Shown in pieces: positions 1 to 64,000 of a stretch of 64,000 nucleotides of DNA. The notes beneath the pieces were generated by a model, which saw only the letters and a list, made by a program, of their open reading frames with translations, was not told where the DNA came from and did not search any database. The DNA is from an uncultured Bacilli bacterium (lineage in GTDB: Bacteria > Bacillota_I > Bacilli_A > RF39 > UBA660). A program made the position numbers and the translations under genes. Location: contig CAKOOO010000001.1 in assembly GCA_934098665.1 (NCBI GenBank), positions 106,752 to 170,751 of the forward strand, written 5' to 3'. The first letter of the stretch is position 1. Every line of letters starts with the position of its first letter.

Positions 1-157
1 GATAATACATTAAATCCTTTCCAAGTTCACTTTCACCATATTTCTTTTCTTCAAAAATGTAAGGAACATCTATAGTTTTAGCTTTAACCTTCATAGTTAA
101 ACTTGTTAAAAAAATAGACAGTGCAAGACTTCCTGCAACAATGTTTTTTTGTTTCAT
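1..157 (-). CDS. N-terminal fragment of a secreted protein (signal peptide MKQKNIVAGSLALSIFLTSL...) that runs off the window start
   Basis: The reverse complement of 1-157 begins ATG AAA CAA AAA AAC ATT GTT GCA..., preceded by an AGGAGG RBS (plus-strand cctcct at about 163-168). The N-terminus is hydrophobic. Confidence 0.4.
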   Translation of the reverse strand, partial: MKQKNIVAGSLALSIFLTSLTMKVKAKTIDVPYIFEEKKYGESELGKDLMYY

Positions 158-224
158 TATTCCTCCTAATTTTAATTTATCAAAAAATTAAGTACTTGTA
201 AATAAAAAAATGCAAATATAACTG

Positions 225-728
225 TTAACAGCTTATTTGCACTACATTATAAGAAAAAGTTATAGGGCTAAATGTTAAATGATTTTGGTCTAATTTATTA
301 ATATAAAATTTAGTTACAATTTCATAATCTTTACTTTCATTTTCTTTTATTACAAAATCTATTAAATCAATAACATCACCTTTTTTAAAGGAAGGTATTT
401 CTTTTTCTACACCATTAAACAAAAAAGTTAACTCTTTATTTTGATTATCTACACCTATTGTTTTTTCATAATCTTCATTGCCTATTAAAACAAGCTTTAA
501 ACATTTTTTACTATCACCAACATAGCTTACATGCATGTTTGTTTTAAGACTCGTTACTTTTTCTTTATAATCAATATTTTTACTAATAACATTATCTTCA
601 TAATTTACAATTAAATAAGAATTATTTTCTTTTTGATTATAGTTTACTTTATTAATTTTTGTATAAGCTAAAACTGCAGTTATAAAAAAGAAAATCATAC
701 TTACACAAGAAATAAATATTTGTTTCAT
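225..728 (-). CDS. hypothetical N-terminally anchored protein
   Basis: ORF track 225..737. The start was moved to the MKQIFISCVSMIFFF Met so it no longer overlaps fpg. It has a single N-terminal TM/signal anchor. Confidence 0.45.
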   Translation of the reverse strand: MKQIFISCVSMIFFFITAVLAYTKINKVNYNQKENNSYLIVNYEDNVISKNIDYKEKVTSLKTNMHVSYVGDSKKCLKLVLIGNEDYEKTIGVDNQNKELTFLFNGVEKEIPSFKKGDVIDLIDFVIKENESKDYEIVTKFYINKLDQNHLTFSPITFSYNVVQISC

Positions 729-1525
729 TTTTGACACTCTTTACAATAATATGTACTTCTTCCATCTATTTTAGTTTTAATTATCTTATTATTACAATTT
801 TTACAAATATTTTTTTTATGCACAAGTAAATAATTTTGATAACTACCTATATGATTTAATGAAAAAGTATAACTTTTTATAGTGGTTCCATTATGTTTAA
901 TTGAATTATTTAATATTTCTTTCGATGAAGATAATATTAATTTCACATCATTTATAGTAATATCTTTGCCTTTTTTAAATGGGCTAATTTTGGCTTTATA
1001 TAAAATTTCATCAGCATAAATATTACCTATTCCCGAAATAATATCTTGTGAAAGAAGAAGTGTTTTAATCATTTTATTTGATTTATTAAATTTATTTAAT
1101 ACATAATCTTCCTTTATATCACTATTTGCATCAGGACCAACATTTTTAAAATAAGTATCAAGTTCATCTTTATTAATTAATTTCATTCTACCAAATTTAC
1201 GAGTATCATTATATCTTAAAGTAAATGATGGAAAAGTAAATATAACATGTTCATGTTTTTCTATTTTGTCATTTATATTTTTTATATTAAATTTACCTTC
1301 CATACGTAAATGAGAAATTAAATAATTTTGATTAGTTTCAAATATTAAGTATTTTCCCCTTCTTTTTATATTAATAAAATAGTTATTAATTAGACTATTT
1401 TTAAATTGTTCTATATCATTTTCGATCATTTTTGGATATAAAATTTGAATATCTATTATCTTTTGATTTAATATATTTTCCTTTAAATATTTTCTTACAG
1501 TTTCAACCTCTGGAAGTTCTGGCAT
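725..1525 (-). CDS. fpg: formamidopyrimidine-DNA glycosylase (Fpg/MutM)
   Basis: The N-terminus is MPELPEVE (catalytic Pro2/Glu3). The C-terminus has a zinc finger C-x2-C...C-x2-C (CKNCNNKI...YYCKECQ). Confidence 0.9.
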   Translation of the reverse strand: MPELPEVETVRKYLKENILNQKIIDIQILYPKMIENDIEQFKNSLINNYFINIKRRGKYLIFETNQNYLISHLRMEGKFNIKNINDKIEKHEHVIFTFPSFTLRYNDTRKFGRMKLINKDELDTYFKNVGPDANSDIKEDYVLNKFNKSNKMIKTLLLSQDIISGIGNIYADEILYKAKISPFKKGKDITINDVKLILSSSKEILNNSIKHNGTTIKSYTFSLNHIGSYQNYLLVHKKNICKNCNNKIIKTKIDGRSTYYCKECQK

Positions 1526-1534
1526 ATATCCTCC

Positions 1535-4081
1535 TTATTTTAATTCATACCAATTTTTACCGGTATCAGTGCTTACCTTAAGTGGTACAGCAAGTTTAAC
1601 TATATTTTCCATTTCATATTTTGCAAGTTTAATTATTTTATCAAGTTCTTCATTTTTTACATCAAATATAAGCTCATCATGGATTTGTAAAACGAGTTTA
1701 CTTTGTAAATTTTCTTTTTCTAAAATCTCATCTATTTTAATCATTGCCATTTTTATAATGTCTGCGCTAGTTCCTTGAATTGGTGTATTAATAGCCATTC
1801 TTTCACCAGCTTTTCTAACCATAAAATTAGCATCATTTATTTCACTAATTACCCTTTTTCTTCCATAGTTTGTATATACAAAACCATTTTCTTTTGCATA
1901 CTTTATCATACTATCCATATATGTTTTAACCTCAGGATAAAGTTTATAATATTTTTCTATAAACTCATCAGCTTCTTTTTTAGATATATGAAGATTTTCT
2001 CCAAGGCCAAATCCACTTATACCATAAACAATTCCAAATATAACAGCTTTCGCAGAACTTCTTTCTTTTTTTGTAACATCTTTTATATCTTTACCATGTA
2101 TATCGGCAGCTACTTTTGTATGAATATCTCCATTGTGCATAAATGTATCTATCATAGGTTTACAAGAAGCCACAGAGGCTAAAATACGTAGTTCAATTTG
2201 AGAATAATCTAAACTTAAAAAAATGTCATTACTTGGTAAAAATGCTTTTCTAATTTGTTTTCCTTCCTCGGTTTTTACTGGAATATTCTGAAGGTTTGGA
2301 TGAACGGATGAAAGTCTTCCTGTTCTAGCAACAGTTTGTTTAAAAATAGTATGGATTTTATTATCAGTGCTAATATATTCCTTTAGACCATCAATATATG
2401 TTGATTTTAATTTAGCAAGACCGCGATACTCAAGTATTAAACTAATTATTGGATGAACATCAATAAGTTTTTCTAAAGTTGCTTCATCAGTTTTATAACT
2501 TGTTTTATTTTTTTTACCTTTACCAATCATCATTTTTTCAAATAAAATACTACTTAATTGTTTTGGTGATGAAATATTAAAATTTTCACCTGCATATTCA
2601 TATATTTTATTTGTTACTTCATTAAGTCTTATATCAATATTCTCCTTTTCTTTATTAAGTATTTCTTTAGAAACTTTCATCCCATTTTTTTCCATTTTAA
2701 GAAGTACTTTTGATAATGGAAGCTCTATATTATTATAAATATCATTTTGCTTATTTTCCTTAAGTTCAGATAATATATCATTTTCTTTTTCATACATAAA
2801 TTTTACTTTTAATAATTCATTTTGAATAAAATCTTCTTCGCCCATTTTAAGTAAACTACTAAATGAAGCTATTTCATATCCATATTTTATAGATATAAAA
2901 GAAATATCGTCTTTTACATTTAAGCCATTTAAATAACAAACTAATATATAATCAGTTGTAACATCAAGATCTTGATTTAATAAATATGCATCTTTTTTAC
3001 TATCATATGAAATAACTTTTTTATTAGATAAATTTAAATATTTAAGATTATCTTTTGAAAAATAGTAAAAACGCTTTCCATCATAAATTGATGCACATAA
3101 AATATTTGCATTTGGATAATCATCACTATCACACTCTACATATAATGCTACTTTATCATTTGTTATAACATTTATATTTTCATCTGCGTTTATATAAGAT
3201 ATTTTTTCTTTTTCTTTTAAAGTATTTAGTCCATTTAAAAGTGAAGTAAACTCAAGTTCTTTGTAAATATCGAATAAAAGAGGTTCATTAATACCTTCAT
3301 ATTTTAAATCATTTAAAGTAATATCAAGTGGTACATCTTTATATATTGTAGCAAGTTTTTTAGACATAAAGGCATCATCTTTAAAGGTAACAAGTTTATC
3401 ATGAACACTTCCCTTAATTTCATCAATATTATCATAAACGTTTTCAAGTGTAGAGTATTTTTCTAAAAGTTTTAAAGCACCTTTTTCCCCAATACCCTTT
3501 ACACCAGGAATATTATCAGAACTATCTCCCATTAATGATTTTAAATCTATCATATTTATAGGTTTAATTTTATAGTCATTTATAAAAGTTTTTTCATTAT
3601 AACGTATATAACCAGTTTGTTTTAAAAGTTTAACATCTGTTTCAAAATTTATAAGTTGAAGTAAATCTTTATCTGATGAAATGATTGTCGCATCAAAATC
3701 TTTATCTTCTTCACACATTTTAACAAGTGTTCCAATTATATCATCTGCTTCATAAGGCTCAAGTTCTAAATATTTTATGCCCATAGCACTCAGTATTTTT
3801 CTAGCATAAGGCATTTGCATTTTTAGTTCATCTGGTGTATTTTGCCTTCCCTCTTTATAAAAAGAATATTCCTTTTTACGAAAGTTTTTACCTATATCAA
3901 AAGCTACGGCAATATAACTTGGATCTTCCTCTTTAATAATTTTATTTATCATATTTGCAAAAGAAAAAAGTGCATTTGTTGGAAGTCCCTTACTATTTTT
4001 CATATTTGCACCACTATAAAAAGTTGCATAATAACTACGAAACATTAAATTATTTCCATCAATTAAAATTATTTTTTTCAT
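1535..4081 (-). CDS. polA: DNA polymerase I
   Basis: 848 aa. It has a 5'-3' exonuclease N-terminus (LIDGNNLMFRSYYA), polymerase motif A (DYSQIELRILA), motif B (RRSAKAVIFGIVYG) and motif C (QIHDELIFD). Confidence 0.95.
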   Translation of the reverse strand: MKKIILIDGNNLMFRSYYATFYSGANMKNSKGLPTNALFSFANMINKIIKEEDPSYIAVAFDIGKNFRKKEYSFYKEGRQNTPDELKMQMPYARKILSAMGIKYLELEPYEADDIIGTLVKMCEEDKDFDATIISSDKDLLQLINFETDVKLLKQTGYIRYNEKTFINDYKIKPINMIDLKSLMGDSSDNIPGVKGIGEKGALKLLEKYSTLENVYDNIDEIKGSVHDKLVTFKDDAFMSKKLATIYKDVPLDITLNDLKYEGINEPLLFDIYKELEFTSLLNGLNTLKEKEKISYINADENINVITNDKVALYVECDSDDYPNANILCASIYDGKRFYYFSKDNLKYLNLSNKKVISYDSKKDAYLLNQDLDVTTDYILVCYLNGLNVKDDISFISIKYGYEIASFSSLLKMGEEDFIQNELLKVKFMYEKENDILSELKENKQNDIYNNIELPLSKVLLKMEKNGMKVSKEILNKEKENIDIRLNEVTNKIYEYAGENFNISSPKQLSSILFEKMMIGKGKKNKTSYKTDEATLEKLIDVHPIISLILEYRGLAKLKSTYIDGLKEYISTDNKIHTIFKQTVARTGRLSSVHPNLQNIPVKTEEGKQIRKAFLPSNDIFLSLDYSQIELRILASVASCKPMIDTFMHNGDIHTKVAADIHGKDIKDVTKKERSSAKAVIFGIVYGISGFGLGENLHISKKEADEFIEKYYKLYPEVKTYMDSMIKYAKENGFVYTNYGRKRVISEINDANFMVRKAGERMAINTPIQGTSADIIKMAMIKIDEILEKENLQSKLVLQIHDELIFDVKNEELDKIIKLAKYEMENIVKLAVPLKVSTDTGKNWYELK

Positions 4082-4092
4082 AAACTATCCTT

Positions 4093-4605
4093 TCATCTAT
4101 TTAAAGAAGTATCATTTGTAAAATCTTTAGTACTTACATAAATTGGATCTAAAAGTGGATTATATCTATTTTCTTCATGATAACCAAAATTATTTATATA
4201 ACTACTATCTATTATAATCATTAAAGTTGTATCTATAACTTTTCCCTCATTTAATATCCAAGTATGTCTTCCATCAATTGAGTTTACTGTACCTATTAAA
4301 AAGTCCACTGTTCCACCGCATATATATGGGCTATCAAAACTATAACTAACTTGTTTTGCACAAACTGTGCAGTATCCTAAATTAGCGCCATCTTTTAAAA
4401 CCTCTAAAAAAGAGTTTACTCCCCTTGAACGTATATTTTGGCTATCTAATTTATCAAAAAGTTCATCTGAATACCCACTTACTTTACCTAAAGAAATACC
4501 ATCATCAAGTACTTTTTTAAAGGAAGGATTTTCATTATATAATTTTTTTAATAAATCATAACACTTATAATCTTTGTAATTTTCATTTATAACATAATCT
4601 AGCAT
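4093..4605 (-). CDS. hypothetical cytoplasmic protein, possibly a papain-like/C39_2-like cysteine peptidase fold
   Basis: GYCTVCA...GRHTWILNEGKVID resembles the Cys...His arrangement of C39-like peptidase domains. There is no signal peptide. It is the first gene of the island downstream of polA. Confidence 0.35.
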   Translation of the reverse strand: MLDYVINENYKDYKCYDLLKKLYNENPSFKKVLDDGISLGKVSGYSDELFDKLDSQNIRSRGVNSFLEVLKDGANLGYCTVCAKQVSYSFDSPYICGGTVDFLIGTVNSIDGRHTWILNEGKVIDTTLMIIIDSSYINNFGYHEENRYNPLLDPIYVSTKDFTNDTSLNR

Positions 4606-4647
4606 ATATACCTCATATAATTATTTTATCATGAAAATACTATAATG

Positions 4648-5505
4648 TTAATTTAAATTTTTAGTTATTTCAGCAAAAAATTCTTTATTCCATAAATCTA
4701 AACTTTGATTATTTTTAATAAAAGGTATAACATCTTTTTTTGCTTCTTCATAATCTATTTCATTAAATTTTTTTATAAGCATATCCTTTAAAATATTAAT
4801 ATCAAATTGCTCATCTTCCTTAATAAAATTTGATGCTATTAACTTATTTTTTAATAAAGTAATATTAATTTTTACATTATTTGCTAAAAAGAACACATAA
4901 TCGTATAAATCTCTTCCTTTAACCCTAGAGTGGTAATTCCGACATAATATTGCATGCACTTTTCCCGCGAATAAAGATGATGCATCATAAAGATTTACTT
5001 GATGAGGTGAAGGAAGAAGTTTATATTTCATTTCATAGTTTGCCCCAATTGGGGGATTAATATCTACTTCAAATTTTATTTTAATATCTTTTAATAACTT
5101 ATTATACTGATTATCTTCTTTAGGGAAAAAACGTAAGATGTGTTCAAGCGTATTTCCTTTTAAAAAAGCCGATGCAATATTAGACTCAAAATTTTTTTCT
5201 TTTTTAGATATTTTTAAATTAATGCCATATGAATTTAACTCACTTTCAACAAAACTAAAATATTTACTTAAATCAAAATTTTTGTTTGGAGATATTAAAG
5301 CAAAATCTAAATCTTCCGAAAATCTATCTAAATTATAAAATATTCTTAATGCTGTTCCACCATAAAAAGCAGCGTTATTAAAAAAGTCACTTCTTGATAG
5401 TCCACTTAATACAACTTCTTGAATAATTTCTTTTAAAGCATTTATTTCATCGTTTACATTTTTTATTTCATATTTAGAAAGCATTTGATTAATAATATTA
5501 TTCAT
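4648..5505 (-). CDS. AbiEii/AbiGii-family nucleotidyltransferase toxin (type IV toxin-antitoxin)
   Basis: The motif GGTALRIFYNLDRFSEDLDFAL is typical of DUF1814/AbiEii nucleotidyltransferases. It overlaps the upstream gene by 8 nt. Confidence 0.75.
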   Translation of the reverse strand: MNNIINQMLSKYEIKNVNDEINALKEIIQEVVLSGLSRSDFFNNAAFYGGTALRIFYNLDRFSEDLDFALISPNKNFDLSKYFSFVESELNSYGINLKISKKEKNFESNIASAFLKGNTLEHILRFFPKEDNQYNKLLKDIKIKFEVDINPPIGANYEMKYKLLPSPHQVNLYDASSLFAGKVHAILCRNYHSRVKGRDLYDYVFFLANNVKINITLLKNKLIASNFIKEDEQFDINILKDMLIKKFNEIDYEEAKKDVIPFIKNNQSLDLWNKEFFAEITKNLN

Positions 5506-6136
5506 TTATATTCCTCCTTAAAAATTTTTCTAATAGAATTACATTAGTTGAGTGATATAACCTACTTAATTTTTCTATTTTATTATAATCTAATTTGTAA
5601 AATAACTCTTCATCAATTCTTAAATCATTAAATAACATACATTTTAAATTTTCTAAAGTATTTAAAGGCTTCAAAGAATATAACTTATCACATAAAGCTT
5701 TTTCTTTAGAGGCCATTATATAAGAATATTTTCCTTCATTATTTAAAAATATTTCATATGGATATGCAGATGCTGGAACATCTTCATAAGTAAATGTACC
5801 AAAATGATTACGATATATTTTTTTCTTTTTTTTATTAAATGTAGCACATGTTATTGTAGTAACTCTTTCTGGTATTAATCCATAATATGAAAGAGCGTAT
5901 TCAAAAGATATATATGATGGTCCATAAATGCTACTTGCAAGTAAATAACCGGGAGTATTTTTATCTGTTTCATATAGTCCATTAACTATTCTATATAGTT
6001 TTTTATCTCTTATCTCTCTACTTATTTTATTATTTACATTAGAATAATCCCTTAAATTATTCTTTAGCATGCCATTAGTAATTAGCATATTTTCACCTCT
6101 AAATACCATTATACGGTATTTTGTGGAGAAAATCAA
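5498..6136 (-). CDS. AbiEi-family antitoxin/transcriptional regulator
   Basis: 212 aa, located immediately upstream of and overlapping the AbiEii-like gene, which is the canonical antitoxin-then-toxin order. AbiEi_4-like C-terminal domain. Confidence 0.55.
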   Translation of the reverse strand: MIFSTKYRIMVFRGENMLITNGMLKNNLRDYSNVNNKISREIRDKKLYRIVNGLYETDKNTPGYLLASSIYGPSYISFEYALSYYGLIPERVTTITCATFNKKKKKIYRNHFGTFTYEDVPASAYPYEIFLNNEGKYSYIMASKEKALCDKLYSLKPLNTLENLKCMLFNDLRIDEELFYKLDYNKIEKLSRLYHSTNVILLEKFLRRNINE

Positions 6137-6155
6137 GTAATTAATCTTTCATAAA

Positions 6156-6214
6156 TAAAAAAAATCTATTACGCATTTTTCAAATTTTTTTGATTTTGCG
6201 TAATAGAATAAAAT
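6156..6214. repeat. copy 1 of an about 58-bp direct repeat containing a hairpin (CTATTACGCA-N21-TGCGTAATAG)
   Basis: Sequence aaaaaaatctattacgcatttttcaaatttttttgattttgcgtaatagaataaaata. A near-identical copy lies at 8205-8262. This copy acts as the terminator hairpin downstream of the AbiL-like operon. Confidence 0.8.
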
Positions 6215-6218
6215 ACTA

Positions 6219-6830
6219 TTAATTATTTAAATTATTAAATTCATCAATTGCATCTAAAATTTTATATATACTTGTATGTGGATTTGAATTTAATAAATCA
6301 CCATTATTTTTATTAATTTTTTGTTCGAGAGATTTTGCAGTATTTCTTGCATTATTTGTTAAGTCTTTAATAACTTTATACATATCCATACTTTCTTTAT
6401 AAGTACCATTTAAGTTTTGTAATTCTTTTTTTACATCTTTACTAGTTTGAAAGTTTAATCTATTAGTTCGGTAATGCATAACGTACCATATTTCAAAAGT
6501 TGGAGCTGATGATATTATTTCTATATTATTTTCGATACATTTTTGTTTTATTTCTTTTATTTCATTTATTCGACTTTTACTTAAATCTGTATCCAATACT
6601 AGAAATATTTTATAATTTTCTTCAGAAAGAATATCTTCATTATGAATATATTTTAATAAATCATCTAACATACCTTTAGGGTCAGTACTATTTCCTGTAG
6701 AAAACTGGATTCTTAAGTTTCTATTAGCAAAATTTCTAAAGTAATAATATTCCGAAGATTTTTTCCCACCCTCTGATGAAATGACAATTAAGGGTCTTTT
6801 CTTATTATGTTTTATTTGTCTTCTAGCCAT
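6219..6830 (-). CDS. RloB-like protein (AbiLii-like, TOPRIM-type partner of an OLD-like ATPase)
   Basis: The N-terminus MARRQIKHNKKRPLIVISSEGGKKSSEYYYFRNF matches the RloB signature (basic N-terminus, LIVxxEGxxTExxYF). It overlaps the upstream ATPase gene by 19 nt. Confidence 0.6.
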   Translation of the reverse strand: MARRQIKHNKKRPLIVISSEGGKKSSEYYYFRNFANRNLRIQFSTGNSTDPKGMLDDLLKYIHNEDILSEENYKIFLVLDTDLSKSRINEIKEIKQKCIENNIEIISSAPTFEIWYVMHYRTNRLNFQTSKDVKKELQNLNGTYKESMDMYKVIKDLTNNARNTAKSLEQKINKNNGDLLNSNPHTSIYKILDAIDEFNNLNN

Positions 6831-8068
6831 AGGTCAGTATCTTTTATAAATGGAATTGCTCCGTATCTTCCATTTACATATCCTTTTTGAATATTTTCAT
6901 CTTTTCTTACAGAAAATGAATCAAGTGGATATAAATCTGATATTCCATTTTCAGGATTTTTCTCTGTAAACCAAATTTGATCTCTTCTTAACAATTCCAA
7001 ATTTAATAAATTAATAGCATGAGTTGTAAATATTAACTGACTATTAGCCTTATTTATTTCATTATTATTAAATAATTTAACTATAAATTCTACTAAAGCA
7101 GGATGTAAGCTTTTTTCTAATTCATCTACTACAATAACTTTTGACGTTTCAAACGCTTTTTTTAAAAATGGTGCAAATGCAAACAGTACTTTTGTTCCTG
7201 ATGACTCTTCAATAAAATTTAATTTATATGTATGAGTTACATTTTTATCATCTATAACTTCATGTTCCAGTTCTATATTAAAATTTTTAACTTTTAACTT
7301 TCCTTTTTGATTATCTATTTGTAATGCTAATAAATTATCCACTTCTTTTTCTTCATAATCAACATTAATGTCTTTTATTAAAATATCTGCTTCCTTTAAT
7401 AATTTTAATGCAAATTCTTTTAAATTTTCTTCTTTATTACTATAATCCACTAAATCTTTATCAGCAATACTTTCAAAAGAATCATAGGTATCAATTATAT
7501 TAGCAAACCATAAATAAGCATCTTTTGTTTTGGAATAATTCCAAGTTGTAGCTGTAGATAAAAATAATTTATTTTCAGTATTATTTGTTGATAACGACTC
7601 CAATTTATTTTTATCTATATTAAATTCATAATTATTTGTTTTAGTTCTTTTAAAAATATTAGTAGGTTTTTGGCTATAATAAGCATCTAATACTTCGTCA
7701 TAAATTTTATTTGCATCAGCACTAAAAAAATACCTATACTTAATATTATTTGCTATAAATATAAATTCAAACTCACTTGGTTTATTTTTACTAACTTCAT
7801 CAAATAAGAAAGGTTTTATAAAATTCCATTTACCACCCACGGGTATCAAATTTGAATTTCTAACCATTAATATTGCACAAGTTAGAGCTTTTAATATATT
7901 AGATTTTCCTGAAGCGTTTGCGCCATATATTGCAGCACTTTTAAGTAAAGAAATATTTTCATTAGATATTACATTATCTAAATTTTCTTCTCCACTACCC
8001 TTTTCCATAGATAATGTTACTTTATTTTTAAAAGATAAAAAATTTTTTATACTAAATTCTATAAGCAT
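6812..8068 (-). CDS. AAA-family ATPase (AbiLi-like/OLD-like ABC ATPase)
   Basis: The N-terminus MLIEFSIKNFLSFKNKVTLSM is followed by a Walker A (GANASGKSNILKAL). Walker B/D-loop is VVDELEKSLHP. H-loop is FTTHA. This is the typical partner of RloB. Confidence 0.7.
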   Translation of the reverse strand: MLIEFSIKNFLSFKNKVTLSMEKGSGEENLDNVISNENISLLKSAAIYGANASGKSNILKALTCAILMVRNSNLIPVGGKWNFIKPFLFDEVSKNKPSEFEFIFIANNIKYRYFFSADANKIYDEVLDAYYSQKPTNIFKRTKTNNYEFNIDKNKLESLSTNNTENKLFLSTATTWNYSKTKDAYLWFANIIDTYDSFESIADKDLVDYSNKEENLKEFALKLLKEADILIKDINVDYEEKEVDNLLALQIDNQKGKLKVKNFNIELEHEVIDDKNVTHTYKLNFIEESSGTKVLFAFAPFLKKAFETSKVIVVDELEKSLHPALVEFIVKLFNNNEINKANSQLIFTTHAINLLNLELLRRDQIWFTEKNPENGISDLYPLDSFSVRKDENIQKGYVNGRYGAIPFIKDTDLWLEDK

Positions 8069-8204
8069 TTTTATCTCCTCCCATAAATATTATATATTAA
8101 AATTATTAAAAAGTATACTTATTTTTATTATTTTTGTGATTTTTTTACAAATTTATTAGAAATATTTTAATATTTACAATTATTTTTTAAAATTTAAATT
8201 ATTA

Positions 8205-8262
8205 AATAAAAAAATCTATTACGCATTTTTCAATTTTTTTTGATTTTGCGTAATAGAATAAT
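8205..8262. repeat. copy 2 of the about 58-bp hairpin-containing direct repeat
   Basis: Sequence aaaaaaatctattacgcatttttcaattttttttgattttgcgtaatagaataatat. It lies immediately downstream of tsf (minus strand) and looks like the tsf Rho-independent terminator. Confidence 0.8.
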
Positions 8263-8325
8263 ATATTATTTATTATTTTAAAAAATATATATACCCATGT
8301 TTGTTAAAACATGAGTATAAATTAA

Positions 8326-9198
8326 TTATTTAATTTGATTCATTACTTCTTCAGCAAAGTTATCATTTCTTTTTTCTAATCCTTCGCCAACTTCATAACG
8401 AACCATAGAAATGATTTCTCCACCATTATTTTTAACATAATCATTTACAGATATGTCGCCATTTTTAATAAATGGTTGTTCAGCAAGACAAATTTCTTTA
8501 TAATATTTTTTAATTCTTCCTTCTACCATTTTTTCAGCAATATCAGCAGGTTTTCCTTCATTAATTGCTAAATTTCTTTGAACTTCTCTTTCTGCATCTA
8601 AAACATCAGCAGGTACCTGGCTTGTAAAAACATAAAGTGGTTTCATAGCGGCAGACTGCATTGCTACATCTTTTGCTACATCTTCACTTGCACCTTTTAC
8701 TACAGTTAATACTGATATTTTACCACCCATATGGATGTATGCACCAAAATGTTCATCATCATTTTTAGTAATTTTTTCAAATCTTCTTAAAGAAAGTTTT
8801 TCACCAATTTTAGCTGTTTTTGCAACAATTAAATCATTTAATGTTTCACCAGCATATGGTAAGTTTTTTGCTTCCTCTAAAGTAGTAGCATTACCTTCTA
8901 AAATAGTTTTTCCTAAAGCATCAACAAATTCTTTAAATTCATCATTATTACTTACAAAGTCAGTTTCACTATTTACTTCGATAATAACAGCTTTATTACC
9001 ATTTACATAAATATTTGATAAACCTTCAGCAGCAATTCTACCTTCTTTTTTAGCAGATTTTGCAATACCTTTTTCTCTTAAATAATTAATTGCTTTATCT
9101 TTATCACCATCGCACTCAGATAGAGCTTTTTTACAGTCCATCATTCCTGCACCAGTAATTTCTCTTAATTCTTTTACTAAACTAGCAGTAATTTCCAT
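8326..9198 (-). CDS. tsf: elongation factor Ts
   Basis: The N-terminus MEITASLVKELREITGAGMMDCKKAL is the canonical EF-Ts start. 290 aa. Confidence 0.95.
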   Translation of the reverse strand: MEITASLVKELREITGAGMMDCKKALSECDGDKDKAINYLREKGIAKSAKKEGRIAAEGLSNIYVNGNKAVIIEVNSETDFVSNNDEFKEFVDALGKTILEGNATTLEEAKNLPYAGETLNDLIVAKTAKIGEKLSLRRFEKITKNDDEHFGAYIHMGGKISVLTVVKGASEDVAKDVAMQSAAMKPLYVFTSQVPADVLDAEREVQRNLAINEGKPADIAEKMVEGRIKKYYKEICLAEQPFIKNGDISVNDYVKNNGGEIISMVRYEVGEGLEKRNDNFAEEVMNQIK

Positions 9199-9208
9199 TA
9201 TATCCTCC

Positions 9209-10159
9209 TTAGTTTAAAGCATTTATTAATTCTTCTTTTTTCATTGAAGAATAACCTTTAACACCTTTTTCTTTAGCAATTGCTTTTAGTTCTGCAAGTG
9301 TTTTAGAACTTAAATCATCACTTTTTTCTTCTTCGTCTTCAACGATATCATTAATTAGGTAAACATCACTTTCTTTACCTTCTTTAACTTTTTCATCGAT
9401 AACTTCATCTTTAATTAATTCTTCCATTGAAGCATTTTTCTTATTTTTGTCTTCCTCAGTTACATAATCAACTATTTCTAAATTGTTTGCTTCACAAATA
9501 GCGTTTGTAAGTACTCCAAGTAAAACTTTAATACTTCTTACAGCATCATCATTTCCAGGAATAACATAGTCAACTAAATCTGGATCTCCATTAGTGTCAA
9601 CTACACCAAATACTGGAATATGAAGTTTTCTAGCTTCTTTAATTGCATTGTATTCTTTTCTTGGATCTACAATGATTAATGCCTGTGGAAGTTTAGTCAT
9701 TTCTCTAATACCACAAAGAAGTGTATTTAATTTGTCATATTCTTTCTTAATTTTAATAACTTCTTTTTTAGGTAGTGCATCAAATGTTCCATCACTTTCC
9801 ATTTTTTCAATGTCCTCAAGTCTTTTAACTCTTCTTCTAATAGTTCTAAAGTTAGTTAAAGTTCCTCCAAGCCATCTTTCAGTTACATAGTATGAACCAC
9901 TTCTAAGTGCTTCTTCTACAGCAACTTCTCCTGATTGTTTTTTAGTTCCTACAAATAAGAACTTTCCTCCATTACTAGCAATAGTCTTAATTTCTTCATA
10001 AGCCTCCTCTAGTAATTTTTGTGTTTTTTCAAGATCAATAATATAAATATCATCTCTTGAATTAAAAATGTACTCTTTCATTTTAGGATTCCATCTTTTA
10101 GTTTGATGTCCAAAATGAACTCCTGCTTCTAATAAATAACTCATAGAAACAACGGCCAT
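9209..10159 (-). CDS. rpsB: 30S ribosomal protein S2
   Basis: The N-terminus is [19 protein letters not shown]. 316 aa with an acidic C-terminal extension. Confidence 0.95.
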
Positions 10160-10303
10160 AAAATATCCCTCCTTCGTTATTACACCTTAATGCTTCTTCC
10201 TAACATTTCACCCTCTTCGGGCACTCGAAACATTAGTCCACATTAATGTTTATTTGCTTTTAAAGCCAATACTATATTATCAAATATTGTTAATAATTAC
10301 AAG

Positions 10304-10340
10304 TCTAAAAAAATCGCTCTTCACAAAAGCGAAGAACGAT
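10304..10340 (-). terminator. Rho-independent terminator of DGR target paralog A
   Basis: Hairpin cgctcttcac-aaaa-gcgaagaacg followed by a T-run on the minus strand (plus-strand A8 at 10305-10312). A homologous hairpin follows paralog B at 13202-13240. Confidence 0.6.
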
Positions 10341-11411
10341 TTATATTCCTAGTCTATAAGGATTAGTTTTACTTCCTGTTCCTCCAGTTACATACACATT
10401 AGATTTTAGATATAAGACTGGCCTAGCCGCGCGACCATAGGAAGCCGAATTGAAGTACAAATTGCCGACGCTAGTCACGGTAAGAGGAATCGAAGAATTA
10501 TGTGCACTCATAGTCCACTCTAAGCCATTTGAAAATAACCAGTTCTTATTCATATAACTTGCTGGGCTTCCAGCACTTCCTAACACTTCAGTAAATCCTT
10601 CTATTGCGTATCCCCAATCACTTGCATACATCAGTCCTATTTTTGAAGTACTTGTTGTATGAGTTGCTATTTCTTGTGTGTAGTAATTATCTGCTGTTTT
10701 ATATGTACTATCTCCTGCTCCTACATTATAGTATACATCTTCTATCATATTTCCATAATAATCACTTGCATCTATTCCATCTGATGAATAGTTACATAAT
10801 CCTACTGCTGATGTACCTGAATGGCAATAACTATCACAAGATGATGCTTTTCCTAAATAACATGTATTAAGTAAATTTTGAATATTACTTCCCATCCATG
10901 TTGAGTTACTTCCATATTTTATTGCTCCTATAGAATCATTTCTTATTAGTTTTACTCTATTTTGAGTTGTTGCACATCCACTTGTTAAGCATACTGGTAC
11001 GTTACCTATTATTCTCCATAATTCATCATTAAACCATACATAATTATTTGGATCTGTTCCTTGATATCTTTTTCCATGTATTGTAGAAGTACCTTTACTA
11101 TCAACCACATTACTTAAATTACTAGCATTTGAATTAAATGAAATATCACACGTTACTGTTCCCTTTATTTTTGTTATTTCTAGTTTCCATGTTTTAGGGT
11201 TCCATACTCCTTTTCCATGTTCACAATTAACACTTACATTATATTTTCCTTTTGATGGAAAAGATGTTGCATCATTTCCATCTACTTTTAAAGCTATAAT
11301 ACTTCCATTATAATTAAATGTTTTAATGCTTTTACTACTTATAACTATAAGTAAAGTAAAACTTATTATTATAAATATACTACATATTATTATTTTTTTG
11401 TTATATTTCAT
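10341..11411 (-). CDS. secreted surface protein, candidate DGR target (paralog A) with a C-terminal variable region (VR-A about 10425-10497)
   Basis: N-terminal signal anchor. The C-terminal about 250 aa are homologous to those of 13241..14899 (WRIIGNVPVCLTSGCATTQNRVKLIRN etc.). It ends with the VR ...NSASYGRAARPVLYLKSNVYVTGGTGSKTNPYRLGI. VR-A is flanked 3' by the GC-rich motif gcggctaggcc. Confidence 0.6.
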   Translation of the reverse strand: MKYNKKIIICSIFIIISFTLLIVISSKSIKTFNYNGSIIALKVDGNDATSFPSKGKYNVSVNCEHGKGVWNPKTWKLEITKIKGTVTCDISFNSNASNLSNVVDSKGTSTIHGKRYQGTDPNNYVWFNDELWRIIGNVPVCLTSGCATTQNRVKLIRNDSIGAIKYGSNSTWMGSNIQNLLNTCYLGKASSCDSYCHSGTSAVGLCNYSSDGIDASDYYGNMIEDVYYNVGAGDSTYKTADNYYTQEIATHTTSTSKIGLMYASDWGYAIEGFTEVLGSAGSPASYMNKNWLFSNGLEWTMSAHNSSIPLTVTSVGNLYFNSASYGRAARPVLYLKSNVYVTGGTGSKTNPYRLGI

Positions 11412-11661
11412 TTAACATCCTTCTTTCTAATAATTTTATTAATTTATATTTTGTATAATAATATAAATAATTATTTTTTTCATATTCTTTTTTTATTTCT
11501 ATTTCTAAATTATTTAATACAATATAATTTATATTATTTAAATTTTTTATATTCTTATATATTAATTTATCTTCATAAAACGTATAATATTTATTATTTT
11601 TTTTAATTAATATTAAATAATATGGATAAATCATTTTTAATACTTTATATCTTTCTTTCAT
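11401..11661 (-). CDS. hypothetical small protein, very AT-rich and of doubtful reality
   Basis: ORF track only. Composition is Lys/Tyr/Asn-rich and no motif was found. Confidence 0.2.
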   Translation of the reverse strand: MKERYKVLKMIYPYYLILIKKNNKYYTFYEDKLIYKNIKNLNNINYIVLNNLEIEIKKEYEKNNYLYYYTKYKLIKLLERRMLNEI

Positions 11662-11822
11662 ATTTATTTTATCTTTAGCGTCTATAGAAAAAATACGTAT
11701 ATTTTTTCGTCCATCTATTATTTTTTAAAAGTTAAAACTTTTAAGGATAATTAATATTTCTTATGCTAACACTTTGTATAGCCTTAACCATATAAATTTC
11801 AAACATAAGAAGTTGCTAAAAA

Positions 11823-11879
11823 AGCCGCGTTCCCGTTAGAAGCATTGTTGCTATTCACATTAAGAGGGTTCGAAGAAGA
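11823..11879 (-). repeat. DGR template-repeat (TR)-like segment
   Basis: Minus-strand reading is tct tcg AAc cct ctt AAt gtg AAt Agc AAc AAt gct tct AAc ggg AAc gcg gct (S S N P L N V N S N N A S N G N A A). It aligns with VR-B (13325-13397) and VR-A (10425-10497). The clear anchor cases are the TR AAC Asn codons matching TAC in VR-B, in the motif A-S-N-G-N versus A-S-Y-G-Y. It shares the GC-rich gcggct end, then diverges (TR gcggcttttttagc versus VR gcggctaggccagtc), as IMH* versus IMH would. Confidence 0.55.
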
Positions 11880-11910
11880 CTCCTTTTTAAAAATAATTAC
11901 CCTAATATAT

Positions 11911-12408
11911 TTAATAATATCTATTTATAATATGTTTTAATTTATCTTTGTTTACAAAATTATAACTATGTTTATAATTTTGTATTGAATAAAAATATTT
12001 TTTTATATCTATTTTAAGTGCATATATATTATTAATTTTATGTTTTAATTTTTCAATATTATATAGTAATAAATTAATAGCATATGTTAGTCCCATACCT
12101 TTTCTTGTTGCAGTAATTTCTTTACATAAATATTTTGATAATTTTGGGATTAATATATATTTTGCTACATAATGATTTATTACTTTATTAATTATATTTT
12201 CACTCATTACAACTCTTATTTTAGGATCTTTTACTAAAAATATATTATAATTACTTTTAATATATAAATTATTTTCAAGTATATATTTAATATAAATTAA
12301 ATACTCTATTTTATATTTTTCAAATGCAAGAATTTTCTTTCTATTTTTCACTCCTTTCAATATTTCATTATTATATATATCTAATAAATCATTTATTATT
12401 ACTATCAT
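11911..12408 (-). pseudogene. DGR-type reverse transcriptase, N-terminal fragment (finger domain plus motifs 1 and 2) truncated before motif 3
   Basis: 165 aa. It matches the DGR RT N-terminus and motif 1 (FLVKDPKIRVVMSENIINKVINHYV, compare Bordetella bRT FLVYEPKPRLISALEFKDRLVQHAL) and motif 2 (LKIDIKKYFYSI, compare LKSDFSKFFPSI). A stop follows motif 2 by 20 codons and no YxDD lies downstream in any frame. The TR-like segment follows immediately. Confidence 0.6.
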
Positions 12409-12730
12409 GCTCTATCTTATTATCCATCCACTTATTACACATTTTATTTATTTCACTTAACTTATAAGTAACTTTTTTTAAATTACTTTCACTAATATAA
12501 TGTTTAATAAATATTCTTTCTAATATATAATCTATAACACTAATAAATGAATTTATTTCTACTTTATATATAGATATATTTTTATAATTATTTTCATTAT
12601 TAACTTTATTTATAAAATATAATAATTTTATAGATAATTCTTTTAATTTATCTTTATAAAAATAATCTTTTTTAGGTATATTTTCTATTAAATTTATTAT
12701 ACTTTCTAAATTTTTCCATAGAACATTTAT
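12389..12730 (-). other. open frame of 113 codons lacking an ATG/GTG/TTG start; possible Avd-like accessory gene remnant
   Basis: Manual translation of the minus strand from 12730 to 12389 reads INVLWKNLESIINLIENIPKKDYFYKDKLKELSIKLLYFINKV...ILERIFIKHY...KIEHDSNNK with no stop. It is helical, roughly the size of Avd, and lies between the RT fragments. It overlaps the RT N-fragment start by 20 nt in another frame. Confidence 0.2.
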
Positions 12731-12742
12731 TTAATTTATCTA

Positions 12743-13114
12743 TTAAAAAATCCACTTTTTTTTATCTAAATTTTTAAATGACATATCTAAATATTTAGAA
12801 TAAGTATTTATTTTACCAAAGTCTTTTATTAAAGGATCTTTATCTACATCTATAATTTGATAAGATATTTTAGCATCAGATAAAGTATTAATAACTTTAT
12901 TTATTGATGTATCAGGAAAACCTGATACTCCACCTTTCAATACTTTATAACCAAATAAAGTATTCATAATATAAACATCAATATTTTTACATTGATAAAA
13001 TTTGCCATGATTTTTAAAAATTATTAAAAATGATTTATCATCATGTTTTACATCATTAGATGTATAGCACTTTACACTTTTATCTATACATTTTGGTGTA
13101 TCTACCTCCCAGTT
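12743..13114 (-). pseudogene. reverse transcriptase C-terminal fragment (motif 7-like LFGYK plus thumb), located upstream of the N-terminal fragment
   Basis: The ORF-track 74-aa ORF (12743..12967) extends without stops up to 13114: NWEVDTPKCIDKSVKCYTSNDVKHDDKSFLIIFKNHGKFYQCKNIDVYIMNTLFGYKVLKGG.... NTLFGYKVL matches RT motif 7 (FLGYR in bRT). The 67 aa after it match the length of the bRT thumb. HDD may be a degenerate YxDD. Confidence 0.35.
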
Positions 13115-13201
13115 TTACATTATTTTTACTTTTATTAAACATTTTCAAATCTAAAACTTCCTTTCTACTTTACATTGAAAATGTAATATTTACATTTTAT
13201 C

Positions 13202-13240
13202 AAAATCGGCTTCACAAAGCGAAGCACGATTTTTTATTTT
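13202..13240 (-). terminator. terminator hairpin of DGR target paralog B
   Basis: tcggcttcac-aaa-gcgaagcacga, homologous to the hairpin after paralog A. Confidence 0.5.
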
Positions 13241-14899
13241 TTATATTCCTAGTGTATAAGGATCAGTTTTACTTCCAGTACCACCAGTTTTATATACATT
13301 AGATTTTAGATATAAGACTGGCCTAGCCGCGTACCCGTAAGAAGCATTGTGGATGTCCAAATAGCCGTCGTAGTAGACGTTAAGAGGGGATGAAGAATTA
13401 TATGCACTCATTGTCCACTCATATCCATTTGAAAATAACCAGTTCTTATTCATATAACTTTCTGGGTTTCCACTTCTTCCGAGTACTTTAGTAAAACCTT
13501 CTATTGCGTATCCCCAGTCACTTGCATACATTAAGCCTATTTTTGAAGTTGCACTTGCATAACTTGCTATTTCTTTTGTATATTGGTCATCTGCATTTAC
13601 ATATGAAGCGCTTGATGGTACTCCTACATTGTAGTATACATCTTCTATCATATTTCCATAATAATCACTTGCATCTATTCCATCTGAAGAATAGTTGCAT
13701 AATCCTACTGCTGATGTAGAATATGAATAACAATAACTATCACATGAGGATACTTTTCCTAAATAACATGTATTTAGTAAATTTTGAATATTACTTCCTA
13801 TCCATGTAAATGGACTGGATGAGCTAAAGGCAGTTTGATTAAATGCTATTGCACCTATTGAATTGTTTCTTATTAGTTTTACTCTATTTTGAGTTGTTGC
13901 ACATCCACTTGTTAGACATACTGGTACGTTTCCGATTATTCTCCATAATTCATCGTTATACCACACATAGTTATCTGGATCTGTTCCTTGATATCTTATT
14001 CCATGTGTTGTACTTGTCCCTTTTGTATCTACTATAGTAGAAAGTAGCTCACTATTTGAGGGTGTTTTTTGAGTAAATGATATATCACAGTTTACAAAAT
14101 CTGACCAATTAGATATAACTAAACCATTTAATTTATTATCCCATACTGCACTATTTGTTCCACTGCAATTTGTTATACTTTTTGTATATCCTGATAAAAG
14201 GTATGCTGGAGTTGCAACATTTACTGTTACATCTTTTTCTGGTGGAAGAGGATCTCCCATTGTACATTTTGCATTAGTAACTCTATATTTACCTTTAAAA
14301 GTTTTATTTGCTAGTGCTGACTGATCTAAATCTAAATTATAAAATCTATTTGTAAAATTCCATGTTTGTTTTTTATCTTTATTTGAGGAAGAGTTTGCTA
14401 TAACTGCACCACTTACTATAGTTGCAGTTGTAGTGGTTAAATTAAAGTTTTTTTCTTCCACATAATTATTTGTTCCTGTATTTGGACCTTTTGCCTCTAA
14501 AGTAAGTTCTTTTGTTGCTCCACTTGTAACAGGCGTAGGACTTTTTCCATAAATACTTGAATCACTATCATAAGTAAATGTAATATCATATGTACAGCTT
14601 ACTGAATATTCTTCACTACCTGATATTAAAGATACTACTAAAGAAGATGTATTTTCCGCTACATAATTATCTCTATTACTTTGACTCATACCTTTAGGGT
14701 CAATTGTTAAAGCAAAATCAGCATTTGTTACATCTAAAATAGAGTTTGCTAAATTTTTTGCAGCTATATTAACATTTGCTTTATTTGAAATATCCACTAA
14801 AAAATTACCAATATATGCAAATGCCACTGATACTACAAGTACAATTAATACTACAGATATTATAATAGTTTTAATATTTTTCTTATCTAATTTTTTCAT
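13241..14899 (-). CDS. secreted protein, candidate DGR target (paralog B): TasA/camelysin-like N-terminal region with a SipW-type signal, fused to the diversified C-terminal domain (VR-B about 13325-13397)
   Basis: The N-terminus MKKLDKKNIKTIIISVVLIVLVVSVAFAYIGNF resembles the SipW-cognate signal. Residues about 30-230 are homologous to 48674..49351 and 55080..55748. The C-terminal about 250 aa are homologous to paralog A. VR is ...SPLNVYYDGYLDIHNASYGYAARP with Tyr codons where the TR has Asn. Confidence 0.6.
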   Translation of the reverse strand: MKKLDKKNIKTIIISVVLIVLVVSVAFAYIGNFLVDISNKANVNIAAKNLANSILDVTNADFALTIDPKGMSQSNRDNYVAENTSSLVVSLISGSEEYSVSCTYDITFTYDSDSSIYGKSPTPVTSGATKELTLEAKGPNTGTNNYVEEKNFNLTTTTATIVSGAVIANSSSNKDKKQTWNFTNRFYNLDLDQSALANKTFKGKYRVTNAKCTMGDPLPPEKDVTVNVATPAYLLSGYTKSITNCSGTNSAVWDNKLNGLVISNWSDFVNCDISFTQKTPSNSELLSTIVDTKGTSTTHGIRYQGTDPDNYVWYNDELWRIIGNVPVCLTSGCATTQNRVKLIRNNSIGAIAFNQTAFSSSSPFTWIGSNIQNLLNTCYLGKVSSCDSYCYSYSTSAVGLCNYSSDGIDASDYYGNMIEDVYYNVGVPSSASYVNADDQYTKEIASYASATSKIGLMYASDWGYAIEGFTKVLGRSGNPESYMNKNWLFSNGYEWTMSAYNSSSPLNVYYDGYLDIHNASYGYAARPVLYLKSNVYKTGGTGSKTDPYTLGI

Positions 14900-15009
14900 A
14901 TTTATCTTTCCTATCTTACATTTATAATAATACCATAGTCTTATTATTTTTCCAAGTACATAAATAAAAAAAGTTATAACTAAAATTAATTAATTATAAC
15001 TTATATTTT

Positions 15010-17550
15010 CTATACTCCTAAAGGAATATTTTTCTTTTTTAAAATATATTTTCTTATTAAATCTACTATAAAAATAGATAATGATAAAATAAATGTAAAT
15101 AATAACTCTTTAAAAGAAAGACCATAAGTTCTAAATAAATCTTTACCATTATAAATAATATATATTTGAACTATAAATATAAAAATATTTATTATTAAAA
15201 ACACTTTATTTTTTAAAATATGAGCAAAAATATTAAGTCTATGAGTACGTGATGTAAATGAGTTACATATACCTAAAAATATAAATAATGCAAAATATGC
15301 TGTAAATAATGTTTTTTCACTAGGAAAAAGATTTTTTATAAAAGGAAGTTTTAAAAACAAAAGACATAATATTCCTGAATAAATACCATTTATAAGAATT
15401 TGATTAAACATATATTTATTCATAACTTTTTCATTTTTAGTTTTTGGTTTTTCCTCTAAAAACTCTTTTAAAGGTGGTTCATAAGAAAATGCAAGACCTG
15501 CAAAAGTATCCATAATCATATTAAGCCAAAGCATTTGAATTATTGTAATTGGTGTTGATATACCAAGAAGTACTCCTACAATAGATAATACAAGTGCACA
15601 TACATTTACAGTAAGCTGATATATAATAAATTTTCTAATACTTTTAAAAATAGTTCTTCCATAAAGCACTGCATTACAAATTGATTTAATATTATCATCT
15701 AAAATAACTATATCACTTGCATCTTTACTTACTTCAGAACCTGATCCAAGAGCAAAACCTACATCACTTTTTTTAAGGGCAAGTGCATCATTTACGCCAT
15801 CACCTGTCATACCAACAACATAATTATAACTTTGTAAAATTGAAACAAGTCTACTTTTATCTTGGGGAAGCGCTCTTGCTATAACTTTTAAATATTTTAT
15901 TTGGCTCATAATTTGTTCATCTGATAAACTAGAAAGTTCATTATGAGTAAGTGCTATAGACCCATTTTTATAAAGACCTAACTCTTTAGCAATATTTATA
16001 GCGGTTTCTTTACTATCACCAGTAATCATAATAACTTTTATACCTGCATTTTCTATTTGTTCTAGACTTTCTTTAGCATCTTTTCTAAGTACATCAGATA
16101 TAATAATTAAGTTAATAAAAGTAAGCTCTTCTTTATTTTTTCCATAAGCATTTACTAAAACTCTATATCCTTTTGAGGTATAACTTTTTATAGTATTTTC
16201 TAATATCATTTTCGATGAAAAAAATTCTTCTTTTCCATTTAAAGTTAAATATTTAGTGCATTTTTTTAAAAGTACTTCACTTGCTCCTTTAAAATAGTAA
16301 AGATCTGATTTTACCATACTATATTTATTTTCTGATGTAAAAAGAACTTTTTCAGTTATAATATCAGTATTATTAAGTGGTCCAATAAACCTTTTAATAG
16401 CTTTATCCGTAATATTACCACCAATAATATCTTTTCCTGAAAATACACTTTCATTATTTAAAAATAAAGATTTAGAAAGTATATTATAATAATCTTTATA
16501 ATGGGTTAATTCCTCTTTTGATTTAAATATTTTTCCATTATTAGAAATAATATATTTTACATTTAACTTACCCATTGTTAATGTACCAGTTTTATCACAT
16601 AGTAAAACATTTAATGAACCACTTGTTTCTATACCTACAAGTTTACGAACAAGTACATTATCCTTTAGCATTTTTTTCATATTCGAAGAAAGTACTAAAG
16701 TAATCATCATAGGAAGGCCTTCGGGTACTGCTACAATGATAATGGTTACAGTTAATGTTAAAACGTAAAAAATATAATTAAGCATCAAAGGAATATTTTT
16801 TAAAGTAAGCACTATTAAATGGATATTAAAATTATTTTTAACAACAATTTGCATAAATAAATATGATAAACTTGCAAGAGATGCACCAATATAACCAAGT
16901 TTACTTATACTTTTTGCAAGAACACGTAATCTTCCCTTCAAAGGGCTTTCACTCTTTTTTTCTTGAACGCCTTTAGAAATATCTCCCATAAAAGTATTAT
17001 CACCAACACTAGTTACTTTTATTTTAGCTTCGCCCTTATATACTGTCGAAGAGCTATAAACAGTTTCATTATAACCTTTGGTAACTTCACGGCTTTCACC
17101 AGTAATAAAGGACTCATCTAAAGTAAGCGTGCCAGAAATAATTTTACCATCTGCCGCAATTTTATCTCCCCCTGATAAACACAAAATATCACCAACAACA
17201 ACATCTTTACTTTGAATACTTATAAGTTTATTATTACGAATTACTTTAGCACTTGTTTTTTGACTTTCTTCGAAAAGTCTTTCAAATGCTTTATTAGAAC
17301 CATATTCACTTATCGAAGATATAAAAGATGCTAAAAAAATTGCAATAACAATTCCAAGTGTTTCATACCAGTCAAAATTTTTAAATAAAAATACAACTTT
17401 TATGGCAAGAGCTATTAAAAGTATTTTAATTATAGGATCAGATAGTGACTCTAATAATATTTTTAAAAATGTATCACCTTTTTTTCTAGTTATTTCATTA
17501 CTACCATATTTTTTACGACTACTTAATACTTCATTATCATTTAGTCCCAA
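15010..17550 (-). CDS. P-type cation-transporting ATPase (Ca2+-ATPase type, P2)
   Basis: The phosphorylation motif is CDKTGTLT, the hinge motif is GMTGDGVNDALALKKSDVGFALG, and there are 10 predicted TM segments. Confidence 0.9.
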   Translation of the reverse strand: MGLNDNEVLSSRKKYGSNEITRKKGDTFLKILLESLSDPIIKILLIALAIKVVFLFKNFDWYETLGIVIAIFLASFISSISEYGSNKAFERLFEESQKTSAKVIRNNKLISIQSKDVVVGDILCLSGGDKIAADGKIISGTLTLDESFITGESREVTKGYNETVYSSSTVYKGEAKIKVTSVGDNTFMGDISKGVQEKKSESPLKGRLRVLAKSISKLGYIGASLASLSYLFMQIVVKNNFNIHLIVLTLKNIPLMLNYIFYVLTLTVTIIIVAVPEGLPMMITLVLSSNMKKMLKDNVLVRKLVGIETSGSLNVLLCDKTGTLTMGKLNVKYIISNNGKIFKSKEELTHYKDYYNILSKSLFLNNESVFSGKDIIGGNITDKAIKRFIGPLNNTDIITEKVLFTSENKYSMVKSDLYYFKGASEVLLKKCTKYLTLNGKEEFFSSKMILENTIKSYTSKGYRVLVNAYGKNKEELTFINLIIISDVLRKDAKESLEQIENAGIKVIMITGDSKETAINIAKELGLYKNGSIALTHNELSSLSDEQIMSQIKYLKVIARALPQDKSRLVSILQSYNYVVGMTGDGVNDALALKKSDVGFALGSGSEVSKDASDIVILDDNIKSICNAVLYGRTIFKSIRKFIIYQLTVNVCALVLSIVGVLLGISTPITIIQMLWLNMIMDTFAGLAFSYEPPLKEFLEEKPKTKNEKVMNKYMFNQILINGIYSGILCLLFLKLPFIKNLFPSEKTLFTAYFALFIFLGICNSFTSRTHRLNIFAHILKNKVFLIINIFIFIVQIYIIYNGKDLFRTYGLSFKELLFTFILSLSIFIVDLIRKYILKKKNIPLGV

Positions 17551-17628
17551 AGTAATATACCTCCATTTAAGTATATTAAAAAAATATAAAGTTAATGATA
17601 ATTAAAAAAGAAAGAATTTTATTTCTTT

Positions 17629-18774
17629 CTAATTTATATTTAAATTATTTTCATTTAATTTTTTATTATTATTTTTCATTCTTATAAGTAATAATGTTAT
17701 ACCTATTATTAAAACAATAATAATTACATTTAATGCACATATTAACCATATATTTGGCATATTAGATTTAGAAATATTTATTATATAACTTTGACTTTCA
17801 GTTCCATCAGTTATCTTTATTTCTATTTTGCTATTGTTTTTCAATTTTTCATTTCCAATTATTTCATAAGTTAATTTGTCATTATCATTTTCAATATTAA
17901 TATCTAGTTTATCTTCGTTATTTATTTTTAAAGTATAATTATAGTTATTTCTATAATAATTTAATATATATCCATTTACACTAATATTTTTAAGTGAAAT
18001 ACTTTCTTTACAAATAGACTCTTTTTTTACATTTAAAGTGTATTCTTTTACTTTATTATCTTCAGCTGTAACTTTAATAATAATTTTATTTTCTCCAACT
18101 TTTAAGTTTTCATTTCCGATTATTTCATATGTTGCTTTGGCATCATTTAGCGTTATATCAAGTTTTAATTTATCTACGTTTTCAGTTAATGTTAGATTAT
18201 ATTCTAAAGTATCTTTTTCAAAGTTGAAATCTTTTATTTCTTTTATACTAAATGTTTTAATACTTGCATCACTACTTTTTTGTGGTGTTGTTGTTTGAGG
18301 ATTTGATGGTTGGGGATTTGATGGTTTAGGACTTGGCGTAGGTGTTGGAGTTGGTTCTGGTGTTGGAGTTGGTTCTGGTGTTGGAGTTGTTTCTGGTTTA
18401 TTTGTAACAGTTACTGAAGCACTTCCTGAAACATTTACAGCATTTCCATCATTTGCACTTGTTACATCTCCAGAAAGTGTAAGAGTTATTGTTCCAACTC
18501 CTGTAGATGTACAAGTAACTGGAAATGATTTACTTGTATCAAGTGCATCTAATGTAGCATCAGCTATATCAAGTTTGCAACCACTTACAGGTCCTGAAGA
18601 AGCAACATGTAAATTCCACGCTGCTGCTTCATTCATATTTACATATGCTGTAAAGCTTTCACCTGAATATATGCTACTTGAACTAACTGTTAAACTAGCA
18701 CTTGCAGCATATACATTTAAGCTAACTATTAAAAATGATAATATTCCAGTTAAAATTAATTTTAATTTTTTCAT
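17629..18774 (-). CDS. cell-surface protein with a signal peptide, Ig-like N-domain, Pro/Thr linker, cadherin-like beta-sandwich repeats and a C-terminal TM anchor
   Basis: Linker TTPTPEPTPTPEPTPTPTPSPKPSNPQPSNPQ. Repeats of the type KTFSIKEIKDFNFEKDTLEYNLTL...ATYEIIGNENL. C-terminal TM is IWLICALNVIIIVLIIGITLLLI followed by basic residues. It lies 13 nt downstream of the dockerin protease. Confidence 0.6.
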   Translation of the reverse strand: MKKLKLILTGILSFLIVSLNVYAASASLTVSSSSIYSGESFTAYVNMNEAAAWNLHVASSGPVSGCKLDIADATLDALDTSKSFPVTCTSTGVGTITLTLSGDVTSANDGNAVNVSGSASVTVTNKPETTPTPEPTPTPEPTPTPTPSPKPSNPQPSNPQTTTPQKSSDASIKTFSIKEIKDFNFEKDTLEYNLTLTENVDKLKLDITLNDAKATYEIIGNENLKVGENKIIIKVTAEDNKVKEYTLNVKKESICKESISLKNISVNGYILNYYRNNYNYTLKINNEDKLDINIENDNDKLTYEIIGNEKLKNNSKIEIKITDGTESQSYIINISKSNMPNIWLICALNVIIIVLIIGITLLLIRMKNNNKKLNENNLNIN

Positions 18775-18787
18775 TTTTTTATCCTTT

Positions 18788-21700
18788 CTATCCTATTAAT
18801 TTTGTTCCTATCAAATGTTGTCTTATTCTAAGTAAGTCTGCAGAATTTACTGTGTTATCATAATTTATGTCTGATGCTGTAAAATATATTCCATTAAGTG
18901 GTTTTACCCCAATTAGATGTTGTCTTATTTTAAGTAAATCAGCTGAATTTATTATACCATCGCCAGTAATATCACCAGTAACTACATTTGTAAATTCCTT
19001 AATTAAGCTACCAGAATCATATATTCTTGTTTTAGAACCAGTATAAATTAAATTATTTGATGAATCAACAGTTACACTATAATTATCTCCAAGTCTAATA
19101 TGATTTTTAAAATTACTTTCAGTTGTTCCAACAATTATCTTATTAATTGTATTACTATTTTCATCAACTGAATAATCATTTATTGAATATGTGAAACTTG
19201 ATTTAAATATTGGATATAAAACTAATTCTTTTTCTAAAGTTATTTCATTTCCTATGCTATATTTTTGACCAGTACCATCTACTTTTGTATTCCAAGAGTC
19301 AAAATAATAACCAGCCATTTCAATAGTACAATTTTCAATTTTAATAGTTTGTCCAATTTCATATTCTTTTTCATTTTTGTTTGTACAACTATCATCTAAA
19401 CAATATATAATTTTAACTTTAATTTTTTCCCATTGAGCATATAAGGTTATATCCTCGGTAATGCTTATCAATTGTTCATCTTCATAAGATACACCCGTTC
19501 CATCTGCTTTAGTATTCCAATTTTTAAATATATAATTATCTCTTGTAAATATATTTTTAGATAAATTAGCACTCACATTTTTTATTAGTTCCATATTTGG
19601 CATATTACCAATACCTTGGTTTGGATTAAACGTAATTGTATATTTTTCTTCTTTCCATTGTGCATGTAAGGTTATATTATTTTGTTCATCAAATGGAATA
19701 TTATCAAAAATTATAGAATCACTTGATTTTGCAGAAAATTTTATTCCTGTTCCGTCTTGTTTAGTGTTCCAGTTATCAATATAATAATTTTCTTTTGAGA
19801 AATCTAAATTTCCAAATGAAATAGTTCCTTCACTAGGATAAGTCATAGTCAAATCAACTGTTTTATTATTATTTGATGTCACACCATTTCCATCAAATGT
19901 TATTTTATATTGATTTTCACTCCAAATTGCATATAATTTCAAATCTTCATTTATTCCACTTTCAATTAATTGCTCATCATAATATACTATTCCTGTACCA
20001 TCTGCTTTAGTATTCCATTCTTTAAATGTATGACCTTTATATGTAAATAAGTTTTTAACCAAATTAAACTTTCTATTAATAGCAACATCTTGTGAACTTT
20101 CTTCATTAGATGGATTGTTGCTATTAAATGTAATTGTTTTTGCTTCCATTATTGTAACCTGTATATCATCTTTATAACCATCATACAAACTAGTTATATG
20201 AATTGTCGTTACACCAATTTTCTTTGGAGTAATGACACCCGATGAACTAATAGTTAAATACTCATCATCATATGTCCATTTAATGTTCTTTGCATTATTA
20301 GTATTTGGGAAAATTAAATCATATATATTCTTTGCTTCCGAAATTTTCATTTCAAAATCATCAATTGTTTCAGTGAAGTCAAATTTATCCAGTAATGTTG
20401 TTAATATAGGAAATCTTTTATAACCGTCAATTTCTGGTTGTGTCCATTGTGACTTATGTTCAAAATAATTTGCGTAATTGTTTGCTATTAAATCATCTAA
20501 TGTTACAGCAGTATTATTATTAATCGTTTCAGTACCATTTGATGTAATTTTTCCATATAATTTGTTTTCATTTGTATACCATACACCACTTATATTTACC
20601 GAATTAGTTTGATTAATATAGCCAACAGCTGCACCTAATCTAGTTGCTACTTGTGTTTTATAACTACCAGCACTTATAGCGTTATTTATAGTAAGATTAT
20701 TTACTAAACCACTATCACCAACTATGCCTCCGATAGCACTATCACCAAGTGAGCCATTACCACTCACTTTGCTATAACTTGCTGAGTCACTAATTGTTAC
20801 GTTAAGTTTTTGCCCTTCAGCAACACCAATTATTCCTCCGGCAAAAACTGTATCTATGTTACCAACACTTACATTCGAATACAAATTGTACATATTACAA
20901 TTTACATTTTTAGTAACTGCTTTTGATACATTTATACCTCCTATTAATCCACCATTATAGTATGATGAATTAACTTTACCGCCAATAGCAGATACATTAT
21001 TAATTTCTATTTCATCTGTTATAGATATTGTACCAGCCAATGCACCAGCATCTAAATAACCATTAATATTTACATCTTTTATTATCAAATTTTTTATGTA
21101 ATTATTTTTTCCATAAATATTTCCAAATATTCCAACTGGGTCTTTACCTATATCTTTTGGTCTATTTATGTATACACCACTTATCACATGATTATTTCCA
21201 TTAAAGCTTCCATAAAAATCACTAATTGGTAACCATCCAGCACCAGAATTATAAAATAATCCTTTTGTATTAGTTGTATCATATGATAAATCTAAATCAT
21301 TAGTTAGCACATAATGATTATCTTTTGTATTTAAATTTCTTAATCCATTTAAATCGGATGCAGTTTTAATTTCATAGGGATTTTCTTTCGTTCCAATACC
21401 CAACATTTTATTATTATGTTTCGTTAGTTTCCATTCAATTTTATCATATTTTTCATTATTATAATAAACCTCAACTGTATATGTACCTAATTTCACATTT
21501 TCACTATTATATGATAAAAGTGCGTTAATATAATTAGAAACAGAATAATTTCTAAATACATGAAATAAATTTGTAACATCTTCATTATTTTGATTCAATA
21601 TTTTAAATGTTAAATTATCATTTGATGATAAATTTCTAGAAACTCCTGAAACAACAAATACATTATTATCATCAAAAGTTACTGTATGTGGATCTGAAAT

Positions 21701-23428
21701 ACATTTGTTATCATCTAAAGTACATTTAGTCAAGATTTTTTCACTTGTTGATCTAATATTTGTTAAATCAATAAATTTATCTTCACCAACATTACTTGTA
21801 TGAATAGAGCCGTAATAATCATATTTAATATTATCTCCTTTGAATGTTAATTTAAACTTTTCTGTATTTTCATCTAGAACTATATTGTTTTCTGAAATAT
21901 CAATAGTGTAAAGTCCTGGTTGAGAATATGTTTGAGATTTTAATAATTCATAACTTGAAACATATTCATAATCTGAAACAATTACTTCATTATTTCGATA
22001 ATAAACATATATAGTTTTATTGTATGAATTAACAAAAAATTTAACTTTTTTTAATAATTCTTTTGTATTTCCTTTTGTAAATGTAGTATATTGTCCAGTT
22101 GCTCTATAAGAATTGTCATAATCTACTTCACTTACATTAGTTATACTACTATAAGAACTTTTCATTGTATTATAAGGTAAGTATATAAAAGTATCATTAT
22201 TTCCCCATGAATTTTGTATTATCCATGCCCCATTTATCGTATATAAATCACCTTTAGTACAAGAATAATTATTTCCTACCTTTGTAGCATTAGTTATTTC
22301 AAAATCTGTTTTATTTAAACAAATATTATGTGTATAATTATCATCCCACCCAATTACTGAAACTGCGTGGTTCATTCCTGAACTAGGATTCCATTTATAA
22401 GGTACATAATATATAACATTTTTTCCATCAGTATTTAATGCTTTTTCTGTTCCAGTTGGTATATATTCTACCGATAAATTTGTATAAGCTCCAACAGAAA
22501 CATGTATAGAACCATTATTAACAATTTGCTCTTTTAAAAGATTTACTAAAGCATCGACGTCAGACTGATTATTGGTTGATAGCGGATTAAAAAATAGAAA
22601 TTCATTTAAACTATATTCAGTATTATCTATATTTGTGATTTCAAATGGTGAAAGTTTAGAAGTATAATTATAATCATACTTCCAATATTTATTGCTTTTT
22701 ATATTTTTATCGCTATTGTAATTTGTTCCAGCACTACAATTTCCAGCGCACAAAACTGGAGAAATACCAATTGCTGTTGAATTAGCAAATCTTAGCATAT
22801 TTCCGCCCTCATTTAGGTTGTCACCTATAACTGGACTATTATTATATAAAAATGGGTTACTACCTGCATCAATTGAATTTAAGTCTTTAGTAGTTGCATA
22901 ATCTATTTGTTTTTCAGAAAAAGTTAACATTTTAGTTTTGTTACTTTTTATAGCTAAATGGCTTTCCAAAGAAGTTGCTGAAGAAAAGGCCCAACATAAC
23001 CCCTCAGAACCTTGGTTATAAACATTTGTAATATAACCATCATCTCTTAAATTATAATATGATAATGATGTTTTTTCATTGGAATCACCTTGTTTAGTTA
23101 AAACATCATTTTTATATGAATGTTCTATTATATATATTTCTGGAATATAACCATATTCACTACTCTTACCATTTTTTAAATATTCAACATAATCAGGATT
23201 TAAGTATGGCTCTTCATCTTCCTTATTCTTTTCAGTTAAAATAATTTCACCAGTTTCATTATAAATATCCTCAATATATTTTTTAGCTTCCATAGGAAGA
23301 TAATTATAACTTTCTGATTTTAATACTCTTTCTATTTTATTAGAGCTAAAATGTTTAAATAATATAAAAGTACCTATAACCAAAACCACACTAAAAAATA
23401 AAACGATTTTTTTTACACAACTTCTCAC
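18788..23428 (-). CDS. giant (1546 aa) secreted papain-like (C1) cysteine protease with GLUG/beta-helix region, Listeria-Bacteroides (Flg_new) repeats and a C-terminal type I dockerin
   Basis: The C1 active site is QGSEGLCWAFSSATSLESH. His is in NHAVSVIGWDDN and Asn in IIQNSWGN. GTKENPYEI is followed by Gly-rich GLUG-like repeats (AGALAGT, GGLIGGI, FAGGIIGV). There are four repeats of the type YTITFNPNQG...FKNWNTKADGTGVSY. Dockerin duplicated segments are GDITGDGIINSADLLKIRQHL and SDINYDNTVNSADLLRIRQHL. Confidence 0.8.
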   Translation of the reverse strand: MRSCVKKIVLFFSVVLVIGTFILFKHFSSNKIERVLKSESYNYLPMEAKKYIEDIYNETGEIILTEKNKEDEEPYLNPDYVEYLKNGKSSEYGYIPEIYIIEHSYKNDVLTKQGDSNEKTSLSYYNLRDDGYITNVYNQGSEGLCWAFSSATSLESHLAIKSNKTKMLTFSEKQIDYATTKDLNSIDAGSNPFLYNNSPVIGDNLNEGGNMLRFANSTAIGISPVLCAGNCSAGTNYNSDKNIKSNKYWKYDYNYTSKLSPFEITNIDNTEYSLNEFLFFNPLSTNNQSDVDALVNLLKEQIVNNGSIHVSVGAYTNLSVEYIPTGTEKALNTDGKNVIYYVPYKWNPSSGMNHAVSVIGWDDNYTHNICLNKTDFEITNATKVGNNYSCTKGDLYTINGAWIIQNSWGNNDTFIYLPYNTMKSSYSSITNVSEVDYDNSYRATGQYTTFTKGNTKELLKKVKFFVNSYNKTIYVYYRNNEVIVSDYEYVSSYELLKSQTYSQPGLYTIDISENNIVLDENTEKFKLTFKGDNIKYDYYGSIHTSNVGEDKFIDLTNIRSTSEKILTKCTLDDNKCISDPHTVTFDDNNVFVVSGVSRNLSSNDNLTFKILNQNNEDVTNLFHVFRNYSVSNYINALLSYNSENVKLGTYTVEVYYNNEKYDKIEWKLTKHNNKMLGIGTKENPYEIKTASDLNGLRNLNTKDNHYVLTNDLDLSYDTTNTKGLFYNSGAGWLPISDFYGSFNGNNHVISGVYINRPKDIGKDPVGIFGNIYGKNNYIKNLIIKDVNINGYLDAGALAGTISITDEIEINNVSAIGGKVNSSYYNGGLIGGINVSKAVTKNVNCNMYNLYSNVSVGNIDTVFAGGIIGVAEGQKLNVTISDSASYSKVSGNGSLGDSAIGGIVGDSGLVNNLTINNAISAGSYKTQVATRLGAAVGYINQTNSVNISGVWYTNENKLYGKITSNGTETINNNTAVTLDDLIANNYANYFEHKSQWTQPEIDGYKRFPILTTLLDKFDFTETIDDFEMKISEAKNIYDLIFPNTNNAKNIKWTYDDEYLTISSSGVITPKKIGVTTIHITSLYDGYKDDIQVTIMEAKTITFNSNNPSNEESSQDVAINRKFNLVKNLFTYKGHTFKEWNTKADGTGIVYYDEQLIESGINEDLKLYAIWSENQYKITFDGNGVTSNNNKTVDLTMTYPSEGTISFGNLDFSKENYYIDNWNTKQDGTGIKFSAKSSDSIIFDNIPFDEQNNITLHAQWKEEKYTITFNPNQGIGNMPNMELIKNVSANLSKNIFTRDNYIFKNWNTKADGTGVSYEDEQLISITEDITLYAQWEKIKVKIIYCLDDSCTNKNEKEYEIGQTIKIENCTIEMAGYYFDSWNTKVDGTGQKYSIGNEITLEKELVLYPIFKSSFTYSINDYSVDENSNTINKIIVGTTESNFKNHIRLGDNYSVTVDSSNNLIYTGSKTRIYDSGSLIKEFTNVVTGDITGDGIINSADLLKIRQHLIGVKPLNGIYFTASDINYDNTVNSADLLRIRQHLIGTKLIG

Positions 23429-23524
23429 AAACTACCTACTTCCTATTATAAATAATAGCACAATTGATATTTTAAGTCTATAGTATTATTTTTAAAAAAA
23501 TAGACTAAATAAAAATTTGTCTAT

Positions 23525-24073
23525 CTATAAACTAACCTTTGCATCCTTTTCATTTTCATCGACTTTAAAATACTCTTCTTCTTTAAAACCATGAATTTTT
23601 GCTACAATAAGTGATGGAAAAGTAATAACCTTTTCATTATATAAAGAAACATTTGCATTATATGCCCTTCGCGAAGCAGATAAATGTTCTTCAGAATCTA
23701 TTATTGCTTTTTGTAAATTTAAAAAGTTTTCATTTGCTTTTATATCAGGATATTTTTCAATAATAATATTTATTTTATTCATTGTTTCATCAAGTGATGA
23801 ATTAATATTTTTAAGTTCATTTAAACTCATATTATTACGAAATTTTATAGCACTTAATAAAACCTCTTTTTCATGTTTTGTATACCCTTTTACAACTTCA
23901 ACAAGATTTGTTATAACATTATATCTTTTAGATAATGCTACATCTATTCCAGATAATGCTTCACTTATTTTAAGTTTATACTTTTTTAAAATATTAAGAG
24001 TTCCAATATAATTTCCTAATATAATTAAAAATATAATTCCTATAACTATTAATAAAATATGTTTTGCTTCCAT
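23525..24073 (-). CDS. lemA: LemA family protein
   Basis: 182 aa with an N-terminal TM and the LemA C-terminal signature AYNANVSLYNEKVITFPSLIVAKIHGFKEEEYF. Confidence 0.8.
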   Translation of the reverse strand: MEAKHILLIVIGIIFLIILGNYIGTLNILKKYKLKISEALSGIDVALSKRYNVITNLVEVVKGYTKHEKEVLLSAIKFRNNMSLNELKNINSSLDETMNKINIIIEKYPDIKANENFLNLQKAIIDSEEHLSASRRAYNANVSLYNEKVITFPSLIVAKIHGFKEEEYFKVDENEKDAKVSL

Positions 24074-24076
24074 TTA

Positions 24077-24982
24077 TTAATCCTCCTTAAATAAATCATT
24101 GTCTAAATCAAGCTGTTCAATAAAATTTATAATTACATCAATATCTTTTTTTATTGTATCTTTAATAATAGTTTCATTAACCTTTTTATGCATACTTGGT
24201 TCAAAAGAATCTAAATAATTATTAAGACCTAAATATAGTTTATTATTATTAAAACATAATATTAACCTGCCATTTATTTTTAAACTTAAATCTTTAATTC
24301 TTTCCATAAATGATGGTGATAAAATATAAAATGCTTCATGTTCATTTTGAGCATAAACTAAAAAGTTTTTATTAAACTCTTCATCCTCTAAAGCAATTTT
24401 TTCATAATTTAAATCATAAAAATTAATAACTGAGGAAGTTTGTGACACACATAAATTTGATTTAAATGCCCTATTAAAATCAAATATAAACCATCTACCC
24501 ATAAATAATGTTACATAATAAGTTTCTTTATTACCATCTTTATCTTCTCTTTCATGTTCTTCCTCAATATGAACATCTGATGATACAAAATTTACATCCT
24601 TGTATTTTCCTTTTATGTAATCGTTAGAATGATATCTGTCTGAGGTATCAATCATTTTAGTATCCATTAAAGTTTCCTCTGAAATGCCTTTTTCTGGTTC
24701 ATATTCTAAATCAGTAAAAATTTCTTTTAAAGCATTGTAAACAAAATAATTTTTATATAGCAAAGTATATTCTCTTACATATTTTTGACCAGGCAACCCA
24801 GCAAAAACTAAACTAAAAATTACTGTAAATGGTAAAACAATATAACAATTAAATGATAATGAAATAATTTGATGTTTACAAAGTATCACAAATAAAATGT
24901 TAAGTATAATTGCAATACTATAGCATATAGTATTACATATTGCATATTTTTTTCTAAGTAAATTTAATCTATCTATTTCCAT
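24077..24982 (-). CDS. hypothetical membrane protein (LemA-adjacent, DUF3137-like position)
   Basis: Two N-terminal TM helices. It lies 3 nt upstream of lemA in the same orientation. Confidence 0.45.
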   Translation of the reverse strand: MEIDRLNLLRKKYAICNTICYSIAIILNILFVILCKHQIISLSFNCYIVLPFTVIFSLVFAGLPGQKYVREYTLLYKNYFVYNALKEIFTDLEYEPEKGISEETLMDTKMIDTSDRYHSNDYIKGKYKDVNFVSSDVHIEEEHEREDKDGNKETYYVTLFMGRWFIFDFNRAFKSNLCVSQTSSVINFYDLNYEKIALEDEEFNKNFLVYAQNEHEAFYILSPSFMERIKDLSLKINGRLILCFNNNKLYLGLNNYLDSFEPSMHKKVNETIIKDTIKKDIDVIINFIEQLDLDNDLFKED

Positions 24983-25166
24983 AATTATTTAACTCCTTTT
25001 TAAACTCGAAAGAATCCGCTAGTTTAAAACTTATTACAAATAAAGTATATCATAACGTTTACAAAAAACAAATATTTTTAATTTTTTTTACATATTAAGT
25101 AAATCAATTTTATTGTAAAAAAAATCTTATTTTGATATAATATTTTTAGAATAAAGAGGTATTAAT

Positions 25167-26909
25167 ATGATAGGAACTATTGAACAAATAATTGGAAATG
25201 AAATTGATGTAAAACTTGCACTTGATATTAAAAAAGTACCAAATTTAATTAATTTATATGTTTTAATAAAAGATGCAAATAAATCTTTTATTGGTGAAAT
25301 AACGTCTTTATCTTTAACAGGATGTAAAGTTAATATTTTAGGAAAATTAAATGGTGATAAATTTATTTATGGTTTTGATGAAAAACCCTCTTTTGCAAGT
25401 GTAATATATTTACTTAATTATGATTTTGTAAAAAATATAGTGGGTTTTAGTGGTAATAGTTTACTCATGGGAAAAAGTCCCTATTATGAAAATGTAAATA
25501 TCTTTGCAAATACAAATAATTTATTTGGTTCTCATTTTGCAATATTTGGTTCTTCAGGAAGTGGTAAAAGTTGTGGCTTTACAAGAATTATACAAAATTT
25601 AATGAATCAAAATAATATTAATAGTAATCCTAATATTATTATTTTTGATGCTTATGGTGAGTACGCTAGTGCATTTAATTATTTAAATAATGAACCATCT
25701 TTTGCATATAAAACTTATACAACTGATATAAATAGTAGTAATGAAATTCTTACATTACCTCCATGGCTTTTAAATATTGAGGAATATGCTTTACTACTCG
25801 AAGCAAATGATAAAAGCCAATTAAGTATTTTAGAAAAAACTTTAAGATATGTTAATTTATTTATTAATAATGATGAAAATATTAAAGCATATAAAAATAC
25901 AATTTTAGCAAAAGCACTTCTTGATATATTAATAAGTGGTAAACCTGGTCCTCAAATAAGAGATCAGTTTGTAGGAGTTCTTACAAAAACTAATACCGAA
26001 GAAATTAATCTTGAAAGTCCAATTAATGAACCTGGATATTTTAGAACATTGCGTCAGTGTATGAGAGTTGATGATCATAATAAAATTAACGCTATTGAGC
26101 AAGTTACTGATTTTTTACAAGGATTTATTGGTGATGAAGTTACATTTTCACTACCTGATGGAACACAAATGTTTACACTCGAAGATGTAGCTAATGCTTT
26201 AGAGTTTGCTCTTATTGATGAAGGTATATGGAAAAATGATAGTGTTTATAATAATATGAACATTTTAAAAGTAAGACTTGATAGTATTTTAAATAGTGAT
26301 TATAAAAAATATTTCGAAGTAAATAATTATATAAGTATAGAAACATTTATAAATAATATAGTTCATACAAATGCAAATAAAAAAGCACAAATAATTAATT
26401 TTAATATTAACTATGTTACTGAAAGTTTTGGTAAAGCACTTGTTAAAATATACTCTAAATTAATATTTAATTATGTTGCTTCTTTAAAGGAAAGAGGTTC
26501 TAATCCATTTAATTTAATAATTGAGGAAGCACATAGATATGCAGGTCATGATAATGATTTAAATGTACTTGGATATAATATTTTTGAAAGAATCGCTAAA
26601 GAAGGCAGAAAATATGGGGTACTTTTAGGGCTTATTTCACAAAGACCCTCAGAAATAAGTGAAACAACACTTAGTCAATGTAATAACTTTTTAATTTTTA
26701 AAATGACTCACCCTACTGATATTTCTTACATTAGAAAAGTTGTTCCTTATATAACTGATGATATAATTGAAAAAATGAAATCAATTGTACCTGGTAATGC
26801 TTTATGTTTTGGTTCTGCATTTAAAATGCCCCTTCTTGTAAAGTTTGAATATCCAAATCCTGCTCCAAAAAGTGAAAATGTAAATTTAGATAGTGTTTGG
26901 TTTAAATAA
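25167..26909 (+). CDS. HerA-like/DUF87 ATPase
   Basis: Walker A is FGSSGSGKSC. Walker B region is LIIEEAHRYAG. The C-terminus is ...GRKYGVLLGLISQRPSEISETTLSQCNNFLIFKMTHPTD, typical of HerA/DUF87 helicase-like ATPases. Confidence 0.65.
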   Translation: MIGTIEQIIGNEIDVKLALDIKKVPNLINLYVLIKDANKSFIGEITSLSLTGCKVNILGKLNGDKFIYGFDEKPSFASVIYLLNYDFVKNIVGFSGNSLLMGKSPYYENVNIFANTNNLFGSHFAIFGSSGSGKSCGFTRIIQNLMNQNNINSNPNIIIFDAYGEYASAFNYLNNEPSFAYKTYTTDINSSNEILTLPPWLLNIEEYALLLEANDKSQLSILEKTLRYVNLFINNDENIKAYKNTILAKALLDILISGKPGPQIRDQFVGVLTKTNTEEINLESPINEPGYFRTLRQCMRVDDHNKINAIEQVTDFLQGFIGDEVTFSLPDGTQMFTLEDVANALEFALIDEGIWKNDSVYNNMNILKVRLDSILNSDYKKYFEVNNYISIETFINNIVHTNANKKAQIINFNINYVTESFGKALVKIYSKLIFNYVASLKERGSNPFNLIIEEAHRYAGHDNDLNVLGYNIFERIAKEGRKYGVLLGLISQRPSEISETTLSQCNNFLIFKMTHPTDISYIRKVVPYITDDIIEKMKSIVPGNALCFGSAFKMPLLVKFEYPNPAPKSENVNLDSVWFK

Positions 26910-26935
26910 TTGATATAATATAGATGAGGTGAAAT

Positions 26936-27322
26936 ATGAATTGTTTATTTTGCAGTATTGCACAAAATCAAAATGAAAGAATGACTATTTATGAAGATGA
27001 AAGATTAGTCCTTATTATGGATAAATTTCCTATTTGTGATGGACATGCACTTATTATTCCTAAAAAGCATTTCGAAGATATTTATGAAGTTGATGAAAAA
27101 ACTTTTAATCATATGTTTGAAGTTGCTAAAAATTATGCTAAAGTTTTAATGGATGTAACAAATGAAAAAGGATGCACTTTTTCAATTAACTATGGTGATA
27201 AACAAGAAATAAAACATTTGCACTTACATATCATGCCAAATTATAAGGTTAAACCTTCTAAAAAAGTAAGCGATGTATATAATTTAGTAGTGAGTACTTA
27301 TGAAAAAGAAAAGAAAAATTAA
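26936..27322 (+). CDS. HIT-family nucleotide hydrolase
   Basis: The histidine triad is KHLHLHIMP. The N-terminus CLFCSI is typical of HIT proteins. Confidence 0.8.
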   Translation: MNCLFCSIAQNQNERMTIYEDERLVLIMDKFPICDGHALIIPKKHFEDIYEVDEKTFNHMFEVAKNYAKVLMDVTNEKGCTFSINYGDKQEIKHLHLHIMPNYKVKPSKKVSDVYNLVVSTYEKEKKN

Positions 27323-28532
27323 AAAAAGTATTAAATTTATTTTTACATTTATAATGTTAATTTCAATAACAATTACTTCTTATTTTTTAATAAGCAAAGA
27401 TGATAATAAGTTTAATTTTAATAAAATTGTTAATGAAAATAAAGTTACTTATCCTATTATTAAAAAAATCTCTTTAGTGGCTACCGGTGATGCTCTTTTA
27501 CATAATCCAGTATATTTAAGTGCTTATGATAAAGAAACAGATACTTTTAATTTTGCTCCTCAACTAGAACTTGTTAAGGAACAAATAAAGGATTATGATA
27601 TAAAATACTATAATCAAGAAACAGTTTTTGGTGGTAAACTTACAGATAGATTTAACTGTAAATATAATATGCCGGGTTATTGTTCATATCCATATTTTAA
27701 CACTCCATCAGAGTTTGGTGATGCAATGGTTGATGCTGGATTTAATATGGTATCACTTGCATCAAATCATAGTGCAGACTGCACTTATGCATCAGACACA
27801 TGTTTAACTAATTCCTATAATTTTTGGAAGAATAAAAATGTAGTTTTTGATGGATTTAATGAAGATGAAACAATGGAAAATAAATATAATATTTCTGAAA
27901 AAAATGGAATAAAGTATGGTTTTTTAAATTATACAAATACTTTAAATGGACTTGATAACTCAGTTAGTAATATTAAATATAAAATTGATATTTATGATGA
28001 AGAAACTGCTAAAAAAGAAATTGAAGATTTAAAAACAAAAGTGGATGTAATTATTGTAGCAATGCATTGGCATAAAGCAAGTGCTGAATATGAAACAGTT
28101 CCTACTGCATCTAATAAAGAAATAGCAAATTATCTTGCTTCTCTAGGAGTAAATATTATTTTAGGAACATATTCACACTGTCTTCAACCATTTGACATTA
28201 TTGGAAATACTGTGGTTTTCTATTCACTTGGTAATTTTATTTCTAACCAAGGAGATTTGCTTGATATGATAGGATATAAAGGTATTGTGGGAGTTCTTGC
28301 CTCAATGGATATAACCAAAACTACTTATGAAGATGGTACATCAGAAATTAAAGTAGATAATATTGGTGCAGATCTTACCTATACATATAATAAAAATCAT
28401 AAAGATTATAAAGTTATTCCTTTTAGTAAAATGAATGAAAGTTATAATAAAGATTATAAATCAATTTATGAAGAATATAAAAATGTTCTTACTTCTTTAA
28501 ATCAAAATATTAATGTTAAACCCGTAAATTAA
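27300..28532 (+). CDS. CapA/PGA_cap-family metallophosphatase-like protein (poly-gamma-glutamate capsule synthesis family)
   Basis: N-terminal TM. VATGDALLHNPVY is the CapA N-terminal motif. Also IVAMHWH and ILGTYSH. Confidence 0.7.
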   Translation: MKKKRKIKKSIKFIFTFIMLISITITSYFLISKDDNKFNFNKIVNENKVTYPIIKKISLVATGDALLHNPVYLSAYDKETDTFNFAPQLELVKEQIKDYDIKYYNQETVFGGKLTDRFNCKYNMPGYCSYPYFNTPSEFGDAMVDAGFNMVSLASNHSADCTYASDTCLTNSYNFWKNKNVVFDGFNEDETMENKYNISEKNGIKYGFLNYTNTLNGLDNSVSNIKYKIDIYDEETAKKEIEDLKTKVDVIIVAMHWHKASAEYETVPTASNKEIANYLASLGVNIILGTYSHCLQPFDIIGNTVVFYSLGNFISNQGDLLDMIGYKGIVGVLASMDITKTTYEDGTSEIKVDNIGADLTYTYNKNHKDYKVIPFSKMNESYNKDYKSIYEEYKNVLTSLNQNINVKPVN

Positions 28533-28641
28533 TGAACTAAATTAGTTCATTTTTTTTATTTATAATTTAAATTAAATTATATCTTTAAAAATCAAACATT
28601 TTTATATTAATTTCACATTTTTTTGACCACTTTTAAAAAAT

Positions 28642-28672
28642 AGTATAAAAAAAGAAAAGCATTTGCTTTTCC
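28642..28672 (-). terminator. Rho-independent terminator for the small minus-strand genes
   Basis: gaaaagca-tt-tgcttttc, preceded on the plus strand by an A-run (a T-run on the minus strand). Confidence 0.5.
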
Positions 28673-28674
28673 TC

Positions 28675-28794
28675 TTAGATAATTGGTCCTATAATTATTG
28701 CAAGTAAGATATAAAGTATTAAAACTATGAAAAAATAATTGTTAAATCCGTTAGAGCATTTATCCTCTGGATTTTTTTTATTACAGCAGCTCAT
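28675..28794 (-). CDS. YjcZ-like small hydrophobic sporulation-type protein (39 aa)
   Basis: Manual translation: MSCCNKKNPEDKCSNGFNNYFFIVLILYILLAIIIGPII, with RBS gaggtgaga upstream. It is not in the ORF track because it is under 60 aa. Confidence 0.4.
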   Translation of the reverse strand: MSCCNKKNPEDKCSNGFNNYFFIVLILYILLAIIIGPII

Positions 28795-28803
28795 ATCTCA
28801 CCT

Positions 28804-28890
28804 CTAAATATAGGCGCCAACTATGATTATAAGAAGTATAAATAATACTAATATAATCGCAGCTCCAAGACTACCTGCACAATGATTCAT
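28804..28890 (-). CDS. YjcZ-like small hydrophobic protein (28 aa)
   Basis: Manual translation: MNHCAGSLGAAIILVLFILLIIIVGAYI, with RBS aaaggagg upstream. It is a tandem paralog of the previous gene. Confidence 0.4.
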   Translation of the reverse strand: MNHCAGSLGAAIILVLFILLIIIVGAYI

Positions 28891-28956
28891 ATAAATTCCT
28901 CCTTTTTGTCTTTTCATAATATTAAATGCTAAATATTATTTTTTGACACAACGAAG

Positions 28957-29475
28957 TTATTTATCTTCTTCATCGAGTAATTTAATTATCTTATCTTGAT
29001 TTGCTATTATCTTTTCTATTTTATTATATAAAGTTTCAATGATAAGTTCAGTTTTTAAATCTGTTTTATAATCATTTTCACTACGAAGTCTATCTTTTTT
29101 AGCTTCCCTATTTTGACTCATCATAATTATTGGTGCTTGAAGTGCCGCTATACAAGATAAAAGTAGGTTCAAAAGAATAAACGGATATGGATCAGCCTCT
29201 TTTAAAACATATAAATTAAGAATTATCCATAAAATTAAAAATATAATTAAACCTATTATAAATGGCCAACTACCCGCTATTTGAGTTATTTTATCCGCTA
29301 AAAAATCTCCAAAAGACCTATTTGTATCAATTTCTTTATCGGTATCTATTGATATAGGACTTTTTGTAAGCATATCTACAAGTTCCTCTTCGCTTTTACC
29401 CTCTAAATTTTCTTTTAAAAGTAATTTTACAAGTTCCTTTTTATTATTTTGCATATTATCTATCACCATATTCAT
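28957..29475 (-). CDS. small membrane protein (DUF1003-like, two TM)
   Basis: 172 aa with a central pair of TM helices flanked by charged helical regions. Confidence 0.45.
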   Translation of the reverse strand: MNMVIDNMQNNKKELVKLLLKENLEGKSEEELVDMLTKSPISIDTDKEIDTNRSFGDFLADKITQIAGSWPFIIGLIIFLILWIILNLYVLKEADPYPFILLNLLLSCIAALQAPIIMMSQNREAKKDRLRSENDYKTDLKTELIIETLYNKIEKIIANQDKIIKLLDEEDK

Positions 29476-29521
29476 AATATCACTAAAAAAATGACATGTA
29501 AATTAAAAAAATATAATTAAG

Positions 29522-30613
29522 CTAAAATAGTTTAATTATATCGTTAATTGTTACAATTATCATTAAAAGGAATATTAAGATAAAACCTATTAAATGACAA
29601 GTACTTTCAAATTTAGAGTTAACAGGACTTCCTTTTATTTTCTCCACTAAAAGGAAGAATACATGTCCACCATCAAATGCTGGGAATGGTAATATATTTA
29701 TAAAACCAACATTAATAGATAAAAATGCTAATATATATAAGAAATATTTAATACCATAGTTAACAGTTTCGCCAACGACTTCATAAATACCCACAGGTCC
29801 TGATAAAGCAGAAAGTCCTATTTTACCAGTTATTAAACCAGTAATTGTATAAAACATTGAACTCATAATTGAATTAAATTTTTTAATACTATAAACAAAT
29901 GCTTTAAACACATTAGAGGTATCAAAAGTTGCTATTTGAATACCAAATAGTTTTGACTCACTACCAGTTTTTTCATCTTTAATAATTTCGGGGACAATTT
30001 TAATTTCCTCTTTAGTTCCATCAGGATGTTTTACATCAAAAGTATAAAATTCATTTTTATTTTTATAATATAAAATAATTTGTGCTTTATCCCAAGATGA
30101 TACTTTATAACCGTTTATACTTGTAATAACATCACCAGTTTTTATTCCAGCACTTTCTGCAGGTTTTCCTGAAACTACATTTTCTACTTTCGGAGTAATT
30201 GCTCCTCCACCCCAAATAAGGGTATACACAAATAATACTATAATTGCTAAAATAAAATTATTAACAACACCTGCTACTAAAATGATTAATCTTTGCCACC
30301 ATTTTTTATTACACATTAATTTATCTTTTTTTATTTTTTTATTATTTAAATCTACATCATCATTATCATATACTTCACCAGCCATAGATACAAACCCTCC
30401 AATAGGAATTGCTCTAATATTATAATTTATACCGTCTTTTTTACCTTTATGAGTATGTAAAACTGGTCCCATACCTATTGAAAATTCATAAATATACACT
30501 CCAAAAGTTTTAGCCCAAATAAAATGACCAAACTCATGAACTAATATTATAATTCCTAACATAAATAATAATAATAATATTTTTAAAATAAATAATCCTA
30601 TACTTGTAAACAT
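29522..30613 (-). CDS. rseP: RIP site-2 metalloprotease RseP (M50, PDZ-containing)
   Basis: HEFGHFIWAK is the HExxH motif in TM1. A PDZ-like central region and the second zinc ligand region NILPFPAFDGGH are present. Confidence 0.85.
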   Translation of the reverse strand: MFTSIGLFILKILLLLFMLGIIILVHEFGHFIWAKTFGVYIYEFSIGMGPVLHTHKGKKDGINYNIRAIPIGGFVSMAGEVYDNDDVDLNNKKIKKDKLMCNKKWWQRLIILVAGVVNNFILAIIVLFVYTLIWGGGAITPKVENVVSGKPAESAGIKTGDVITSINGYKVSSWDKAQIILYYKNKNEFYTFDVKHPDGTKEEIKIVPEIIKDEKTGSESKLFGIQIATFDTSNVFKAFVYSIKKFNSIMSSMFYTITGLITGKIGLSALSGPVGIYEVVGETVNYGIKYFLYILAFLSINVGFINILPFPAFDGGHVFFLLVEKIKGSPVNSKFESTCHLIGFILIFLLMIIVTINDIIKLF

Positions 30614-30626
30614 TTTAAATTCTCCT

Positions 30627-31415
30627 TTATAATAATATTAATGATAATGCTACATATGTAAGAAATATTACAAGTGTGCTATCAAATCTATCAAGTGCCC
30701 CGCCATGACCTGGCATTATATTTGAAAAATCTTTAATTGAATTTTCTCTTTTTAATTTACTAAATATTAAATCACCAACTTGATCCATAATACTTAAAAT
30801 AACTGTTATTAAAATAACTTCTAAACTTAACTTTTTAAAAAATAAATAATAAATAATTATGGGAATAATCGTTCCAAACAAAGTGCCACCAATACTTCCC
30901 TCCCAAGTCTTTTTTGGTGAAATATTTGGGCATAATTTGTTTTTACCAAATAGACTTCCTGCAAAAAGTGCAAATGAATCTGTAACTACTGAAATAGAAA
31001 CTAAATATAAAAATAAATTTAGTCCCATATTTCTTACTAATATTATACTATTAAATCCAAGTCCTATAAATAAAATTAAACCAATTAAATGAAATGCATC
31101 TTTTATTGAATATTTTTCATCAAATATAACTGGCACAATAAGACTAAAACAAATTATAGCTAAATATACATAAGAAACACCACTATAATATAAAGAATAT
31201 GTTGTATTTGCAAATACAATTAAAAGTAAACTTAAAAGTCCTAAATATTTTGGAATGTTGGGAATATTTTCATGAGTTTTCTTTAAATCCATAATTTCTT
31301 TATAAGACCATAAACATATAAGTCCTATTGCTATTTTAAATGGATATCCACCCAAATAAACAAAAGGAATAGCAATAATAATTGCTACTATAGCACTAAT
31401 AATTCTTGTTTTCAT
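30627..31415 (-). CDS. cdsA: phosphatidate cytidylyltransferase
   Basis: The C-terminal signature is FSKLKRENSIKDFSNIMPGHGGALDRFDS. Confidence 0.85.
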   Translation of the reverse strand: MKTRIISAIVAIIIAIPFVYLGGYPFKIAIGLICLWSYKEIMDLKKTHENIPNIPKYLGLLSLLLIVFANTTYSLYYSGVSYVYLAIICFSLIVPVIFDEKYSIKDAFHLIGLILFIGLGFNSIILVRNMGLNLFLYLVSISVVTDSFALFAGSLFGKNKLCPNISPKKTWEGSIGGTLFGTIIPIIIYYLFFKKLSLEVILITVILSIMDQVGDLIFSKLKRENSIKDFSNIMPGHGGALDRFDSTLVIFLTYVALSLILL

Positions 31416-31840
31416 TTTAACCTTTCATCAAATTTATCCATTTCGTCAACCTGTGATTCCACCAAAGCAATAAATCTTTTTTTATAACTTATTACTTTTC
31501 TTTGTAATTCTTCTGCTTCTCTTTCAATATTTTGTGCTTTTAAAAGTGAATTATTAACAATTTTCGAAGCATTATTTTTGGCATCTTCCACAATTAATTT
31601 ACTCTGAGCAAAAGCTGCTTTTTGAGCATTAGCACTAGTTTCTTGAGCAAGCAAAAGAGTGTCGTTTAAAGTCTTTTCTAAATTTTTATATTTTTCATTT
31701 TCCTCTTTAAGACTTTGTGCCTCTAAAGTAACATTTTTTAATTTTTCATAAATACTTTCATATTCACTAGCTACTTCACCCACAAATTTAGCGACATCAC
31801 TTTTATTATAACCATAGATATTAGTTCTAAATTTAACCAT
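31412..31840 (-). CDS. DivIVA-domain cell-division protein
   Basis: The N-terminus FRTNIYGYNKSDVAKFVGEVASEYE follows the DivIVA pattern (F..RGY...V..FL..V). The rest is coiled-coil. Confidence 0.65.
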   Translation of the reverse strand: MVKFRTNIYGYNKSDVAKFVGEVASEYESIYEKLKNVTLEAQSLKEENEKYKNLEKTLNDTLLLAQETSANAQKAAFAQSKLIVEDAKNNASKIVNNSLLKAQNIEREAEELQRKVISYKKRFIALVESQVDEMDKFDERLK

Positions 31841-31852
31841 GGATTACCCTTT

Positions 31853-32260
31853 CTACCAATCTATTTCCTCAGTTTCTTCCTTTTCTTTCTTATCAGTATC
31901 ATCAGTTATTTTACCTTGTACATTAACATTTTTTGGTGTACATAAGTAAATACCAACACCTATTTTTTGCATTGAACCACCGATTGCATAAATGCAACCA
32001 CTTAAAAAATCAATAATTCTTTTTGCTTGAGGTGCTGTAACTCTTTTTAAATTAACAACAACTGAATTACGATTTTTAAGATGATCAGCAATTTGTTGTG
32101 ATTCAGAATATGCACGTGGTTCAAGTAAAATCATTTTATTACCTGTTTTGTCTGCCTCTTTTACAGCATCTTCTTTACTAATGGTATAAAATTCATCTTC
32201 ACTTACACTTTGCATTTCATCATCATTATCTTCGAATAATTTTTTAAATTTAAACGCCAT
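31853..32260 (-). CDS. sepF: cell division protein SepF
   Basis: 135 aa. The C-terminal SepF domain is VVVNLKRV...AKRIIDFLSGCIYAIGGSMQKIG. Confidence 0.75.
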   Translation of the reverse strand: MAFKFKKLFEDNDDEMQSVSEDEFYTISKEDAVKEADKTGNKMILLEPRAYSESQQIADHLKNRNSVVVNLKRVTAPQAKRIIDFLSGCIYAIGGSMQKIGVGIYLCTPKNVNVQGKITDDTDKKEKEETEEIDW

Positions 32261-32394
32261 ACTTTATCCTCCTAGTATCTATTTAATTATACTAAAAAAA
32301 AATCTACTTTGCAATAATGCTAAAATAGATTTTTCATAATTTTGTTACTAGACACATTTAAACAAATCTTGTATAATTTAAATGGTGATAAAAA

Positions 32395-33003
32395 TTGAAA
32401 AAGAAAATACTTATGCTTTTACTTTTAATGTTTATGATATGTAGTTGTGCTCAAAATAAACCAATGCCAAAGGAAAATCCTATTGTAACTATGGATATTA
32501 AAGATTTTGGACAAATTAAAATAGAACTTTATCCGAATATTGCCTTTAATACGGTGGCAAATTTTGTAAACTTAACTGAAGAAGGATTTTATGATAATAA
32601 CACAATTCATAGAGTTCAAAAAGGTTTTGTAATTCAAGGTGGTGATCCCACTGGTACTGGAACTGGTGGACCTGGTTATTCCATTAAAGGTGAATTTAGT
32701 CAAAATGGTTTTAATAACACTTTATCTCATACAAAAGGAGTTATATCAATGGCCAGAAATGCAGACCCAAATTCCGCGGGAAGTCAATTTTTCATAGTGC
32801 TATCTGATGATGCTAAAACTTCTCTTGATGGACTATATGCATCATTTGGAAAAGTAATCGAAAAAATGGATGTAATTGAAAAGATAGAAAATACTGATTT
32901 TGAAATTGATAATACCGCTTTTGGAACACTAAAAAAACCTCTTATAATTGAAAAAACTACAGTTGATACAAAAGGCTATACATATAAAGTAACTAAAAAT
33001 TAG
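32395..33003 (+). CDS. cyclophilin-type peptidyl-prolyl cis-trans isomerase, lipoprotein
   Basis: Lipobox LLMFMICSC. Cyclophilin motifs HRVQKGFVIQGGDPTGTGTGGPGY and SMARNADPNSAGSQFFI. Confidence 0.9.
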   Translation: MKKKILMLLLLMFMICSCAQNKPMPKENPIVTMDIKDFGQIKIELYPNIAFNTVANFVNLTEEGFYDNNTIHRVQKGFVIQGGDPTGTGTGGPGYSIKGEFSQNGFNNTLSHTKGVISMARNADPNSAGSQFFIVLSDDAKTSLDGLYASFGKVIEKMDVIEKIENTDFEIDNTAFGTLKKPLIIEKTTVDTKGYTYKVTKN

Positions 33004-33031
33004 TTACTTTTTTTAAAGCAAAAAAGGATAG

Positions 33032-36000
33032 TTAATCTACCCTTTTAATATTGATACCAACATTATAATTATTAAGCACTATATCTTTATTTAAACTTTC
33101 ATCATAGTTTAGTGTTACCGCTAAAGTTTCATTTTTTACATATTCTTCGTTATCTTTAATCGAAGAGATAAACTCTTTTTCACCATTTAAAGTGATAATA
33201 ATTCTATCTGCTATATCAAAATCTCTTTCTTTTCTAATAGCTTGAACTTTTGAAACAAATTCTCTAGCATTACCTTCTTTTTTAAGCTCATCAGTAATAA
33301 CTGCATTAAGTATAACAAATTTGCCATTATCCATGCCAATATCAAAGCCTTCTTTAGCACTATATCTTATATCAATTAAATCTTTATTAATTGCATAATC
33401 ATTGCCATCAAAATTTAATGAAATTTCTTTATCATTAATTAATAAATCAATATCCTCTTTACTTAACTTTCCTAATAATGCTTGATATTCTTTCATATTT
33501 TTGCCAAATACTTTACCTGCTTCTTTGAAATTAGGTTTAATTTCAAAATTCATATAAGTATTTACATCTTGAATATATTTTACTTCTTTGACATTTAATT
33601 CCTCTTTTATTAAAGAAGTAAGTAAACCAATAATATCTTTATATTTTCCATCAATTAATACCTCTGATAAAGGTTGACGTACTTTAATTTTATTTTCTTC
33701 ACGAACATATCTTCCGATAGAAATTAAATCTCTTACTAAATCCATTTTTTCTTCTAAAGGGTTATCAATTAATTTTTCATTGCAAACTGGATACTCTGCT
33801 AAATGAACAGAAGTTTCACTTGTTAAGTTTGTATAAATTTCTTCACTTACAAAAGGAGCAATTGGAGCTATTAGTTTGCATAATCCACTTAAAACTTCGT
33901 AAGTTGTTTTGTATACACTTTTTTTAGAATTATCAAGTTTGTTTCCCCAGAATCTATTACGATTACGTCTTATATACCAGTTAGATAAATCATCTGAAAC
34001 AAATGATGTAATATATCTTGTAACTTTATTTAAATCATATTCATCGAATGCATTTCTAACATTTTTCACTAAATTATTATATTTAGAAAGTAACCATTTA
34101 TCTATTTCTTCACGTAAAGAATATTCAATTTCACATTCACTAATATTAATATTATCTACATTTGCATACATCTGGAAGAATGAATAAGTATTTTTTAAAG
34201 GATTTACAAATTTTGAATAAACTTCCTTGACACCATCCTCATCGAATTTAAGCGGAGTCCATACTGGAGAAGCATAAAGCATATACCATCTTATAGAGTC
34301 TGCTCCATATTTTTCCATAATAGCTACAGGGTCAATAATATTTCCAGTAGATTTACTCATTTTTTTACCATTTTTATCAAGCATCATATCATTAACTACA
34401 ACATTTTTAAATGATGAAGTTCCACTTATAATTGTACTTATTACAAGTAGTACATAAAACCATCCACGAGTTTGATCAATACCCTCTGCAATAAAATCTG
34501 CTGGGAAATGTTTATCAAACCACTCTTTATTTTCAAAAGGATAATGGCATTGTGCATAAGGCATTGAACCTGAATCAAACCAAACATCAGCTACATCACT
34601 TACTCTATGCATTGTACCACCACAAGAACACTTCATTGTAATATTATCTACATATGGTCTATGTAAATCTATATCTTCATATTTAAGCTTTTGGTCAGCT
34701 TTTTCAATTAATTCTTCACGAGAACCAATTACATCAAATTTACCACAATCATCACATACCCAAAATGGAAGTGGACAACCCCAGTATCTATTTCTAGAAA
34801 TTCCCCAGTCTACCATATTATCAAGCCAGTTACCAAATCTTTTTGTACCAACATACTGTGGATACCAATTGATTTTATTATTTTCTTCGATTATTTTATC
34901 TTTATAATCAGTTGTTTTTACATACCACGCTGGCTTAGCAAAATAAATAAGTGGACTTTTACATCTCCAGCAATGAGGATAGTCGTGCTCAATTTTTATT
35001 TTTTTAAATAATTTATCATTTTCTTTTAGCCATTTGATAATTGTTATTTCTAAGTCTTTATCAGTAACTAAAGTACCTTTCCAAGGACCAACTGTATATT
35101 TACCTGCAAGGTCTACACTTTGAGTCCAACCAAAGCCATTTTCTTGGCAAACTCTATTATCATCTTCTCCATATGCTGGTGCAATGTGAACAATACCAGT
35201 TCCGTCAGTAGATGTTACATAGCTATCTGCAACTACTTCAAATGCTTTACCACCTTCAACAGTTGCAAATGGCATTAATTGTTCATATTTAAGCCCTACT
35301 AAGTCAGTTCCTTTAAATGTTTCTAAAACTTTATAATCTTCACCTAAAACTTTATCTGCAAGGTCTTTACATAGTATAAATTTATATCCCATAGACTGTG
35401 CTTTAATGTAGTCATAATCTGGATTAACACATGCAGCAACATTATCAAGAAGTGTCCATGGTGTTGTAGTCCAAACAAGTAAGTATTCATCTTTACCAAC
35501 TAATTTAAATGGAACAATTACTGTATTAACTGGATCTAATTGATATCCTTGATCGACTTCAAACTTAGCAAGTTCTGTACCACATCTTGGACAATATGGA
35601 AGTATTTTATTACTATGATAAATAGCACCTTTTTTATGCATTTCTTTAAGTAAATACCATTCAGTTTCATGATAATCATTTTCACAAGTAATATACGGAT
35701 GTTCTTCATCAATAAATTGGCCCATCATATCAGTAACTTTTTTTACTTCACTAATATTTAAAGCTGTATTTTTTTTACATTCTTCAATAAACTTTTCAAT
35801 TCCCATTGCTTCAATGTCTTTTTTGCCATTAATGCCTAATTTCTTTTCAACATTATACTCAATAGGAAGTCCGTTACAATCAAGTCCAATTTTTCTATCA
35901 ACTCTATATCCGTTCATAACATTATACTTACAAAAAGCATCTTTAATTGTTTTAGCAAATACATGATGAATTCCAGGTTTAGCATTAGCGTAAATTGGTC

Positions 36001-36139
36001 CATCATAAAATACAAAGTTTTCATCTCCTTTTGTAGTAAGTGATAAAATATCTTCTTTTTGCCAAGTATCTAATATACTTTTTTCTACTTCATTAGTACT
36101 TCTTTCATCTAATTTTTTAAACATCTTTCTTCCCTCCAT
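33032..36139 (-). CDS. ileS: isoleucyl-tRNA synthetase
   Basis: 1035 aa. A HIGH-like PGIHHVF and KMSKS are present. A C-terminal Zn-binding CxxC region is seen in the sequence. Confidence 0.95.
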   Translation of the reverse strand: MEGRKMFKKLDERSTNEVEKSILDTWQKEDILSLTTKGDENFVFYDGPIYANAKPGIHHVFAKTIKDAFCKYNVMNGYRVDRKIGLDCNGLPIEYNVEKKLGINGKKDIEAMGIEKFIEECKKNTALNISEVKKVTDMMGQFIDEEHPYITCENDYHETEWYLLKEMHKKGAIYHSNKILPYCPRCGTELAKFEVDQGYQLDPVNTVIVPFKLVGKDEYLLVWTTTPWTLLDNVAACVNPDYDYIKAQSMGYKFILCKDLADKVLGEDYKVLETFKGTDLVGLKYEQLMPFATVEGGKAFEVVADSYVTSTDGTGIVHIAPAYGEDDNRVCQENGFGWTQSVDLAGKYTVGPWKGTLVTDKDLEITIIKWLKENDKLFKKIKIEHDYPHCWRCKSPLIYFAKPAWYVKTTDYKDKIIEENNKINWYPQYVGTKRFGNWLDNMVDWGISRNRYWGCPLPFWVCDDCGKFDVIGSREELIEKADQKLKYEDIDLHRPYVDNITMKCSCGGTMHRVSDVADVWFDSGSMPYAQCHYPFENKEWFDKHFPADFIAEGIDQTRGWFYVLLVISTIISGTSSFKNVVVNDMMLDKNGKKMSKSTGNIIDPVAIMEKYGADSIRWYMLYASPVWTPLKFDEDGVKEVYSKFVNPLKNTYSFFQMYANVDNINISECEIEYSLREEIDKWLLSKYNNLVKNVRNAFDEYDLNKVTRYITSFVSDDLSNWYIRRNRNRFWGNKLDNSKKSVYKTTYEVLSGLCKLIAPIAPFVSEEIYTNLTSETSVHLAEYPVCNEKLIDNPLEEKMDLVRDLISIGRYVREENKIKVRQPLSEVLIDGKYKDIIGLLTSLIKEELNVKEVKYIQDVNTYMNFEIKPNFKEAGKVFGKNMKEYQALLGKLSKEDIDLLINDKEISLNFDGNDYAINKDLIDIRYSAKEGFDIGMDNGKFVILNAVITDELKKEGNAREFVSKVQAIRKERDFDIADRIIITLNGEKEFISSIKDNEEYVKNETLAVTLNYDESLNKDIVLNNYNVGINIKRVD

Positions 36140-36410
36140 TAAAAAAAGTGGTTACCAAAAGGGTGCTATTGCACGGTACCACCTTTATATTTAACTTATT
36201 ATCCTTAATGCGGATTAAACATTTTATCCTATTTATTTAGATAAACAACTCCCAAGTGATCTAAATTACTTATTACTATTAACTTTCACCAAACGTTAAC
36301 TCTCTTAAAGTTTTTAGGTAATTTCGTCTTGTTCATAGTCTTTTCAAAACACATCTAAATTATATGCTTTTTTTATATAATTGTCAAACAAAATATTTTG
36401 GTTATTTTTA
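36140..36410 (-). promoter_or_regulatory. T-box riboswitch leader of ileS
   Basis: The minus strand contains AAAGGTGGTACCGTGCAATAGCACCC (T-box consensus AATTAGGGTGGTACCGCG) at plus 36155-36180, overlapping the 5' arm of a terminator hairpin (ggtggtacc...ggtaaccac) followed by TTTTTTT (plus-strand aaaaaaa 36134-36140). Confidence 0.7.
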
Positions 36411-38537
36411 CTATGATTTTGGGGCCCATAGTCCATTTGATGATTTACAGCATTTTTTTCCCATTTCAACAGTTTCGCATTGTACTTTGTTATTATAATA
36501 TCCAGTAGGACAATTATTATTACCACCAGTGTTACTTCCACCACCGGAAGAGCCACCTCCATTACCATACTTCGAACATTTTTGTGGGTAACTTAATACA
36601 CTTTTTTTAATTGTTCCATCCACACCATGGCCATCTCTTGCAGTATATTTACATAATTTGCCACAACTTGATGGTTGACACGAGTGAATATAATAAAGCA
36701 CATCTTCCACAGTATTGCACCTATTACCACGTAGTGACGTATCTGTGTACTCACAACTAACACCAGGATTTGGACTTGGTTCGGGTTCAGGCGTTGGTGT
36801 AGGAGTTGGTTCTGGATTAACACAAGTACAAGGTATATATGTAGGTTCAGCATTACCACAATATCTATTATCAAATGTTGAATATTTTTCATAGTTAATA
36901 ATTATTTGGCCATAACCAAACAGTGGACTACATTGACAAACGCCAGGATATCTTTTTAAGATTGTATCACTACAAGCATTATAAAGTGTGTATGTTACAT
37001 CTTTTTTTTGAATATTACCTACATTATCTTTAGCAAAAATATTTATATTGAAAGTCTGCCCACTTCCATTTTCTGATGGTAACGTTATTTGTTTAGTGCA
37101 TAAATAACTATCACCATTTTTTTGACAATTATTTATATTTATAAATTCATAATCATTTGGATAATTATACATATTATAACCAATGTAATAACTATTCATA
37201 CCACTGTGATTATCTTTTACAGTAAATGTTACGTTAATAGTATTATTATTATAATTTAAAGTTCCATTTACTCTTTCATTACTAATTTTAGGTTTTTCTT
37301 TATCAATATAAACATCAATTTTATCAGTTGCATTTATAGGACATGTTTGATTATTACCTGCTTTATCATATATAATAAAACTTCCTATAGTATCTTTTAT
37401 TCTTTCTTTTGTGGCGGTTTTAGAAAATGTTTTTACTGCATAAACATTATTATTTTTTTCTATGACTTTTTCATAAGCACCATTTAATTTAATTTTTGCT
37501 TCACAACCACTTTCATTATCATGACAACCAAACATTAAGTCTTTATTATTATTTGACCATACATTACTACCAATATAATCACATTGTGGAGCTATATTAT
37601 CAATTTTTTGAACATTTAAAGTTTTATCATATTTTGTTATGTTACCTGCTTTATCCGCTACACATAAATAATAATTTCCCTCTTTAGTTACAGTATGACT
37701 ACGCTTTACTTCATTTCCATTTTTATAGAATTTTTTTGTCCAATTTTTATAATCATCATTACAAGGACTATTTGATATAATATAACTATATATTCCAGAA
37801 CCAATATCTTTTAAGGAAAGTCTAATTTCTTTTTCTTTTGTCCAAATATCATTATTTATTATTTCAACGTTTTCAATAACTGGAAATACGCCATCTATTT
37901 TTACTTTTTCACCTTTTGATTTTAAAACTTTACCTGACGCACTTTCATAGCCATTTACATAAAATACATCATTTATGACATTTCCTCTTTCATTATAAAT
38001 ATTTGTTAAATCAAATTTAATACCATTATTTACTGTATTAGGATTTAAATCAGTAGTCCAAGTAAAACTATCAATATTTTTACCTTTTTTATCTACAATT
38101 AACATTAAGGGATGATTATACCAAATATCCTCTAAAGGGGCATTTTCTAATTTAATTTTAAGATCATAATTATCCTCAAGTGGACTACTACAATTACTAT
38201 CTTTTTGGTAATTTAATATAACTTTATCTTGTTCATTTACACTTAAAATTTGACATTTTAATGATTTTCCATCACGAGGGTCTAATATATCCATATTACT
38301 ATTTGCTTTTAAATAGCCTTCATCAATTAATGTTTTAACAAAAAATGTTGTACTTTCTGTATCTACATAATAATTTTTGCCCGCTAGCTCGATTTCTTTT
38401 TTTAAATTTTCATACTGTTTTGCTAAAATATTTTCTCGTATTCTAATACTTGTAAATATACCAATAGTTAATATTACCCCAATTAAAACTATAACACTTA
38501 AAAGTTCTATTAATGTAAATCCTTTTTTACTTCTCAT
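36411..38537 (-). CDS. large type IV pilin/pseudopilin-like protein (708 aa) with a PT-linker and a Cys-rich C-terminal domain
   Basis: The class III signal MRSKKGFTLIELLSVIVLIGVIL carries the prepilin peptidase site G/FTLIE. The linker is PEPTPTPTPEPEPSPNPG. The C-terminus has at least 14 Cys and a Gly/Ser-rich GGGSSGGGSNTGGNNN. Confidence 0.65.
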   Translation of the reverse strand: MRSKKGFTLIELLSVIVLIGVILTIGIFTSIRIRENILAKQYENLKKEIELAGKNYYVDTESTTFFVKTLIDEGYLKANSNMDILDPRDGKSLKCQILSVNEQDKVILNYQKDSNCSSPLEDNYDLKIKLENAPLEDIWYNHPLMLIVDKKGKNIDSFTWTTDLNPNTVNNGIKFDLTNIYNERGNVINDVFYVNGYESASGKVLKSKGEKVKIDGVFPVIENVEIINNDIWTKEKEIRLSLKDIGSGIYSYIISNSPCNDDYKNWTKKFYKNGNEVKRSHTVTKEGNYYLCVADKAGNITKYDKTLNVQKIDNIAPQCDYIGSNVWSNNNKDLMFGCHDNESGCEAKIKLNGAYEKVIEKNNNVYAVKTFSKTATKERIKDTIGSFIIYDKAGNNQTCPINATDKIDVYIDKEKPKISNERVNGTLNYNNNTINVTFTVKDNHSGMNSYYIGYNMYNYPNDYEFININNCQKNGDSYLCTKQITLPSENGSGQTFNINIFAKDNVGNIQKKDVTYTLYNACSDTILKRYPGVCQCSPLFGYGQIIINYEKYSTFDNRYCGNAEPTYIPCTCVNPEPTPTPTPEPEPSPNPGVSCEYTDTSLRGNRCNTVEDVLYYIHSCQPSSCGKLCKYTARDGHGVDGTIKKSVLSYPQKCSKYGNGGGSSGGGSNTGGNNNCPTGYYNNKVQCETVEMGKKCCKSSNGLWAPKS

Positions 38538-38599
38538 AAATCCTCTACTCTATGATTAGTTTATCATAAAAAAAATAAAAATGCCATAATTATAGCATT

Positions 38600-39091
38600 T
38601 TATTCATATATTACAATATCATTATTTTTTAAACTTTTTTGAACATCTATTACTCTTTGATTTGAGGACCCTTTCCATTTTAAAGTTGGATTAGAAAGAC
38701 TATTTACAAACTGTCCATCCACTAAAACATCAATGTAATTAAGTACTTCTTTACCTTTTAAATCTTTATCAAATAGAAAACCACTCCATACCCATAAAGT
38801 TTTATTTGGATATTTTTCTTTAAAAGCTTTAGCAAGCATTGTAGTACCCTCAATATTATTTGGATGCATAGGCTCACCTCCTAAAATGGAAAGCCCTGTT
38901 ATAAAATCTTTAGAACAAAGGTTTAATACTTCTTCAATGGTTGTTTCATTAAATTCTTTACCGCCATTAAAGTCCCAAGTTTCAGGATTAAAGCAATTTT
39001 CACAGTGAAAAGCACATCCTTGCATAAATACTGAAACTCTTACTCCAGGTCCATTAGAAATATCCATTTTTCTAATTTTATGATATCTCAT
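38600..39091 (-). CDS. nrdG: anaerobic ribonucleoside-triphosphate reductase activating protein
   Basis: The radical-SAM cluster motif is CAFHCENCFNPE. 163 aa. It lies directly downstream of nrdD. Confidence 0.85.
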   Translation of the reverse strand: MRYHKIRKMDISNGPGVRVSVFMQGCAFHCENCFNPETWDFNGGKEFNETTIEEVLNLCSKDFITGLSILGGEPMHPNNIEGTTMLAKAFKEKYPNKTLWVWSGFLFDKDLKGKEVLNYIDVLVDGQFVNSLSNPTLKWKGSSNQRVIDVQKSLKNNDIVIYE

Positions 39092-39093
39092 AT

Positions 39094-41247
39094 TTAAGCA
39101 TCCTTATTATCTATATGCATTACTCTTTCTTTTATTTCTTCAGTTCTACCTTTATTCCAAAAGTTAGTTCCAATATAACCACAAGTTCTACGAGCAACAT
39201 TTAATTTATCATGATCTTTGTTTCCACAGTTTGGACAATACCACTCTAAATTATCATCAATTAAAATTTCACCAGTATAACCACACGCTTGGCAATAATC
39301 AGATTTTGTATTAAGTTCAGCATACATAATATTATTATAAATATATTCAATAACTTCCATTACAACATCTAAATTATTTTCAAGGTTTGGTGTTTCAATA
39401 TAACTAATTGCTCCTCCTGGAGAAAGTTTTTGAAATTCACTTTCAAGTTTTAATTTTGTAAAGGCATCAATTTCTTCAAATACTGGTACATGGTATGAAT
39501 TAGTAATGTAATTTCTATCTGTAATTCCTTTTACAATACCAAATCTATCTTTTAAACATTTAGCAAATTTATAAGTAGTAGATTCAATTGGTGTTCCATA
39601 TACTGAATAATCAATGTCTTCTTCTTCTTTCCATTTTTTACATTTATTATTCATATACTCCATTACTTTTAAGCCAAATTCTTTACCAACAGATTCATCA
39701 GTATGAGAATGACCTGTCATATATTTAACACATTCATAAAGTCCTGCATAACCAAGTGAAATTGTTGAATAACCATGATGTAAAAGATCATGAATACTTT
39801 CACCTTTACCAAGTCTTGCAAGTGCTCCGTGTTGCCATAAAATTGGTGCTACATCGCTTGTAACTTTTGAAAGTCTTTTATGTCTTATTTGAAGTGCTCT
39901 ATGACATAGTTCTAATCTATCATCAAATATTTTCCAGAATAGTTCCATATCTTTGTCTGATGAAAGTGCAACATCAGGAAGATTAATAGTAACAACACCT
40001 TGATTAAATCTACCATAGTATTTTGGATTACCTTTTTCATCAACATATGGAGTTAAGAAACTACGGCATCCCATACAAGGATAACATTGACCATTTCCAT
40101 TTTTATCAATCTTAAGTTCTTTCATAATCTTTTCAGAAATATAATCTGGAACCATTCTTTTTGCTGTACATTTAGCGGAAAGCTGAGTTAAATAATAATA
40201 TTTACTACCTGGTTTAATATTATCTTCCTCAAGAACATATAAAAGTTTTGGAAATGCTGGTGTTATATAAACACCTTTTTCATTTTTCATACCTTGAATT
40301 CTTTGTTTTAAAACTTCCTCAATAATCATTGCAAGTTCATCTTTATATTCGTTAGTTTCTCCAAGATACATACATACGCTTAAAAATGGTGCTTGACCAT
40401 TAGTCGTGGTCATTGAATTAATTTGATATTGAAATGTTTGTACTCCATCAGTAATTTCTTTTTGTAAATCTTCTTTTGCATATTTTTCAGCATCTTCTTT
40501 TTTAAATTTTCTTGCTTTATATTTATCTAAATATCTTTCATAACTACATCTAACAAAAGGTGCTAAATGAGTAAGAGTTATAGTGCATCCTCCATATTGT
40601 GATGATGATACAGCAGTAATAATTTGTGTAGCAATAGTCATTGCAGTTAAGAATCTATGAGGTTTTTCTATCATTACACCATTAATATTTGTTCCATTTT
40701 GAAGCATATCCTCAAGGTTAATTAAATCGCAGTTATGAAGTGCATTTTGAGCAAAATAATCTGCATCATGAAAATGAATAATACCCTCATCATGAGCTTT
40801 TACAATATCTTCAGTAAGTAAAAATCTACGAGTAATATCTGTTGAAGTAATACCTGCTAAATAATCTCTTTGAGTAGTAACAATCTTAGCATTTTTATTA
40901 GAATTTTCTGTATTCCAATATTCACTTTCACCATCAATTAATTCTTTAATTGAAAGGTCTGTTGTATTACTTTTTCTAACTAATTCTCTTGTATATCTAT
41001 AAGTAATATATTCTTTTGCAAGAGCATATTTAGAAAGAGCCATTAATCTATATTCAATAATATCTTGAATATCCTCAACAAGCATTCTTTTTTTCTTTAA
41101 GCCTTCAATATATTTAATAATATTTTTGATTTGAATATCGCTTACTCTATCTTCTTCAGCAACCTCATCATTGGCTTTTTTAATTGCCATTTCAATTTTC
41201 TCTGGACAATAATCTACTATATGTCCATCTCTTTTAACTATTTTCAT
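39094..41247 (-). CDS. nrdD: anaerobic ribonucleoside-triphosphate reductase
   Basis: 717 aa with an N-terminal ATP-cone. The C-terminal glycyl-radical region is RRTCGYIG and a Zn ribbon is CQACG...CPNCG. Confidence 0.9.
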   Translation of the reverse strand: MKIVKRDGHIVDYCPEKIEMAIKKANDEVAEEDRVSDIQIKNIIKYIEGLKKKRMLVEDIQDIIEYRLMALSKYALAKEYITYRYTRELVRKSNTTDLSIKELIDGESEYWNTENSNKNAKIVTTQRDYLAGITSTDITRRFLLTEDIVKAHDEGIIHFHDADYFAQNALHNCDLINLEDMLQNGTNINGVMIEKPHRFLTAMTIATQIITAVSSSQYGGCTITLTHLAPFVRCSYERYLDKYKARKFKKEDAEKYAKEDLQKEITDGVQTFQYQINSMTTTNGQAPFLSVCMYLGETNEYKDELAMIIEEVLKQRIQGMKNEKGVYITPAFPKLLYVLEEDNIKPGSKYYYLTQLSAKCTAKRMVPDYISEKIMKELKIDKNGNGQCYPCMGCRSFLTPYVDEKGNPKYYGRFNQGVVTINLPDVALSSDKDMELFWKIFDDRLELCHRALQIRHKRLSKVTSDVAPILWQHGALARLGKGESIHDLLHHGYSTISLGYAGLYECVKYMTGHSHTDESVGKEFGLKVMEYMNNKCKKWKEEEDIDYSVYGTPIESTTYKFAKCLKDRFGIVKGITDRNYITNSYHVPVFEEIDAFTKLKLESEFQKLSPGGAISYIETPNLENNLDVVMEVIEYIYNNIMYAELNTKSDYCQACGYTGEILIDDNLEWYCPNCGNKDHDKLNVARRTCGYIGTNFWNKGRTEEIKERVMHIDNKDA

Positions 41248-41303
41248 TTTTTCCTCCTACATCTATCTTAAATCTATTAAAACTATATCACATATTTAAA
41301 AAA

Positions 41304-41329
41304 TATATTGTTGCAATTGCAACAATATA
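41304..41329. promoter_or_regulatory. perfect 26-bp palindrome TATATTGTTGCAATTGCAACAATATA between divergent nrdDG and the crp/fnr-family gene; candidate operator
   Basis: It is its own exact reverse complement. It lies about 55 nt upstream of nrdD and about 35 nt upstream of the regulator gene. Confidence 0.6.
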
Positions 41330-41363
41330 AAAAAAATGATAAAATTTTACATGAGAGGTGTAA

Positions 41364-42005
41364 ATGATAAAATTATTTGATAATATTTCTATAAAAGAAA
41401 AAAATAAATTAATAAATTATCTCGAAGGGCTTTTCTTTAATTTCAAAAAAAATGCCGATATTTCTAAAACTCTTAAAGACAATATTATAGGTATTATAAT
41501 AAGTGGTAGTGCTAAAATAGTATATACAGATTATAATGGAAATAAGCTTGTTATCGAAGAACTTTATGAGGATGACATTTTTGGTTCAAACTTATCATAT
41601 TTATATAATAAAGAGTATGAAGTGCTAGCAAGTGAGGATACAACAGTACTTGTTTTTGATTATGATTTTATTATTAAAAACAAATTAAATACCGATTACT
41701 TTAATACATTTTTAAAAAATATTATAATAATATTTAATGATAAAATTAGAAAAAAAAATGATAGACTACAAATAATTTCTAAAAAAACAATTAGAGATAA
41801 ACTTCTTGAATATTTTGATATTGAAAGCAGTTTGCATGGAAGTAGCATAATTTATTTAACTATATCTTTTTCAGAGCTCGCAGATTTTCTTGCAATTGAC
41901 AGAAGTGCTATGCATAGAGAACTCAAAAATTTAAAAGATGAAGGTATAATAGATGTTAAAGGTAAAAAAATTACTTTATTATATCGTCACTCGTTTGCTA
42001 TCTAG
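41364..42005 (+). CDS. Crp/Fnr-family transcriptional regulator
   Basis: cNMP-binding-like N-domain. The C-terminal HTH is SELADFLAIDRSAMHRELKNLKDEGII. There is no N-terminal Cys cluster, so it is Crp-like rather than Fnr. Confidence 0.8.
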   Translation: MIKLFDNISIKEKNKLINYLEGLFFNFKKNADISKTLKDNIIGIIISGSAKIVYTDYNGNKLVIEELYEDDIFGSNLSYLYNKEYEVLASEDTTVLVFDYDFIIKNKLNTDYFNTFLKNIIIIFNDKIRKKNDRLQIISKKTIRDKLLEYFDIESSLHGSSIIYLTISFSELADFLAIDRSAMHRELKNLKDEGIIDVKGKKITLLYRHSFAI

Positions 42006-42045
42006 TTTATTTTAAAGTATAATATATTTGAAAGGAAGAAGAAAA

Positions 42046-43401
42046 ATGTTTGAAAATAAAAAAATTCACATGATAGGTATCGGAGGCATTTCCATGAGTG
42101 GTATTGCTATGATATTAAAATCATTTAATGCAAGTGTAACAGGATATGATGCTACAAAAACACCACTAACAGAAAATCTTGAAAAAAGCGGCATAAAAGT
42201 TACTTATGAAACAAATTTAAAAAATGTAAAAGATGCAGATATAATTATATATACTGCTGCAATACACGAAGATAATGAAGAGTTAAAATATGCAAGAAAA
42301 GAAAATAAATGTATTTATGAAAGAAGTACTGCTCTAGGGCTTTTAATGAAAGAATATGAAAATGTATTATGTATTTCAGGTACTCATGGAAAAAGCACTA
42401 CAACAGGAATGATAAGTACTATATTTATGAAAGCTGGTCTTAATCCTACTATAATGATAGGTGCTATACTTCCTATAATAAACTCTAATAATCATATTGG
42501 CTCTAAAAAATATTTTATTGCTGAAAGCTGTGAATACGTAGATAGTTTTTTAGAATTTTATCCTACAAGTGAAATAGTTTTAGATATTGATGATGATCAT
42601 CTTGATTACTTTAAAAATATCGAAGGAATTATATCTTCATTTAAAAAATTTACTAGCAAACTTAATAATAATGGAAATTTAATTATAAATAAAGATGATG
42701 AAAATACTGTTTTAATGGCAAAAGATGAAAATAAAATAACTTATGGTATTAATAATAATTCAAATTATATGGCTAAAAATATTTCATATAACAATAATGG
42801 TCATGCAAGTTATGATTTATTTATAGATGGAAGTTACATTGATAAAATAAATTTATCTGTATCAGGCAAACATAATGTTTATAACTCACTTGCGGCAATT
42901 GCAATGTGCAAACTATATGATATTTCATTAGAAAATATTAAAGATGGGTTGAGTGCTTATACTGGTGTAGGAAGAAGATTTGAACTTATTGGTAAATATA
43001 ATGATGCACTTGTTTATGATGATTATGCACACCATCCAAGTGAAATTAAAACTACACTTGATTCAGTTAAAAAAGTAAATCATAATAAAGACTATGCAAT
43101 ATTTCAATCACATACTTATTCAAGAACAATAGAACATTTAAATGAATTTGCAGATGTACTTTCTAAATTTGATAATATTATTATTGCCCCTATTTACCCC
43201 GCAAGAGAAAAAAATATTTGGGGTGTTAAAGAAGAAATGCTTGTAGATTTAATTAAAGAAAAAAATCCAAATGTAATATATTTAGATTCATTTGATAAAA
43301 TAAAAAATTATATTAAATCTACTATAAAGCCTAATGATTTAGTTATAACTATTGGAGCTGGACCAATTAATGAAGTTGCAAAGGAAATTGTAAATGAATA
43401 A
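42046..43401 (+). CDS. murC: UDP-N-acetylmuramate--L-alanine ligase
   Basis: IHMIGIGGISMSGIA is the MurC N-terminus. The P-loop is GTHGKSTTT. The start was moved to the ATG at 42046, which has the RBS aaaggaag; the ORF track begins at a TTG at 42028. Confidence 0.9.
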   Translation: MFENKKIHMIGIGGISMSGIAMILKSFNASVTGYDATKTPLTENLEKSGIKVTYETNLKNVKDADIIIYTAAIHEDNEELKYARKENKCIYERSTALGLLMKEYENVLCISGTHGKSTTTGMISTIFMKAGLNPTIMIGAILPIINSNNHIGSKKYFIAESCEYVDSFLEFYPTSEIVLDIDDDHLDYFKNIEGIISSFKKFTSKLNNNGNLIINKDDENTVLMAKDENKITYGINNNSNYMAKNISYNNNGHASYDLFIDGSYIDKINLSVSGKHNVYNSLAAIAMCKLYDISLENIKDGLSAYTGVGRRFELIGKYNDALVYDDYAHHPSEIKTTLDSVKKVNHNKDYAIFQSHTYSRTIEHLNEFADVLSKFDNIIIAPIYPAREKNIWGVKEEMLVDLIKEKNPNVIYLDSFDKIKNYIKSTIKPNDLVITIGAGPINEVAKEIVNE

Positions 43402-43900
43402 AAAAAATGGATTTTTAGTTTGGATAATATCAACAATTATTATAATATTTTTAATCTTTGCGGTATTTTACTTTATAAGAAGTGATAAAAAAAATAAATT
43501 TGATAAACTACTTAATGAGCCTTACTATTTAAGAGTAAATTTTGGTGCATCATCAAAAGTAAATACCTTAAAAGATGTTTCCCCTTTTCTAAAGGAAACT
43601 AATATTGAAAGAAATTATTATTTATATATTACTAAAACAAATATAATTTTTGCATACTACACAGATTACTACTATATTTTTGATCCTCTTCATGGATATC
43701 ATATTGATTTTGAGGCTAATTCAACAAATGAAAATATTCAAAATATTTTAAATGAAATTAATCAAATAAAAGTAAGCACTTTAACAAATAAAAATGAAAG
43801 TGAATACTCAGAAATAAGAATAAACAATGAAAATGGCTTTATAAATACAAAAGATTTATTATTAATACTTCAAAAATATAACTATTTTGTAGAAATTTAA
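43394..43900 (+). CDS. hypothetical N-terminally anchored protein
   Basis: 168 aa with one TM after the start. It overlaps the murC stop by 8 nt. Confidence 0.45.
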   Translation: MNKKNGFLVWIISTIIIIFLIFAVFYFIRSDKKNKFDKLLNEPYYLRVNFGASSKVNTLKDVSPFLKETNIERNYYLYITKTNIIFAYYTDYYYIFDPLHGYHIDFEANSTNENIQNILNEINQIKVSTLTNKNESEYSEIRINNENGFINTKDLLLILQKYNYFVEI

Positions 43901-43924
43901 AAAAAGTTCGAATTTGAACTTTTT

Positions 43925-44899
43925 TTATTGTAAACTTTTTAAATAATCATCAAGTATTTTTATAATGTTTACATAAGAAATTTCTTTACATATCATATTT
44001 TTTATTTCACCACTATTAGGCATACCTTTTAAATAGTAAAGAAAATGAGTTCTAATTTCAAGTACCGCATTTTTTTCACCTTTTTCATTTACTAAACCAG
44101 TTAAATGATTTTTCATCATATTTATTTTTTCTTCATAACTTATAGTTTTTGGAAGAATACCTTTTTCTAAATACTCATTGCACTCTTTTACAAGCCAAGG
44201 ATTACCTAAAAGTCCTCTTCCTATCATAACTAAATCGCAACCAGTTTCTAAAAGCATCTTTTTTGCATCATAACATGTAATAACATCACCATTTCCAATA
44301 ACGGGAATACTTACACTTTCTTTTACCTTTTTTATTAAAGACCAGTCGCTATGACCAGAGTATCCTTGACTTCTTGTTCTTGCATGAAGTGTTATAGCAT
44401 CAGCACCGGCTTTTTCACATATTTTAGCAACCTGCACGCAGTTTATACTATTTTCATCCCAACCACTACGAATTTTAACTGTTACTGGACATGGAACACT
44501 TTCTTTGACTGCCTTAACTATTTCAAATATTTTTTCAGGATTTTTCAAAAGTGCACTACCCGCTTGTGATTTTATAGCAATTTTAGGTACAGGACAACCC
44601 ATATTGATATCAATTATATCTGGGTTCATATATTCATAAACTTTTTTAGCGGCAATGCAAAAACTTTCTTTATCACTTCCAAATATTTGTTGAGATATAG
44701 GACGCTCTTTTTCATCCATTTCAAGAAGTTTTTTAGTTTTTTCATTTTCGTAAATAATAGCTTTATCAGATACCATTTCGCCAACTACTAAAGCACAGCC
44801 GAACTTTTTACATATCATCCTAAAAGTTTTATTAGTTATTCCCGCCATCGGAGCAAGTACTATTTTACCATTTATTTCTACATTACCTATTTTAACCAT
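43925..44899 (-). CDS. tRNA-dihydrouridine synthase
   Basis: VLAPMAGITNKTFR and DINMGCPVPKI are Dus motifs. The start is probably the internal Met (MVKIGNVEI) rather than the ORF-track start at 44953. Confidence 0.85.
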   Translation of the reverse strand: MVKIGNVEINGKIVLAPMAGITNKTFRMICKKFGCALVVGEMVSDKAIIYENEKTKKLLEMDEKERPISQQIFGSDKESFCIAAKKVYEYMNPDIIDINMGCPVPKIAIKSQAGSALLKNPEKIFEIVKAVKESVPCPVTVKIRSGWDENSINCVQVAKICEKAGADAITLHARTRSQGYSGHSDWSLIKKVKESVSIPVIGNGDVITCYDAKKMLLETGCDLVMIGRGLLGNPWLVKECNEYLEKGILPKTISYEEKINMMKNHLTGLVNEKGEKNAVLEIRTHFLYYLKGMPNSGEIKNMICKEISYVNIIKILDDYLKSLQ

Positions 44900-45080
44900 A
44901 AAAAATCTTTCCTTTTCAAGAAAGATTATAACATTTTTACTTTTTTCATACAACTTTATTTTTTCATCTGCTACAAAATTATATTAATGCGCTATAATTA
45001 TATTTAATTATCAATTTCAAAGTACAATTTTTGCACTTTAGAACATTCTTTTTACACTTTGACATTAAAAAAAGATGAAT

Positions 45081-45644
45081 TTAATCATCTATAATAACAC
45101 CATCATCACCTTGATTAAGTAAAAATGCACATGCATCGTCTGTATCAAGATGTAATTCATAATATGCTTTATCTTTCACTTTATAAAAGCACTCAATATA
45201 ACCTATTTTTTCTTTTCCAACTTTTACTAAAACAGACTGCCCATCTTTAATATTATTTTTTAAAGCATCCTCTTTAGAAATATGAATATGTCTTTGAGCA
45301 ATTATAGCACTATTTAAACTAACTTCATTTTTACTTGTTTTTAATGTAATATTTTCTGCATCAATTAAATCACCGCTTTTTCTTACCGGAGGATTAATTC
45401 TAAATTTTATTGCATCACTTCTTGAAATTTCTACCTGAGTATAATCTCTAAAAGGACCTAAAACCTTAACATTTTCTATTTCATAAAATTCTGTTTTTAA
45501 GGTAATAACCTTATCTGTTACATATTCTCCAGGTTCTGATAAGTACTTTATAATACTATAATCATCATCAAAAAGTAAATCATAAACCTTTTTTGTTAAA
45601 TGAATATGTCTGTTACTAATTCCAATACTAACTTTATTTTCCAT
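45081..45644 (-). CDS. PduL-like phosphate acyltransferase (phosphotransacylase)
   Basis: Duplicated PduL motifs ISNRHIHLT... and IAQRHIHIS with GPFRDYTQVEISRSDA. About 187 aa. Confidence 0.65.
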   Translation of the reverse strand: MENKVSIGISNRHIHLTKKVYDLLFDDDYSIIKYLSEPGEYVTDKVITLKTEFYEIENVKVLGPFRDYTQVEISRSDAIKFRINPPVRKSGDLIDAENITLKTSKNEVSLNSAIIAQRHIHISKEDALKNNIKDGQSVLVKVGKEKIGYIECFYKVKDKAYYELHLDTDDACAFLLNQGDDGVIIDD

Positions 45645-45650
45645 TAATCA

Positions 45651-45746
45651 ATTACAAGCGTAATAGCTTTAGCAATTGCTATACCAAACACTATTAATGA
45701 ACAAGAAAATACAATACTTAAAATTATATTTTTTTTCATATTTTTT
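45651..45746 (-). CDS. possible 31-aa hydrophobic micro-protein
   Basis: Manual translation of the minus strand: MKKNIILSIVFSCSLIVFGIAIAKAITLVID. Evidence is weak. Confidence 0.2.
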
Positions 45747-45753
45747 TCCTTTC

Positions 45754-46368
45754 CTAAAAATAAACTTTTTCAATATTTATAATATTTTTATCTTCGAATA
45801 AAAGTTTATATATAAAGTAATCTTCTTTAACATCATTATATAAAATATTTTCATTATAATCTAAAACTAAATTATCCTCGAGTGTATAACTATAGTTACA
45901 TTTACATGTTAAATATCCAAGTATTAATCTTTGATGAGTAAATATAACAACTTTATTTAAATTATTAAGATATACAATATGATTTATTTCTTTATCTAGT
46001 CTTTTACCAGCTTCATTTAGACTTTCACCACCTGTAAGTTTTATATTAAAATCATGTTCTTGCATGAAATAAACATCTTTTATACTTTGCAAGTGAATAT
46101 TTCCAAGTTTTGCATCATTTAATGTTTCGAGTTCATAAACTGGCTTATTTATTCTTTTACTTAAAGTTTTTGCAAATAAAATTGCACTTGGTGATAATGA
46201 TGAATATATTGCATTTGCATTATTAAATATACTTAAAAGTGAAACATCTTTAGCTAAATCTTTCATCCTATTTACAAGAGGTAATCTAATTTTATTTTTA
46301 TCTATTTTTAAATTTGAATATATTAAATTATTTTCTATTACGTTATTACTAACTAAAATAATTTCCAT
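45754..46368 (-). CDS. hypothetical protein
   Basis: 204 aa with no confident motif. Its C-terminal VVIFTHQRLI resembles histidine-phosphatase-like endings, but no RHG motif was found. Confidence 0.4.
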   Translation of the reverse strand: MEIILVSNNVIENNLIYSNLKIDKNKIRLPLVNRMKDLAKDVSLLSIFNNANAIYSSLSPSAILFAKTLSKRINKPVYELETLNDAKLGNIHLQSIKDVYFMQEHDFNIKLTGGESLNEAGKRLDKEINHIVYLNNLNKVVIFTHQRLILGYLTCKCNYSYTLEDNLVLDYNENILYNDVKEDYFIYKLLFEDKNIINIEKVYF

Positions 46369-47217
46369 CTATTCCTCTTTTAGATATTTTGCACTTAAAA
46401 AATAGCCTAAAATAAGAAGTATTAAACCTATAATTAACTCTAAAGATTTAATTTCATAACCAGTAATTAAAACAATTATGTTAATTATTGAGGCAAATAC
46501 AAAACCTACAATTGCAAAATATGTTTTAATAGTATGTTTTTTAAGTAAATAATTCATAAGTTTACTCATACCAATAATTCCAAGAAGCATTCCAATACCA
46601 AATATCATTATTATAAAAATATTAGGATTTAAACTATTAAAATGAGCTGTATCACTAATTATTTTCAAAAGTGGTGAATAATATCCCAAAATAACTAAAA
46701 TAGCGCTTCCAGAAACACCTGGGACAATCATTGAACCTGCAGCAATAATGCCCACTACAAAAAGCTTTATATATCCACTTAAATTGGCATTTATAACGGC
46801 ATCAGCATTTCCCCTTAAAAATGATAAAGAAAGTAGTAAAGCTCCACCTACTATTAAACAAATAATATTAGATACGTTAAACTTATTATCACATTTTTTT
46901 ACTATCATTTTTATGCCACCAAGTATTAAACCTACAAAAAATAATAAGGTTGCCACAGGATACTTATTAAGGGTAATATTAAGAAGCAAACAACATGTTA
47001 TTGCAGAAACAATTACTCCTAAAACAAATGATATAATAAATATCTTGTTTTGTTTAAATTTTGAAAAAAAGTTATTAATTACATCCAGAAGTCTTTCATA
47101 TATTCCCATTGTCATTGCAAGTACTGAAGAGCTTATTGGAAATATAATTCCAAAACCAATTATAAATCCTTGCATAAATATTAATAATGGATTTTCTTTT
47201 TTACTGCTCTTTTTCAT
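46369..47217 (-). CDS. DUF368-family membrane protein (undecaprenyl-phosphate translocase-like)
   Basis: Polytopic, with the DUF368 signature IVPGVSGSAILVILGYY. Confidence 0.75.
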   Translation of the reverse strand: MKKSSKKENPLLIFMQGFIIGFGIIFPISSSVLAMTMGIYERLLDVINNFFSKFKQNKIFIISFVLGVIVSAITCCLLLNITLNKYPVATLLFFVGLILGGIKMIVKKCDNKFNVSNIICLIVGGALLLSLSFLRGNADAVINANLSGYIKLFVVGIIAAGSMIVPGVSGSAILVILGYYSPLLKIISDTAHFNSLNPNIFIIMIFGIGMLLGIIGMSKLMNYLLKKHTIKTYFAIVGFVFASIINIIVLITGYEIKSLELIIGLILLILGYFLSAKYLKEE

Positions 47218-48283
47218 TTTTCACCTCAATTTCCTTGAACTCTACTTTATTTATAGAATCAAATTTTTTAGTAATTTTATCAGTTGTTGTTGAAAGTTCA
47301 TCAACAGAATTATTAACGGCTTTAATATTTTTAGAAAGTTTTGCCCATCTGTCTTTATATCTTGAAAATTCTATAGATAATTTATTTAATTCATCATGAA
47401 TAACTTTTGCATATTTATCTCTTTCCATATTTTTAATAATCATAGATATTGTAGATAAAGTTGATATTAATGTAGTTGGTCCAGTTATCCATACTTTATT
47501 ATTATAAGCATATGTAATAAGTTCTGGATGATATGCATTAATCTCCGCAAAAATTGCTTCCGCAGGTAAAAACATTATTGCTTCATCTGTAGTTACTCCG
47601 GGAATTATATATTTAGTTTTTATATCATTAATATGTTTTTTTACATCTTGAACAAACATTTTTTCATAGACAATTCTTTCTTCCTTTGAATATGCTCTAT
47701 TAACCATTTTTTGATAATTTTCCAAAGGAAACTTACTATCAATAGATATTGTTCCAAGAGGTGCTGGTGCATATAAAAGAGCATCAACAATATACCCATT
47801 ATCAAACTTAACTTGCGTATTATATATTCCACTTGAGGATGGTCCAAAAGCATTATTTAAAATGTACTCTAAATTTACTTCCCCAAATGTACCTCTTGTT
47901 TTTTTATCAGTAAGTACTCCCTGAAGTGAAATAATATCCACTCCTAGATCATCAATTTTCTTTTGAGCTTCATCAATTTTTGTTAAACGCTCTAAAACGT
48001 TATTGAAAGTTTTATTACTTTTCTCGAAATTCTTATCAAGTCTTTCATTAACCATATCATTAATTAAAGTAAGTTTTCTTTCAATTTTTTCACTTAAAAC
48101 TTCAAAATCTTTATTTAAACTACTTGAAAAATCATATTTAAAATCATAAATAGACTTTGTAATATCTGTTTCAAATTTACCTAGTTTTTCTATTATATCG
48201 CTATTATTATTTTTTCTTAAAACTAAAATAATTAGTAAAACGATTATTAAAAAAAGCATGCCAATTATTATGTAATCAATCAT
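47201..48283 (-). CDS. rmuC: DNA recombination protein RmuC
   Basis: N-terminal TM, a long coiled-coil, and the RmuC C-terminal region YIIPGVTTDEAIMFLPAEAIFAEI. Confidence 0.8.
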   Translation of the reverse strand: MIDYIIIGMLFLIIVLLIILVLRKNNNSDIIEKLGKFETDITKSIYDFKYDFSSSLNKDFEVLSEKIERKLTLINDMVNERLDKNFEKSNKTFNNVLERLTKIDEAQKKIDDLGVDIISLQGVLTDKKTRGTFGEVNLEYILNNAFGPSSSGIYNTQVKFDNGYIVDALLYAPAPLGTISIDSKFPLENYQKMVNRAYSKEERIVYEKMFVQDVKKHINDIKTKYIIPGVTTDEAIMFLPAEAIFAEINAYHPELITYAYNNKVWITGPTTLISTLSTISMIIKNMERDKYAKVIHDELNKLSIEFSRYKDRWAKLSKNIKAVNNSVDELSTTTDKITKKFDSINKVEFKEIEVKNEKEQ

Positions 48284-48684
48284 TTTTCTACCTTTCTTAT
48301 AATTTTTAATAATGTATTATCCATTTTTATAGGACTTAAATAAATTTCTTTACCATTTTTTAAAGTAATAGCTATTCTTTTTATCGAAGATGAATAAAAT
48401 GGATTAATATTTTTTATTATATAACATTTTTGAATATCTTTGTAGTAAATATTTTTATTTATAAAACCCGCCCTTATAGTTATATAATCTTTTGTTAAAT
48501 AATAAGTTCTTACATAGAAAAATATCATCATAAGAACTATTATAACAAATAAAGCCAGTCCCATTACAACATATAAAGTATTTACCTTTAAAACAAATAC
48601 TATTGTTAAAAGAGATAAACAAACTATAAAGTATATTCCAAAAAATAAATAATTAAATGTATCATAATAATTTTTAACCTTCAT
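48280..48684 (-). CDS. hypothetical membrane protein
   Basis: 134 aa with two N-terminal TM helices. Confidence 0.4.
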   Translation of the reverse strand: MKVKNYYDTFNYLFFGIYFIVCLSLLTIVFVLKVNTLYVVMGLALFVIIVLMMIFFYVRTYYLTKDYITIRAGFINKNIYYKDIQKCYIIKNINPFYSSSIKRIAITLKNGKEIYLSPIKMDNTLLKIIRKVEK

Positions 48685-49351
48685 TATTTACTCCACATCT
48701 AACATTTTCTACATAAAAGTTACCACTAAAGTTTTGTCCCTGAAGGGCTGCTTGACTTTCAGAAAGTAAATAAAATTTTAAGTTAATATTCCAAGACTGT
48801 GTTGTTCCTGAAGTGGTATTATCATTTATCACAGCATCCTTTACAACTGTCATCTTTTTATTTGAACAAGATGAAGCAAAAGAAAAGTTTTTTTCTTCAG
48901 AAAAGCTATTTGTTCCAGTACTTGGTCCGCTTATTTTTAAAGTAAGTTCCTTATCTACAGAAGATGTAACTGGAGTACTACCACAACCATACATTAAACT
49001 ATCACTTTCATATTCATAAACTATATCATATTTACAGTTATAACTAGACTGTGTTGAACCAAAAGTTAAGGTTACATTTAAGTTTGAATTACTATCCGCT
49101 ACAACTTCACCTACACTTTTTTCAATCATATTTGCAAGCGTTGCATGTAAATTAAGTGGCGCAGACGTTGAAATAAATGAAGTATTAAGACCTGCTCCAG
49201 TATTTACATTTACATTAGCGTGGTCTTTAGTATTTTGACTAAATGAACCAAAGTATGCAAAAGATGCCCCTATTACGATAAGTGTCAAAAAAGCCATTGC
49301 AATTAAACTAACTACTTTAATTTTTTTATTTTCCATTTCCATATTTATCAT
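48674..49351 (-). CDS. TasA/camelysin-like secreted protein with a SipW-cognate-type signal peptide
   Basis: The signal is MENKKIKVVSLIAMAFLTLIVIGASFAYFGSFSQ (compare G-G-T-F-A-Y-F-S-D of SipW substrates). It is homologous to 55080..55748 and to the N-region of 13241..14899 (PVTSSVDKELTLKISGPSTGTN, QAALQGQNFSGNFYV). Confidence 0.6.
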   Translation of the reverse strand: MINMEMENKKIKVVSLIAMAFLTLIVIGASFAYFGSFSQNTKDHANVNVNTGAGLNTSFISTSAPLNLHATLANMIEKSVGEVVADSNSNLNVTLTFGSTQSSYNCKYDIVYEYESDSLMYGCGSTPVTSSVDKELTLKISGPSTGTNSFSEEKNFSFASSCSNKKMTVVKDAVINDNTTSGTTQSWNINLKFYLLSESQAALQGQNFSGNFYVENVRCGVNNEG

Positions 49352-49385
49352 ATCCTTATACTAATATATTACTATATTTTCAAAG

Positions 49386-49424
49386 TAAAAAAAAGAACAA
49401 AAGTAAAATTTGTTCTTTTTTTGT
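49386..49424. terminator. bidirectional Rho-independent terminator
   Basis: aaaaaaa-agaacaaa-agtaaaa-tttgttct-ttttttt. Confidence 0.6.
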
Positions 49425-49434
49425 AAAAAATTTA

Positions 49435-50910
49435 TTAATAATATACAATAGTTGCAAATATTAATAAAACAGCTAACATTGCTAAAGCAAACATCCAAAT
49501 ATATTTGAACCATGATTTGTAATCAACTTTTAAGTATGAAAGACCAACCATTAATAGTCCACTTACTGGCATGAAGATTTGGGCAAGACCATAAGTAGTT
49601 GTATAAATAGTTTGAATTAATGTAACATTACCTAAATAACTTGCATTAAATAAACTTCCAACTGCATAACCAGTAAAGCCTAAATCTGCATGGAAAATGG
49701 ATGTTATAAATGCTACAACTGTTGCAATGTAAGGATTAAACTTTTTAGTTAAACCATAAGCCCAGTTAGTAAATGCTGGAATAAATGGTGTAGTATATGC
49801 AACAATAAATACTACATAAACTAAAACATATAAACTTACAGGTTTTAACATTTTTTTAGCTCCGTCACCGAAATTAGTTAAGAATTCATTAACTTTTTGC
49901 TTACTTGCTAGAGCAATAATAACTGAAGAAACAAGTAAAATTGTTATTAATGAAGTAAGTTCAAATTTACCAAATTCTGTAGCACTAGCTCCTAAAATGT
50001 AACTAAAGATTTCAAAGTCTTTACCAATTTTTAAACCAGTAAGCCACTCATGGAATTTTGTAAATACACTTATATTCCAGTTATCACTCCAAGCAACAAA
50101 TCCTAAAATTGTAAATACAAATAATACTGCAAATAAGATAATTACTGGAACAGTTGATACTTTTCCTTTAACTTCAACTGCAGCATATGGATCTATTTCT
50201 TCTTCTTTATCAGTTTTAGTTTTTTTCTTATTACTTCTTACTAAATGAAATGCAAGTAAACCTTCATATAAAACTAGAGCAACACATGCAATAATAACAC
50301 GGTAAATTAGTCCTGAAGTCATTTGTGTATTCATATAATAATGTAAGAAATTAAGACCATCTGTTCCATATGTTGCAGCACAAAGTCCAGCTAAAAGTGA
50401 ACCAAAAGTTACTGCAAAAGTAGTTAGTTTATTTGTTTTCATACTAAGTAATATTGAAACTATAAATGGAATAAATATTAAAAGTGCAAAAGTATTTTTA
50501 ACAAGTGAAGTTAAAATAACAATTATACTTGAAATTATTACCATAAATAAAGTTTCTTTACCTTTAAATTTTTTACTTATATTCTTAACAAGCATGCTAT
50601 ATGAATTAGTTTTTGATAAAACACCATAAAAACCGCCAAGAATAAATAAGTAAATAATTGATTGTAAGCCGAAATAAGCAGCATAATATAGTATAGATGG
50701 TATGTCTGTAAGACCAACTCTTTTCATAGCATATTCTGTATAAGTTGCACCATTAAATTGTCCATAAGGAACGATCCAAGTAATACATACTGCTACAAAA
50801 ATTGCTATTAAAATCCATTTGTATAAGTCACTATATTTGCTCTTGCAAGTCATTACTGCAAAAAAAGCAGCTACTGCAAGTACTAAAACAATTCCGATAA
50901 CTATTCCCAT
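49435..50910 (-). CDS. YfcC/DcuC-like polytopic membrane transporter
   Basis: 491 aa with about 12 TM segments and a charged central loop KKKTKTDKEEEIDPY. Confidence 0.6.
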   Translation of the reverse strand: MGIVIGIVLVLAVAAFFAVMTCKSKYSDLYKWILIAIFVAVCITWIVPYGQFNGATYTEYAMKRVGLTDIPSILYYAAYFGLQSIIYLFILGGFYGVLSKTNSYSMLVKNISKKFKGKETLFMVIISSIIVILTSLVKNTFALLIFIPFIVSILLSMKTNKLTTFAVTFGSLLAGLCAATYGTDGLNFLHYYMNTQMTSGLIYRVIIACVALVLYEGLLAFHLVRSNKKKTKTDKEEEIDPYAAVEVKGKVSTVPVIILFAVLFVFTILGFVAWSDNWNISVFTKFHEWLTGLKIGKDFEIFSYILGASATEFGKFELTSLITILLVSSVIIALASKQKVNEFLTNFGDGAKKMLKPVSLYVLVYVVFIVAYTTPFIPAFTNWAYGLTKKFNPYIATVVAFITSIFHADLGFTGYAVGSLFNASYLGNVTLIQTIYTTTYGLAQIFMPVSGLLMVGLSYLKVDYKSWFKYIWMFALAMLAVLLIFATIVYY

Positions 50911-51031
50911 ATTTTTTACCTCCTTAAATAGATTATACTACGTAAAATCAAAAAAAAAAAGTAAATTTAAGTATTTTTGGCTATTTTTAGGGCAAAAAAA
51001 AGCAAATGATTAAACATTTACTTCATATAAA

Positions 51032-52522
51032 TTATTTATTAATGTTTTTCATCGTTGGAAATAAGATAACATCTCTTATAGAATCACATTCTGTAAATAA
51101 CATACATAGTCTATCAATTCCATAGCCTATTCCACCTGCTGGAGGCATACCATATTCTAATGCTTCAATAAAGTCCATATCAATATCATTTGCTTCATCA
51201 TTTCCAAGATCCCTTTCTTTTAATTGTTCTTCAAATCTATCAAGTTGAGTTATTGGGTCATTAAGCTCTGTATATGCATTGGCAAATTCTTTTCCACCAA
51301 TAAATAATTCAAATCTTTGAGTAAATCTAGGATCAGATGGCATAGCTTTTGTAAGTGGACTTATTTCTACTGGATGGCCATATAAAAATGTTGGTTGAAT
51401 TAAAGTTTCTTCAACATATTTTTCAAAAAATAAATTAATAATATGACCTACAGTATGTTCATGTTCTTGAACTTCTATTTGATGCTCACTAGCAAGATTT
51501 AAAGCCTCTTCTACACTCATTTCTTTAGAAAAATCAATACCAGTTACTTCTTTAATAGAGTCAACCATACTAATTCTTTTCCAAGGTCCTGAAAGATTTA
51601 TATCATAACCACACCAATTATATTCCATTTTACCAATTACTTTTGTAGCAATTTCTTGATACATTGTTTCAGTCATATCCATCATACCCTCAAGGTCAGA
51701 ATATGCAAGGTATGCTTCCATTAAAGTAAATTCTGGATTATGTTTAGGGTCCATGCCTTCATTTCTGAAAGTTCTACCTATTTCATAAACTGCTTCCATG
51801 CCACCAACAAGTAATCTTTTAAGTGGAAGCTCTAAAGCAATTCTTAAATACATATCAATATCTTGCGTATTATGATGAGTTATAAATGGTCTTGCGGAAG
51901 CTCCTGTTAAAAGTGTTTGTAAAACTGGTGTTTCAACCTCTGTAAATCCACGATTATCCATAAAGTTTTGAATACATCTAATAATTTTAGGTCTAGTAAA
52001 GGCAACTTTACGAGAATCTTCGTTCATAATAAGATCAACATATCTACGTCTATATCTTTCTTCTATATCAGTAAGACCATGAAATTTTTCTGGAAGTGGA
52101 CGAAGTGCTTTAACTAAATGAGTGTACTCTAAACATTTAATAGTTACCTCACCTGTTCCAGTTTTCATTACTTTACCTTTAACACCAACAATATCTCCAA
52201 TATCTGCAGTTTTAAATAAATCATATGTTTTTTCACCAACATCATTAATTGAAATATATATTTGAATATTACCAGTTCTATCTTTAATTGAGAAAAATGA
52301 TGCTTTACCCATTTTTCTTATAAACATAATTCTTCCGGCAACAACCTCAATATCATTTCTATTTTCAAATTCATCATGAGAAATATCTTGATATTTTTCT
52401 TTTATATCTAAAGCATAACCAGTTCTTTCAAATCTATGCCCAAAAGGATCAATACCTAGATTTACTAAATTTTCAAGTTTATTTCTTCTAACTAATTCTT
52501 GTTCTGTAAAATTTCTTTCCAT
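51032..52522 (-). CDS. lysS: lysyl-tRNA synthetase (class II)
   Basis: N-terminal OB-fold anticodon-binding domain. Class II motifs FRNEGMDPKHNPEFTLMEAY and GGIGYGIDRLCMLF. Confidence 0.95.
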   Translation of the reverse strand: MERNFTEQELVRRNKLENLVNLGIDPFGHRFERTGYALDIKEKYQDISHDEFENRNDIEVVAGRIMFIRKMGKASFFSIKDRTGNIQIYISINDVGEKTYDLFKTADIGDIVGVKGKVMKTGTGEVTIKCLEYTHLVKALRPLPEKFHGLTDIEERYRRRYVDLIMNEDSRKVAFTRPKIIRCIQNFMDNRGFTEVETPVLQTLLTGASARPFITHHNTQDIDMYLRIALELPLKRLLVGGMEAVYEIGRTFRNEGMDPKHNPEFTLMEAYLAYSDLEGMMDMTETMYQEIATKVIGKMEYNWCGYDINLSGPWKRISMVDSIKEVTGIDFSKEMSVEEALNLASEHQIEVQEHEHTVGHIINLFFEKYVEETLIQPTFLYGHPVEISPLTKAMPSDPRFTQRFELFIGGKEFANAYTELNDPITQLDRFEEQLKERDLGNDEANDIDMDFIEALEYGMPPAGGIGYGIDRLCMLFTECDSIRDVILFPTMKNINK

Positions 52523-52579
52523 AATATCACCACTTCTCGTTTATTTTAACATAAATTATTTTATATATAAAGTGTTTTC

Positions 52580-52608
52580 ATAAAAAAATCTACCATAAAG
52601 GTAGATTA
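52580..52608 (-). terminator. Rho-independent terminator downstream of the NPETG protein gene
   Basis: atctacc-ataaa-ggtagat with a plus-strand A-run before it (a T-run on the minus strand). Confidence 0.55.
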
Positions 52609-52623
52609 AAAATTACAAATCAA

Positions 52624-53202
52624 TTAAATTTTATAAAGTTTTGTTCTTTTTTTAGTTCCAAAATATACACCAGTACCAACAGCAAGTCCTATAGCTACAA
52701 TTGTTAAAGGAAGGCTAGCACCAGTTTCTGGATTTTTAGTACCAGTAGAATTTCCACTTTCATATCCGATTGAACAATCTTCATCAGCGGAATCTTTTTT
52801 TACAGTTACTACTAATGAACCAATTTGGAAATTATTACCAGTATCAGTTGAACCATTTTTATCAAATGTACATGTTAATGTAGATGTTCCATCTGAATTT
52901 TTAGTAACAGTACCACCATCAGTTACATATTCACCAAAGTCAGAACATTTAGCTTCAGTAATTGCTTTTCCTAAAGTGAACTTAATAGTTTTTTGAGTAA
53001 CCTTATGATTTTCAGTATTATTTTCAAGAGTAATCATAATTTTGTATGTTCTTTGTTCATCTCCTGAAGAAAGTGTTGTAGTGGTAAAATCACCAGCATT
53101 GCCTGGAACATTAATTGTTTCCTTGTAATCAGCTGCTTTTACCATAAAAGGCATACATAAAAAGGCTCCCATAACTAGTAAATAACTAAAAAACTTTTTC
53201 AT
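52624..53202 (-). CDS. small sortase-anchored surface protein (NPETG sorting signal)
   Basis: It has a signal peptide. The C-terminus is ...GTKNPETGASLPLTIVAIGLAVGTGVYFGTKKRTKLYKI, that is NPxTG followed by a hydrophobic stretch and a basic tail. Confidence 0.7.
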   Translation of the reverse strand: MKKFFSYLLVMGAFLCMPFMVKAADYKETINVPGNAGDFTTTTLSSGDEQRTYKIMITLENNTENHKVTQKTIKFTLGKAITEAKCSDFGEYVTDGGTVTKNSDGTSTLTCTFDKNGSTDTGNNFQIGSLVVTVKKDSADEDCSIGYESGNSTGTKNPETGASLPLTIVAIGLAVGTGVYFGTKKRTKLYKI

Positions 53203-53288
53203 CCATCAACTCTCCTATCTTTATTATGACCTAATTATATCATAAAATTCAAAAAAACAATATATTTTTAAAAAATTTCTATTAAAAA

Positions 53289-54896
53289 GTGTCAAATTGT
53301 GTTATCATAATTAATATAAGGTGGATAAAAGTGAAGATATTAGTAAAAATTAAAAATAACAAATTATGTTTTATTAATCGAAAAAAATTAAATCCAGACT
53401 ACAAAAATATGCTTAATACAAATGTAATAAGTAATAATGAACTGGTTTTTAGTGATGAATATATTATTTTAAATCAAAAAATAATAACTACTTTTTTAAA
53501 TGAACTTGTTAAAACATATAATCTTTCTACTTTAACATTTCAAAATTTAGAGTTACTTTACATTTTCTTACCATTTTTATCTAAAATAAAAGGAATTAAT
53601 TCACTTTACATAGAATCAAATGAAGTAATGCCTTATAAAGTTTGTGAAAAATTAAATAAAATAAATATTAAATATATAAGTTTTGAATATATACCAAAAT
53701 ATATGTTTGAAATATTAGATAAATCTGGTCATATACCTGAGTCTAGAAATGAAATACTATTTACATCACTTTTTATGCAAACAAATAACTTAAACAATTA
53801 TTCATCAATATATTATAAAAACAATATTTATTTACAGTTTCCCCTTTCTTATGAAGATATAAATGATTTTAATGTATTTTGTGATATAAATAAAAATTTA
53901 AAAGTTATTCACATAAATAAACTTAATAAAGTTGATTTAGAAAAAGTATTAAAAATAATTATTTATAATAAAAAAAGAAATATTAAAATATATCTTCATG
54001 GAGATGAACATGAAAGTGATGCTATAGAATATTTAAAAAAGAATAATAAAGTATTAAAGAAAAAATATAAAATATCATTTTCATTAAAATACTCAAATAA
54101 ATATATTAGTGAAAATATTGCAAAAGAAACAAATAATACAGTTCTTCGAATGATTGCACTATTAATACTAATTATTATAATATTTTCTTTTATATATATA
54201 TTTTATGATAACTATAAATCTATGATGAAAGTTAGTAAAATACAAAATGATGTAGTAAAATATATTAATGCTAAAGATACTGAAGAAATAAATACAACAA
54301 AAGTATTAAATGGTTTAGAGGTTAAAAATAATTACATCTATTCTTTAAAAGATATTAATAATGATATAACATCATGGCTTAAAGTTAATAATACAAATAT
54401 AGACTATCCAATAGTTAAAACAGATAATAACTTATATTATTTAGATTATAACTTAAAAAAAGAAAAAGATCCTAATGGATGGTTATTTCTAGATTATCGT
54501 AATAGTGATGTTAAATTAGATGATAATACTATCATATATGGCCATAATAGATTTGTAAACGGTGTAATGTTTGGTACACTACATAAAACACTTTATAAAA
54601 ATTGGTATACAGATAAAGAAAATCAAATAATAAATTATGATACAGTTTATGGTTCATACCAATTTAAAATATTTTCAATTTATATAGTTCCTACAACAAC
54701 AGATTATATAAAAACAAATTTTGATAGTGATGATGAAAAACAAGAATTTTTAAATAAAATAAAAGGAAGAAGTATTTATGATTTTAAAGTAGATGTTGAT
54801 GTTAATACAAAAGTTCTTACCCTTTCTACATGTCAAAGTGATACAACAAGGCTAGTATTACATGCAGCTTTAATAAACAAAACTGATGAAAATTAA
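53289..54896 (+). CDS. class B sortase with a large N-terminal cytoplasmic extension
   Basis: The C-terminal about 200 aa are sortase B-like (NGWLFLDY...IIYGHN...TLSTC with the catalytic Cys in the TLxTC motif). A TM at about residue 285 (TVLRMIALLILIIIIFSFIYIFY) precedes it. The N-terminal about 280 aa have no recognised domain. It is transcribed divergently from the NPETG protein. Confidence 0.7.
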   Translation: MSNCVIIINIRWIKVKILVKIKNNKLCFINRKKLNPDYKNMLNTNVISNNELVFSDEYIILNQKIITTFLNELVKTYNLSTLTFQNLELLYIFLPFLSKIKGINSLYIESNEVMPYKVCEKLNKINIKYISFEYIPKYMFEILDKSGHIPESRNEILFTSLFMQTNNLNNYSSIYYKNNIYLQFPLSYEDINDFNVFCDINKNLKVIHINKLNKVDLEKVLKIIIYNKKRNIKIYLHGDEHESDAIEYLKKNNKVLKKKYKISFSLKYSNKYISENIAKETNNTVLRMIALLILIIIIFSFIYIFYDNYKSMMKVSKIQNDVVKYINAKDTEEINTTKVLNGLEVKNNYIYSLKDINNDITSWLKVNNTNIDYPIVKTDNNLYYLDYNLKKEKDPNGWLFLDYRNSDVKLDDNTIIYGHNRFVNGVMFGTLHKTLYKNWYTDKENQIINYDTVYGSYQFKIFSIYIVPTTTDYIKTNFDSDDEKQEFLNKIKGRSIYDFKVDVDVNTKVLTLSTCQSDTTRLVLHAALINKTDEN

Positions 54897-55021
54897 TTCA
54901 CCAGTTTTTGTTTTGCTCAAGTTTTCATCCGTACATTTTTAAGACTTTTAACCGTAAGATTTTAAGATATACTAATAAAAGGACAATTATATATTATAAA
55001 AAAATATAACAAATTTATCAC

Positions 55022-55052
55022 AAAAAAACGACCATAAAGATCGTCGTTTATA
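55022..55052. terminator. bidirectional terminator between the sortase gene and the TasA-like gene
   Basis: aaaaaaa-aaacgac-cataaagatc-gtcgttt-at. Confidence 0.55.
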
Positions 55053-55079
55053 TTATTAAATTGTTAACTTGTTTTACTA

Positions 55080-55748
55080 CTAATTAGCAACAGTATTACA
55101 TTTAACGTTTTCAACAGCTAAAGTACCTGTGAAACTTTTATTTGCTAAAGCACTTTGATCTTGGCTTGGCATGTTTTTAAATGTAGTAGCTAAAGTATAA
55201 ACAGCTGTAGTAGCGTTAGCTTCAACATCAGCACTGCTTATTGATTCACCAGTAGCAATAGTAACTTTTGCACCAGTTTGTAGTAATTCCATACTCTTAT
55301 CAGCACCAACTACAGTTTCAGTTCTAGTTCCAGGAGTAAATTTACCAGTTACAGCTGCTGGAGCAGTTAAAGTATAAATAAATTCACCTTCTACAACTTT
55401 AGTATAAGCAGGAGTACCAGTATATACTACATCATATGTACATGTAGTTGTAGCTGCTGTAGTACCAGCAGATAAACTAACTGTTAAACTACCATCACCT
55501 TTACCAGCTTCAACAAATTCAGTTCCTTCACCAGCACCCATTTTGTTATCAGGTACAGTATAATTCATATCTTTACCAGTAGTTTTAAATACTACTGATT
55601 GTCCTGAACCTGTAGTAACGTTAACGTTTGATGGTTTAAGATCGTCAGTACTAAATGAACCAAAGTATGCAAATGTTGCTCCTACTACTGCTACAAGTAA
55701 TGTAGCTACTGCGATAACAGTTAACAATAAAGTATTTTTCTTTTCCAT
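55080..55748 (-). CDS. TasA/camelysin-like secreted protein with a SipW-cognate-type signal peptide
   Basis: The signal is MEKKNTLLLTVIAVATLLVAVVGATFAYFGSFS. The C-terminus QDQSALANKSFTGTLAVENVKC matches the paralogs at 48674 and 13241. Confidence 0.6.
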   Translation of the reverse strand: MEKKNTLLLTVIAVATLLVAVVGATFAYFGSFSTDDLKPSNVNVTTGSGQSVVFKTTGKDMNYTVPDNKMGAGEGTEFVEAGKGDGSLTVSLSAGTTAATTTCTYDVVYTGTPAYTKVVEGEFIYTLTAPAAVTGKFTPGTRTETVVGADKSMELLQTGAKVTIATGESISSADVEANATTAVYTLATTFKNMPSQDQSALANKSFTGTLAVENVKCNTVAN

Positions 55749-55840
55749 CTTGTTTTCCTATCTCCTTTCTATTATAAATTTATCACAAATTATAATCATA
55801 AATCAAGTCCTTTTTGTAAGTTTTTAATTTTTTTTAATTT

Positions 55841-56935
55841 TTACTTACTCAAGGTTAAGGTTTTATCAGCATTTAAGGCCACATTTATACCTGTAATATT
55901 TTGGACAGAAATTGAGTCTTGTCCTTGCACAACATAAGATGGTGGTACATTTACACTACTTGTAAGTGCACTATTTGAATATCCAACATAAGATGAATAA
56001 TTTATAATTTTACTAACAGTTGTATAGTTTGTATAAGCACATGCTTGTAAGTATGAACCAGCTGCACATGTAGTGGCACTTCTTGGGCTTACTAAAGATG
56101 TATCCCCATTTTGAACATGAATTGTAGTTTCATAAGTATTACCAGAATAAGTTACAATTAAATTATATGTTCCATTTGGTACACCTAAAAGTGAAAAAGT
56201 TCCATCAGAGGCTGTTGTTACAGTAGATTTATTTTTCATATCATTATTTTGAATAGATATTACTGCCCCACTTACAGCACTAGAACCATTTTTTACAGTT
56301 CCAGATAAATTATATAGTGATTTGGCTATTAAAGGTTCCTGATTAATACTAGCATCTAAATAAATAAGCTTTTCATCAAACTCATCTGGTGTATTTGGAT
56401 TAAGCCATGCTTTTATATAATAAGTTTTACTATCACTACTTGCTGCAAAATTAGCATACGAAAGAAGATAAACATCATTATAATGATCTGATGTATCTAC
56501 TGAAGATAGCGGAAGCTCAGTAATTGAAACAGGCCCTACAATTGGCGTAGTACTACTTTCACTATCAAATACAGCTATTCTAACAAACTCTAAAGGTACT
56601 AAATCTTCTTTAACATTTCCTGATGGAATACTTTTCACAGAATATGAAAAATTTATACTATAAAAAACGGTATATTGATTATTTTTAGAAACAGAAAGTT
56701 TAGCATAAGTAGTCTGATTTATTCCCTCTTCATCTGTCAAAGGAACAATTTCAGCATTAGTTAAAGTAGTGTATGAAACAGTTGCATTTAAATTACCCGT
56801 TTTAATATTTTGATTAACAGTATTCGAAGAAAGTTTAGAAATAAACGCATAACTTGTTCCAAGCGAAACACATGCAAAAGAAATAATTGCAAAAATAGTA
56901 ACAATCATCATACCTTTTCTTTTCATACCCTTCAC
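55841..56935 (-). CDS. secreted protein with a carboxypeptidase-regulatory-like (CarboxypepD_reg) domain
   Basis: The N-terminal signal carries SYAFISK. The C-terminal region SGTVKNGSSAVSGAVISIQNND...ASDGTFSLLGVPNGTYNLIV is CarboxypepD_reg-like. Confidence 0.5.
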   Translation of the reverse strand: MKGMKRKGMMIVTIFAIISFACVSLGTSYAFISKLSSNTVNQNIKTGNLNATVSYTTLTNAEIVPLTDEEGINQTTYAKLSVSKNNQYTVFYSINFSYSVKSIPSGNVKEDLVPLEFVRIAVFDSESSTTPIVGPVSITELPLSSVDTSDHYNDVYLLSYANFAASSDSKTYYIKAWLNPNTPDEFDEKLIYLDASINQEPLIAKSLYNLSGTVKNGSSAVSGAVISIQNNDMKNKSTVTTASDGTFSLLGVPNGTYNLIVTYSGNTYETTIHVQNGDTSLVSPRSATTCAAGSYLQACAYTNYTTVSKIINYSSYVGYSNSALTSSVNVPPSYVVQGQDSISVQNITGINVALNADKTLTLSK

Positions 56936-56975
56936 CTATTATAAATAATAACACAATTTTTTCTTTGAAACAATA

Positions 56976-57320
56976 TCATAAAAAGTTATTTTTACTTTTT
57001 TCAAAATTTTGTAAATAAAAACTTTCCTTTTTACCTAAAAATTTTTTTATATTTTGATTAAAAATTTTTATTATTTCAGCATTTATTTTTTTATCAGTAT
57101 TTTTATTAAATATGATTAGTTTAATATCTAAACTTAATTTACTAAACATATTTTCCATAAAAAAAATATTTTTCTTAAGTAATTTATTTTTTAAATATTC
57201 ATACTTATTTATTTCATATTTTATTTTTTCTTTTAAAGTTTTATCTTTTGCATTAAAATAATAATATTTTAGTTTTTCTACAGTATCATTTAAACATATA
57301 TAAATTTCTTTATGATTCAC
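56976..57320 (-). CDS. hypothetical protein
   Basis: 114 aa, Lys-rich, with no motif found. Confidence 0.35.
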   Translation of the reverse strand: MNHKEIYICLNDTVEKLKYYYFNAKDKTLKEKIKYEINKYEYLKNKLLKKNIFFMENMFSKLSLDIKLIIFNKNTDKKINAEIIKIFNQNIKKFLGKKESFYLQNFEKSKNNFL

Positions 57321-57360
57321 AAAAAAACACCTATATTTAGTATAAGTGTTTTTATAATAA

Positions 57361-58995
57361 TTATACTTCTTGAACTACTGCTATAATCATTGGTTTACAT
57401 TCAGTTTCTTCGTATAAATATTTTCCTAATTCTTCTCTAATTTGAGTTCTAATTAAATTATAATCAACATATTTTGGAGTAATATTATCATTAATTACTT
57501 TTTCACATATTTTTTTAATTTCTTCGATCATTTCTTTAGAATCTTTTACATATATAAAACCACGAGTTACTATTTCTGGTCCCACTAAAAGAACTTTATC
57601 TTTTTTAGAAACAGTGGCGCTTATTAAAACAATTCCATTTTCTGCTAAAACTTCCCTATCTTTAATTACTAAATCACCTATATCATCAGATGATTTTCCA
57701 TCTATAAAGATATCATCAACGTTAAAATGATTAAATTTATCTAATAGGGTTTTATCTTCAATTTCTACAACATCACCATTTTGTTTTAAAATAATATTTT
57801 CACTACTTATACCAAGAGCACTTGCAACATTTGCATTACCTACCATATATCTATAATCACCTTTTACAGGCATATAATATGTTGGACTTACAAGTTTTAT
57901 CATTAGCATTAAATCTTCTTTTGAGGCATGTTGAAGTACTGAATATTTTTTTGGAATATCAATTACATTACATCCATATTTAGCAAGTTCATTTTCCATT
58001 TTAACAAATAATTTTTCACTACTATCATATTTTGGCTCTGCGAAAACAATTGTATCACTATTAAGAAGCGATACATATTTATCATATCCTGTATAAATTT
58101 TATTTATGCTTGCATAAGGATTTGCTCTATCATCACAAATAAGTATTATAACGTTTTCATCCTTTAAATTAGATAAATCTCCTATAGTATTTTCTGGTAT
58201 AGTTAAATAACCATTTTGAATAGAATATGATATCATATTCTGAAGTTTTTTACCCATTAACACAACTTTACGATGAGTATTTTCTACAGCATGAAATATT
58301 TCTGCAATAGTATATAAATGATCAGGAAACACACTAAAAATTATTCTTTTTTCGTTATGTTTTACTACATCTTTAAAAAAATCAATTAATTTATGTTTCG
58401 GCGATGTATGTCCTGGATTTTCAGAAAATATTGATTCACTTAATAAACATAAAACGCCTTGTTTACCTACATAAGCTATTTTACCTAAATCTGTTTCGTA
58501 ACTTCCCATCATACTTGGATCAATAGTAAAATCTCCGGTATAACAAATACTTCCATCTTTTGTATATAAAACATACATTAATGCATCAGGAATAGAATGA
58601 GAAATAGCGATTGGAAATATTGAACACTCACCAAAAGATATTTTTTTATGAGCTTTAATTTCTATAATATTCTTTTCATTTACGCCATCTTCCATTAAAC
58701 AAAATTTTGTAAATTTACTTGCATAAATCTTCAAAGTAGGAATTTGCATTAATAAATCGCATACACTTCCCATATTTTCTTGATGACCATGAGTTATAAA
58801 TACACCTTTAATTCTTTTTTTATTTTTAATTAAATAAGAAAAATCTGGTATTATATAATCTATTCCTAAAAGGTTACCAGTTGCATATTTAAGTCCAGCA
58901 TCAAATACAAATATATCATCGTCAACTTCAACGACATAGCAGTTTTTACCATTTTCGTTCAAACCACCCAAACCAAAAATTTTAATTTTACTCAT
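57361..58995 (-). CDS. rnj: ribonuclease J
   Basis: 544 aa. The metallo-beta-lactamase motif is HGHQENMG and the N-terminus is KIFGLGGLNENGKNCYVV. Confidence 0.9.
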   Translation of the reverse strand: MSKIKIFGLGGLNENGKNCYVVEVDDDIFVFDAGLKYATGNLLGIDYIIPDFSYLIKNKKRIKGVFITHGHQENMGSVCDLLMQIPTLKIYASKFTKFCLMEDGVNEKNIIEIKAHKKISFGECSIFPIAISHSIPDALMYVLYTKDGSICYTGDFTIDPSMMGSYETDLGKIAYVGKQGVLCLLSESIFSENPGHTSPKHKLIDFFKDVVKHNEKRIIFSVFPDHLYTIAEIFHAVENTHRKVVLMGKKLQNMISYSIQNGYLTIPENTIGDLSNLKDENVIILICDDRANPYASINKIYTGYDKYVSLLNSDTIVFAEPKYDSSEKLFVKMENELAKYGCNVIDIPKKYSVLQHASKEDLMLMIKLVSPTYYMPVKGDYRYMVGNANVASALGISSENIILKQNGDVVEIEDKTLLDKFNHFNVDDIFIDGKSSDDIGDLVIKDREVLAENGIVLISATVSKKDKVLLVGPEIVTRGFIYVKDSKEMIEEIKKICEKVINDNITPKYVDYNLIRTQIREELGKYLYEETECKPMIIAVVQEV

Positions 58996-59164
58996 ATTAT
59001 CACTCTTTTCTTTAAAGTTTTCTTGGCTAGAAGTATTGTATCAAATAATCAAAGATTTTTCAAGTACAGTAAGTTTATAACTTTTATAAAAATAATGTAA
59101 AAGCACTTGAAAGTTAGTAAAACATTTGATAAAATAGTTATGCAAAAAGGAAGGAAGAAAAATT

Positions 59165-59428
59165 ATGGCAAATATCAAAAGTTCAAAAAAAGCAATTAAA
59201 GTTATCGCAAAAAAAACTGATAATAACCATGAAGCAAAAGCAAAAGTTAAAAATTTAATCAAAGATATAGAAAAACTAATTGCTGCTGAAGATAAAGAAG
59301 GTGCTTCAAAATTATATAGTACTTTTCAAAAAGCATGTGATAACGCTTTAAGTAAAGGCTTAATTAAAGCTAATACTGCTGATAGACAAAAATCAAGATT
59401 ATCATTAAAAATCAAAAATATGAAGTAG
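59165..59428 (+). CDS. rpsT: 30S ribosomal protein S20
   Basis: MANIKSSKKAIKV... with a typical basic 87-aa S20. Confidence 0.9.
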   Translation: MANIKSSKKAIKVIAKKTDNNHEAKAKVKNLIKDIEKLIAAEDKEGASKLYSTFQKACDNALSKGLIKANTADRQKSRLSLKIKNMK

Positions 59429-59477
59429 TTATTAAAAACTGCTTTTTTTATTTAATAATTTTTGTTAAAATAATGTT

Positions 59478-60458
59478 ATGAGAAAATTTATTGTTAGCAT
59501 TATATGTGCCATTTTATTATTAATAGTTTCTTATAAAGCAAATTTTATAAGTGATTTTATATCAAAAAAAATAACCGAAAATCCTAAACTTATCATAAAT
59601 GATAAAAATGAATATGCTATAGAAAATAATTTTTTATTTGTACAAAATACAAAATCATTTACTGCCTATTCATATAATGATTTACTTAATATAATTTACA
59701 CTACTATAAATTATGGTTGGGATAACTTTACATTTTATTGTCCTAATGAATATACATCATGTATGAAAGATATAGAAAATATTTCAAAAGATGATTTAAC
59801 CTTAACTCATATTAATAATTATGTTCATCCATTCAATAGTTTTACAAACATGAAAACAAGTATAATGGAATCTGGTGAAATTACTTTAGAAATAAATTAT
59901 TTATATACAAAAGAGGAAATAGAAAAAATAAATGAAAAGGTTAATAGTCTTTTAAGTGAACTTATTACTGAAAATGAATCAAACTATGAAAAAATCAAAA
60001 TAATACATGATTATATTATAAATAATACTAAATATGATGTTGAAAGAAATAAAAATGGTGATAGTCCATATAAATCATATTTAGCATGGGGTCCCCTTTT
60101 TGAGGGCTATGCAACATGTAATGGTTATACTGATTTAATGGCAATATTTTTAAATAAACTAAATATAGTTAACTATAAAATAGCTACTACTAAAGAAAGT
60201 ATTAATACTTCTTCGAATGGCCATATTTGGAATGGTGTATATCTTGATGGTAAATGGCTACATTTAGATTTAACATGGGACGACCCAGTAAGTGAAGATG
60301 GAAAAGATTATTTATATCATAAATACTTTTTAGTGGATACCAAGTCACTTATGGAAGTTGATAGTGGTAAAGTTGAAATCGAAGAACATAATTTTGATAA
60401 AAATTATTATTTAGAGTATAATGATCAAATTAATAATTTAAAAACTGAAAAGAACTAA
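59478..60458 (+). CDS. transglutaminase-like superfamily cysteine-protease-domain protein, N-terminally anchored
   Basis: Catalytic triad context YATCNGYTDL...NGHIWNGVYLDGKWLHLDLTWDD. Confidence 0.65.
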   Translation: MRKFIVSIICAILLLIVSYKANFISDFISKKITENPKLIINDKNEYAIENNFLFVQNTKSFTAYSYNDLLNIIYTTINYGWDNFTFYCPNEYTSCMKDIENISKDDLTLTHINNYVHPFNSFTNMKTSIMESGEITLEINYLYTKEEIEKINEKVNSLLSELITENESNYEKIKIIHDYIINNTKYDVERNKNGDSPYKSYLAWGPLFEGYATCNGYTDLMAIFLNKLNIVNYKIATTKESINTSSNGHIWNGVYLDGKWLHLDLTWDDPVSEDGKDYLYHKYFLVDTKSLMEVDSGKVEIEEHNFDKNYYLEYNDQINNLKTEKN

Positions 60459-61315
60459 TTATCCTTTCCAGTTTTTTTTATAAATTCATATATTTCATTT
60501 TCTGTTTTTGAAAAATTTTCTATATCTATATTAAACCAATTTAAATTAAGTTGATTATTAAACCAAGTATATTGTCTTTTTACATAATGTCTTGTATTTT
60601 TTTTAATATTTTCTATAGCATTTTCTAAAGTTTCATTTCCTTTTAAATATTCAATTAACTCTTTATAACCTATGGCTCTTTTTAATATTTTACTTTCAGG
60701 ATACTTTTTATATAAATCAGTAGTCTCCTTCAAAAGGCCTTTTTTCATCATATTATCTACTCTTTTATCACATAAAGAATAAATAGTTTTTCTTTCTGTA
60801 GTAAGTCCAATAAAAATAACATCATATAAAAGTTTATCTTTGTTAAAAGTTTGCCTTTCTCTATTTAAAAAATTAATTAATCTTACTCTATTATTTTCAT
60901 GTAATGGAAAGTTTTCATCTTTTTGTTTTGCTAAAAGATATAATTCATGGTTTGTTAAATTATCATAATTTTCCTCTTTTTTTTCAAAAAATTTATAATC
61001 ATAAAATAATGATTTAATATAAAGGCCTGTTCCCCCAACAACTATAATATTTTTATTTTTATTTTTATTTAAAATTTTTCGAGCATCATTTTGATAATTC
61101 ATTACACTATAATCTTCATTAGGATTTTTTATATCAAAAAGATAATGCTCTTGTACTTTCATTTCTTCTTTAGTAATTTTTGCACTTCCTATATTAAGCT
61201 TTTTATATATTTGAGTTGCATCAGCATTTATTATAATACCATTTAATTTTTCAGCAATAAATTCACTTACTCTTGTTTTACCTACTCCAGTTGGTCCACA
61301 TATACATATAATCAT
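60455..61315 (-). CDS. miaA: tRNA dimethylallyltransferase
   Basis: The P-loop is IICICGPTGVGKT. The start was placed at that internal Met; the ORF-track start at 61384 would overlap the tmcAL start codon. Confidence 0.9.
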   Translation of the reverse strand: MIICICGPTGVGKTRVSEFIAEKLNGIIINADATQIYKKLNIGSAKITKEEMKVQEHYLFDIKNPNEDYSVMNYQNDARKILNKNKNKNIIVVGGTGLYIKSLFYDYKFFEKKEENYDNLTNHELYLLAKQKDENFPLHENNRVRLINFLNRERQTFNKDKLLYDVIFIGLTTERKTIYSLCDKRVDNMMKKGLLKETTDLYKKYPESKILKRAIGYKELIEYLKGNETLENAIENIKKNTRHYVKRQYTWFNNQLNLNWFNIDIENFSKTENEIYEFIKKTGKDN

Positions 61316-61382
61316 AAAATTTCCTTTCAAGTTTATTATATTATAAATTGACAAATAATGAAATATTTTATATATTAATTGC

Positions 61383-62486
61383 ATGGAAATAATAGGAATA
61401 ATTGCAGAATATAATCCATTTCACAATGGACATTTATATCATATTAATAAAATAAAAAAAATGTATCCAAAAAGCATATTAATTGCCGTTATAAATGGAT
61501 ACTTTTTACAGCGTGGTGAAGTAAGTATAATACCTAAATATGCAAAAGCTAAAATAGCCTTAAACTCTAAAGTTGATATTGTTATTTCTCTTCCTTCACT
61601 TTATGGAACCCAAAGTGCGGATAATTTTGCAGATGCAAGCATAAAATTACTAAATCATTTAGGATGTAAAAAAATAATTTTTGGTAGTGAGTGTAATGAT
61701 ATTGAAAAACTTAAAAAAATTGCATATAAATCACTTGCACTTGAAAAAGATAAAAATGTAAAAGAAAATTTAAAAAGTGGAATAAATTATCCCACTGTAC
61801 TTTCTAAATTAATTAATGAAGACTTTAATTATAATCCAAATGATTTACTTGGAATATGTTATATAAAATCTATAATAAAAAATAATTTTGATATTTCCCC
61901 TATTACAATTCAAAGAACAAATGATTATCTTGATAAAGAAAGTAATGAAAAAATAGTTAGTGCATTAAATATTCGAAGTAAAATTAAAAATAACGAAGAT
62001 ATAAGTAAATTTTTACCTAGTTATTCAAAAAATGAAATAATTAAAGTTAATCAAAATCTATTATTTAATTTAATAAAAATAACTATTTTAAATAATGATA
62101 TAAGTGATATTTTAGATGTAGATGTATCACTTAATAATAAATTAAAAAAAGTTATTAAAAATGTAAATAGTTATGAAATGTTAATAAATAGTTTAAAATC
62201 TAAAAAATATACTTATAACAAAATAAATAGAATGCTTATACATATACTACTCAATATTAAAAAAGATGATGCAAATAATAAAATAACATATATAAATATA
62301 CTAGGATTTAATAAAACAGGTAAAAATTATTTAAATAGTATTAAAAGTAATTTAGATGTTTCTTTAAAAAAAGATAAAAATTCAAAATGCTTTGATATAG
62401 AATATAAATCATCAATTATATATGATATGTTGACAAATTTAAATGAACAAAAAAAAGAGTTAGAAAATAGACCAATTATTTTCTAA
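61383..62486 (+). CDS. tmcAL: tRNA(Met) cytidine acetate ligase (TmcAL/YlbM-family nucleotidyltransferase)
   Basis: MEIIGIIAEYNPFHNGHLYHI is the HxGH nucleotidyltransferase motif characteristic of YlbM/TmcAL. Confidence 0.75.
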   Translation: MEIIGIIAEYNPFHNGHLYHINKIKKMYPKSILIAVINGYFLQRGEVSIIPKYAKAKIALNSKVDIVISLPSLYGTQSADNFADASIKLLNHLGCKKIIFGSECNDIEKLKKIAYKSLALEKDKNVKENLKSGINYPTVLSKLINEDFNYNPNDLLGICYIKSIIKNNFDISPITIQRTNDYLDKESNEKIVSALNIRSKIKNNEDISKFLPSYSKNEIIKVNQNLLFNLIKITILNNDISDILDVDVSLNNKLKKVIKNVNSYEMLINSLKSKKYTYNKINRMLIHILLNIKKDDANNKITYINILGFNKTGKNYLNSIKSNLDVSLKKDKNSKCFDIEYKSSIIYDMLTNLNEQKKELENRPIIF

Positions 62487-62491
62487 CTTTT

Positions 62492-63535
62492 TTAACTTAA
62501 TGAACAAGTATATTTTTGAGTATTACGATAATAATTACTTATCATACTATATGATTTTGGAAATGAACCATTATATTCTTTATCTAAAATATCTGTAGTT
62601 AAAAGCTGTGCAAGTGTTATTTCATTATTATCATAATCAAGTATTGCATAACCTTTAGTATCATCAACTGTAAGTATACCATCATTAATAGTTCTTACAG
62701 CATTTTCATATTCATTTTTAGTATCATATTTATGTTTAAACATCCTTATTGAGGCATTCATATTTTCTTTTTCATTATTAAAAACTATTTTATCAGTAAC
62801 CATTTCATTTGGACTTACACAACTGAAAATCATTTTAGGTTCACTATCAAGAACATATACAAAAGATGTAACTATATTTTCATTATTTTCTAAATCTGCT
62901 ACTTTTATATTAATACCATGAATACCACTTTCATTTAATGCGGCACTAACTTCATCAGTATTTTCAAATGTATATGTATAGTTTTCTGTAGATGTTACAA
63001 GTCTTTGTGCATTAACTTCATTACCCTTTGTAACATAAATAAGATTTGTTTTAACATTTAATAGTTTTGTTTGCTCTTTTAAAATAACTTTATACACTCC
63101 AGATTTTTTTTCATTATTACATGTAACAAAGTAAGTATATTCACCTTCTTTAGTAATATCAACTTTACTTACATCTAATATGCATGAGGTTATATCGACT
63201 TTTGAAAAGTTACCATAATCATTAATATTTTGAGATATTGTTCCATTAACATAAGACTCCATATTACTTAAAATAAATAGATTCTCATTTGTATTATTTG
63301 CATTATCATTATTTTTAGCAAGACGTAAATAATAGTAAACACCAAAAGCTACACCACCCATTAAAATAAGTATTAAAAGTGTAAAAAGAAAATTTTTTAT
63401 AAATGAAGTTTTTTTCTTTGGTTTATTTTCATTAGAATTATTTTCTTTTTGTTTATTTTCCTCAGGTACATCTAAAGTTTCAATAACATCCACTAAAGTA
63501 GGATCTGTTCCTATTTCATTTTTCACATTTATCAC
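62492..63535 (-). CDS. hypothetical N-terminally anchored extracellular protein
   Basis: 347 aa with a charged N-terminus, one TM (FLFTLLILILMGGVAFGVYYYL) and an Asn-rich linker. Confidence 0.45.
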   Translation of the reverse strand: MINVKNEIGTDPTLVDVIETLDVPEENKQKENNSNENKPKKKTSFIKNFLFTLLILILMGGVAFGVYYYLRLAKNNDNANNTNENLFILSNMESYVNGTISQNINDYGNFSKVDITSCILDVSKVDITKEGEYTYFVTCNNEKKSGVYKVILKEQTKLLNVKTNLIYVTKGNEVNAQRLVTSTENYTYTFENTDEVSAALNESGIHGINIKVADLENNENIVTSFVYVLDSEPKMIFSCVSPNEMVTDKIVFNNEKENMNASIRMFKHKYDTKNEYENAVRTINDGILTVDDTKGYAILDYDNNEITLAQLLTTDILDKEYNGSFPKSYSMISNYYRNTQKYTCSLS

Positions 63536-63566
63536 CCTTTATTCTTATATTTAAATTATATAATTT

Positions 63567-64000
63567 TTACATATTTTTTGCAAGACCAGTAAATTCATCT
63601 CCACGAGTTTCAAATTTATCATATTGATCCCAACTTGCACTCGCAGGAGATAAAAGAACTACACCTTTTTTTAGGTTATCATTTTTTATACTTTGCATTG
63701 CTACATTTAAAGTATAACATTTTTCACACAAAATATTCATGCTTTTTGCATACTCATAAACTTCATCAGTTGTTTCTCCAATAGCATATATTTTTTTTAC
63801 ATTTTTAATTGCATTATCAAGTTCATGAAAATTTTGGTTTCTTTGCATACCCCCTAAAATAAGATAAGTATCTTCCTCAAAAGCATTTAAGGCAGTAATT
63901 GTACTTGTTGGATTAGTGGCTTTTGAGTCATTAAAATATTTTACGCCATCCTTTTCACATATAAATTCAATACGATGTTTTACACCTTTAAAATGTTTAA
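63567..64000 (-). CDS. murD: UDP-N-acetylmuramoylalanine--D-glutamate ligase, C-terminal part (the gene continues beyond the window)
   Basis: Translating the minus strand past the ORF-track Met gives ...HRIEFICEKDGVKYFNDSKATNPTSTITALNAFEEDTYLILGGMQRNQNF..., which is the MurD C-terminal domain. Confidence 0.85.
   Translation of the reverse strand, partial: KHFKGVKHRIEFICEKDGVKYFNDSKATNPTSTITALNAFEEDTYLILGGMQRNQNFHELDNAIKNVKKIYAIGETTDEVYEYAKSMNILCEKCYTLNVAMQSIKNDNLKKGVVLLSPASASWDQYDKFETRGDEFTGLAKNM

What the first reader, a model, noticed from the sequence alone, without database searches (positions are those of the whole stretch)
11817..11885. Template-repeat-like segment with Asn-codon bias and adenine-specific mismatches to VR-B
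On the coding (minus) strand, 11879-11823 reads tct tcg AAc cct ctt AAt gtg AAt Agc AAc AAt gct tct AAc ggg AAc gcg gct, which is S S N P L N V N S N N A S N G N A A. VR-B reads tct tca tcc cct ctt aac gtc tac tac gac ggc tat ttg gac atc cac aat gct tct tac ggg tac gcg gct. In the cleanly alignable 3' block, TR aat-gct-tct-AAc-ggg-AAc-gcg-gct matches VR-B aat-gct-tct-tAc-ggg-tAc-gcg-gct, and every mismatch falls on a TR adenine (Asn becomes Tyr). Elsewhere most, but not all, differences are at TR adenines. VR-B also has 6 extra codons. VR-A is more diverged, and its non-A mismatches suggest drift or an older copy. The short TR (about 57 nt), the indel and the non-A mismatches all argue for an inactive or decaying element rather than an actively homing one.
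Basis: seen in the sequence. Interest (0 to 1): 0.85.

Follow-up and report, generated by a model that had tools for sequence, protein, structure and literature searches.

The report
Template repeat of a decayed retroelement
This short segment is the master template of a diversity-generating retroelement, a reverse-transcriptase system that rewrites the tips of two surface proteins, but in this gut bacterium the enzyme gene, its helper gene and the template all carry deletions, so the system is a fossil and the two variable regions look frozen.

Summary
The TR is 54 nt (11876..11823, minus strand). It lies between the 3' end of a reverse-transcriptase (RT) gene and a conserved structured RNA. 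The layout is target B – MutS-like ORF – Avd – RT – TR – RNA – 86-aa ORF – target A. The same layout recurs in hundreds of loci from uncultured low-GC gut Bacilli, and many relatives show purely adenine-specific TR/VR differences.

The window copy is broken in at least four ways:
- A 564-nt in-frame RT deletion between 16-18-nt direct repeats removes the catalytic core (YMDD).
- The Avd N-terminus is deleted.
- The MutS-like/Avd reading frame is frameshifted.
- The TR has lost six codons.

TR/VR mismatches are adenine-enriched but not exclusive: VR-B 7/15 A against 5/39 non-A sites; VR-A 10/15 against 6/39. Only the 3' 27-28 nt against VR-B are clean. Both VRs are identical in near-identical strains from other samples, and VR-A is unchanged across variants that differ elsewhere. 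No other RT lies in the window.

Verdict: an ordinary but well-documented DGR remnant, a new member of a known kind. The covarying TR-adjacent RNA is absent from Rfam.

The parts
11823..11876 (-). Template repeat (TR), 54 nt / 18 codons: tct tcg AAc cct ctt AAt gtg AAt Agc | AAc AAt gct tct AAc ggg AAc gcg gct. It is internally deleted: six codons are missing after codon 9.
   Evidence: Full-length 24-codon TRs occupy the same position in L007, L009, L003 and L109. The L109 TR shares the first nine codons exactly.
11680..11822 (-). Conserved structured RNA immediately 3' of the TR. It has five covarying helices and is probably the RT/Avd-binding and priming part of the DGR RNA.
   Evidence: In 24 loci, 31 of 34 pairs show compensatory changes and 93.4% of cells are paired, against 40-48% when partners are slid. 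No Rfam match. The window copy breaks 4 of 34 pairs.
11687..11708 (-). A 9-bp stem capped by a UACG tetraloop (GAAAAAAUA-UACG-UAUUUUUUC) within the RNA element.
   Evidence: helix 5, 98% paired, 8 of 9 pairs with compensatory changes. It matches the description of putative Avd-binding stem-loops downstream of TRs (commonly 9 bp, tetraloop-capped, UNCG frequent) in bioRxiv 10.1101/2023.10.23.563531, section 10.
11911..12408 (-). RT remnant, 165 aa. The N-terminal ~144 residues (through motif A, IDIKKYFYSI) are fused in frame to the last ~30 residues. The catalytic core is deleted.
   Evidence: Pfam RVT_1 matches profile positions 7-90 only. Alignment to 353-aa homologues. No YxDD.
11987..12002 (-). 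Junction of the 564-nt RT deletion: the single remaining copy of AAAAATATTTTTATTC, which occurs twice, 564 nt apart, in intact homologues.
   Evidence: The same junction is present in L001, L002 and L087, so it is not an assembly artefact.
12389..12730 (-). Avd-like remnant: an open frame of 113 codons with no ATG/GTG/TTG start. The N-terminal ~25-30 codons are removed by an ~80-90-nt deletion that joins it to the upstream ORF.
   Evidence: Pfam bAvd E = 1.3e-5, below the gathering score. Intact 124-129-aa homologues in L009 and L109. Deletion mapped.
12743..12967 (-). Remnant of a small accessory ORF (74 aa here; 100-121 aa in intact cassettes), possibly MutS-domain-I-like. It is broken by a -4 and a +1 indel near 12755-12715, and the TTG start of the L009 homologue reads TTA here.
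   Evidence: The MutS_I match of the L009 homologue is sub-threshold (E = 0.1). L086 carries an uninterrupted in-frame fusion of this ORF with Avd.
13241..14899 (-). Target gene B, 552 aa: an intact ORF with a hydrophobic N-terminal segment and a C-terminal ~185-aa domain carrying VR-B.
13325..13396 (-). VR-B, 72 nt / 24 codons, ending 81 nt before the stop codon.
10341..11411 (-). Target gene A, 356 aa. It is a paralogue of target B over the C-terminal ~300 residues (72% identity) and an intact ORF.
10425..10496 (-). VR-A, 72 nt / 24 codons.
   Evidence: It is invariant in four protein variants that are 95-98% identical.
11401..11661 (-). Conserved 86-aa ORF between the RNA element and target A, overlapping the target A start. 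It is present in every intact cassette examined. Its function is unknown.
   Evidence: No Pfam match.
13209..13225 (-). Terminator-like hairpin after target B. A second one follows target A at 10314-10332. None lies between the RT/TR and target A.
   Evidence: 3 found against 0.4 expected.

Best explanation
The segment is the template repeat of a chromosomal diversity-generating retroelement (DGR) of the avd-RT-TR type, and the element is now defunct.

How the intact cassette works, as seen in relatives and inferred from established DGR biology:
- One transcript carries avd, the RT gene, the TR and a structured 3' RNA.
- The RT-Avd complex binds that RNA and copies the TR into cDNA, misincorporating opposite template adenines.
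- The cDNA replaces the homologous 72-nt variable regions near the 3' ends of the two flanking paralogous surface-protein genes. Asn (AAY) codons of the TR thereby become many different codons.

In this genome the machinery has decayed:
- The RT has lost its catalytic core through a 564-nt deletion between short direct repeats.
- Avd has lost its N-terminus and its reading frame is interrupted.
- The TR has lost six codons.

The two VRs are therefore fossil products of past mutagenic homing and now evolve as ordinary coding sequence.

Shown here: the anatomy, the lesions, the family context, adenine-specific diversification in relatives, and the lack of VR variation among sampled strains. Inferred: the biochemical mechanism, taken from the Bordetella phage paradigm, and the order of the lesions.
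For: 1. Position and homology. The TR is flanked 5' by the RT stop codon and 3' by a conserved RNA, exactly as in L003, L006, L007, L009, L109 and about 25 further loci.

2. The family is a genuine DGR family.
- Relatives show A-only TR/VR differences: L014 14 A/0 non-A, L017 15/0, L020 10/0, L026 13/0, L063 18/0, L084 18/0, L009 14/0 and 10/1.
- The intact homologue RT matches RVT_1 at E = 5.6e-16.
- Its best solved-structure match is the 328-aa 'Reverse transcriptase' 8ub7, E = 3.5e-13, ahead of a group II intron maturase.
- There is a Pfam bAvd match.
- The VR columns are hypervariable across homologues while their flanks are conserved.

3. Adenine bias in the window. VR-B 7/15 A against 5/39 non-A (p = 0.0125); VR-A 10/15 against 6/39 (p = 5e-4). 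The 3' 27-28 nt against VR-B show 3 A and 0 non-A mismatches. The TR has atypical G+C content and AAC usage.

4. Lesions.
- RT residues ~145-320 are absent.
- Avd N-terminal deletion plus -4/+1 indels.
- 18-nt TR deletion.
- All lesions are present in independent assemblies L001 and L002; L087 covers and shares the RT and TR lesions.

5. No diversification.
- VR-A, VR-B and the TR are identical in the window, L001 and L002, which differ by 6-8 substitutions elsewhere in the 5.2-kb cassette.
- VR-A is invariant in four protein variants.
- Other lineages with a broken RT also have VRs identical across up to 10 samples.

6. No other RT is detectable in the 64-kb window.
Against: - Only 64 kb of the genome is visible, so an intact second DGR elsewhere cannot be excluded. 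A related MAG carries two cassettes, one with a broken RT (L007) and one with an intact RT (L009).
- The RNA element is still largely intact, with 30 of 34 pairs kept.
- VR-B shares the window-lineage TR states 'gct tct' with the TR and differs from the VR-B of a ~92%-identical relative (L086) at about 13 codons. Homing into VR-B therefore happened fairly recently.
- The population sample is small: three near-identical genomes plus a few protein variants.
- In this clade, non-A mismatches can arise by module shuffling as well as by drift, so mismatch load alone is a weak clock.
Confidence: 0.88

Rival explanations
1. The TR and its RNA are still used. A second, intact DGR elsewhere in the same genome supplies RT and Avd in trans, so VR-B (at least its 3' end) is still occasionally rewritten from this shortened TR.
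For: - Related MAGs carry several cassettes. L007 (broken RT) and L009 (intact RT) come from one MAG, and several other MAGs contribute 2-3 loci each.
- The TR-adjacent RNA is conserved between cassette types and mostly intact here.
- The clean A-only block against VR-B (27-28 nt) starts at the TR deletion junction and carries window-specific TR states. A 3'-anchored partial homing from an already shortened TR would look like this.
Against: - No VR variation among the sampled strains.
- No RT elsewhere in the window.
- The L009-type RTs sampled from metagenomes (P0006 and P0011 lineages) are themselves split, with frozen VRs.
- Full-length homing from this TR would shorten the VRs by six codons, and no such allele was seen.
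- Trans use of a TR by a paralogous RT-Avd is untested for this family.
Confidence: 0.08
2. The segment is not a TR. It is an internal fragment of a third, degraded paralogue of the target genes.
For: It is homologous to the VR part of two paralogous genes, and it is short and carries an indel.
Against: - Flanking identity to the VR flanks is at background: 28-37% against a null of 31 +/- 6%.
- Its flanks are instead homologous to the RT 3' end and the conserved RNA of many DGR cassettes.
- It keeps AAY at the columns that vary in the VRs.
Confidence: 0.01
3. The resident TR never templated these VRs. An RT-TR module from another cassette was recombined in between two older target genes, and the partial agreement reflects common ancestry of TR alleles rather than local homing.
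For: - In the intact cassette L109, the TR disagrees with both of its own VRs at 14-24 of 52 non-A sites.
- Identity between the window and L109 is mosaic: about 81% overall, but identical over the first nine TR codons and the RT C-terminus.
- The 5' half of VR-B fits L007/L009-type TRs better than the resident TR.
Against: - The window TR fits its VRs far better (5-7 of 39 non-A mismatches) than the L109 TR fits them (16-17 of 52).
- The 3' block of VR-B shares the window-specific 'gct tct' with the resident TR and has no non-A mismatch.
- The 5' half of VR-A shares gtg and agc with the resident TR.
Confidence: 0.03

Closest known systems
Bordetella phage BPP-1 DGR (mtd VR, avd, TR, spacer RNA, brt)
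   Same: - RT plus a small Avd-like helper.
- A TR whose adenines are the only varied positions in relatives.
- A VR near the 3' end of a ligand-binding protein gene.
- A structured RNA next to the TR that includes a 9-bp tetraloop-capped stem like the described Avd-binding stem-loop.
   Different: - Gene order is avd-RT-TR-RNA rather than avd-TR-spacer-RT.
- It is chromosomal, with no phage genes seen nearby, and has two flanking targets.
- There are extra small ORFs.
- No IMH-like element is recognisable beyond the end of TR/VR homology.
- In this window the RT, Avd and TR are all damaged.
DGR cassette architectures B2 (avd-RT-TR) and D (MSL-containing) of Wu et al. 2018, Nucleic Acids Res 46:11 (PMC5758913)
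   Same: - avd-RT-TR core order.
- A small neutral accessory ORF with weak MutS-domain-I similarity next to avd.
- All genes on one strand.
   Different: - The MutS-like assignment is sub-threshold here (E = 0.1).
- A second conserved 86-89-aa ORF lies between the RNA element and the downstream target.
- That survey text mentions neither Tenericutes nor Mycoplasma (0 occurrences), and a full-text search found no paper pairing DGRs with RF39, Tenericutes or Mollicutes.
C-type-lectin-fold DGR variable proteins (Treponema denticola TvpA; the Legionella Lcl C-terminal domain as a fold relative)
   Same: - The VR lies in the last ~60 residues of a C-terminal ~185-aa domain.
   Different: - The model is low confidence (pLDDT 57).
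- No sequence-level match to the PDB or to Pfam at threshold. Some family members give weak DUF6273 matches only.
DGRs scored 'inactive' in metagenome surveys (Roux et al. 2021, Nat Commun 12:3076, PMC8144416)
   Same: A recognisable cassette without VR diversification in populations.
   Different: Here the inactivity has explicit structural causes: the RT core, the Avd N-terminus and six TR codons are deleted. Survey pipelines that require an intact RT would probably not call it at all.

Membership tests
Diversity-generating retroelement (DGR) | Reverse transcriptase of the DGR type with an intact catalytic core (YxDD) | tested here: not met
   The window RT is 165 aa and covers only RVT_1 profile positions 7-90. 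Residues ~145-320, including YMDD, are deleted. Intact 353-aa homologues meet the feature: RVT_1 E = 5.6e-16, and the best PDB hit is 8ub7 'Reverse transcriptase' at E = 3.5e-13.
Diversity-generating retroelement (DGR) | A TR/VR pair whose differences fall at TR adenines | tested here: inconclusive
   In the window the differences are adenine-enriched but not exclusive. VR-B: 7/15 A against 5/39 non-A (p = 0.0125). VR-A: 10/15 against 6/39 (p = 5e-4). Only the 3' 27-28 nt against VR-B are clean, and the TR is six codons shorter than the VRs. Relatives meet the feature fully, with 10-18 A and 0-1 non-A mismatches.
Diversity-generating retroelement (DGR) | The TR is non-coding or invariant and lies next to the RT; the VR lies at the 3' end of a target ORF | tested here: met
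   The TR begins 35 nt after the RT stop codon. It is identical in L001, L002 and L087. Both VRs end 81 nt before the stop codon of an intact ORF.
Diversity-generating retroelement (DGR) | Accessory variability determinant (Avd) or an equivalent | tested here: inconclusive
   An Avd-like frame is present (Pfam bAvd E = 1.3e-5, below the gathering score). It lacks a start codon and its N-terminal ~25-30 codons, and the fused upstream frame is interrupted. Intact 124-129-aa versions exist in L009 and L109.
Diversity-generating retroelement (DGR) | Structured RNA flanking the TR that supports priming and Avd binding | tested here: met
   Five covarying helices directly 3' of the TR, including a 9-bp stem with a UACG loop. 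This agrees with the description in bioRxiv 10.1101/2023.10.23.563531. Binding and priming themselves were not tested.
Diversity-generating retroelement (DGR) | Ongoing diversification of the VR in populations | tested here: not met
   The VRs are identical in three near-identical genomes from different samples. VR-A is invariant in four protein variants. VR-B differs only in a 92%-identical relative. The sample is small.
Diversity-generating retroelement (DGR) | IMH / IMH* directionality signals at the 3' end of VR and TR | not tested
   TR/VR homology ends at gcggct, and the downstream sequences are unrelated. No family-wide IMH analysis was done.
C-type-lectin-fold DGR target proteins | The VR is displayed on a C-type lectin-like fold | tested here: inconclusive
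   [not shown]
MSL (MutS-like) DGR accessory proteins | Recognisable MutS domain I similarity | tested here: inconclusive
   The L009 homologue hits MutS_I at E = 0.1 (13.3 bits, cut-off 20.6). The window remnant gives no MutS_I hit.

The most novel reading that the evidence does not exclude
The 27-28-nt A-only block shared by the TR and VR-B begins at the TR deletion junction and carries TR states specific to this lineage. It may record a last, partial, 3'-anchored retrohoming event from an already shortened TR. Since the RT and Avd in cis are broken, that event would have been catalysed in trans by a second cassette. Orphaned TR-RNA/VR sets would then remain serviceable after their own enzyme dies.
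Probability: 0.1. Interest if true: 0.55.

Novelty: new member of a known kind. Interest (0 to 1): 0.33.

Why it matters
It is a clear natural example of how a DGR dies. Short direct repeats in very AT-rich DNA delete the RT core, the Avd N-terminus and part of the template, while both target genes stay intact with their last-written variable regions frozen.

The comparison set gives three further points:
- This avd-RT-TR cassette family is widespread in uncultured low-GC gut Bacilli (RF39-like or 'Tenericutes' MAGs). Loci with clean A-only TR/VR pairs sit beside loci whose RT is cut short, in several lineages by different lesions.
- RT/TR modules and targets appear to be reshuffled between cassettes.
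- The family carries a strongly covarying ~140-nt TR-adjacent RNA with no Rfam entry. That RNA could serve as a search model for TRs, including orphan ones that RT-based DGR finders miss.

None of this changes how DGRs are understood to work.

Tried and rejected
- Pfam on both target proteins and on the 86-aa ORF: no family at E <= 1.
- Rfam on 10000-15200 at E <= 1: only a chance plastid-intron hit inside target A.
- First AlphaFold run on the 269-aa C-terminal region: pLDDT 38, unusable. A profile search of that domain against PDB sequences found nothing.
- PADLOC on the RT: only generic RT and DRT models for the intact homologue, and nothing for the remnant.
- L007 tested as the syntenic orthologue of the window locus: its flanks show no ATPase, rpsB or tsf, so orthology was not claimed.
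- A cluster of four SNPs in target B of L001 (13610-13631) tested as gene conversion from target A: only one of the four matches A, and all four are synonymous. Rejected.
- Selection on the RT remnant: 7 nonsynonymous and 5 synonymous differences against L087. Too few to decide.
- One scan of the metagenome collection with VR-flank patterns returned 10 related loci. None came from the window's own species, so it added no strain-level VR data. It did give L109, the closest intact cassette.
- Promoter scan: uninformative in this AT-rich DNA, 38 found against 32 expected.
- First tallies used 11879 as the TR start and were out of register. They were redone from 11876.

Full report
**What is at the coordinates.** Read on the minus strand, 11876..11823 is tct tcg AAc cct ctt AAt gtg AAt Agc AAc AAt gct tct AAc ggg AAc gcg gct. 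The two related segments lie near the 3' ends of two paralogous genes. VR-B is 13396..13325 in a 552-aa ORF (14899..13241). VR-A is 10496..10425 in a 356-aa ORF (11411..10341). Each VR has 24 codons and the TR has 18.

**More than chance.** The 3' 24-mer with its four variable positions masked occurs twice in the window, against none in 100 shuffles. The TR is 46% G+C and the VRs 50-51%, in a 25% G+C window. The TR uses AAC:AAT at 4:3, where four housekeeping genes use 9:125.

**Tally.** With the six-codon gap placed after TR codon 10:

| Comparison | A sites that differ | Non-A sites that differ | One-sided Fisher p |
|---|---|---|---|
| TR vs VR-B | 7/15 | 5/39 | 0.0125 |
| TR vs VR-A | 10/15 | 6/39 | 0.0005 |

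- With the gap after codon 9, which is where the full-length L109 TR places it, VR-B is unchanged and VR-A becomes 8/15 against 7/39.
- The 3' 27-28 nt of the TR against VR-B carry three mismatches, all at adenines, and none at 19 non-A sites.
- In the 5' part against VR-B the mismatches split about evenly between A and non-A.
- The adenine bias is therefore real, but it is much dirtier than in an active DGR.
- TR flanks resemble VR flanks only at background level (28-37% over 60 nt; null 31 +/- 6%). VR-A and VR-B flanks are 90-92% identical to each other. The 'third paralogue fragment' alternative fails.

**The neighbourhood is a DGR cassette.** On the minus strand the order is:
1. Target B, followed by a terminator-like hairpin.
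2. A 74-aa ORF.
3. An Avd-like open frame (Pfam bAvd, E = 1.3e-5).
4. A 165-aa RT fragment (RVT_1, profile positions 7-90 only).
5. The TR.
6. About 140 nt of non-coding sequence.
7. An 86-aa ORF overlapping the start of target A.
8. Target A, followed by a terminator-like hairpin.

Housekeeping genes flank the cassette: a cation ATPase upstream, and rpsB and tsf downstream.

**Relatives.**
- A search with the RT fragment found homologues of up to 288 aa whose C-terminus (…KYFYSLENYFHSYNFVNKDKINHIIDRYY) matches the C-terminus of the window fragment.
- A scan of one genome per species found at least 434 related loci, almost all in MAGs labelled uncultured Bacilli, Tenericutes or 'Mycoplasma sp. 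CAG:611', from human, rabbit, ruminant and chicken gut.
- Intact cassettes such as L009 and L109 read: target (568-572 aa) – 100-121-aa ORF – Avd (124-129 aa) – RT (353 aa) – 24-codon TR – conserved RNA – 86-89-aa ORF – second target (368-378 aa).
- In many relatives the TR/VR differences are purely at adenines: L014 14 A/0 non-A over 95 nt, L017 15/0, L020 10/0, L026 13/0, L063 18/0, L084 18/0, and L009 14/0 and 10/1 for its two VRs.
- The intact RT matches RVT_1 at E = 5.6e-16. Its best solved-structure match is the 328-aa 'Reverse transcriptase' of entries 8ub7-8ube (E = 3.5e-13), ahead of a group II intron maturase. From my own knowledge these entries are the Bordetella phage bRT-Avd-RNA complexes; the tool output does not say so.
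- Across homologous target proteins the VR columns are hypervariable between conserved flanks.

This is therefore a genuine DGR family with the avd-RT-TR order, catalogued as architecture B2 by Wu et al. (PMC5758913).

**Lesions in the window copy.** Alignment of the window cassette with L006, L007, L009, L086 and L109 shows four kinds of damage.
- **RT.** A 564-nt in-frame deletion lies between two copies of AAAAATATTTTTATTC. The copies are 564 nt apart in L009, and a single copy remains at 12002..11987. RT residues ~145-320, including YMDD, are gone. tblastn of the intact RT hits the window only at residues 1-144 and 321-353.
- **Avd.** An ~80-90-nt deletion near 12695 removes the Avd N-terminus and joins Avd to the upstream ORF. 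In L086 this gives an uninterrupted in-frame fusion. In the window a -4 indel in an A-run and a +1 indel break that frame. The remaining Avd frame has no ATG/GTG/TTG start.
- **Upstream ORF.** The TTG start used in L009 reads TTA here.
- **TR.** It lacks six codons. The L109 TR has the same first nine codons, then atc ggt ggt ctg aat acg, then aac aat … gcg gct.

All of these lesions are present in the independent assemblies L001 and L002. L087, a short contig that covers the RT remnant, the TR and the RNA, also shares the RT and TR lesions. The RT fragment's 90% cluster has 39 member sequences. The lesions are therefore real and common in this species. No other RT is detectable in the 64 kb.

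**Population evidence.**
- The window, L001 and L002 differ at 6-8 positions across the 5.2-kb cassette. None of these falls in the TR or either VR.
- Four variants of target A (95-98% identical) have an identical VR-A.
- Target B has one identical variant and one 92% variant (P0049/L086). The VR-B of the latter differs at about 13 codons, of the kind that AAY codons generate. VR-B was therefore rewritten after those lineages split, but it is static within the sampled window lineage.
- Other lineages with a damaged RT behave the same way. The P0011 lineage (RT split 212 + 120 aa) has identical VRs in nine contigs from different samples, and the P0006 lineage in three.
- The metagenome loci L101, L103, L105 and L107 share identical VR pairs.

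**The mosaic.**
- At non-A positions the 3' third of VR-B agrees perfectly with the resident TR. This includes 'gct tct', where the L109 TR has 'tcg tac'. Its 5' part agrees better with L007/L009-type TRs (aac gtc NAc NAc).
- VR-A is the reverse. Its 5' part shares gtg and agc with the resident TR, and its 3' part (tcg gct tcN) resembles the L007-type TR.
- Two explanations remain open, and they may both apply. One is successive partial rewrites from a TR that was itself changing. The other is recombination that shuffles RT/TR modules and targets between cassettes.
- The second clearly happens in this clade. The intact L109 cassette mismatches its own VRs at 24 and 14 of 52 non-A sites, yet it is identical to the window over the first nine TR codons and the RT C-terminus.
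- The clean block against VR-B starts at the TR deletion junction. That is what a 3'-anchored partial homing from an already shortened TR would produce. I treat this as a low-probability but unexcluded reading.

**The RNA next to the TR.**
- The ~140 nt after the TR (11822..~11680) is conserved in about 30 loci.
- On 24 sequences RNAalifold predicts 34 pairs, 31 of them with compensatory changes.
- In the explicit count, 93.4% of cells pair, against 40-48% when partners are slid by 1-3 columns. The covariation score is 0.70 against 0.08-0.17, and 0 of 500 shuffles reach the observed values.
- The last hairpin is a 9-bp stem with a UACG loop (11708..11687). Handa et al. report that 207 of 278 Avd-containing DGRs have putative Avd-binding stem-loops just downstream of the TR, most commonly 9 bp and tetraloop-capped, with UNCG frequent in some phyla (bioRxiv 10.1101/2023.10.23.563531).
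- The element is not in Rfam.
- In the window it keeps 30 of 34 pairs. Two of the broken pairs are shared only with L007, whose RT is also broken. That is within the spread of the other sequences, so I do not count it as decay.

**The targets.**
- Both target ORFs are intact.
- Their shared C-terminal ~185-aa domain belongs to a very large family: 5189 clusters at 50% identity with E <= 1e-3. It is often C-terminal and sometimes repeated.
- The targets and their close relatives have no Pfam assignment. A few family members give sub-threshold DUF6273 matches.

**Verdict.** This is the template repeat of a DGR that no longer has a working RT, Avd or full-length template. The VRs are fossils. The cassette type fits known DGR architecture, and I found no paper in the searchable library that links DGRs to this bacterial lineage. 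The finding is best filed as a new, decayed member of a known kind. Interest is modest. The most useful by-products are the well-supported TR-adjacent RNA motif and the picture of repeated DGR inactivation and module shuffling in these gut Bacilli.

Noticed in passing
window 6219-8068 (minus strand): Two adjacent genes just downstream of tsf match the AbiL abortive-infection pair in PADLOC: AbiLi (418 aa, E = 7.5e-95; Pfam AAA_21) and AbiLii (203 aa, E = 1.3e-13; Pfam RloB).
   Followed up: partly
window 48695-49339 and 55098-55751 (minus strand): Two further regions encode relatives of the N-terminal part of target B (residues 3-212, 37% and 31% identity). They do not match the C-terminal VR domain. 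A wider family of surface proteins seems to share this N-terminal module.
   Followed up: no
L109 1-6437 (metagenome contig OIYG01005107.1): This is the closest intact cassette, about 81% nt identity, with a 353-aa RT, a 124-aa Avd and a 24-codon TR. Its TR disagrees with both of its own VRs at 14-24 of 52 non-A sites. That points to recombination shuffling RT/TR modules and target genes between cassettes.
   Followed up: partly
L004 6001-7630 and L005 1693-3320: In another lineage the RT is frameshifted (287 aa, seen in five protein clusters). The TR appears split by an insertion of about 290 nt: TR-like sequence at 7063-7140 and again at 7425-7480. The VR is identical in both loci.
   Followed up: no
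L088-L100; also L007 8001-8490: The RT is cut short in several lineages by different lesions. The P0011 and P0006 lineages are split into 212-220 + 120-124 aa. L007 has a 5-nt duplication giving 163 aa. L011, L019, L023, L059 and L084 are truncated. Where several samples exist the VRs are identical, yet L084 still shows 18 A / 0 non-A mismatches.
   Followed up: partly
P0075, and the many 96-aa and 135-aa homologues: P0075 looks like an assembly chimera that runs from a target gene's VR into the sequence downstream of a TR. Many homologous ORFs sit on contigs under 1.5 kb, which suggests that assemblies break at these VRs.
   Followed up: no
window 13610-13631 compared with L001: Four synonymous substitutions cluster within 22 nt of target B in L001. 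Only one matches paralogue A, so gene conversion from A does not explain them.
   Followed up: yes
[not shown]
   Followed up: no
window 11401-11661; L009 9327-9596; L109 2952-3212: A conserved 86-89-aa ORF lies between the TR-adjacent RNA and the downstream target in every cassette examined, and it overlaps the target's start codon. It has no Pfam match and no known role in DGRs. Its N-terminal motif (YLILIKKNNKYYTFYEDKLI) recalls MutS domain I only by eye.
   Followed up: partly

Follow-up and report, generated by a model that had tools for sequence, protein, structure and literature searches.

A dockerin-bearing cysteine protease and its membrane-anchored neighbour: a probable plug-and-socket display system in uncultured gut Bacilli

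The adjoining genes at 18788-23428 and 17629-18774 of the window (the whole 64-kb stretch of DNA analysed) probably constitute a two-gene operon through which the cell exposes a large cysteine protease on its surface in the plug-and-socket manner, with the C-terminal dockerin of the protease as the putative plug and the distal N-terminal domain (NA) of a membrane-anchored stalk as the candidate socket. The system would belong to uncultured low-GC gut "Mollicutes-like" Bacilli. The profile comparisons make a divergent Big_2-type Ig domain the most likely identity of NA, in the place held by a cohesin in the sister loci. We know of no dockerin with a Big_2-type binding partner; if NA, being Big_2-like rather than the usual cohesin, is the socket, the range of known dockerin ligands widens.

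A Cwp84-like protease with a long non-catalytic arm

The 1546-aa ORF on the minus strand is real, as had been predicted, with a GTG start, an M1 conserved in the alignments of homologues, and GGAAGTAGG RBS-like and TATAAT-like sequences upstream. Its product opens with a TM/signal segment at the N-terminus and a helical propeptide; the papain-family (C1) core is followed by two beta-sandwiches, a beta-helix and an Ig domain, and four Flg_new repeats then lead via a small pre-dockerin module to the type I dockerin (Table 1). The AlphaFold2 (AF2) model, which covers residues 1-1200 (pLDDT 88.8, pTM 0.75), places a hydrophobic helix at residues 12-28, in agreement with the TM/signal anchor proposed originally, and the helices of the pro-region at residues 31-85. 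The pro-region is the most conserved stretch of the protease family (invariant Y41, L44, Y56, Y75-L-N-P78 and P96); the proforms of procathepsin and Cwp84 align with the model across ~400-600 columns in the structure comparison, and in the profile alignment Cwp84 residues 20-115 correspond to the family profile positions 81-170.

Table 1. Features of the protease and anchor genes, with positions in the window
Feature	Position	Strand	Evidence
Protease residues 1-28: basic n-region and hydrophobic helix (signal peptide or signal anchor)	23345..23428	-	ORF, AF2
Protease residues ~29-122: helical pro-region	23063..23344	-	alignments, AF2, Cwp84/procathepsin matches
Protease residues ~123-440: papain-family (C1A) catalytic domain; Gln139, Cys145, His354, Asn406	22109..23062	-	
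Protease residues ~441-672: two beta-sandwich domains	21413..22108	-	AF2, Cwp84 alignment
Protease residues ~673-1000: beta-helix-type domain beginning at GTKENPY	20429..21412	-	AF2, 3n6z homology
Protease residues ~1001-1095: connector and small Ig-like beta domain	20144..20428	-	AF2, alignment
Protease residues ~1096-1410: four Flg_new (Listeria-Bacteroides) repeats	19199..20143	-	Pfam, TIGR02543
Protease residues ~1411-1480: small conserved module adjoining dockerin, X-module-like position	18989..19198	-	
Protease residues 1481-1546 and stop: type I dockerin, class 'DLL'	18788..18988	-	Pfam, PDB matches
Intergenic spacer, 13 nt, with AAAGGA ribosome-binding site	18775..18787	-	
Anchor residues 1-23: signal peptide (…NVYA/AS)	18706..18774	-	sequence, AF2 model
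Anchor residues 24-126: NA domain, ~100 aa, proposed dockerin receptor	18397..18705	-	model, homology, co-variation
Anchor residues 127-170: Pro/Thr-rich disordered linker	18265..18396	-	sequence; pLDDT <55
Anchor residues ~171-335: two Cadherin-like beta-sandwich domains (stalk)	17770..18264	-	Pfam, AF2
Anchor residues 342-381: C-terminal transmembrane helix, basic tail, stop	17629..17751	-	sequence, model

The original assignment of the C1 core was borne out by the Pfam Peptidase_C1 match (32.8 bits, cut-off 20.7) and by the quoted motifs QGSEGLCWAFS (139-149), HAVSVIGWD (354-362) and NSWG (406-409). Only residues 126-175 are aligned by Pfam; the domain is nevertheless complete, because the papain fold of the model matches both Cwp84 and the procathepsins/cathepsins. 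The predicted conservation of the catalytic Cys/His/Asn also held: Q139, C145, W146 and H354 do not vary in either of the family alignments (12 and 69 sequences), and the N406-S-W-G motif, likewise invariant in the smaller alignment, reaches at least 90% conservation in the larger one. Cwp84 of Clostridioides difficile (PDB 4ci7/4d59), an S-layer-associated C1A cysteine protease, is the best match of the protease both by structure (E 3e-12, ~610 columns) and by sequence profile (E 3.9e-21). The two proteases have in common the signal peptide, the propeptide, the cathepsin-L-like C1 core with a lectin-like beta-sandwich next to it and, after these, a module for retention at the cell surface. 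However, the 803-aa Cwp84 is retained by three CWB2 (PF04122) repeats (PMC4089489), whereas the window protease has twice that length, the beta-helix, Ig domain and four Flg_new repeats as additions, and a dockerin at its end.

The two beta-sandwiches (strands 447-560 and 589-668, pLDDT >90 in AF2) belong to no Pfam family; the first is the counterpart of the Cwp84 'lectin-like' domain, through which the Cwp84 alignment extends. The region starting at GTKENPY, proposed earlier to be of the GLUG type, is retained as a predicted run of beta-strands but not as GLUG: Pfam GLUG (PF07581) was detected neither on the whole protease at E<=0.1 nor on residues 675-1000 alone even at E<=10, and none of 120 homologues has it in its precomputed Pfam list, while the other three families expected of a Pfam scan (Peptidase_C1, Flg_new and Dockerin_1) were all found. 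The segment forms a confident strand ladder (pLDDT 90-97 in AF2) with repeated G-G-[LI]-[IV]-G-like turns and is homologous to PDB 3n6z (profile E 2.1e-20 over ~280 residues; Foldseek TMt 0.66), a stand-alone structural-genomics fragment of the B. ovatus 'putative immunoglobulin A1 protease' BACOVA_03286, which shares the start (G-T-x-x-x-P-Y) and the turns (G-G-I-x-G) and, although the closest solved homologue, is likewise without a Pfam GLUG match. The Ig-like domain (strands 1025-1094 in AF2; conserved G1072, S1080 and Y1082-D-G1084) leads to the Flg_new repeats, four in number as predicted (four Pfam stretches, E 7.7e-29, and TIGR02543), each with a W-N-T-K-x-D-G-T-G core.

The small module before the dockerin has no Pfam family, is conserved in the family consensus, and has a comparable counterpart directly before the dockerin in a Saccharibacteria adaptor protein. 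The dockerin itself, at the C-terminus as originally described, consists of two near-identical Ca-loop/helix segments, DITGDGIINSADLLKIRQHLIG and DINYDNTVNSADLLRIRQHLIG, and is recognised by Pfam Dockerin_1 at residues 1485-1539 (41-45 bits, cut-off 22.9) and by the PDB dockerins 6kg9, 2ccl and 1ohz.

The anchor protein and the nature of its N-domain

The anchor gene starts 13 nt downstream of the protease gene on the same strand; the short gap with a ribosome-binding site and without a terminator makes the two genes one operon. The original prediction that the dockerin implies a cohesin-bearing partner and a surface assembly is well supported as to the partner and the surface, but no cohesin can be recognised in the partner domain of the window. 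The product of the very next gene is likely to be this partner; that gene lies just outside the region first considered and was not flagged there. The cohesin search recommended earlier returned none in the 64-kb window, whose single dockerin is that of the protease. The modelled NA is an 8-strand beta domain (pLDDT 95-98) without a Pfam family, and its family of 498 clusters has a single copy at residues ~1-125 in 150/150 of the matches listed. The stalk is matched by Pfam Cadherin-like (36.4 bits), found also in 24/29 neighbour proteins and 87/108 family members, and the TM helix is predicted at residues 342-373.

The anchor N-domains fall into three classes: NA, NB (Pfam Big_2) and NC (Pfam Cohesin). 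Those of class C are genuine cohesins (L043 28.9 bits, cut-off 24.1; weak PDB cohesin matches), and cohesins occur at the N-domain position only in this sister class; since the class C anchors share the architecture, NA and NB occupy the position of a known dockerin receptor. The shared architecture also speaks for an alternative in which NA is a cryptic shortened cohesin (jelly-roll) diverged past sequence detection; the mechanism would then be the same and the receptor fold nothing new. Gut ruminococci are documented to have cohesins that only structure reveals and Pfam misses (PMC13463774), and Foldseek of the anchor model does find the cohesins 2xdh (E 4e-4, TMt 0.53), 3l8q and 6kgd_A; however, the TM-scores of CARDB and Ig-like single domains equal or exceed theirs. 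Moreover, NA is homologous to NB (hhalign 92-98%), which in 8/10 cases aligns with Pfam Big_2 over almost its full length (two of them above the cut-off), NA and NB have no profile similarity to the class C cohesins, Pfam Cohesin matches neither the window NA nor 107 other family members tested, and NA, with ~100 aa and 8 predicted strands, is smaller than the cohesins (~140 aa, 9 strands). A cryptic cohesin is a rather unlikely alternative to the Big_2-type domain.

Conserved adjacency and co-variation of dockerin and N-domain

In the fetched loci, 43/54 distinct dockerin-bearing ORFs directly precede an anchor gene with an NA, NB or NC start (within -60..+150 nt), the count being inflated by the phylogenetic non-independence of the loci; adjacency is not universal (11/54 without an anchor neighbour), and nearly all strong NA/NB/NC matches sit directly after a dockerin-bearing ORF. 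The helix motif of the dockerin and the class of the neighbour are perfectly partitioned (NA-'DLL' 15/15, NB-'DY[VI]' 16/16, NC-other 12/12), these counts being inflated in the same way. The similarity of dockerins follows that of the neighbour N-domains overall (rho 0.49-0.55) and inside the classes (rho 0.83 within A, 0.71 within B), with 0/1000-2000 permutations, whereas the coupling is weak with the protease core (rho 0.13) and between either domain and the adjoining domain of its own protein (rho 0.11-0.28). The dockerin, at the 3' end of gene 1, adjoins NA at the 5' end of gene 2, and joint recombination could be behind part of the co-variation; the weaker coupling to the flanking domains speaks against its being behind the whole. 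As a negative control, the dockerin-less protease relatives (ChW-, fn3- or TM-ended) are without an anchor neighbour. Anchors of the NA type are also found after two other genes, one for an S8 subtilisin-LRR-dockerin protein and one for a Cadherin-like-dockerin protein, each with a 'DLL' dockerin, which speaks for an anchor pairing independent of the cargo. The Saccharibacteria loci contain a three-gene chain of protease-Doc, NB+Doc (a secreted adaptor) and NB+linker+Cadherin-like+TM, and one MAG (GCA_964430785) has both class A and class B cassettes (L005 and L015), as expected for orthogonal pairs.

These regularities bear on two further explanations. The dockerin partner may be a cohesin protein encoded elsewhere, with the neighbour as a co-expressed adhesin or stalk without dockerin contact: NA is not a known dockerin receptor, the DNA examined is 64 kb of the genome, and cohesin and dockerin partners are often unlinked in cellulosome-producing bacteria. 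However, this is improbable, as it leaves unexplained the perfect partition of dockerin types by neighbour class, the co-variation stronger than with flanking domains, the neighbour loss in dockerin-less relatives, the same pairing with unrelated cargos, and the Saccharibacteria adaptor chain, apart from the lack of any cohesin or second dockerin in the window. That the neighbour is a protease substrate in an enzyme-substrate operon, a surface precursor with an exposed Pro/Thr linker matured as the S-layer precursor SlpA is by Cwp84, the closest solved relative (PMC4089489), is very improbable, since the neighbour co-varies with the dockerin rather than with the catalytic core, an anchor of the same type also comes after a subtilisin and after a dockerin protein that is no enzyme, and the dockerin-less protease relatives lack this neighbour.

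Proposed display mechanism and its relation to known systems

In the plug-and-socket system preferred here, gene 1 encodes a Cwp84-like papain-family zymogen with an N-terminal signal/TM segment and an inhibitory propeptide, whose C1 core is predicted to pack against the lectin-like beta-sandwich; the probable role of the arm, made up of beta-sandwich, beta-helix, Ig domain and the four Flg_new repeats, is to bind substrates or target surfaces. Gene 2 provides the membrane-anchored stalk, with the TM helix, two Cadherin-like domains, the Pro/Thr linker and NA at the distal end. After export, the propeptide is presumably removed autocatalytically, which would also release the enzyme from its own N-terminal membrane segment, and the Ca-dependent binding of the dockerin to NA would hold the active protease at the tip of the stalk. 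The substrates might be, as a guess, host or dietary proteins (nutrient supply) and/or the cell's own surface proteins matured as by Cwp84.

Such a cassette shares with the cellulosomes the duplicated Ca-binding dockerin at the enzyme C-terminus, the cell-anchored protein whose distal receptor module is carried by a Pro/Thr linker and the type-specific pairs, as well as, in related loci, the adaptor-to-anchor hierarchy (Saccharibacteria) and the real cohesins (class C). However, the genes for one enzyme and for one anchor with a single receptor lie next to each other here, a protease is the cargo and carbohydrate-active enzymes and CBMs are absent, the anchor in the window is attached by a TM helix and not by SLH/sortase, and the receptor is Big_2-like and not detectably a cohesin. 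The glycosidase toxin complexes of Clostridium perfringens (cohesin / FIVAR-dockerin) are an example of non-cellulosomal dockerin-type modules on secreted enzymes; they link glycoside hydrolases to each other via canonical cohesins, whereas the partner here is a membrane anchor, and Pfam detects no GH, FIVAR or cohesin domain in the window protease and anchor proteins. The cellulosome-like or C. perfringens toxin-like assembly originally suggested is not retained: nothing ties the system to cellulose degradation or such complexes, and it is a one-enzyme, one-anchor cassette whose closest enzyme relative is the S-layer-associated Cwp84. A precedent for dockerins on putative peptidases is found in Ruminococcus flavefaciens FD-1, whose 222 dockerin proteins include 16 peptidase modules (PMC2930009); those, mostly transglutaminase-like or metallo-peptidases, belong to a large multi-scaffoldin cellulosome, whereas the window cassette stands alone and its enzyme is a Cwp84-like C1 protease.

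The protease and its domains

The protease gene was found with the extent and product length that the original prediction had given it, and the assignment to the papain-family (C1) peptidases withstood the profile searches: Peptidase_C1 (PF00112) was matched in Pfam at 32.8 bits against a cut-off of 20.7, the aligned part being residues 126-175 only, and cathepsins K, S and L were matched both by the protease in PDB sequence searches and by the family profile (1e-8 to 1e-12). The catalytic residues are conserved as well, with the oxyanion-hole Gln139, Cys145, Trp146 and His354 invariant in both family alignments (12 and 69 sequences) and Asn406-Ser-Trp-Gly, containing the orienting Asn, invariant in the 12-sequence alignment and at least 90% conserved in the 69-sequence one. 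The AlphaFold2 model of residues 1-1200, built on the 69-sequence alignment (mean pLDDT 88.8, pTM 0.75), contains a predicted two-lobe papain fold in the C1 core (pLDDT about 90), matched by Foldseek to Cwp84 and cathepsins with a probability of 1.00 and TMt up to 0.74. By profile, catalytic residues and fold, the protein is a predicted C1 enzyme.

Features of the protease, the anchor and neighbouring genes (nucleotide positions in the window; residues in the respective protein)
Feature	Position	Strand	Remarks
Protease gene	18788-23428	minus	1546-aa ORF, GTG start
TM/signal helix	residues 1-28		
Helical pro-region	residues 29-122		most conserved part of the protein family
C1 core	residues 123-440		
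Two beta-sandwiches	residues 441-672		first one Cwp84-lectin-like
Beta-helix-type domain	residues 673-1000		
Ig-like domain	to residue 1095		
Four Flg_new repeats	residues 1096-1410		
Small conserved module	residues 1411-1480		
Dockerin	residues 1481-1546		
Anchor gene	17629-18774	minus	381-aa ORF, starts 13 nt downstream of the protease gene
Anchor signal peptide	N-terminal		AlphaFold2 model
NA, 8-strand beta domain	anchor residues 25-124		pLDDT 95-98
Pro/Thr linker, disordered	anchor, after NA		AlphaFold2 model
Two Cadherin-like domains	anchor		Pfam
TM helix, C-terminal	anchor residues 342-373		AlphaFold2 model
ORF of 356 aa	10341-11411	minus	no Pfam family at E<=0.001
ORF of 552 aa	13241-14899	minus	no Pfam family at E<=0.001
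ORF of 846 aa	15010-17550	minus	TTG start; follows closely on the anchor gene
LemA (PF04011) and DUF3137 gene pair	23525-24982	minus	immediately upstream of the protease gene
HerA/DUF87-type ATPase gene, small ORF, PGA_cap gene	25167-28532	plus	in this order
ORF of 708 aa	36411-38537	minus	N-terminal prepilin-type methylation motif (PF07963)

The top Foldseek match against the PDB was 4ci7, Cwp84 of C. difficile (E 3e-12, about 610 aligned columns), in an alignment that takes in the propeptide, the C1 domain and the 'lectin-like' domain, the next ranks being procathepsins and mature cathepsins; 4ci7_A was also matched by the family profile (E 3.9e-21) in two stretches including the lectin-like domain. 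Cwp84 has been studied as a colonisation factor of C. difficile; the protease, a diverged relative, shares with it the propeptide, the C1 domain and a contiguous lectin-like beta-sandwich. The surface protease Cwp84 (803 residues) carries out the maturation of the S-layer precursor SlpA, is implicated in the degradation of fibronectin, laminin and vitronectin, and is attached to the wall by three PF04122 (CWB2) repeats (PMC4089489). Whereas these repeats are C-terminal in Cwp84, no PF04122 match was found in the protease with Pfam; its C-terminus consists of the four Flg_new repeats and the dockerin, which is the predicted retention module in place of the CWB2 repeats. The predicted Flg_new (Listeria-Bacteroides) repeats were recovered as tandem copies (PF09479, 100.1 bits, E 7.7e-29, 4 stretches; NCBIfam TIGR02543, 37 bits). 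The GLUG identity proposed for the Gly-rich region was dropped after three profile tests, the Pfam profile (PF07581) finding no match on the whole protease at E<=0.1 or on residues 675-1000 alone at E<=10, and being missing both from 3n6z and from the Pfam annotation precomputed for 120 homologues. The entry 3n6z, a fragment of a Bacteroides ovatus 'putative IgA1 protease', is a solved homologue of the beta-helix-type region (Foldseek rank 5 against the PDB for the model of residues 1-1200, TMt 0.66; 3n6z_A matched by the family profile, E 2.1e-20).

The type I dockerin was borne out by Dockerin_1 (PF00404) at residues 1485-1539 (41.2-45 bits against a cut-off of 22.9) and by the presence of both segments of a duplicated 12-residue Ca-binding loop with its helix, read in the sequence as DITGDGIINSAD-LLKIRQHL and DINYDNTVNSAD-LLRIRQHL, position 3 of loop 1 being Thr here versus Asn in close relatives. 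The PDB dockerins 6kg9, 2ccl, 1ohz and 3ul4 were matched in sequence and profile searches. The entries 8x39 and 8x3a, an approximately 150-aa 'Serine protease' fragment matched by the family profile through the dockerin only (E about 1e-11), are a structural precedent for a protease-borne dockerin. The protease family is large (152 matches among the scored candidates), and a local HMM found a dockerin in 96 of the 120 members listed, the rest of which carry a C-terminal SLH, ChW, fn3/Big_2 or TM helix; the modules at this end vary in kind, so that the C-terminus would serve as an exchangeable module for retention. Outside cellulosomes, too, dockerin domains are frequent, and to our knowledge few of these have an identified partner, for want of a cohesin.

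The anchor and its N-terminal domain

The protease and anchor genes form an operon arrangement, with an AAAGGA ribosome-binding site between them and no minus-strand terminator found, including between the two genes; a promoter scan was uninformative in DNA of 25% GC (60 sites found against 56 expected). The anchor model reached a pLDDT of 81.9 (AlphaFold2, 108 homologues). The word-indexed homologue search returned 4 matches with the NA domain and 2 with the class C profile, too few for use. For NA an exhaustive HMMER search took its place and recovered 498 clusters (50% identity), 209 of them at E<=1e-10, with NA present once per protein at the extreme N-terminus in all 150 matches listed. 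The N-terminal domains of the anchors fall into three classes, NA (the type of the window), the Big_2-like NB and the cohesin class NC. Cadherin-like domains occur in 87 of the 108 class A members and in 24 of 29 neighbours, and the rest of the architecture is common to most anchors of all three classes.

The homology of NA and NB was detected by hhalign at 98% with the signal peptides and at 92% (E 6e-7) without them. Big_2 (PF02368) was matched in 8 of 10 NB cases, two of them above the cut-off of 22.8 (28.3 and 26.5 bits); NA itself gave no Pfam match, Big_2 included. Cohesin was not detected in NA either: PF00963 did not match the domain alone at E<=10, no Pfam family covered it in the 108 class A members at E<=0.1, and a Pfam scan of the 29 neighbours at E<=0.01 did not list Cohesin. 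The class C domain is a different matter, as in locus L043 it matched Cohesin at 28.9 bits (cut-off 24.1), in L049 it did so weakly, and the NC profile weakly matched the PDB cohesins 2xdh and NagJ 2w1n. No relationship of NA or NB to the class C cohesins was found by hhalign without signal peptides; a 93% match between them was a signal-peptide artefact that disappeared once the signal peptides were removed, and Fab matches in the PDB profile searches were artefacts of the same origin.

A less likely alternative is that NA is a cryptic cohesin; a recent study shows that cohesins can escape sequence detection while retaining the nine-strand jelly-roll (PMC13463774). That fold takes about 140 aa, against about 100 aa and 8 predicted strands in NA. 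Cohesins were among the Foldseek matches of the anchor (TMt 0.44-0.53), and so were CARDB, MG and Ig domains; the whole 381-aa model gave generic beta-sandwich matches, among which cohesins came only 13th, 38th and 49th. Hence the predicted fold does not discriminate between a Big_2-type and a cohesin identity. The sequence comparisons favour an Ig-type (Big_2) receptor over a cryptic cohesin.

Pairing of dockerins with anchors

The gene after the protease was taken from each related locus, and all ORFs of all loci were then searched with local HMMs. Of 54 distinct dockerin-bearing ORFs, 43 were followed within -60..+150 nt by a gene beginning with an NA, NB or NC domain, and the dockerin helix motif partitioned perfectly with the class of the neighbour: NA with '[SDNG][AGDL]DLL' (15/15), NB with 'DY[VI]' (16/16) and NC with neither (12/12). 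Both motifs are likewise missing from the 11 dockerins that have no anchor gene next to them. The pairwise similarity of dockerins followed that of the neighbouring N-domains (Spearman 0.55; partial r 0.546 with the protease core controlled, a value reached in 0/2000 Mantel permutations), and dockerin against protease core gave 0.13. With more loci and linkage controls the coupling was 0.49 over all, 0.55 in A+B, 0.83 in A and 0.71 in B, the strongest in every subset, compared with 0.28 for the segment just upstream of the dockerin against the N-domain, 0.22 for the dockerin against its own upstream segment and 0.11 for the dockerin against the rest of the anchor.

Relatives lacking a dockerin had no anchor neighbour: after P0017 (ChW) comes a subtilisin-like gene, after P0008 (fn3) a gene for an unrelated protein, and in L017, whose protease relative has its own C-terminal TM, nothing occupies the anchor position. 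P0023 had no precomputed dockerin but does have one, of the 'DY[VI]' type, and its neighbour is of class NB. NA anchors chosen from the exhaustive search stand behind other cargos that also bear 'DLL' dockerins, namely an S8 subtilisin-LRR protein (pair at L091:2828-9004) and a Cadherin-like repeat protein (pair at L089:367-5092); the L091 anchor ends in a Fib_succ_major domain, not a TM helix. Two cassettes, one of class A (L005) and one of class B (L015), occur in one MAG, GCA_964430785; their proteases are only 28% identical, which suggests that orthogonal pairs coexist in one cell.

The best-supported reading is a two-gene cassette for surface display of the protease, in which its dockerin would plug into NA, at the far end of a stalk anchored in the membrane. 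Gene structure, domain identities, conservation of the active site, the operon arrangement, the adjacency and the co-variation are direct results of the analysis. It is from adjacency and co-variation only that we infer this physical contact and a Ca-dependent binding of the cognate receptor; the protease would presumably undergo zymogen activation, and any view of its substrates is conjectural. Two further rivals, a cohesin partner encoded elsewhere and the anchor-gene product as a substrate of the protease, fit poorly with the co-variation, the controls and the independence of cargo.

The proposed display cassette and its relatives offer a testable answer for one large dockerin group, that the partner would be the product of the next gene, and that a dockerin partner may be an approximately 100-aa Big_2-like domain family without a Pfam model. 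If the binding were confirmed, it would add a further class of receptor and supply synthetic scaffolding with new orthogonal pairs, and would explain the very large surface proteases of uncultured genome-reduced gut Bacilli and Saccharibacteria, with a bearing on feeding and on host or partner-cell interaction of these probably auxotrophic organisms. A bolder reading, somewhat less likely than not, is that dockerins of classes A and B have a Big_2-type Ig domain as their receptor, not a cohesin. Dockerins would then have two receptor folds without structural relationship, giving no fewer than three orthogonal specificities of the plug-and-socket kind (NA, NB, cohesin), and reduced-genome gut bacteria and epibiotic Saccharibacteria would use these in modular cassettes of two or three genes to display proteases and other cargos on the cell surface.

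Distribution, related systems and neighbouring genes

Among genomes, the closest matches are uncultured gut MAGs that carry the labels Mycoplasma, Mollicutes, Tenericutes or Bacilli, with the nearest relatives at 92% (L006, MGYG-HGUT-04242), 86% (L005) and 84% (L008), and full-length relatives at 25-28% identity were found in Candidatus Saccharibacteria and Nanosyncoccus MAGs. The contig labels Acidaminococcus, Roseburia, Muribaculaceae and Methanobrevibacter 'cleanbin' look like binning or labelling noise, and no taxonomic claim rests on them. In Candidatus Saccharibacteria MAGs (L031:5998-11317, likewise L036, L038 and L039), three consecutive, overlapping genes encode a protease with a dockerin, a secreted 275-aa protein with a Big_2-like NB and its own dockerin, and a 350-aa protein with NB, Pro/Thr linker, Cadherin-like domain and TM, a chain in this epibiotic CPR lineage that resembles the adaptor/anchoring-scaffoldin hierarchy of cellulosomes. 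A cellulosome integrates many dockerin-bearing carbohydrate-active enzymes on a multi-cohesin scaffoldin, whereas the window has one dockerin and one single-receptor anchor, and no GH, CBM or cohesin was found among the ORFs scanned in its 64 kb. The proposed analogy with the toxin complexes of C. perfringens was rejected because Pfam found no GH, FIVAR or cohesin modules.

As an enzyme, the protease belongs to known kinds, the Cwp84-like proteases and the dockerin-bearing peptidases, the latter known in R. flavefaciens (PMC2930009). What sets it apart as a variant is the tightly linked single-enzyme/single-anchor cassette, its spread among Saccharibacteria and gut Bacilli with reduced genomes, and a receptor family that does not look like cohesins and lies outside all Pfam models; no earlier description of a cassette with such a receptor was found in the literature searched. 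A dockerin-domain protein reported as essential in a cultured Saccharibacterium (PMC10633639) is a lead and not an established connection.

The locus L051:1-12609 has four tandem paralogous genes for proteins of about 1200-1300 aa, all of them bearing dockerins of another type (…NDLRLEYNHI…), but contains no anchor gene; it may be a multi-enzyme system whose receptor is unlinked. In L020 (CP091726.1, a 1.46-Mb 'Bacilli bacterium' chromosome; region 8895-11090) the protease gene appears split into several ORFs, apparently by a frameshift or assembly error, and its dockerin-coding end still adjoins an NA anchor gene (P0122, 163 aa, truncated).

The window, of about 25% GC, is full of housekeeping genes. 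The LemA/DUF3137 pair is not conserved beside the protease in relatives, L001 and L002 having response-regulator/HD-GYP genes instead. The translation of the 846-aa ORF contains DKTGTLT, the phosphorylation motif of P-type ATPases. The 708-aa protein, with no Pfam domain besides PF07963, is by its sequence a putative, unusually large pilin or pseudopilin-like protein. The HerA/DUF87-type and PGA_cap (poly-gamma-glutamate capsule synthesis-like) genes are oriented against most of the window.
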